A stretch of 16,843 nucleotides of DNA from Chthonomonadales bacterium. Its GTDB lineage: Bacteria > Armatimonadota > Chthonomonadetes > Chthonomonadales > Chthonomonadaceae. The notes beneath the pieces were generated by a model. That model saw nothing but the letters and a program-made list of their open reading frames with translations. It did not search any database and had not been told where the DNA came from. Positions 1-16,843 of the stretch are shown in pieces. Location: the NCBI GenBank assembly GCA_038217285.1, contig JBBQPO010000128.1, forward strand, positions 1 to 16,843, read 5' to 3'. Numbering within the stretch: position 1 is the first letter of the stretch; every line of letters begins with the position of its first letter. Both the position numbers and the translations under genes were made by a program.

Positions 1-1
1 C

Positions 2-595
2 CTGCGCAAACATAACTTCGATCTGAAGTACCTCCTCGGCACCATCATGAAGTCGCGCACCTACCAACTCACGGCGATGCCGACCCACAACAACCGGATC
101 GATACCCGCCTCTTCTCGCACTATCCCGCCCGCCGAATCAACGCCGAGGAGCTGCTGGACGCCGTAGCGCAGGTGACCGGCGTTCCCGACAAATTCGACG
201 GCATGGGTCTCGGCGCACGGGCTTGCGAGCTTGCGGATACCGAAATCCCATCCCTGATGCTCGACACCTTCGGCAGACCGCCCCGCGTCCAGCCCAGCGA
301 CTCCGAACGCTCCTGCAGTCCGGCGATCAGTCAGGCCCTGGCATTTCTAAACAGCGAGTTCATCCAGCAGAAGATAAAGTCGTCCGACTCTATTCTCACG
401 CCGCTACTCAAATCCGGCAAACCGGACAGCGAGATCCTGGACACGCTCTATCTCACCGCGCTCTCCCGCCATCCCACGCCCGCCGAATCGACCGCGCTTC
501 TGGAGGCCCTAAAGCAGTCTCCGAAGCGCGACGAAGGCTTTCAGGACATCCTCTGGGCCATTCTCAACAGCAAAGAGTTCCTCTTCAATCACTGA
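2..595 (+). CDS. DUF1553 (PSD1)-domain protein, C-terminal part (5' end outside window)
   Basis: Frame is open from base 2 (LRKHNFDLKYLLGTIMKSRTYQL). Motifs RRINAEELLDAV, LDTFGRPPR, SQALAFLNS, LYLTALSRHPT and DILWAILNSKEFLFNH are typical of DUF1549/DUF1553 proteins. Confidence 0.88.
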   Translation: MRKHNFDLKYLLGTIMKSRTYQLTAMPTHNNRIDTRLFSHYPARRINAEELLDAVAQVTGVPDKFDGMGLGARACELADTEIPSLMLDTFGRPPRVQPSDSERSCSPAISQALAFLNSEFIQQKIKSSDSILTPLLKSGKPDSEILDTLYLTALSRHPTPAESTALLEALKQSPKRDEGFQDILWAILNSKEFLFNH

Positions 596-623
596 CATTG
601 CTTTCGATGAAGAGAGCACGCAG

Positions 624-652
624 AAAAAGGAGCCGCACTTAACAGCGGCTCC
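624..652 (-). terminator. Intrinsic terminator after the HNH gene
   Basis: Perfect 8-bp stem GGAGCCGC (629-636) / GCGGCTCC (645-652), with AAAAA at 624-628 giving a U-tract on the minus strand. Lies between convergent genes. Confidence 0.8.
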
Positions 653-711
653 CGAGGCAAGTGTGTTGTCCCATCATGAGGACAGCGCGGTGCGTTTTTA
701 CCACAATATCG

Positions 712-1239
712 CTAATCCGGGAGGTCCGCGTAGGTGGGCAGGTAATCCCGCCAGATTTCGTTTTTGCGCCCGACAATGTACTTCGTTAAACTGATGTACG
801 GCACATAGTGCGGGCGGCGCGGCGGGCGCGTCAGGCGCATGCCGATCTGGTGGGCGAGTTTGTCGCTCTTTTTCATGTTGCATTTACGGCAGCAGCAGAC
901 CAGGTTTTCCCAGGCCGCTCCCCCCCCCGCCCGCTTGGGGATGACGTGGTCGATGGTCAGGTCTTTGCTGGCAGAACCGCAGTATTGACAGGTGTAGTTG
1001 TCACGCGCAAAGATGGTACGCCGTGAGAGTTTCAGTTCCGGCATAGGCCGCTTGACGTGTCCGCGCAGCTTCACGACGGTAGGCGTCGGAAACCTTCCGT
1101 CGTTGCCCAGTGTGCCGGCCTCGTCGTCTACGTGCAAAACATCCGCCTTGCCTAAATAGAGCAAGACGATGGCCCGCCGTAAGTTACAGACATTCAGCGG
1201 TGTCCAGTCATTGTTGAGTACCAGTACTTCCCGGTTCAT
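712..1239 (-). CDS. HNH endonuclease (McrA-like, Zn-binding), 175 aa
   Basis: N-terminal VLVLNNDWTPL, then RRTIFARDNYTCQYCG, LTIDHVIP, GG..WENLVCCCRKCN..K. RBS-like AAAGGGGA upstream. Confidence 0.93.
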   Translation of the reverse strand: MNREVLVLNNDWTPLNVCNLRRAIVLLYLGKADVLHVDDEAGTLGNDGRFPTPTVVKLRGHVKRPMPELKLSRRTIFARDNYTCQYCGSASKDLTIDHVIPKRAGGGAAWENLVCCCRKCNMKKSDKLAHQIGMRLTRPPRRPHYVPYISLTKYIVGRKNEIWRDYLPTYADLPD

Positions 1240-1293
1240 GGTATCCGCGTTCCCCTTTCGTCTATTTTAAAAATGTCCCGTCTCCAGCGATCC

Positions 1294-1336
1294 AACAAAA
1301 GACAAGACCCGCCTCTGCGTAAGCACAGAGCGGGTC
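1294..1336 (-). terminator. Terminator/attenuator hairpin in the HNH 5' leader
   Basis: Minus strand GACCCGC-TCTGTG-CTTA-CGCAGA-G-GCGGGTC followed by TTGTCTTTTGTT, about 55 nt upstream of the HNH start. Confidence 0.75.
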
Positions 1337-1406
1337 ACAGTCTCGCCGAAGCGGGATGGAATACATGGTGCAGGTGGTGGAGATGACTCATACTGTCGGG
1401 CAGCAT
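1335..1406 (-). CDS. Putative His-rich leader peptide MLPDSMSHLHHLHHVFHPASARL (alternative in-frame ATGs at 1391 and 1517)
   Basis: 6 His codons within 10 codons (1356-1385). The TGA stop overlaps the first bases of the terminator 5' arm. The start codon is uncertain. Confidence 0.55.
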   Translation of the reverse strand: MLPDSMSHLHHLHHVFHPASARL

Positions 1407-1593
1407 CGTCAGTCTCGGACATACGCGCCAGGACACCTCCCATACCGGCGCGTGGTCGCGCCGTTGTAAGAAATATGTTCGGGCCGCATATGGGGGTTGC
1501 TCTGAACTCCACTGCATTTGACAGCACTCCACCCGTAGAAAGTTGCACGATTTGCGCAGCGAAGTGGCGCTGCTGCAAAAAAAAGGATACTCT

Positions 1594-1623
1594 AGTATAT
1601 CTAATCCGACCGCCCCCTGTCAA
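1594..1623 (-). promoter_or_regulatory. sigma70-type promoter for the HNH leader
   Basis: Minus strand TTGACA (1623-1618), 18-nt spacer, TATACT (1599-1594). Confidence 0.75.
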
Positions 1624-1748
1624 GCAGGCGTTTTCAGCGGTTGCAGAAGCGTCGGCGACAAGGAATTTCACTGTCCTGTGCAGAATCAATAGGCCAGTGA
1701 AACACTCCTCTATTCTATACGCGTTCCCCCGCGCACAGGTTCAACGCT

Positions 1749-4505
1749 ATGGCTTGGCCACCGAGTCTATATGACATTTTGCCGCATGCATTCGGATCAC
1801 GAACCGGGAACGGTTCGGCGTTGCGGACGGCGATTTTCTCTGCTCCCCGCGGCAAGTCAATCTTGAGAAGCGGGTTCGCCGTCGCGATGCTGGTGTGCGC
1901 GCTCCCTTGTCGGACGACCGCCCAGACGACGTTTACGCGTCCGGCCTATACCGCCTCCGTGGATGCGAATGGCGTATTGATTTCCCTGCGTATGGCGAAT
2001 ACCGAGCTTATCGGTAAGCCTTTGGAGTTTTGCACCGGCATCAAATGGACGCTCGACCATGTCGAAAAGCCTGCCGAGAACCAGGCGCACTATTTCCTGC
2101 AAAGCGACAGGGGTACTGGCGAGCTGGACTATCGTTTTGAAGAGAAGCGCGTCGTGCTGACGATGCGCCATAAGGTGGGCGGGTTTCAGAGCTGGCAGGT
2201 CGGGCTGAGCGACGATACACTCGGGGTTGAGAATCTGCACGATACGCATGTTGATCGCGCCGAGACACTGCGCTATGTGGATCGCGGCGACATCCGGCCG
2301 ACTCCTCTTCTCTCTCTGACCCGCACACAGCGCCTGCGTCTGCACCTGCGCAACGGCGCGACGATCCTCTTCTGGCACGACGGCTGGGGCGCTCCCTTCA
2401 ATATAGACGAAACGGGCGGCGTCACGGGGATGACCTACCGGCGCAATCTGTTCGAGAACGACAAGCCGATGCGTCTCTACTTCGCCCTCGACGCCCCGCC
2501 CGCGCAGCCTCTCCAGCCTGCCCCCGGCTTTACGCCGCTCGGAGACACCTTCGCGAACCTCACCTATACCGGCAGACCCGTGCAGTTCACACTCAAGTTT
2601 ACCGAGGCCACCGTTGCTAGGCTGAAGGCGACCGCGAAATGGCGTGTCTCTTGGACCCTGAGCGACTTCTTCAATCGACCAGCAGGGCGCGGCAGTGCGG
2701 AGTTCGACGCCGCCGAGGCGCTGAGAACAAAGTCGGCTGCCGTTCGTATCCCTGTCAAAACGCAGGGCTGGTACAGCGTTCTCTTTTCTGTCACGCCGGT
2801 CGGCCCGGTGACGCCTGCCGTCGCGCCTTCGGAGCATCGTACCCGCTTCGCCGTCGTCGACCGAGCGGCGGCGATTCCCGATCTGCCCACCAAACGGGAC
2901 GAGCGTCTCTCCGTCTATGGCTATGCCGCTCTGATGGGCCTCAAAGGCATGCGCGAAAGCCACACCATGCGGGACTTCTTTCCCGAACGCGGCAAAACCG
3001 ACTGGAAACGACTGGACGAGGTCATCGACAGCGCCGAGCGGGAGTCGAAACGCTGGGGCGTGGCCTGGTTCTTTCAGGCCAACGAAGTGCCGAAGTGGTG
3101 CAGTCCTGCCGACTACGAACAGTTGGCCTTCGAGATGGTGAGCCACTGCAAGGATCGCTGCCATGTGTGGGAGGTCGAGAACGAGCCGAACTTCCGATTC
3201 TCTCCAGAAGACTATGCTGTGAAGGCGTTTCTGCCCTTTGCGCGCGGGGCGAAACGCGCCGACCCGACCTGCACTCTCCTCGGTCCCGCCTGCGTCTCGG
3301 TCCCAAACTCGATCCGGTTTGCCGAGGCGCTGAAGAAGGCAGACGCTCTTGCCCTCGCCGGTGGCCTCTCGACACACACCTATATGGGGCCGGGAGAGCC
3401 CTGGGAGCTGTTCGGGAACCCGCAATATCTGGAAAAACTGCGCGCCCTCGCCCCTGCCCTTCCACTCTGGCAGACCGAACAGGGCTATACCTGGAACCAC
3501 ACGAGCCGGGACGACCAGGCTCGTTACGCCGTGCGTCAATATCTGAACGGTTACGCCGCAGGCATCACGAATGCCCATCAATACTACTTCTATACTGTCC
3601 ACAATGGATTTGAGCCCTGGTATCTGGCGGAATCGGGGGGAGATGGCAACGCCGACAGCGGCACACTGGAACCGGCGGGCGTCGCCCTGCGGGTCTTGAC
3701 CGCGCAGACGGAGGGGCGCAAAGTCGGTCTCCGCGAACAGCCGCTGTTCGGCGTCTACTCCCTGCGCTTCTCCGGCCCGAAGGACGACGTTATTGCGCTC
3801 TGGACGCTTGACTTTCCGCTGACCCTCACGCTTCGCAGCCACATTCTCCAGGCCACCCGCGTCGATGGCGCGCCTCTGATATTGGCCTCGCAGCAGGGCG
3901 GGACGCGAACTCCCATCGATGGTTATGCGCTCTACCTGCGGGTTCCGAAAGGCGAGCCGCTCGCCCTTGCCGCCCCACGCTCTTTCGGGAAGAACTATGC
4001 GACAACGGCGCTCGGCGCGACCATCCGGGCCTCTTCCGAGACGGCCCAACATCCGGCAGCCCATGCCATTGACGGACGCTGGTCGGTGCGCGATGCCACT
4101 CCCGGCCTGTCGGACCGGACCTGGTGGGAGGCCAGTCTATCCGGAGCCTCGCCCGAAGCCCCGCAGTGGCTCCAGATCGATTTCGCAACACCCCGGACCA
4201 TCAACATGTCGATTCTGCTCACACCCCTGCCTGCCGTCGATGGAGGCGTTCCGCGCGACTATGCCGTCCAGGTATCCGACGATGGCACCCACTGGCGCAC
4301 GGTCGCGCAGACAAGAGACTGGGTCGGCTGGGCTGGAAATCTCACGTTTCCGTCTGTACGTACGCAGCACGTCCGCCTGCTCATCACCCGTCTCAACGAC
4401 GGCTGGCATCTGGAAGGCACCTGGAGATTTATGGTCAGCGATGAGTTCACCCGTTACACCAGTCTCCAGTGCCGTGTGCTCGACTGGATGCTGTTCGGTC
4501 CTTAA
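1749..4505 (+). CDS. Large, probably secreted clan GH-A-like (GH39/GH5-like) glycoside hydrolase with C-terminal F5/8 type C (discoidin/CBM32-like) domain
   Basis: WEVENEPN (acid/base-like) and LWQTEQG (nucleophile-like) motifs. C-terminal HAIDG..., QWLQIDF, DYAVQVSDDGTHW, VRLLIT. A hydrophobic signal-like segment (GFAVAMLVCALPCRTTAQ) suggests the true start may be downstream of 1749. Confidence 0.7.
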   Translation: MAWPPSLYDILPHAFGSRTGNGSALRTAIFSAPRGKSILRSGFAVAMLVCALPCRTTAQTTFTRPAYTASVDANGVLISLRMANTELIGKPLEFCTGIKWTLDHVEKPAENQAHYFLQSDRGTGELDYRFEEKRVVLTMRHKVGGFQSWQVGLSDDTLGVENLHDTHVDRAETLRYVDRGDIRPTPLLSLTRTQRLRLHLRNGATILFWHDGWGAPFNIDETGGVTGMTYRRNLFENDKPMRLYFALDAPPAQPLQPAPGFTPLGDTFANLTYTGRPVQFTLKFTEATVARLKATAKWRVSWTLSDFFNRPAGRGSAEFDAAEALRTKSAAVRIPVKTQGWYSVLFSVTPVGPVTPAVAPSEHRTRFAVVDRAAAIPDLPTKRDERLSVYGYAALMGLKGMRESHTMRDFFPERGKTDWKRLDEVIDSAERESKRWGVAWFFQANEVPKWCSPADYEQLAFEMVSHCKDRCHVWEVENEPNFRFSPEDYAVKAFLPFARGAKRADPTCTLLGPACVSVPNSIRFAEALKKADALALAGGLSTHTYMGPGEPWELFGNPQYLEKLRALAPALPLWQTEQGYTWNHTSRDDQARYAVRQYLNGYAAGITNAHQYYFYTVHNGFEPWYLAESGGDGNADSGTLEPAGVALRVLTAQTEGRKVGLREQPLFGVYSLRFSGPKDDVIALWTLDFPLTLTLRSHILQATRVDGAPLILASQQGGTRTPIDGYALYLRVPKGEPLALAAPRSFGKNYATTALGATIRASSETAQHPAAHAIDGRWSVRDATPGLSDRTWWEASLSGASPEAPQWLQIDFATPRTINMSILLTPLPAVDGGVPRDYAVQVSDDGTHWRTVAQTRDWVGWAGNLTFPSVRTQHVRLLITRLNDGWHLEGTWRFMVSDEFTRYTSLQCRVLDWMLFGP

Positions 4506-4526
4506 TGCCCCTGTCAGGAGTAAGAA

Positions 4527-6521
4527 TTGGCTCAATCGTCGCCTTTACCGAAGTTAGCCTCCGAGACGCCCGCGCCCGAGGAAGTGAAATCCTCTCGCCG
4601 CTGGTTCAGCGGACGCGTCATGCTGCTGGCGCTGCTGCTCGCCCCGGTCACCGCCTACTGGTCCGCCAGTCAGTTGGTGGATGTCATCTTCTCGCTGATG
4701 GTCCCACCGGTCATTCTGACGCTGGTCGTGGCGATGGCGAATCTGGTGGTACGGCGCGTGGCTCCGAAACATGCCCTCACCGAAGGCGAGCTGATCATCT
4801 TCTACGCCATGCACACGGTTATGGGAGCGATCTGCGCCGAGTGGATGACGGTCATCAACCCCTACATCCACTCCTACGCGCTCTACCGCACCAACGATAC
4901 GCGGTTCGACAAGTACATCAACCCTTACACCAGTCCCTGGTTCTTCATCCAACCGGCCGATGCGGACAAGTATATCGACTATCGCAACGGGGGCTTCGGG
5001 TTTCGATACTTCGTCACCCGCCTGCCGCTCTGGTGGCGCTATATCTTCTCCTGGACCGTGCTGGTCACGCTGGTCTGCGGGGCGATGCTCTGTATCAACA
5101 GCCTCATGCGCGACGAGTGGTCGAACCGCGAGAAACTGGCCTTTCCGATCATTCAGATGCCGATGGCCATCGTGCAGATGGGCTCGGGCCGCTCGAAGCT
5201 TTGGCAGAGTAAGCTGTTCGTGGTTCCGTTCGCGTTCATGTTCGCCATCGACATGCTCAACGGCTTCCACTTCATCTATCCCTGGCTGCCGCTCATCAAT
5301 GTGCGCTTCCTGGGCGACCTTTCGCAGTTCTTCCAGAGCCCACCCTTCAATGCTATCGGCTGGACGCCTATCGGCCTCTTCCCCTATATGGCGGTCATCG
5401 GGTTCTTCATGCCGACCGACCTGCTCTTCTCCTGCATCTTCTTCTTCTTTTTCCGAAAGGGCCTGCAGGTCTTCACCTACGCCATTGGCTATACGGAGAG
5501 CGCGGGCGTCTTCGGCGGCGGCGGCCTGGTGCCGGGTCCGCCCTACTTCAGCGAGCAGTCGTGGGGGGCGTTTCTAGCGCTGTTCTGCACATCAGCGTGG
5601 GTGGCGCGAAGCTATCTGGGCGAGGTGTGGCAGCAGATCCTGCATGGCGGTGGAGACAAGCGCGGCGTGCCGCACCGGCTGGCGTTCGCAGGGCTGATCC
5701 TCAGTGTCGCGGGGATCGGTGGAATCGGACTGTTCATCGGGATACCGCTCTGGATGGTCGGCTTCGAGACGCTTCTATTCCTGGCGTTCAGCGTGGCGCT
5801 GACCCGAATGCGGGCGCAGATCGGCGCGCCGTCGCACGAGATGGCCTTTATGGGGCCGAACCAGATGCTCGTGGACTTCGCCGGAACAGGCGCGCTGTCG
5901 CAGGCAGGGATCAGCCGTATGGTGACCACCTTCCACATCTTCAACCGCATCCACCGCACCCACCCCATGCCGCACCAGTTGGAGGCGATGAAGATGGGCG
6001 ATTCGGCGAAGATGAACCAGCGGGCGCTCTTCATCGCCATTCTGCTGGCGACGGTCATCGGCAGCGTGCTGGGCCACATGACTTATATCTATACCGGCTA
6101 TCACTACGGGGCGCAAAACGCAGGCGGCGAGACGGCGGGCGTCGTCGATACGCTCATCAACAAGCATCAGCCGCCGAACAGCGTCGCCATCGCCTTCGTC
6201 TTGGTCGGTTTCCTGGTCGTACTGGGGCTCGACTTCATCCGGTTCCGGATCCCCGGCTTCGCGCTGCATCCCGCCGGTTACGCGCTCGCCATGAACTTCG
6301 GCCTGGACTACTTCTGGACCGGCCTGATCATCGTCTGGCTCATCAAGTTGTTCGTCGAACGCTACTACGGCCTGAAGGGCCACAACAAACTGCATCAGGT
6401 CGCGCTCGGCATCATCCTGGCCGAGTTCTGCGCCGAAGCAATCTGGTCGACCTACGCCATGGCGACCCACACCGCCACATACAGCATCTCGATCAACGGC
6501 AGGCTCGGCTGGAACCAGTGA
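4527..6521 (+). CDS. Multi-pass membrane protein, DUF6785/DUF6784 type (possible transporter)
   Basis: TTG start after AGGAG. Many hydrophobic helices. Motifs LTEGELIIFYAM, EWSNREKLAFPIIQMP, FFMPTDLLFS, LHPAGYAL, GIILAEF. Confidence 0.7.
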   Translation: MAQSSPLPKLASETPAPEEVKSSRRWFSGRVMLLALLLAPVTAYWSASQLVDVIFSLMVPPVILTLVVAMANLVVRRVAPKHALTEGELIIFYAMHTVMGAICAEWMTVINPYIHSYALYRTNDTRFDKYINPYTSPWFFIQPADADKYIDYRNGGFGFRYFVTRLPLWWRYIFSWTVLVTLVCGAMLCINSLMRDEWSNREKLAFPIIQMPMAIVQMGSGRSKLWQSKLFVVPFAFMFAIDMLNGFHFIYPWLPLINVRFLGDLSQFFQSPPFNAIGWTPIGLFPYMAVIGFFMPTDLLFSCIFFFFFRKGLQVFTYAIGYTESAGVFGGGGLVPGPPYFSEQSWGAFLALFCTSAWVARSYLGEVWQQILHGGGDKRGVPHRLAFAGLILSVAGIGGIGLFIGIPLWMVGFETLLFLAFSVALTRMRAQIGAPSHEMAFMGPNQMLVDFAGTGALSQAGISRMVTTFHIFNRIHRTHPMPHQLEAMKMGDSAKMNQRALFIAILLATVIGSVLGHMTYIYTGYHYGAQNAGGETAGVVDTLINKHQPPNSVAIAFVLVGFLVVLGLDFIRFRIPGFALHPAGYALAMNFGLDYFWTGLIIVWLIKLFVERYYGLKGHNKLHQVALGIILAEFCAEAIWSTYAMATHTATYSISINGRLGWNQ

Positions 6522-6552
6522 ATATTCATCCATAACCGGAAGGGCACTCAAA

Positions 6553-6765
6553 ATGACAATGACAATCGAGGAACTCTACAAAGCAGCAGAACCGCTTCCA
6601 GCCCGCGAAAAACTTCAACTGGCGCGTCGTCTCCTCAGCGACATTCCGTCAGAAAGCATCGTGGACTACCGCGATTCATGGAGCGAAGAGGACATACGGG
6701 AGGCAACGCTCCACTCGTTACGACATGCCGAGAGCGCACTTGGCGAGGATCTCAACGATGTTTAA
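6553..6765 (+). CDS. Putative antitoxin, 70 aa
   Basis: Small acidic-tailed ORF (SWSEEDIREA) with RBS GGAAGG, overlapping the downstream toxin start by 8 nt. Confidence 0.65.
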   Translation: MTMTIEELYKAAEPLPAREKLQLARRLLSDIPSESIVDYRDSWSEEDIREATLHSLRHAESALGEDLNDV

Positions 6766-7102
6766 GCCCGGCGATGTTGTCACCGTTCTCTTCCCTGGAG
6801 CTGTCGCTACGAAACGCAGGCCCGCCGTTGTCGTCTCGACTTCGCTGTACCATGCACATCGTCCTGATGTTATCTTGGGACTGTTGACTACGAATGTCGC
6901 CACTGCAACCGCGCCTTCAGACTACTTACTTCAAGATTGGTCTGCTGCGAACTTACGCTACCCGTCCGCGTTCCGTTGCTACGTCCTTACATTTGACGCA
7001 ACGGATCTTAACTCAATCGGCTCGTTGACAGAACAAGACTGGCTTGGTGTTCAGAACTGCCTTTCAATGGGCATAGCGATTTCAGGAGATGTAACGCCGT
7101 GA
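6758..7102 (+). CDS. PemK/MazF family toxin, 114 aa
   Basis: Start reassigned to the ATG at 6758: MFKPGDVVTVLFPGAVATKRRPAVVVS...VILGLLTT...DWSAANLRYPS...IGSL. Confidence 0.88.
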   Translation: MFKPGDVVTVLFPGAVATKRRPAVVVSTSLYHAHRPDVILGLLTTNVATATAPSDYLLQDWSAANLRYPSAFRCYVLTFDATDLNSIGSLTEQDWLGVQNCLSMGIAISGDVTP

Positions 7103-7121
7103 GCGAACCTACAAACACGCA

Positions 7122-7250
7122 TCAATTACCTGATATCGAAGACGGCATGCCACTCTGCTCTGACAGGCTCAAGAATCGAACTCGGATCGTCGTCTGACCT
7201 ATCAAGCAGTCCGGGGAGCGCACCAATGGCCCTGTATCCGTTAGCGTCAT
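7122..7250 (-). pseudogene. Decayed VapC/PIN-domain toxin remnant
   Basis: ATG coupled to the upstream stop (TGATG). Reads MTLTDTGPLV, then after a -1 shift ALPGLLDRSDDD, resembling a PIN N-terminus (xxxDTGPLVAL.DRxD). Both frames stop within about 42 codons. Confidence 0.55.
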
Positions 7251-7564
7251 CAGCGATTCATGCTTACTTTGCGAATATCATCCGCCCAGTGCTTGGAAAG
7301 ATATTCTTCGACTGCGTCACCGGAACTGCCTGTTTGCGTAGCGGAGTCGCCTTCTGTCCCCTGTCGATCCTGATCGGCCCAGTGAGGAGCGAGAATATTT
7401 AACATTTCCTCGTCGAGTGTCGTGTCCTGATCGGTCTCTTTCGACCTGAAAGCCTGTCTTAGAGCTTCGGCAATAACCTGCCCCGTGTCTTCGCCACGTT
7501 CATGCGCAACATCCGCGATGCGTTCCATCAGCGCATCTTCTACTTGTACCATCAGGGTTGCCAT
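7250..7564 (-). CDS. Putative ribbon-helix-helix (VapB/CopG-like) antitoxin
   Basis: RBS AAAGGAG. N-terminus MATLMVQVEDALMERIADVAHERG...VIAEALRQ has an RHH-like pattern, followed by an acidic C-terminus. Directly upstream of the PIN remnant. Confidence 0.6.
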   Translation of the reverse strand: MATLMVQVEDALMERIADVAHERGEDTGQVIAEALRQAFRSKETDQDTTLDEEMLNILAPHWADQDRQGTEGDSATQTGSSGDAVEEYLSKHWADDIRKVSMNR

Positions 7565-7755
7565 CAAATTGCTCCTTTCGCATGAGTTCGATTATTTATT
7601 CAACGTCTACCCCGAGATTCCTTCCGTCAGAAACTCGTAAGGCCAGCGCACGGATTGCGAGCAGTTATAATAAGAGTACGTTCCGGAGGTGTCGGCCTGT
7701 CGGAAAACGTTTTGGGAGAATGCTGTTAACCTGCGTTCAGGAGATTTCAATTCTT

Positions 7756-8490
7756 ATGTTAATGAACGATGCACAACTCACCGAGTACCAGTCTCAGGGC
7801 TTCGTCGTACTGGATCATGTCTTCACAGGTGAGGAGATGGCGGAGTTGGCTTTGTTAATCGAGGCGCACCATGCGGAGCACGAGGAGAGATTGCGGAAGC
7901 TGGGGACCGAAGGGATCTCGCGCGCAGGCGAAATCGCGTTTACCAGCCATCTCGCGGAACGAGATCCCGCGCTGTTGAAATTCGTGCGTCGGCCTGAATT
8001 CGTCGAAATTACGACGAAAGTGCTTGGCCCCGATGTCGATCTCTACTGGAACCAGTCGGTCTATAAAGAGGGCCACGGCGCCGCCGAATTCCCGTGGCAT
8101 CAGGACGATGGCTACACGCCGGTCGTTCCCAGCCCGTACCTGACTCTCTGGCTCGCCGTCAACGATGCTACCGTGGAGAATGGCTGTCTCTCAGTCATAC
8201 CGCAGTCCCATGAGCACGGCCTTGTACCGCATACGCAGACCGACGTCGGGCTCGCCTGCCATCCCCTCGACGATCCCGACCAGGGTGTGCCGACGCCGAT
8301 ACCGGCCGGATCGATGATCGCGATGCAGTCGCTTACTTTTCACAAAAGCGGGGTCAACCGGTCCAGTGGAATGCGCAAAGCGTACATCGTTCAGTACTCG
8401 GCGGCGGGCTTACGCGATGCGAAAACCGGGGAGATCCTTCCAGACAAATGGCCCGTGGCGCGACACGGACGATCCGTCGAAGGGAGTTAG
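7756..8490 (+). CDS. Phytanoyl-CoA dioxygenase (PhyH) family Fe(II)/2OG dioxygenase
   Basis: YQSQGFVVL, PWHQDDGY (HxD), WLAVNDATVENGCLSVIPQSH, FHKSGVN, R in MRKAY. Start at 7756 or 7762 after CAGGAG. Confidence 0.9.
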   Translation: MLMNDAQLTEYQSQGFVVLDHVFTGEEMAELALLIEAHHAEHEERLRKLGTEGISRAGEIAFTSHLAERDPALLKFVRRPEFVEITTKVLGPDVDLYWNQSVYKEGHGAAEFPWHQDDGYTPVVPSPYLTLWLAVNDATVENGCLSVIPQSHEHGLVPHTQTDVGLACHPLDDPDQGVPTPIPAGSMIAMQSLTFHKSGVNRSSGMRKAYIVQYSAAGLRDAKTGEILPDKWPVARHGRSVEGS

Positions 8491-8517
8491 CCGCGCCTTG
8501 CGGCTGATAAGGCTACT

Positions 8518-9291
8518 ATGGACATTACACAGACACATCAGGCCAACGCCGTCTGGTGGAACGAGACGGCGCGGTGGTATGGAGCGGACGAGGCCGAAGC
8601 CATCGCGTTTTTGCGCTCGGGCGGCAACTATCTGTTCCCCACAGAAAAGGAGCTCCTGGGCGACCTTGCGCCGTGGTGCCGACGCGCCATTCACCTCCAG
8701 TGCTCGCATGGCAACGACGGTCTGTCGCTGCTTCGGCAGGGCGCGGCGGAGGTCGTGGGCGTCGATATCAGTGAGCACCTGCTCGGAGTCGCCCGCCGTA
8801 AGTCCGACGCCATCGACGCTCCGGCGCACTGGGTTCAGACCGATATTCTGGAGACGCCCCACAATCTGGACGGAACCGCCGACCTGGTCTATACCGGCAA
8901 GGGAGCGCTCTGCTGGATGATGGACCTCTCGGCCTGGGCCAGAGTCGTCGCCCGCCTGCTCATTCCGGGCGGCCTCTTCTTCGTCTATGAATCCCATCCC
9001 CTGGACTGGGTCTGGAACACGGACACTGCCGGGTACGAACTCGACGCCGAGCATGGAGACTACTTCTCTTCCGAACGGCGAGAGCGTCTGTTCTCGCAGG
9101 CCACGGAAGCCACACCCCGGTATCGACAATGGACCCTGGGGGAGATCGTCAACAGCCTGATTGCGGCCGGCCTGAATATCGAATCCCTGACCGAGTACCC
9201 GGACCCGTTCTGGGACCAGTTTTCCGCCATGCCGAAGGAGACCCTGAGGCGATTGCCGCACGCCTTTGCTTTGCAGGCACGCAAACGCTGA
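8518..9291 (+). CDS. Class I SAM-dependent methyltransferase
   Basis: Motif I variant AIHLQCSHGNDG, VVGVDIS, ADLVYTGKGALCW, LIPGGLFFVYESHP, WTLGEIVNSLIAAGL. Confidence 0.9.
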   Translation: MDITQTHQANAVWWNETARWYGADEAEAIAFLRSGGNYLFPTEKELLGDLAPWCRRAIHLQCSHGNDGLSLLRQGAAEVVGVDISEHLLGVARRKSDAIDAPAHWVQTDILETPHNLDGTADLVYTGKGALCWMMDLSAWARVVARLLIPGGLFFVYESHPLDWVWNTDTAGYELDAEHGDYFSSERRERLFSQATEATPRYRQWTLGEIVNSLIAAGLNIESLTEYPDPFWDQFSAMPKETLRRLPHAFALQARKR

Positions 9292-9297
9292 ACAAGA

Positions 9298-9518
9298 GCC
9301 GCCCCTAAAGGAGCGGTCTGATGCGGTAAGCCCCCTAAAGGGGGCTGGGTCTGACGCGAGCACAGGCGAATGCGCAAGGAAACAGGGTGTTAGCGATGCC
9401 TCGTGGAGAGATTTGCTCTCCCTTTCAACCATCCCAGGCCCATTTATGGGCCTTAACCTTCCCCAACGGGCCGCTCCTTTAGGGGCGGCAACCTTAAGGA
9501 GCGGTCTGATGCGGTAAG
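9298..9518. repeat. REP/REPIN-like cluster of TAAA-loop palindromes
   Basis: Perfect 19-bp inverted pair at 9298-9316 / 9471-9489. Inner inverted hairpins at 9328-9349 / 9433-9454. 23-bp direct repeat at 9308-9330 / 9496-9518. Confidence 0.75.
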
Positions 9519-10936
9519 GCTGCCGGGCGCCGCAGTTTGCTGCCGCTCCAGTTGGCTTCAACCACTGGAGGATCGGCATAGGCGGCATATTGGTCGGGGA
9601 TACGGGCCGTTGTATTGTCGCCTTTGTGGAAGACGAGGCGATAGTGTAAGGTCAGACTGGAGTCGGCGGCGACGGTGTAGTTGCCGGCATCTTTGGGGCC
9701 GAGTTTAAAGTCGTGGAGTGCGAAGGGATTGACGGTGAACAGGGAGTAGTCGCGGGCGTGCCAGGTCTGCGGGTGCCGGAAATTTTGCGGGCTGTCGAAC
9801 ATGGCCACCCCCCACGTCTGGGCACCTACGGGTCCCCAGTAGTCCACCCACTCCGCCGCTTTCCCCCAGGCCGCTCCGTCTTTATCGCCGACAGAGTTGA
9901 TGTAGTGTCCGGTACCGGGCCGCGCCGGTTTGACCGAAGGGTTGACAGAGAGTGAATCCGGCAGCCGAAGGCCAAAAACGCCGTCCTTGTTATCTCCGAA
10001 GAGCAGTGGGCCACCGTCCGGCTTCATGGTAATGGCAAAATCGAGCAGGCGGTCCCCGTTGGGAAGCGGGCAGATATGGACGGTACGGGTGTCGGTGGCA
10101 ATCCGTTTGCCTTCCGGCGTGATCCAGTCTGTCGTGGCCGTAAACTCACCGAAGACCGGGCCGCTGACCAACTCGGTAAAGCCGGTATTGACGGTCTTGC
10201 CGAGTTTGACCTTGTCTGTCTCGACTTCCGTCCAGAAGTCCACGCCATCGACACTGCTATGCGTGAACCAGAGGCCGCGATGATGCGGATGATCGTGGCT
10301 TTCGGCAGGATCAGCGCCCGGTTCCACCGGCCAACGCCGCGTCAGATTTTGGTTATCCGGCGTCAGGATCGGATAGAAAAATGGCTTGTTCGGTCCGCTG
10401 TGGGTGGTATAGCGGGTAAAGAGGCTGCCCGCGACCTTGATCTCGATATCCGTGCCGACCTGTGCGACCTTCACGCCTGTGTCCATACCGAAGCGGCCTG
10501 TCCGGACAGGATTTAGCCGAAACGGCAGCGTCTCCCCTTTCTCGATGCGCGGCAGGATGAACGAGAGAGTCGTCAGTCCATGCACGGTCTGAAACTGGCA
10601 CGGAATCGACGGAGAGAGCTTTTTCTCAGGGCGAGCGAGAGAGAGTTCCCACTGACTGCCAGGGCGCATCGCGACCCTGACGAAAGAGGCCGGAACCGGC
10701 AGGGTGAGGAGCGCATCGATGCAAGCGTGTGTCGGAGACCGAACGGTAAACAGCGGATAGGTGTCTGCGGCCCGCCCGTTCCGCGCCGACAGCAGTACGA
10801 ACAGGCCAAGCATCGCCAGCAGAGACACCGTTCGAAATCGGCCCGTTCCCCACTCTGCTCTCGACGGGCGCCGGGCGAAACAGACGGGCTCGAAATGAGA
10901 TTCACGAGGCAGCGGAAGCGTTTTCAATGCGTTCAA
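9494..10936 (-). CDS. DUF6807 / PF14100 ('PmoA family')-like protein, probably exported; start uncertain (TTG 10936 or ATG 10813)
   Basis: KPFFYPILTP, LTRRWP, DHPHHRGLWF, WGKAAEWVDYWG, MFDSPQNFRHPQTWHARDY. Signal-like segment LLAMLGLFVLLSARNGRA. Confidence 0.75.
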   Translation of the reverse strand: MNALKTLPLPRESHFEPVCFARRPSRAEWGTGRFRTVSLLAMLGLFVLLSARNGRAADTYPLFTVRSPTHACIDALLTLPVPASFVRVAMRPGSQWELSLARPEKKLSPSIPCQFQTVHGLTTLSFILPRIEKGETLPFRLNPVRTGRFGMDTGVKVAQVGTDIEIKVAGSLFTRYTTHSGPNKPFFYPILTPDNQNLTRRWPVEPGADPAESHDHPHHRGLWFTHSSVDGVDFWTEVETDKVKLGKTVNTGFTELVSGPVFGEFTATTDWITPEGKRIATDTRTVHICPLPNGDRLLDFAITMKPDGGPLLFGDNKDGVFGLRLPDSLSVNPSVKPARPGTGHYINSVGDKDGAAWGKAAEWVDYWGPVGAQTWGVAMFDSPQNFRHPQTWHARDYSLFTVNPFALHDFKLGPKDAGNYTVAADSSLTLHYRLVFHKGDNTTARIPDQYAAYADPPVVEANWSGSKLRRPAALPHQTAP

Positions 10937-10997
10937 TCTATTCTGTCTCCTCGCTATTTCGATTGGTGAGACCGTCCTCTTGCATGGCGCGGCTCCT

Positions 10998-11408
10998 TTA
11001 CTTCACCTGATCGGCTCCGAGATTGGAAAGCGCGTCGGCGCGCTTGTTGAGTTCGCGGCGCACGTGCGTCACCGACGCCGCGTCGAACTGTTTGAGCAGC
11101 AGTCTGGCGCGCTGGTAGAGGGGAATGAGGTGGGCCGCTTTGACGGCGTACTTCCCGTTGAGTTGGTGCGCCATCAGTTCGCTATCGGTGTAGACGGCGA
11201 GGCGACTGCATCCGAGAGCGCGCGCCTCTTCCAGCGCACGGATCATGGCGGTATATTCGGCGACGTTGTTGGTGGTGCGACCCAGCGGTTCGGCGATCTC
11301 TTTCACGACCGTGCCCTCGGCGTCCTCGATGACGACACCGACGCCCGCAGGGCCGGGATTGCCCCGCGCCGCGCCGTCCACGTGGGCTGTCCAGTGGGTC
11401 GCACTCAT
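10998..11408 (-). CDS. rnhA: Ribonuclease HI family protein, 136 aa
   Basis: VDGAARGNPGPAG, TNNVAEY, TDSELM, HVRRELNKRADAL carry the D-E-D-D catalytic set. The ATG at 11408 overlaps the upstream stop (ATGA). Confidence 0.92.
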   Translation of the reverse strand: MSATHWTAHVDGAARGNPGPAGVGVVIEDAEGTVVKEIAEPLGRTTNNVAEYTAMIRALEEARALGCSRLAVYTDSELMAHQLNGKYAVKAAHLIPLYQRARLLLKQFDAASVTHVRRELNKRADALSNLGADQVK

Positions 11409-12124
11409 TTTTTTGGCTCCCCCTCGCAGAGCATCCGTCCGCAGTTGAGACAGGTTTCGATGTCTTTGCCGAGGTGCAGACGGGTAATGATCTGGGAGGG
11501 CAGGCCCATACGGCACCCACCGCAGGTATTGCCATCGAGGACGGGCGCGATACCGATGCCCTGATTCGCCCTCCGCAGCTCATCGTAGCGCCTCAGGAGC
11601 GGGGCGGGTATCGGCTTGACAGCCTGTTCGCGGTAGGCGGTCAGCTTCTGCGCGGTGGCCGACATCTCACTGGCGGATGCCTGCGCCACTGCGAGCTTGG
11701 CCTTCAGCGCGGCGCGCGCCACGCTCAGGGCCTTTTTCGCAACGACCTGATGCTGTTTTGCCGATTCGACCTCTTCCATCAGCAAAACGATCTTCTCGTC
11801 GAGGCGGCTGCGCTGCCGGGCCAGCATCTCGATCTCTTCCTGCATCGCGGTCATTTCCTTGGGGTTTCGCACCGTGCCGCTATAGAGCTTCTTTTCTTCC
11901 GCAGCGCGTTTCTCTTCGACGGCTTTCTGTTCCAATTCCGTGTCTTTGAGCATCCCGCTGTGACCATGCAGCGCATGATCCAGTTCCTTGAAAGCGGCAT
12001 TGGCGGCATCGTAGGCGGCCTTTTCGGCGGCTCCTTTATCGAGGACGGCGAATTTCCGCTTCAGGGCGTCCATGCCGCTATCGAGTTTCTGCAACGCATA
12101 GAGCGCGGCCAGTTGTTCCTTCAT
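11405..12124 (-). CDS. Coiled-coil protein with C4-type zinc ribbon (DUF164, HP0958/CT398-like)
   Basis: N-terminal LYALQKLD, long heptad region, C-terminal CGGCRM...CLNCGRML. Adjacency to RNase HI is a known context. Confidence 0.88.
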   Translation of the reverse strand: MKEQLAALYALQKLDSGMDALKRKFAVLDKGAAEKAAYDAANAAFKELDHALHGHSGMLKDTELEQKAVEEKRAAEEKKLYSGTVRNPKEMTAMQEEIEMLARQRSRLDEKIVLLMEEVESAKQHQVVAKKALSVARAALKAKLAVAQASASEMSATAQKLTAYREQAVKPIPAPLLRRYDELRRANQGIGIAPVLDGNTCGGCRMGLPSQIITRLHLGKDIETCLNCGRMLCEGEPKK

Positions 12125-12309
12125 CGGTTTTTCCTACTCTTTCCGACAGTGTGTGTCTGCTACGCTTGTTCGACACAATGGGGCCAAAGCCCTGCTTTTT
12201 TCATCTTGCCCTTTTCTTTAGTCTCTATCGCAGGATAGAATAGCCTTCGACACAACCCTGAAACCCGTTGGCTCGCGCAAAAATTCTCTGGGGAACCGCC
12301 GAAATCCGT

Positions 12310-12335
12310 GCAACTTTTTCGCCTCTGGTCCCGTC
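12310..12335 (+). promoter_or_regulatory. Possible ECF-sigma promoter
   Basis: GCAAC (12310-12314), 17 nt, CGTC (12332-12335), matching the general AAC...CGT ECF pattern. Confidence 0.35.
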
Positions 12336-12486
12336 ACTAATCTGTAGAGGTTATCGAAAGTATGGCCTTTCCCTGTAACTGCTGGTGTAATCGATGCCGG
12401 AAGCTCCATACGCCTCTTGCCATGCAATGTTCGCACTGATCTGGCCCTGTAGCACAGACGTCCCATGAGGGAGGAGTACACACATC

Positions 12487-12702
12487 ATGAGGCACAAGTT
12501 CGCATACGACGCGACGAATGAAGATCTGTTTCTTGCGGGCGAAAAGGTCTGCCCGGGTATCTACCGTCAGATTGGGGGGGAACGCGAGGTCAGACTGGAG
12601 CGGGAAGATATCCTTCCGGCAAGTCTGGACGGACGCGTAGCCTGCTATATGCGCGTTAACCCGTGGGGCCAGATGGACCGTCAACACGCGGCGCAATCGT
12701 AG
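12487..12702 (+). CDS. Small hypothetical protein, 71 aa
   Basis: Strong RBS GGAGGAG, ATG start, followed by a terminator. Fills the only gap between divergent and convergent genes. Confidence 0.75.
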   Translation: MRHKFAYDATNEDLFLAGEKVCPGIYRQIGGEREVRLEREDILPASLDGRVACYMRVNPWGQMDRQHAAQS

Positions 12703-12727
12703 CCAGCGCCGAACGGATCATTCCGAG

Positions 12728-12754
12728 AAAGCCGCTCGTATCGAGCGGCTTTTT
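12728..12754. terminator. Bidirectional intrinsic terminator
   Basis: AAAGCCGCTCG-TAT-CGAGCGGCTTTTT between the convergent 71-aa ORF and moeA. Confidence 0.85.
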
Positions 12755-12765
12755 GCTGCCCGAGT

Positions 12766-13986
12766 TCAGAGCAGAATCACCTCGACAATGGCCTGCGCGG
12801 GCAGATTCGCCGCTTCGGTCGGAACAATGAGGAGGGAGTTCGCGGCCGTCATGGAGCTGAGCATGCCAGAGCCTTGCGCTTCCGTCGGGGTGGTGATAAA
12901 CCGTCCCTGTTCGGTACGCGTGAAAGCGCGCACGTACTCCCGTCGCCCCGGCAGATGCGCGACAGGATGCGTGAGGGTCGCCTCGACACGCGGTCGCTCC
13001 AGGGCGGTACGCCCTGCCATTTTCCAGAGCGCGGGCCGGACGAACATCTCAAAGGTCACCATCGCGGAGACGGGATTACCAGGCAGTCCGAAAAACAGCG
13101 TTCTGCCGATACTTCCGAAGGCCAGCGGCTTACCCGGTTTCATCGCCACCCGCCAAAGGTCGAGCCTACCCAGCTTCTCCAGCGCCGGCTTCACGAAATC
13201 CCGATCTCCGACGGAGACTCCACCTGCGCTCAGGATGACATCCGCGCCCGTCTCCGGCGCGGACAACGTTCGGAACGCGGCCTCTATCGCCTCCAGGTCG
13301 TCGTGCACATGTGTGAGAGAGTGAATCCAACCTCCCGCCTCCTGCACCAGCGCCGCCAGCATATAGCGGTTGCTATTGCGGATGTGTCCGGGCGGCGGCA
13401 GCTCGCCCGACCCGATGTCCACGATCTCGTCGCCTGTCGTGACGACGGCAACGCGCGCCTGCCGATAGACGGGCACGGTAGCAAATCCCAGCGTTGCCAG
13501 CATGCCCACCTCGGCAGGACGCAGCAGGGTTCCTGCGCTCAGCGCCTGATCTCCACGCCGCATCTCCTCCCCGTGGCGTCGGACATGCTGTTCTGCCCGC
13601 GTTTCCGCGCGAATCTCCACCACGCCCGCTTCCGTAATGGCGGTATCTTCGACCATCACCATCGCATCGGCTCCGGGCGGCAGCGGCCCCCCGGTCATCA
13701 CCCGCGCTGTCGTCCCCGTCTGCACCGTCTGCATCGCCAGTGCACCCGCAGGCACGGCGTCGAGCGTGTGTAATCGGCACGGCCTGGCCGCAGTCGCTCC
13801 GAGGGTGTCGATGGCCCGCACCGCGTAGCCGTCCACCGCCGCATTGTCGAAGGGCGGCAGATCGGTATCGGCGCAGGCCGCCTCCGCCAGCACACGCCCT
13901 GCCGACTGGAGGAGTGGCACCTGCTCTGCCGGCAATCGTTCAACCTGCCCCATGATCGCATCCCAAGCCTCTTCGACCGTTCGCAT
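12766..13986 (-). CDS. moeA: Molybdopterin molybdenumtransferase MoeA
   Basis: GRVLAE, PPFDNAAVDGYAV, VMTGGPLPPGADAMVMVED, TTGDEI, SAGGVSVGDRDFV, MKPGKP, GLPGNPVS, QGSG. Start MRTVEEA after GGGAGGGG. Confidence 0.96.
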   Translation of the reverse strand: MRTVEEAWDAIMGQVERLPAEQVPLLQSAGRVLAEAACADTDLPPFDNAAVDGYAVRAIDTLGATAARPCRLHTLDAVPAGALAMQTVQTGTTARVMTGGPLPPGADAMVMVEDTAITEAGVVEIRAETRAEQHVRRHGEEMRRGDQALSAGTLLRPAEVGMLATLGFATVPVYRQARVAVVTTGDEIVDIGSGELPPPGHIRNSNRYMLAALVQEAGGWIHSLTHVHDDLEAIEAAFRTLSAPETGADVILSAGGVSVGDRDFVKPALEKLGRLDLWRVAMKPGKPLAFGSIGRTLFFGLPGNPVSAMVTFEMFVRPALWKMAGRTALERPRVEATLTHPVAHLPGRREYVRAFTRTEQGRFITTPTEAQGSGMLSSMTAANSLLIVPTEAANLPAQAIVEVILL

Positions 13987-14252
13987 CGCATCCCCTCCCC
14001 CAGCCACCAGTGTCCCATTCGGCGGTGGACCTTCGTCGAATCTATAGTTGTTGAATGAAGGGGTGTCGCTTCGCGGCAGGCCATTCCCCTCCACGAAGCG
14101 AAGAAACCCCATTGAGCACTGTACGTTCGGTTTGTGCTGAAGAGTTCAATCGCGCAGGCAGAATGACATTTTCAACGCCATCCTGCGGGCACGATGACCA
14201 TGAACTCTCGACTGTCTCTGAAAATAGGGCAGGATCATTGGCGGAATCTACC

Positions 14253-14282
14253 TTGACAGTGGACGCCTGGAGAGGGTATAAT
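14253..14282 (+). promoter_or_regulatory. sigma70 promoter of the infC operon
   Basis: Perfect TTGACA (14253-14258), 18-nt spacer, TATAAT (14277-14282). Confidence 0.88.
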
Positions 14283-14371
14283 GCGTCCCGTCTGGTGGCA
14301 ATTTGCTCTCAAGAAAGAGCTCAGTCGCGAACAGGTCGCGGCGTCGTGCCATGCTGCCGGAGGGGTGATCC

Positions 14372-14902
14372 ATCAACAAGGATTTTCGTGTTAATGAAAT
14401 GATTTTGCGCGGGCCGCGCGATCAACGCATCCGGGATGTCCGTGTCATTGACGATGAGGGACAACCCATCGGAATCATGCCAGCGCGAGACGCCCTGACG
14501 CTTGCGCAGGAAAAGGGCCTCGACCTCATTGAGGTCGCGCCCCAGGCCCAGCCGCCCGTTTGCCGCATCATGGACTACGGCAAATACAAGTACGAACAGG
14601 GCAAGCGTGAGCGAGAGCAGCACAAGAAGTCGCGTCAACAGGAGATTAAGGGCATCAAAATGCGCCCGGTCACCCAGGAACATGACTTTCAGGTGCGCGT
14701 CAAGCATACGCAGGAGTTTTTGGAGAAGGGCGACAAAGTCAAAGTCACTATCCAGTTCAAGGCCCGTGAGATCACCCACCCGGAGATCGCACGCAAGTTG
14801 ATGGATAAGATGATTCTGGCGATTGCCGACCATGCGATCATCGAGAAGCCGCCGTCGCTGGAAGGCAAGATGCTCACGATGATCCTCAGTCCTAAACCCT
14901 GA
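14372..14902 (+). CDS. infC: Translation initiation factor IF-3, predicted ATC start
   Basis: GLDLIEVAP..PPVCRIMDYGKYKYE, GDKVKVTIQFKARE. Homology extends upstream of ATG 14399 (INKDFRVNE) to ATC 14372, which follows the RBS GGAGGGGTGA. Confidence 0.95.
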   Translation: MNKDFRVNEMILRGPRDQRIRDVRVIDDEGQPIGIMPARDALTLAQEKGLDLIEVAPQAQPPVCRIMDYGKYKYEQGKREREQHKKSRQQEIKGIKMRPVTQEHDFQVRVKHTQEFLEKGDKVKVTIQFKAREITHPEIARKLMDKMILAIADHAIIEKPPSLEGKMLTMILSPKP

Positions 14903-14935
14903 CCCTCGACAAGAACCGCACGGCCCATAGTGCAG

Positions 14936-14967
14936 GGAAGCCGGAGGGATCAACCCGGCTTCCTTTC
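14936..14967 (+). terminator. Hairpin after infC (weak terminator or regulatory stem)
   Basis: GGAAGCCGG (14936-14944) / CCGGCTTCC (14955-14963) followed by only TTTC. Confidence 0.5.
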
Positions 14968-15068
14968 ACCTGTGTCTTACTGTTCTGCGGACGATGCGAA
15001 CGATGTTCGTGTCTTCACGGCACTCATTCCAACTAGAAACGCCCGCAGAGGGCGACAGGGATACGCAC

Positions 15069-15284
15069 TTGAAGGTAAAGAAGAATAAGATCAAAACCCG
15101 CAAGACGGTCGTCAAGCGGTTCACCAAGACCGCGACCGGCAAACTGATGCGCGGTAAGACCGGCCTCAACCACCTGATGCGCAAGAAAGACGCCAACCGC
15201 AAGCGGAACCTCAACAACGATGCGGTGCTGTTCAAGGGCGATCTCAAACGCATCACCCGTATGCTCGGCAAAGGCCTCGACTAG
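15069..15284 (+). CDS. rpmI: 50S ribosomal protein L35 (TTG start inferred)
   Basis: KIKTRKTVVKRFTKTATGK...GLNHLMRKK...RKRNL; position between infC and rplT. Confidence 0.93.
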   Translation: MKVKKNKIKTRKTVVKRFTKTATGKLMRGKTGLNHLMRKKDANRKRNLNNDAVLFKGDLKRITRMLGKGLD

Positions 15285-15368
15285 TTTCACGCCGCTGTCG
15301 CTCCCGGTCAGCTCTGGTTTGACCGTCAATAACCGTGTGCTGACCGTTTGTGGAAAGGATGTTTCGAT

Positions 15369-15749
15369 ATGGCTCGCGTGAAACGTGGGATGATGACCCA
15401 CAAGCGCCATAAAAAGGTGCTTGAAGCTGCCAAAGGATACTGGGGCGGCAAACGTAATCTGTTCAAGACTGCCAACGAGCAGTTCATGAAGTCGGGCAAC
15501 TATGCCTACCGGGATCGGCGTAACAAGAAGCGCGAATTCCGCGCCCTCTGGATTATCCGCATCAGCGCGGCCTGCCGCGCCGAAGGTATGCAGTACTGCC
15601 GCTTCATCGACGGGCTGAACAAAGCCGGAATCACGCTGGACCGCAAGGTCATGGCGGAGATGGCAGTCAGCGATCCCGCGTCGTTTACGCAGCTCATCGC
15701 GCAGGCGGCGAGCATGCTGAATCAGACGGGAGAGCCGGCGGCGGCGTAA
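15369..15749 (+). CDS. rplT: 50S ribosomal protein L20
   Basis: MARVKRG...AKGYWG...[21 protein letters not shown]...[20 protein letters not shown]. Confidence 0.97.
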
Positions 15750-15885
15750 CGAAACGCCCCGCGACGGACCACAACCTGAAGTCCAGCGTTCTGTAAAGGC
15801 GCCCCCATTTCGGACTCTCCCGTGCGCACTTTCGGAGAGTGAGAATTGTGGGGCGTCTTGTTGTGTCTGGAGAAGGGAGAGACCA

Positions 15886-16843
15886 GTGTCGGATATCATC
15901 GCGCAGCAACTCCAGGAGGGGCTGGCAGCTTTAGAGGCCGTTCACAACGTGGCGGAACTGGCCGGAGTCGAAACGAAATATCTGGGCCGTGACAAAGGGC
16001 TGAACGAACTGCGACGCGGCATTCGTAATCTGCCCGCCGAAGAGCGGCCCACTTTCGGAGCGCGCATCAACGAGGCCGTCGCGACCCTGACCGAGCGGAT
16101 CGGCGTCAGGCGTGAGGCGCTGCAGGCGCGCGAGATGGAAGCCCGTCTCGCCGCGGAAGCCCTGGACGTCACGCTCCCTGGCCGCCCCTTACCCGCCGGA
16201 CGCCTGCACCCACTGACACAGACCGCCGATCAGGTCAAGACCGTGCTGAGCGGCATGGGCTATCAGTTCGTGGACGGCCCAGAGCTGGAAGACTACGCCT
16301 ACAACTTCGCGGCGCTCAACTATCCCGAAGATCATCCGGCGATGGATGAGCAGAGTTCGTTCTTCGTCACCGATGACCGCCTGCTCCGCACCCAGACCAC
16401 CGCGCTGCAGGGCCGGATGATGGCGGAGATGCGTCCTCCCTTCCGCTTCGCCACCATCGGCCGTTGCTTCCGCTATGAGGCCGTAGATGCGACCCACCAT
16501 CACACATTCCATCAGGTCGATGTCTTCATGGTGGACGAGAAGATCTCCATGTCCGACCTGAAAGGCACCCTCGGCGCTTTCGCCCGCTCGATGTTCGGCC
16601 CGGAGACGCTGGTGCGGTTCCGTCCGGACTTCTTTCCCTTCGTCGAGCCGGGCGTGGACTATTCGATCTCCTGGCAGGGGCGCTGGCTGGAGATTGGCGG
16701 CGCCGGGCTGATCCATCCCAACATTCTGCGTGCCTACGGCATCAACACCGAGAAGTACAGCGGATTCGCCTTCGGCCTCGGTATCGAGCGCACGCATATG
16801 ATCCAGACAGGCGTCAACGATCTGCGGCTCTACCTGGAAAACG
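15886..16843 (+). CDS. pheS: Phenylalanine--tRNA ligase alpha subunit (3' end outside window; absent from the ORF track)
   Basis: GTG start after AAGGGAG. My translation gives LDVTLPGR, GRLHPL, YNFAALNYPEDHPA, GRCFRYE..DATH, FFPFVEP, WLEIGGAG, GFAFGLGIER. Confidence 0.96.
   Translation, partial: MSDIIAQQLQEGLAALEAVHNVAELAGVETKYLGRDKGLNELRRGIRNLPAEERPTFGARINEAVATLTERIGVRREALQAREMEARLAAEALDVTLPGRPLPAGRLHPLTQTADQVKTVLSGMGYQFVDGPELEDYAYNFAALNYPEDHPAMDEQSSFFVTDDRLLRTQTTALQGRMMAEMRPPFRFATIGRCFRYEAVDATHHHTFHQVDVFMVDEKISMSDLKGTLGAFARSMFGPETLVRFRPDFFPFVEPGVDYSISWQGRWLEIGGAGLIHPNILRAYGINTEKYSGFAFGLGIERTHMIQTGVNDLRLYLEN

Follow-up and report, generated by a model that had tools for sequence, protein, structure and literature searches.

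The pyrBI and pyrE attenuators follow the same leader-ORF/terminator logic: a ribosome close behind RNA polymerase blocks the terminator hairpin, so that no antiterminator is needed, and UTP-sensitive pause sites set the coupling. In E. coli, the leader ORF of pyrBI (pyrL) ends at, or runs through, an intrinsic terminator (relevant parts of PMC5021804 and PMC4824070). That of pyrE does likewise. The hisL leader of enterobacterial his operons also has a His-codon-rich ORF followed by an intrinsic terminator, together with 1:2/2:3/3:4 alternative pairing. In the whiB7 leader of mycobacteria and in the erm and ARE-ABCF leaders, a long leader with an ORF of its own (uORF) and a terminator makes the expression of a stress-related gene depend on how ribosomes perform, and stalling induces expression via an antiterminator. 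TnaC and SpeFL block Rho-dependent termination and keep a fixed spacing between peptide motif and stop, the sensor segment of SpeFL being His/Arg-rich. In both, the leader peptide has a conserved motif, and termination depends on where the ribosome stands once it reaches the end of the uORF (compare PMC8429421). Among nucleases, IshB joins a PLMP and an HNH domain in ~180 aa and is the smallest IscB/Cas9 relative (relevant parts of PMC10734217 and PMC11610941); it was named as an insertion-sequence protein, and the available portions of the literature examined give no cellular role for IshB-type proteins.

Here, on the minus strand of a 16,843-nt stretch of DNA (the window), an HNH gene of probable IshB architecture was found behind a promoter, a His-rich ORF and an intrinsic terminator. 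With a probability of about 0.5, this leader is a pyrBI/pyrE-like, occlusion-type ribosome-dependent attenuator that controls the nuclease gene. It resembles the pyr leaders in that its ORF ends at or runs through the terminator, yet the gene it would control encodes a nuclease, whereas those of the pyr attenuators are pyrimidine genes, and, unlike the pyr leaders, it carries conserved peptide motifs and a His tract. With hisL it shares the His-codon-rich ORF and the terminator that follows, but its His codons are interspersed, its stop abuts the terminator, its target is not a his gene, no alternative pairing of the hisL kind was found in it, and its predicted polarity is opposite. A long uORF/terminator leader is shared with the whiB7 type, although no antiterminator was found here; unlike TnaC and SpeFL, the leader has an intrinsic terminator and a variable motif-to-stop spacing. 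The nuclease itself is IshB-like in its size (175 aa), in an HNH domain closest to IscB and small Cas9, in an N-terminus whose model superposes on IscB and in having no RuvC domain. In contrast to a protein named for insertion sequences, it is encoded by a core gene with no Y1 transposase on the contig, and it carries a leader, whereas none is mentioned for IshB in the available portions of PMC10734217 and PMC11610941. A literature search found no description of a leader peptide, uORF or attenuation before an HNH gene, nor of an Armatimonadota leader peptide.

Architecture of the transcription unit

An earlier note on this DNA had described a TTGACA-N18-TATACT promoter, an ORF with 6 His in 10 codons, a terminator, and the ribosome-binding site and ATG of an HNH gene; all of these were re-found, and their order on the minus strand (promoter, His-rich ORF, terminator, monocistronic HNH gene) was confirmed. 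The note's description of the HNH gene as monocistronic agrees with the gene's own terminator, found at 653-628 within the segment 618..653 (minus strand; 9-bp stem with 7 GC pairs, T-rich tail).

The sigma-70-type promoter (1594..1623, minus strand) consists of TTGACA at 1623-1618, an 18-nt spacer and TATACT at 1599-1594, matches 11 of 12 consensus positions and is predicted to start transcription at ~1590-1586; two promoter-like sites were present in the 1.5-kb region, compared with 0.7 +/- 0.8 in shuffles. Under a strict pattern, a TTGACA/TATACT-like promoter lies at a comparable distance in 33 of 65 Armatimonadota-like loci. The 5′ untranslated part (1518..1587, minus strand) holds a U8 tract near the 5′ end of the leader (1584-1577), a small hairpin, a conserved box, GTGCAACTTT (1548-1539), and a Shine-Dalgarno sequence of the uORF, GGGTGGAG (1534-1527), which precedes ATG 1517. 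Box, Shine-Dalgarno sequence and uORF start are retained in L001-L003, L005 and L022 and in a genome of the same genus (G087).

The leader, which covers ~350 nt upstream of HNH and is nominally intergenic, holds a real small ORF. The listed frame (1335..1532) terminates ...MSHLHHLHHVFHPASARL*, and within it the uORF probably starts at ATG 1517, giving 60 codons plus TGA (MQWSSEQ...ASARL*; 1335..1517, minus strand); in-frame alternatives are GTG 1532, ATG 1406 and ATG 1391. The start and first codons are the same in L003 and G087, and identical in the latter. The ORF of the earlier note is therefore real, but its start probably lies further upstream than the note had implied.

The intrinsic terminator that would serve as attenuator (1294..1334, minus strand) is formed by a stem-loop at 1334-1308 and a U-rich tail at 1307-1294 (TCTTGTCTTTTGTT). 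Its hairpin is GC-rich, at -19.3 to -20.6 kcal/mol, with a conserved stem base (CCCGC...GCGGG) and one bulge, because of which a simple terminator scan missed it. The uORF stop, TGA 1337-1335, directly adjoins the stem. The spacer between terminator and HNH (1240..1293, minus strand) contains the HNH Shine-Dalgarno sequence, AAAGGGGA (1258-1251, minus strand), and no consensus promoter was found in it; in L026 and L033 the HNH start follows the hairpin after only 22-27 nt, which leaves no room for a separate promoter. Contigs of ~90%-identical relatives from four metatranscriptome studies, which show neither single transcripts nor true ends and may include DNA carried over into the RNA libraries, all fall within the predicted unit: one covers 716-1564 and bridges the terminator, those from two studies end at 1280-1283, and none extends upstream of 1564, contig cover being absent over 600-715 and 1565-1900, so that no absence is read from those parts.

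The combination of a His-rich ORF, a terminator and HNH is unique within the 6.2-Mb genome. A six-frame scan (6.21 Mb) yielded 165 regions with at least 5 His per 10 codons, 54 of them in frames of at most 110 codons; in 3 of these 54 a terminator lay no more than ~80 nt from the stop, and among those 3 the HNH leader alone had its His run within 35 codons of its own stop. A His-rich leader is absent from both hisD (C54) and hisG (C248), located elsewhere in the genome. ARAGORN found neither tRNA nor tmRNA in the window, and Rfam returned nothing at gathering score for the window and nothing at E<1 for 1150-1800 (searched to E 10).

Coding signal and peptide motifs of the leader ORF

Over 21 orthologous locus pairs, uORF mismatches amounted to 68/427, 70/426 and 177/425 at codon positions 1, 2 and 3, respectively; because substitutions concentrate at position 3, the uORF is taken to be coding. 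Synonymous series run through the uORFs (CGG/CGC/CGT, CTC/CTA, CAT/CAC, and Ser from AGT to TCG), and a by-eye count over 56 codons between the window and G087 gave ~13 synonymous and ~12 non-synonymous changes. Fimbriimonadales-like loci show this periodicity less strongly (63/324, 88/326 and 117/327). Judged by these substitutions, the uORF is translated and its peptide sequence is under selection beyond the His codons alone; conservation beyond the needs of ribosome passage hints that the peptide has an extra function, as a nascent-chain sensor or in trans. The uORF of G087 carries a 1-nt indel, owing to which its frame stays open across the terminator as far as the HNH Shine-Dalgarno sequence, and in several loci a leaderless-type ATG stands 7-12 nt past the -10 box.

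At the nucleotide level, blastn of the leader against 80 loci returned two weak matches only (L003 and L006); similarity fades so fast that the peptide motif was found only via translation. None of seven uORF peptides matched Pfam, the Atlas gave no usable match, and complex prediction of uORF peptide plus nuclease returned a score of 0.00 and a mark of 0.32, which speaks neither for nor against binding.

Translations read by eye contain two motifs. Motif 1, MLPDSMSH in the window (1383..1406, minus strand), has a core, [L/W]-x-D-[S/T/G]-hydrophobic, that recurs phylum-wide by eye (examples are MLADSFEH, RMLEDGMC, LWSDIERPH and PAWRDTIIR), at a distance of ~15 to >40 codons from the stop/terminator by the same kind of count. 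Motif 2 is the His tract HLHHLHHVFH (1356..1385, minus strand; 6 His in 10 codons), which extends from 51 to 24 nt upstream of the terminator stem. The His codons are not tandem: conserved Leu, Tyr and Arg residues stand between them (LxHxHxLxH), and uORFs of relatives carry up to 11 His each. The Capsulimonadaceae-like loci L014, L023, L009 and L025 have a second His cluster, at a distance of only 13-18 nt from the stem. Motif 1 in Capsulimonadaceae-like loci was assigned by eye as MSDSV, MKDCFETH and LWSDIERPH, and this assignment is uncertain; an equation of the D of GDCLRH in these loci with the D of LPDS in the window was dropped, motif 1 seeming to lie nearer the N-terminus there.

Distribution and stop/terminator geometry

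Of 65 Armatimonadota-like loci, 63 have a terminator upstream of the orthologous gene and 62 have an ORF of 25 codons or more in a suitable position there, whereas none of the 12 loci of other phyla has the terminator. Such placement was found in 62 of 63 cases, as against a mean of 39.7 (sd 4.3, maximum 48) in 30 shuffles of the upstream sequence, by a criterion with a high chance rate that ~63% of shuffles pass. The earlier note had looked to orthologue leaders for a conserved His-rich uORF plus terminator: the uORF and the terminator are indeed conserved (62-63 of 65 loci), but His-rich frames or related tracts were found in 19 of the 30 closest loci, and Fimbriimonadales-like loci keep uORF and terminator with the His tract absent. 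By its distribution among these loci, the His tract is lineage-specific.

The position of the stop is narrowly confined. Among the 25 loci with a defined uORF, it falls 0-3 nt before the stem or in the first 8 nt of the stem in 15 and inside the hairpin (+20 to +28) in 8, so that 23 have it between -3 and +28 nt relative to the start of the stem; of the other two, one has its stop 13 nt before the stem and one 74 nt beyond the hairpin. In all 14 Fimbriimonadales-like loci the uORF continues past the terminator, ending 2-46 nt before the start of the HNH match in 7 and running into HNH in the other 7.

No conserved antiterminator emerged from the leaders. When the duplex energy to the 5′ arm of the terminator was compared with shuffles, z fell below -2 in 3 of 27 loci, and complementarity to this arm in the window (z = +1.29) was no better than in shuffles; RNAalifold on 14 leaders left the terminator base as the sole conserved structure. 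The fold of the leader is more stable than that of its shuffles (z = -4.5), and leader length ranges from 171 to 429 nt across loci. A long-range pairing of GGGUGGAG with CUCCACC, taken from the MFE fold of the window, was dropped, as L003 has no counterpart by eye.

The HNH nuclease

The HNH endonuclease gene (712..1239, minus strand; ATG 1239) encodes 175 aa, with a PLMP-like region at residues 3-63 and the HNH domain at 64-145. The latter matches Pfam HNH_5 (9.7e-15), its best NCBIfam match is IscB (65.7 bits, residues 72-131; below the whole-protein cut-off of that family), and its sequence matches in the PDB are IscB and small Cas9. In the predicted structure, the HNH domain matches 9k32_A (Z 10.0, rmsd 3.0 A, 81 residues), and residues 3-63 of the model superpose on residues 2-48 of HfmIscB (Z 6.0, rmsd 1.3 A, 47 aligned, 21% identity). 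A Z of 6 is middling, so that support for PLMP is moderate, and the PLMP sequence match by itself was not significant; a RuvC domain is absent from the 175-aa protein. The architecture is that of IshB (PLMP plus IscB/Cas9-type HNH), with moderate support for the PLMP part.

One full-length copy of the gene is present in the genome, and across the phylum 181 of 201 genomes have one copy each. The gene belongs to the single-copy, vertically conserved core and does not have the patchy occurrence of a mobile module. Nothing pointed to IS200/IS605-type carriage, the gene being single-copy and the four Y1 transposase matches all lying on other contigs.

A proposed mechanism and its polarity

In the proposed attenuator, the strong promoter would give rise to a leader of ~350 nt, translated as the 60-codon uORF that ends at the 5′ arm of the terminator; in relatives, it would instead end in the terminator loop or run on to the HNH ribosome-binding site. 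A first ribosome close behind RNA polymerase would cover the 5′ arm as the 3′ arm emerges, and with the 5′ arm covered no hairpin would form and HNH would be transcribed; were the ribosome late or stalled upstream, the hairpin would form and transcription would end. The His tract would tie ribosome progress to charged tRNA-His, or to a signal sensed by the nascent His-rich peptide, and His limitation or translation stress would result in less nuclease, not more. We infer that occlusion decides read-through, and likewise the signal and the polarity, the last from the geometry together with E. coli precedent.

The precedent is provided by tR2 and pyrL. At E. coli tR2, moving the stop from 28 to 5 bp before the terminator lowered termination from ~90% to <10%, an effect abolished by uncoupling translation, and 10-15 nt of free RNA is enough for hairpin folding (relevant parts of PMC4824070); in pyrL, termination rose when a stall motif preceded the hairpin and the stall was not relieved (relevant parts of PMC5021804). 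As the His codons of the window lie 24-51 nt upstream of the stem, a ribosome stalled on them should leave the hairpin free. With the hairpin free under a His stall and the 5′ arm covered at the stop, an arrangement in which translation stress turns the nuclease off appears likelier than a triggered one, so that geometry and precedent favour the opposite of what the earlier note had proposed, namely that stalling on the His codons triggers the nuclease. In the Capsulimonadaceae-like loci with the proximal His cluster, a stalled ribosome might occlude the stem, with opposite polarity.

Alternative readings of the leader

The earlier note had placed the leader with hisL-type attenuators, in which stalling on His codons, through His starvation, loss of tRNA-His or translation stress, relieves termination and the nuclease is switched on, and such logic is very unlikely at this locus. 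His enrichment is strong: the tract of the window has His at 6 of its 10 codons, a single uORF in relatives has as many as 11, tracts related to that of the window recur in 19 of the 30 closest loci, and in some Capsulimonadaceae-like loci a ribosome stalled on the proximal cluster (13-18 nt before the stem) could cover the base of the stem. Yet neither the duplex test on 27 loci nor RNAalifold on 14 leaders revealed a conserved antiterminator, and the nearest His codon of the window stands 24 nt from the stem, where a stall would be expected to leave the hairpin free. The tract is moreover interspersed with non-His residues that are conserved with synonymous changes, the Fimbriimonadales-like loci lack it although they retain uORF and terminator, the gene to be controlled is no his gene, and neither hisD nor hisG of this genome has a His leader. 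What stands of the note's proposal is ribosome-mediated attenuation, which remains the best reading given the coding uORF, the stop/terminator geometry and the distribution. A structured non-coding RNA, either an omega-RNA-like partner of IshB or a riboswitch, with the His codons as a by-product, is exceedingly improbable: the PLMP domain contacts omega RNA in IscB and the nuclease has a PLMP-like domain, and the leader folds better than its shuffles (z = -4.5), but Rfam gave no match, the terminator base alone is conserved in structure, substitutions are codon-periodic and the leader varies from 171 to 429 nt.

Two further alternatives take up the selection on the peptide itself. In one, which is unlikely if the least so of the alternatives, the uORF encodes a small His-rich protein acting in trans, for example by inhibiting or partnering the nuclease or by binding metal, and a leaky terminator sets a high peptide-to-nuclease ratio, as in immunity/antitoxin arrangements. 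Selection on the peptide sequence, and not on His codons only, would suit such a protein, as would the metal dependence of HNH enzymes, the overlap of the uORF with the HNH start in some loci, reminiscent of coupled gene pairs, and the high expression suggested by a consensus promoter and by the leaderless-type ATG in several loci. Against it, phylum-wide sharing is limited to a motif of ~8 residues while length and remaining sequence vary freely, no known family was matched (0 of 7 peptides in Pfam, no usable match in the Atlas), the nuclease is a single-copy core gene and not a patchy mobile module, and the tight placement of the stop on the terminator would be left unexplained. In the other, which is quite unlikely, the peptide is a nascent-chain sensor like TnaC/SpeFL: motif 1, the His tract or both would arrest the ribosome when a small molecule or metal is sensed, and terminator formation would depend on where the ribosome had stopped. 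The composition of the leader peptide is reminiscent of the His/Arg-rich sensor segment of SpeFL, and motif 1 is shared phylum-wide with conservative replacements (D/E, S/T), but its spacing to the stop is not fixed (~15 to >40 codons by eye), whereas arrest peptides keep theirs.

Implications for IshB-type nucleases

A wider reading, put forward tentatively and itself doubtful, is that IshB is a phylum-wide core nuclease whose synthesis is permitted, during transcription, by a leader peptide dedicated to it, which would sense ribosome performance, tRNA-His charging, or a metal or other ligand; the features of the peptide in that reading would be the conserved D-S/T-hydrophobic motif and, in two orders, the His tract. 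If true, this would be the first known physiological input for an IshB-type protein, linking the nuclease to translation status. The leader adds a new leader-peptide family and offers an experimental handle, as the signal that it reads should tell when the cell wants the nuclease. Should the occlusion reading hold, it would also represent a natural, phylum-wide case of terminator control by direct ribosome occlusion outside pyrimidine operons.

Anatomy of the leader and of the nuclease gene

On the minus strand of the window, a promoter matching 11 of the 12 consensus positions (TTGACA at 1623-1618, an 18-nt spacer and TATACT at 1599-1594) lies ~350 nt upstream of a gene for a 175-aa protein (1239-712) with Pfam HNH_5 and HNH matches. 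The leader in between contains an ORF (uORF) whose His-rich frame has the C-terminal end ...MSHLHHLHHVFHPASARL*; its TGA stop (1337-1335) adjoins a GC-rich hairpin (1334-1308; -20.6 kcal/mol), directly followed by a U-rich tail (1307-1294). As the HNH gene has a Shine-Dalgarno (SD) sequence and a terminator (653-628) of its own, with the neighbouring genes for a PSD1 domain protein and a F5/8 type C domain protein being convergent and divergent, respectively, it is monocistronic apart from the leader. The sequence elements described in the earlier note are confirmed. The leader is single-copy, and a genome-wide scan (6.21 Mb) found nowhere else in this genome a second short frame with a His run near its stop and a terminator.

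Within a few nt downstream of where transcription is predicted to start, the leader has a U8 tract (1577-1584, minus strand; U7 in the same-genus genome G087), at which nucleotide-sensitive pausing or slippage might occur, as in pyr leaders. Moreover, a 140-codon frame in another phase (1267-1689, minus strand) spans the whole leader and crosses the terminator; it lacks every conserved motif, and high G+C content probably explains its presence.

The best NCBIfam match of the HNH protein is the HNH part of IscB, below the model's whole-protein cut-off, and its PDB sequence matches are IscB and small Cas9 proteins. In its AlphaFold model (pLDDT 89), residues 64-144 superimpose on small-Cas9 HNH domains (Z 10.0; rmsd 3.0 A over 81 residues) and residues 3-63 on the N-terminal domain of HfmIscB (Z 6.0; rmsd 1.3 A over 47 residues). 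By this model, the protein (712-1239, minus strand) has a PLMP-like N-terminus and an IscB/Cas9-type HNH domain, an architecture which excerpts of PMC10734217 and PMC11610941 name IshB. In contrast to insertion-sequence genes, this one is a core gene in single copy: its own genome has one copy, 181 of the 201 phylum genomes sampled (161 of the 174 high-quality ones) had one copy each, no Y1 transposase is present on its contig, and its sequence is highly conserved (mean column identity 67% over 42 sequences). A weak second HNH-like match to residues 75-126 (E 1.6e-5; 29% identity) is located elsewhere in the genome (contig C166, 12582-12749, minus strand).

The uORF as a translated gene

A protein search in species-representative genomes yielded 80 loci with an orthologous HNH protein: L001-L067 are Armatimonadota-like, some placed there by similarity, and L068-L080 belong to Dictyoglomaceae, Chloroflexota, WOR-3 and other groups. 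When 11 close leaders were aligned, the conspicuous features were the promoter, a GTGCAAYTTT box, the stretch of His codons and the base of the terminator. The translated His frame reads SHLHHLHHVFH in the window, SHHHEHQH in L003, HLHYLHHVHHHH in both L004 and L006, and LRHRHALYHAH in Capsulimonadaceae-like loci, with synonymous codon series among the leaders (CAT/CAC, CGG/CGC/CGT, CTC/CTA, TAC/TAT, and Ser AGT versus TCG). For 21 locus pairs, which are not independent yet nearly all show the same trend, mismatches at codon positions 1, 2 and 3 were 68/427, 70/426 and 177/425, respectively. The window and G087, whose HNH proteins share 91% identity, do not differ in the SD, start codon or first seven codons of the uORF; over 56 codons, ~13 synonymous and ~12 non-synonymous changes were counted by eye. 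Judging from these comparisons, the His stretch of the window lies in a uORF that is indeed translated.

The uORF of the window is likely 60 codons long, starting at ATG 1517, nine nt downstream of GGGTGGAG; that of L003 starts alike (MAWVSQPE versus MQWSSEQP). In seven Capsulimonadaceae-like loci (L009, L014, L029, L012, L011, L018 and L013), the ATG is just 7-12 nt past the -10 box, pointing to leaderless translation of this peptide in some members of the phylum. At one further locus (L087, G075:C80), the promoter is ~546 nt upstream of HNH and the two conserved peptide motifs are seemingly in different frames, which could reflect an insertion, a frameshift or an assembly error.

Four metatranscriptome studies provided contigs of relatives with ~90% identity, all of which map within the predicted unit: X1 (716-1564) spans the terminator and HNH, and X2, X3 and X5 cover 1179-1563, 1280-1533 and 1283-1533, respectively; none of the four begins upstream of the promoter. 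X1 and X2 have their upstream ends at 1564 and 1563, and X3 and X5 end 11-14 nt beyond the U tail, a weak hint of leader RNA ending near the terminator plus read-through RNA, as contigs are not proof of single transcripts or true ends and DNA carry-over is possible.

Distribution across the phylum

A terminator-like hairpin with a U tail at most 200 nt upstream of the HNH start was present in 63 of the 65 usable Armatimonadota-like loci, and in none of 12 from other phyla; close HNH relatives in Chloroflexota, Dictyoglomaceae and WOR-3 are without the leader. A suitably placed ORF (at least 25 codons, with its end no more than 15 nt short of the stem and no more than 60 nt beyond the HNH start) was found in 62 of the 65 (62/63 real, versus a mean of 39.7, sd 4.3 and maximum of 48 in 30 shuffles of the upstream 217 nt), and a strict promoter (TTGACN-N16-19-TANNNT) in 33.

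Two motifs of the leader peptide were recognised by eye. Motif 1, [L/W]-x-D-[S/T/G]-hydrophobic, occurs throughout the phylum (for example, MLPDSMSH, MLADSFEH, RMLEDGMC, LWSDIERPH and PAWRDTIIR). Motif 2, the His tract (at least four His in 12 codons), is near the terminator in 19 of the 30 closest loci (window plus L001-L029); such frames appear at scattered places in only six of the 37 loci L030-L066 and in none of the 14 loci L067-L080. Nor is the tract found in any of the 14 Fimbriimonadales-like uORFs recognised by motif 1, where codon periodicity is weaker (63/324, 88/326 and 117/327). Thus the expectation of a His-rich uORF plus terminator before orthologous HNH genes holds for the uORF and terminator, which are arranged so phylum-wide, but not for the His codons.

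Terminator geometry and probable mode of attenuation

The earlier note had proposed a hisL-type attenuator, in which stalling on His codons turns the nuclease on. Complementarity of the terminator 5′ arm to the upstream 150 nt, as an antiterminator would show, was no better than shuffles in 24 of 27 loci (window z = +1.29); RNAalifold on 14 leaders found no conserved structure beyond the terminator base (seven pairs), and neither window nor leader matched Rfam. The window leader folds at z = -4.5 against shuffles; its long-range helix is not kept in L003 and was dropped. In the same genome, no His-rich leader precedes hisD (C54) or hisG (C248) and the genome-wide scan gave no other His-run leader with a terminator, thus there is no sign of hisL-type control at those genes. 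Of the proposal, ribosome-mediated attenuation is probably right, but the hisL type is not: no conserved antiterminator was found, and the His tract is not phylum-wide.

By its anatomy, the leader fits occlusion-type attenuation, as in pyrBI and pyrE, rather than the hisL type. Of 25 loci with a defined uORF, 15 have the stop 0-3 nt before the stem or inside the stem's first 8 nt, eight have it within the hairpin (interior, +20 to +28), L010 has it 13 nt before the stem, and L002 has it 74 nt after the hairpin, adjoining the HNH SD. The 14 Fimbriimonadales-like uORFs cross the terminator, seven ending 2-46 nt before the HNH match start and seven running into it. In G087 (locus L086, contig C4), a 1-nt indel at the equivalent of window ~1352 takes the uORF across the terminator to a stop at the HNH SD; stop-at-stem and read-through forms thus occur within one genus. 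In all forms, a ribosome can finish the uORF only on the terminator 5′ arm or after crossing it. In L026 and L033, the hairpin-to-HNH-start gap is only 22-27 nt, hence HNH transcription there must come through the terminator. The terminator base CCCGC...GCGGG (window 1330-1334/1308-1312) is invariant or nearly so in an alignment of 14 leaders from the window and the closer loci L001-L029, with a freely varying hairpin interior, a constancy that appears to exceed what selection on the stem alone would require.

For the E. coli terminator tR2, passages of PMC4824070 report that termination drops from ~90% with a stop codon 28 bp in front of it to <10% with the stop moved to 5 bp, that this effect is lost once translation is uncoupled, and that a hairpin can fold with ~10-15 nt of RNA left free between it and the A site; an excerpt of PMC5021804 describes more termination from a stall motif upstream of the pyrL hairpin when stalling is unrelieved. 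The His codons of the window are 24-51 nt upstream of the stem, thus stalling there would more likely cause termination: a stalled ribosome would leave the hairpin free, and less nuclease would be made. From this geometry and the E. coli experiments, stalling on His codons is likelier to lower nuclease expression, and the polarity is probably opposite to that of the 'translation-surveillance-triggered nuclease' once envisaged. In some Capsulimonadaceae-like loci, a second His cluster is only 13-18 nt from the stem, and a ribosome stalled on it might itself cover the stem base. The leader peptide is conserved beyond its His codons, and this sequence conservation suggests a nascent-chain or trans function.

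A literature search turned up neither a leader peptide nor an attenuator described for an HNH or IshB gene or for Armatimonadota (the original IshB paper and its supplements, outside that search, may bear on this), and excerpts of papers naming IshB make no mention of either. The initial observation is, as a whole, confirmed and extended to a phylum-wide uORF and terminator. The window feature is probably a ribosome-mediated attenuator, not of the hisL type and opposite in polarity to the first proposal; attenuation by a uORF and an intrinsic terminator is a known class of mechanism, and what is new, as far as we know, is the family of leader peptides, its conservation throughout the phylum and its target.
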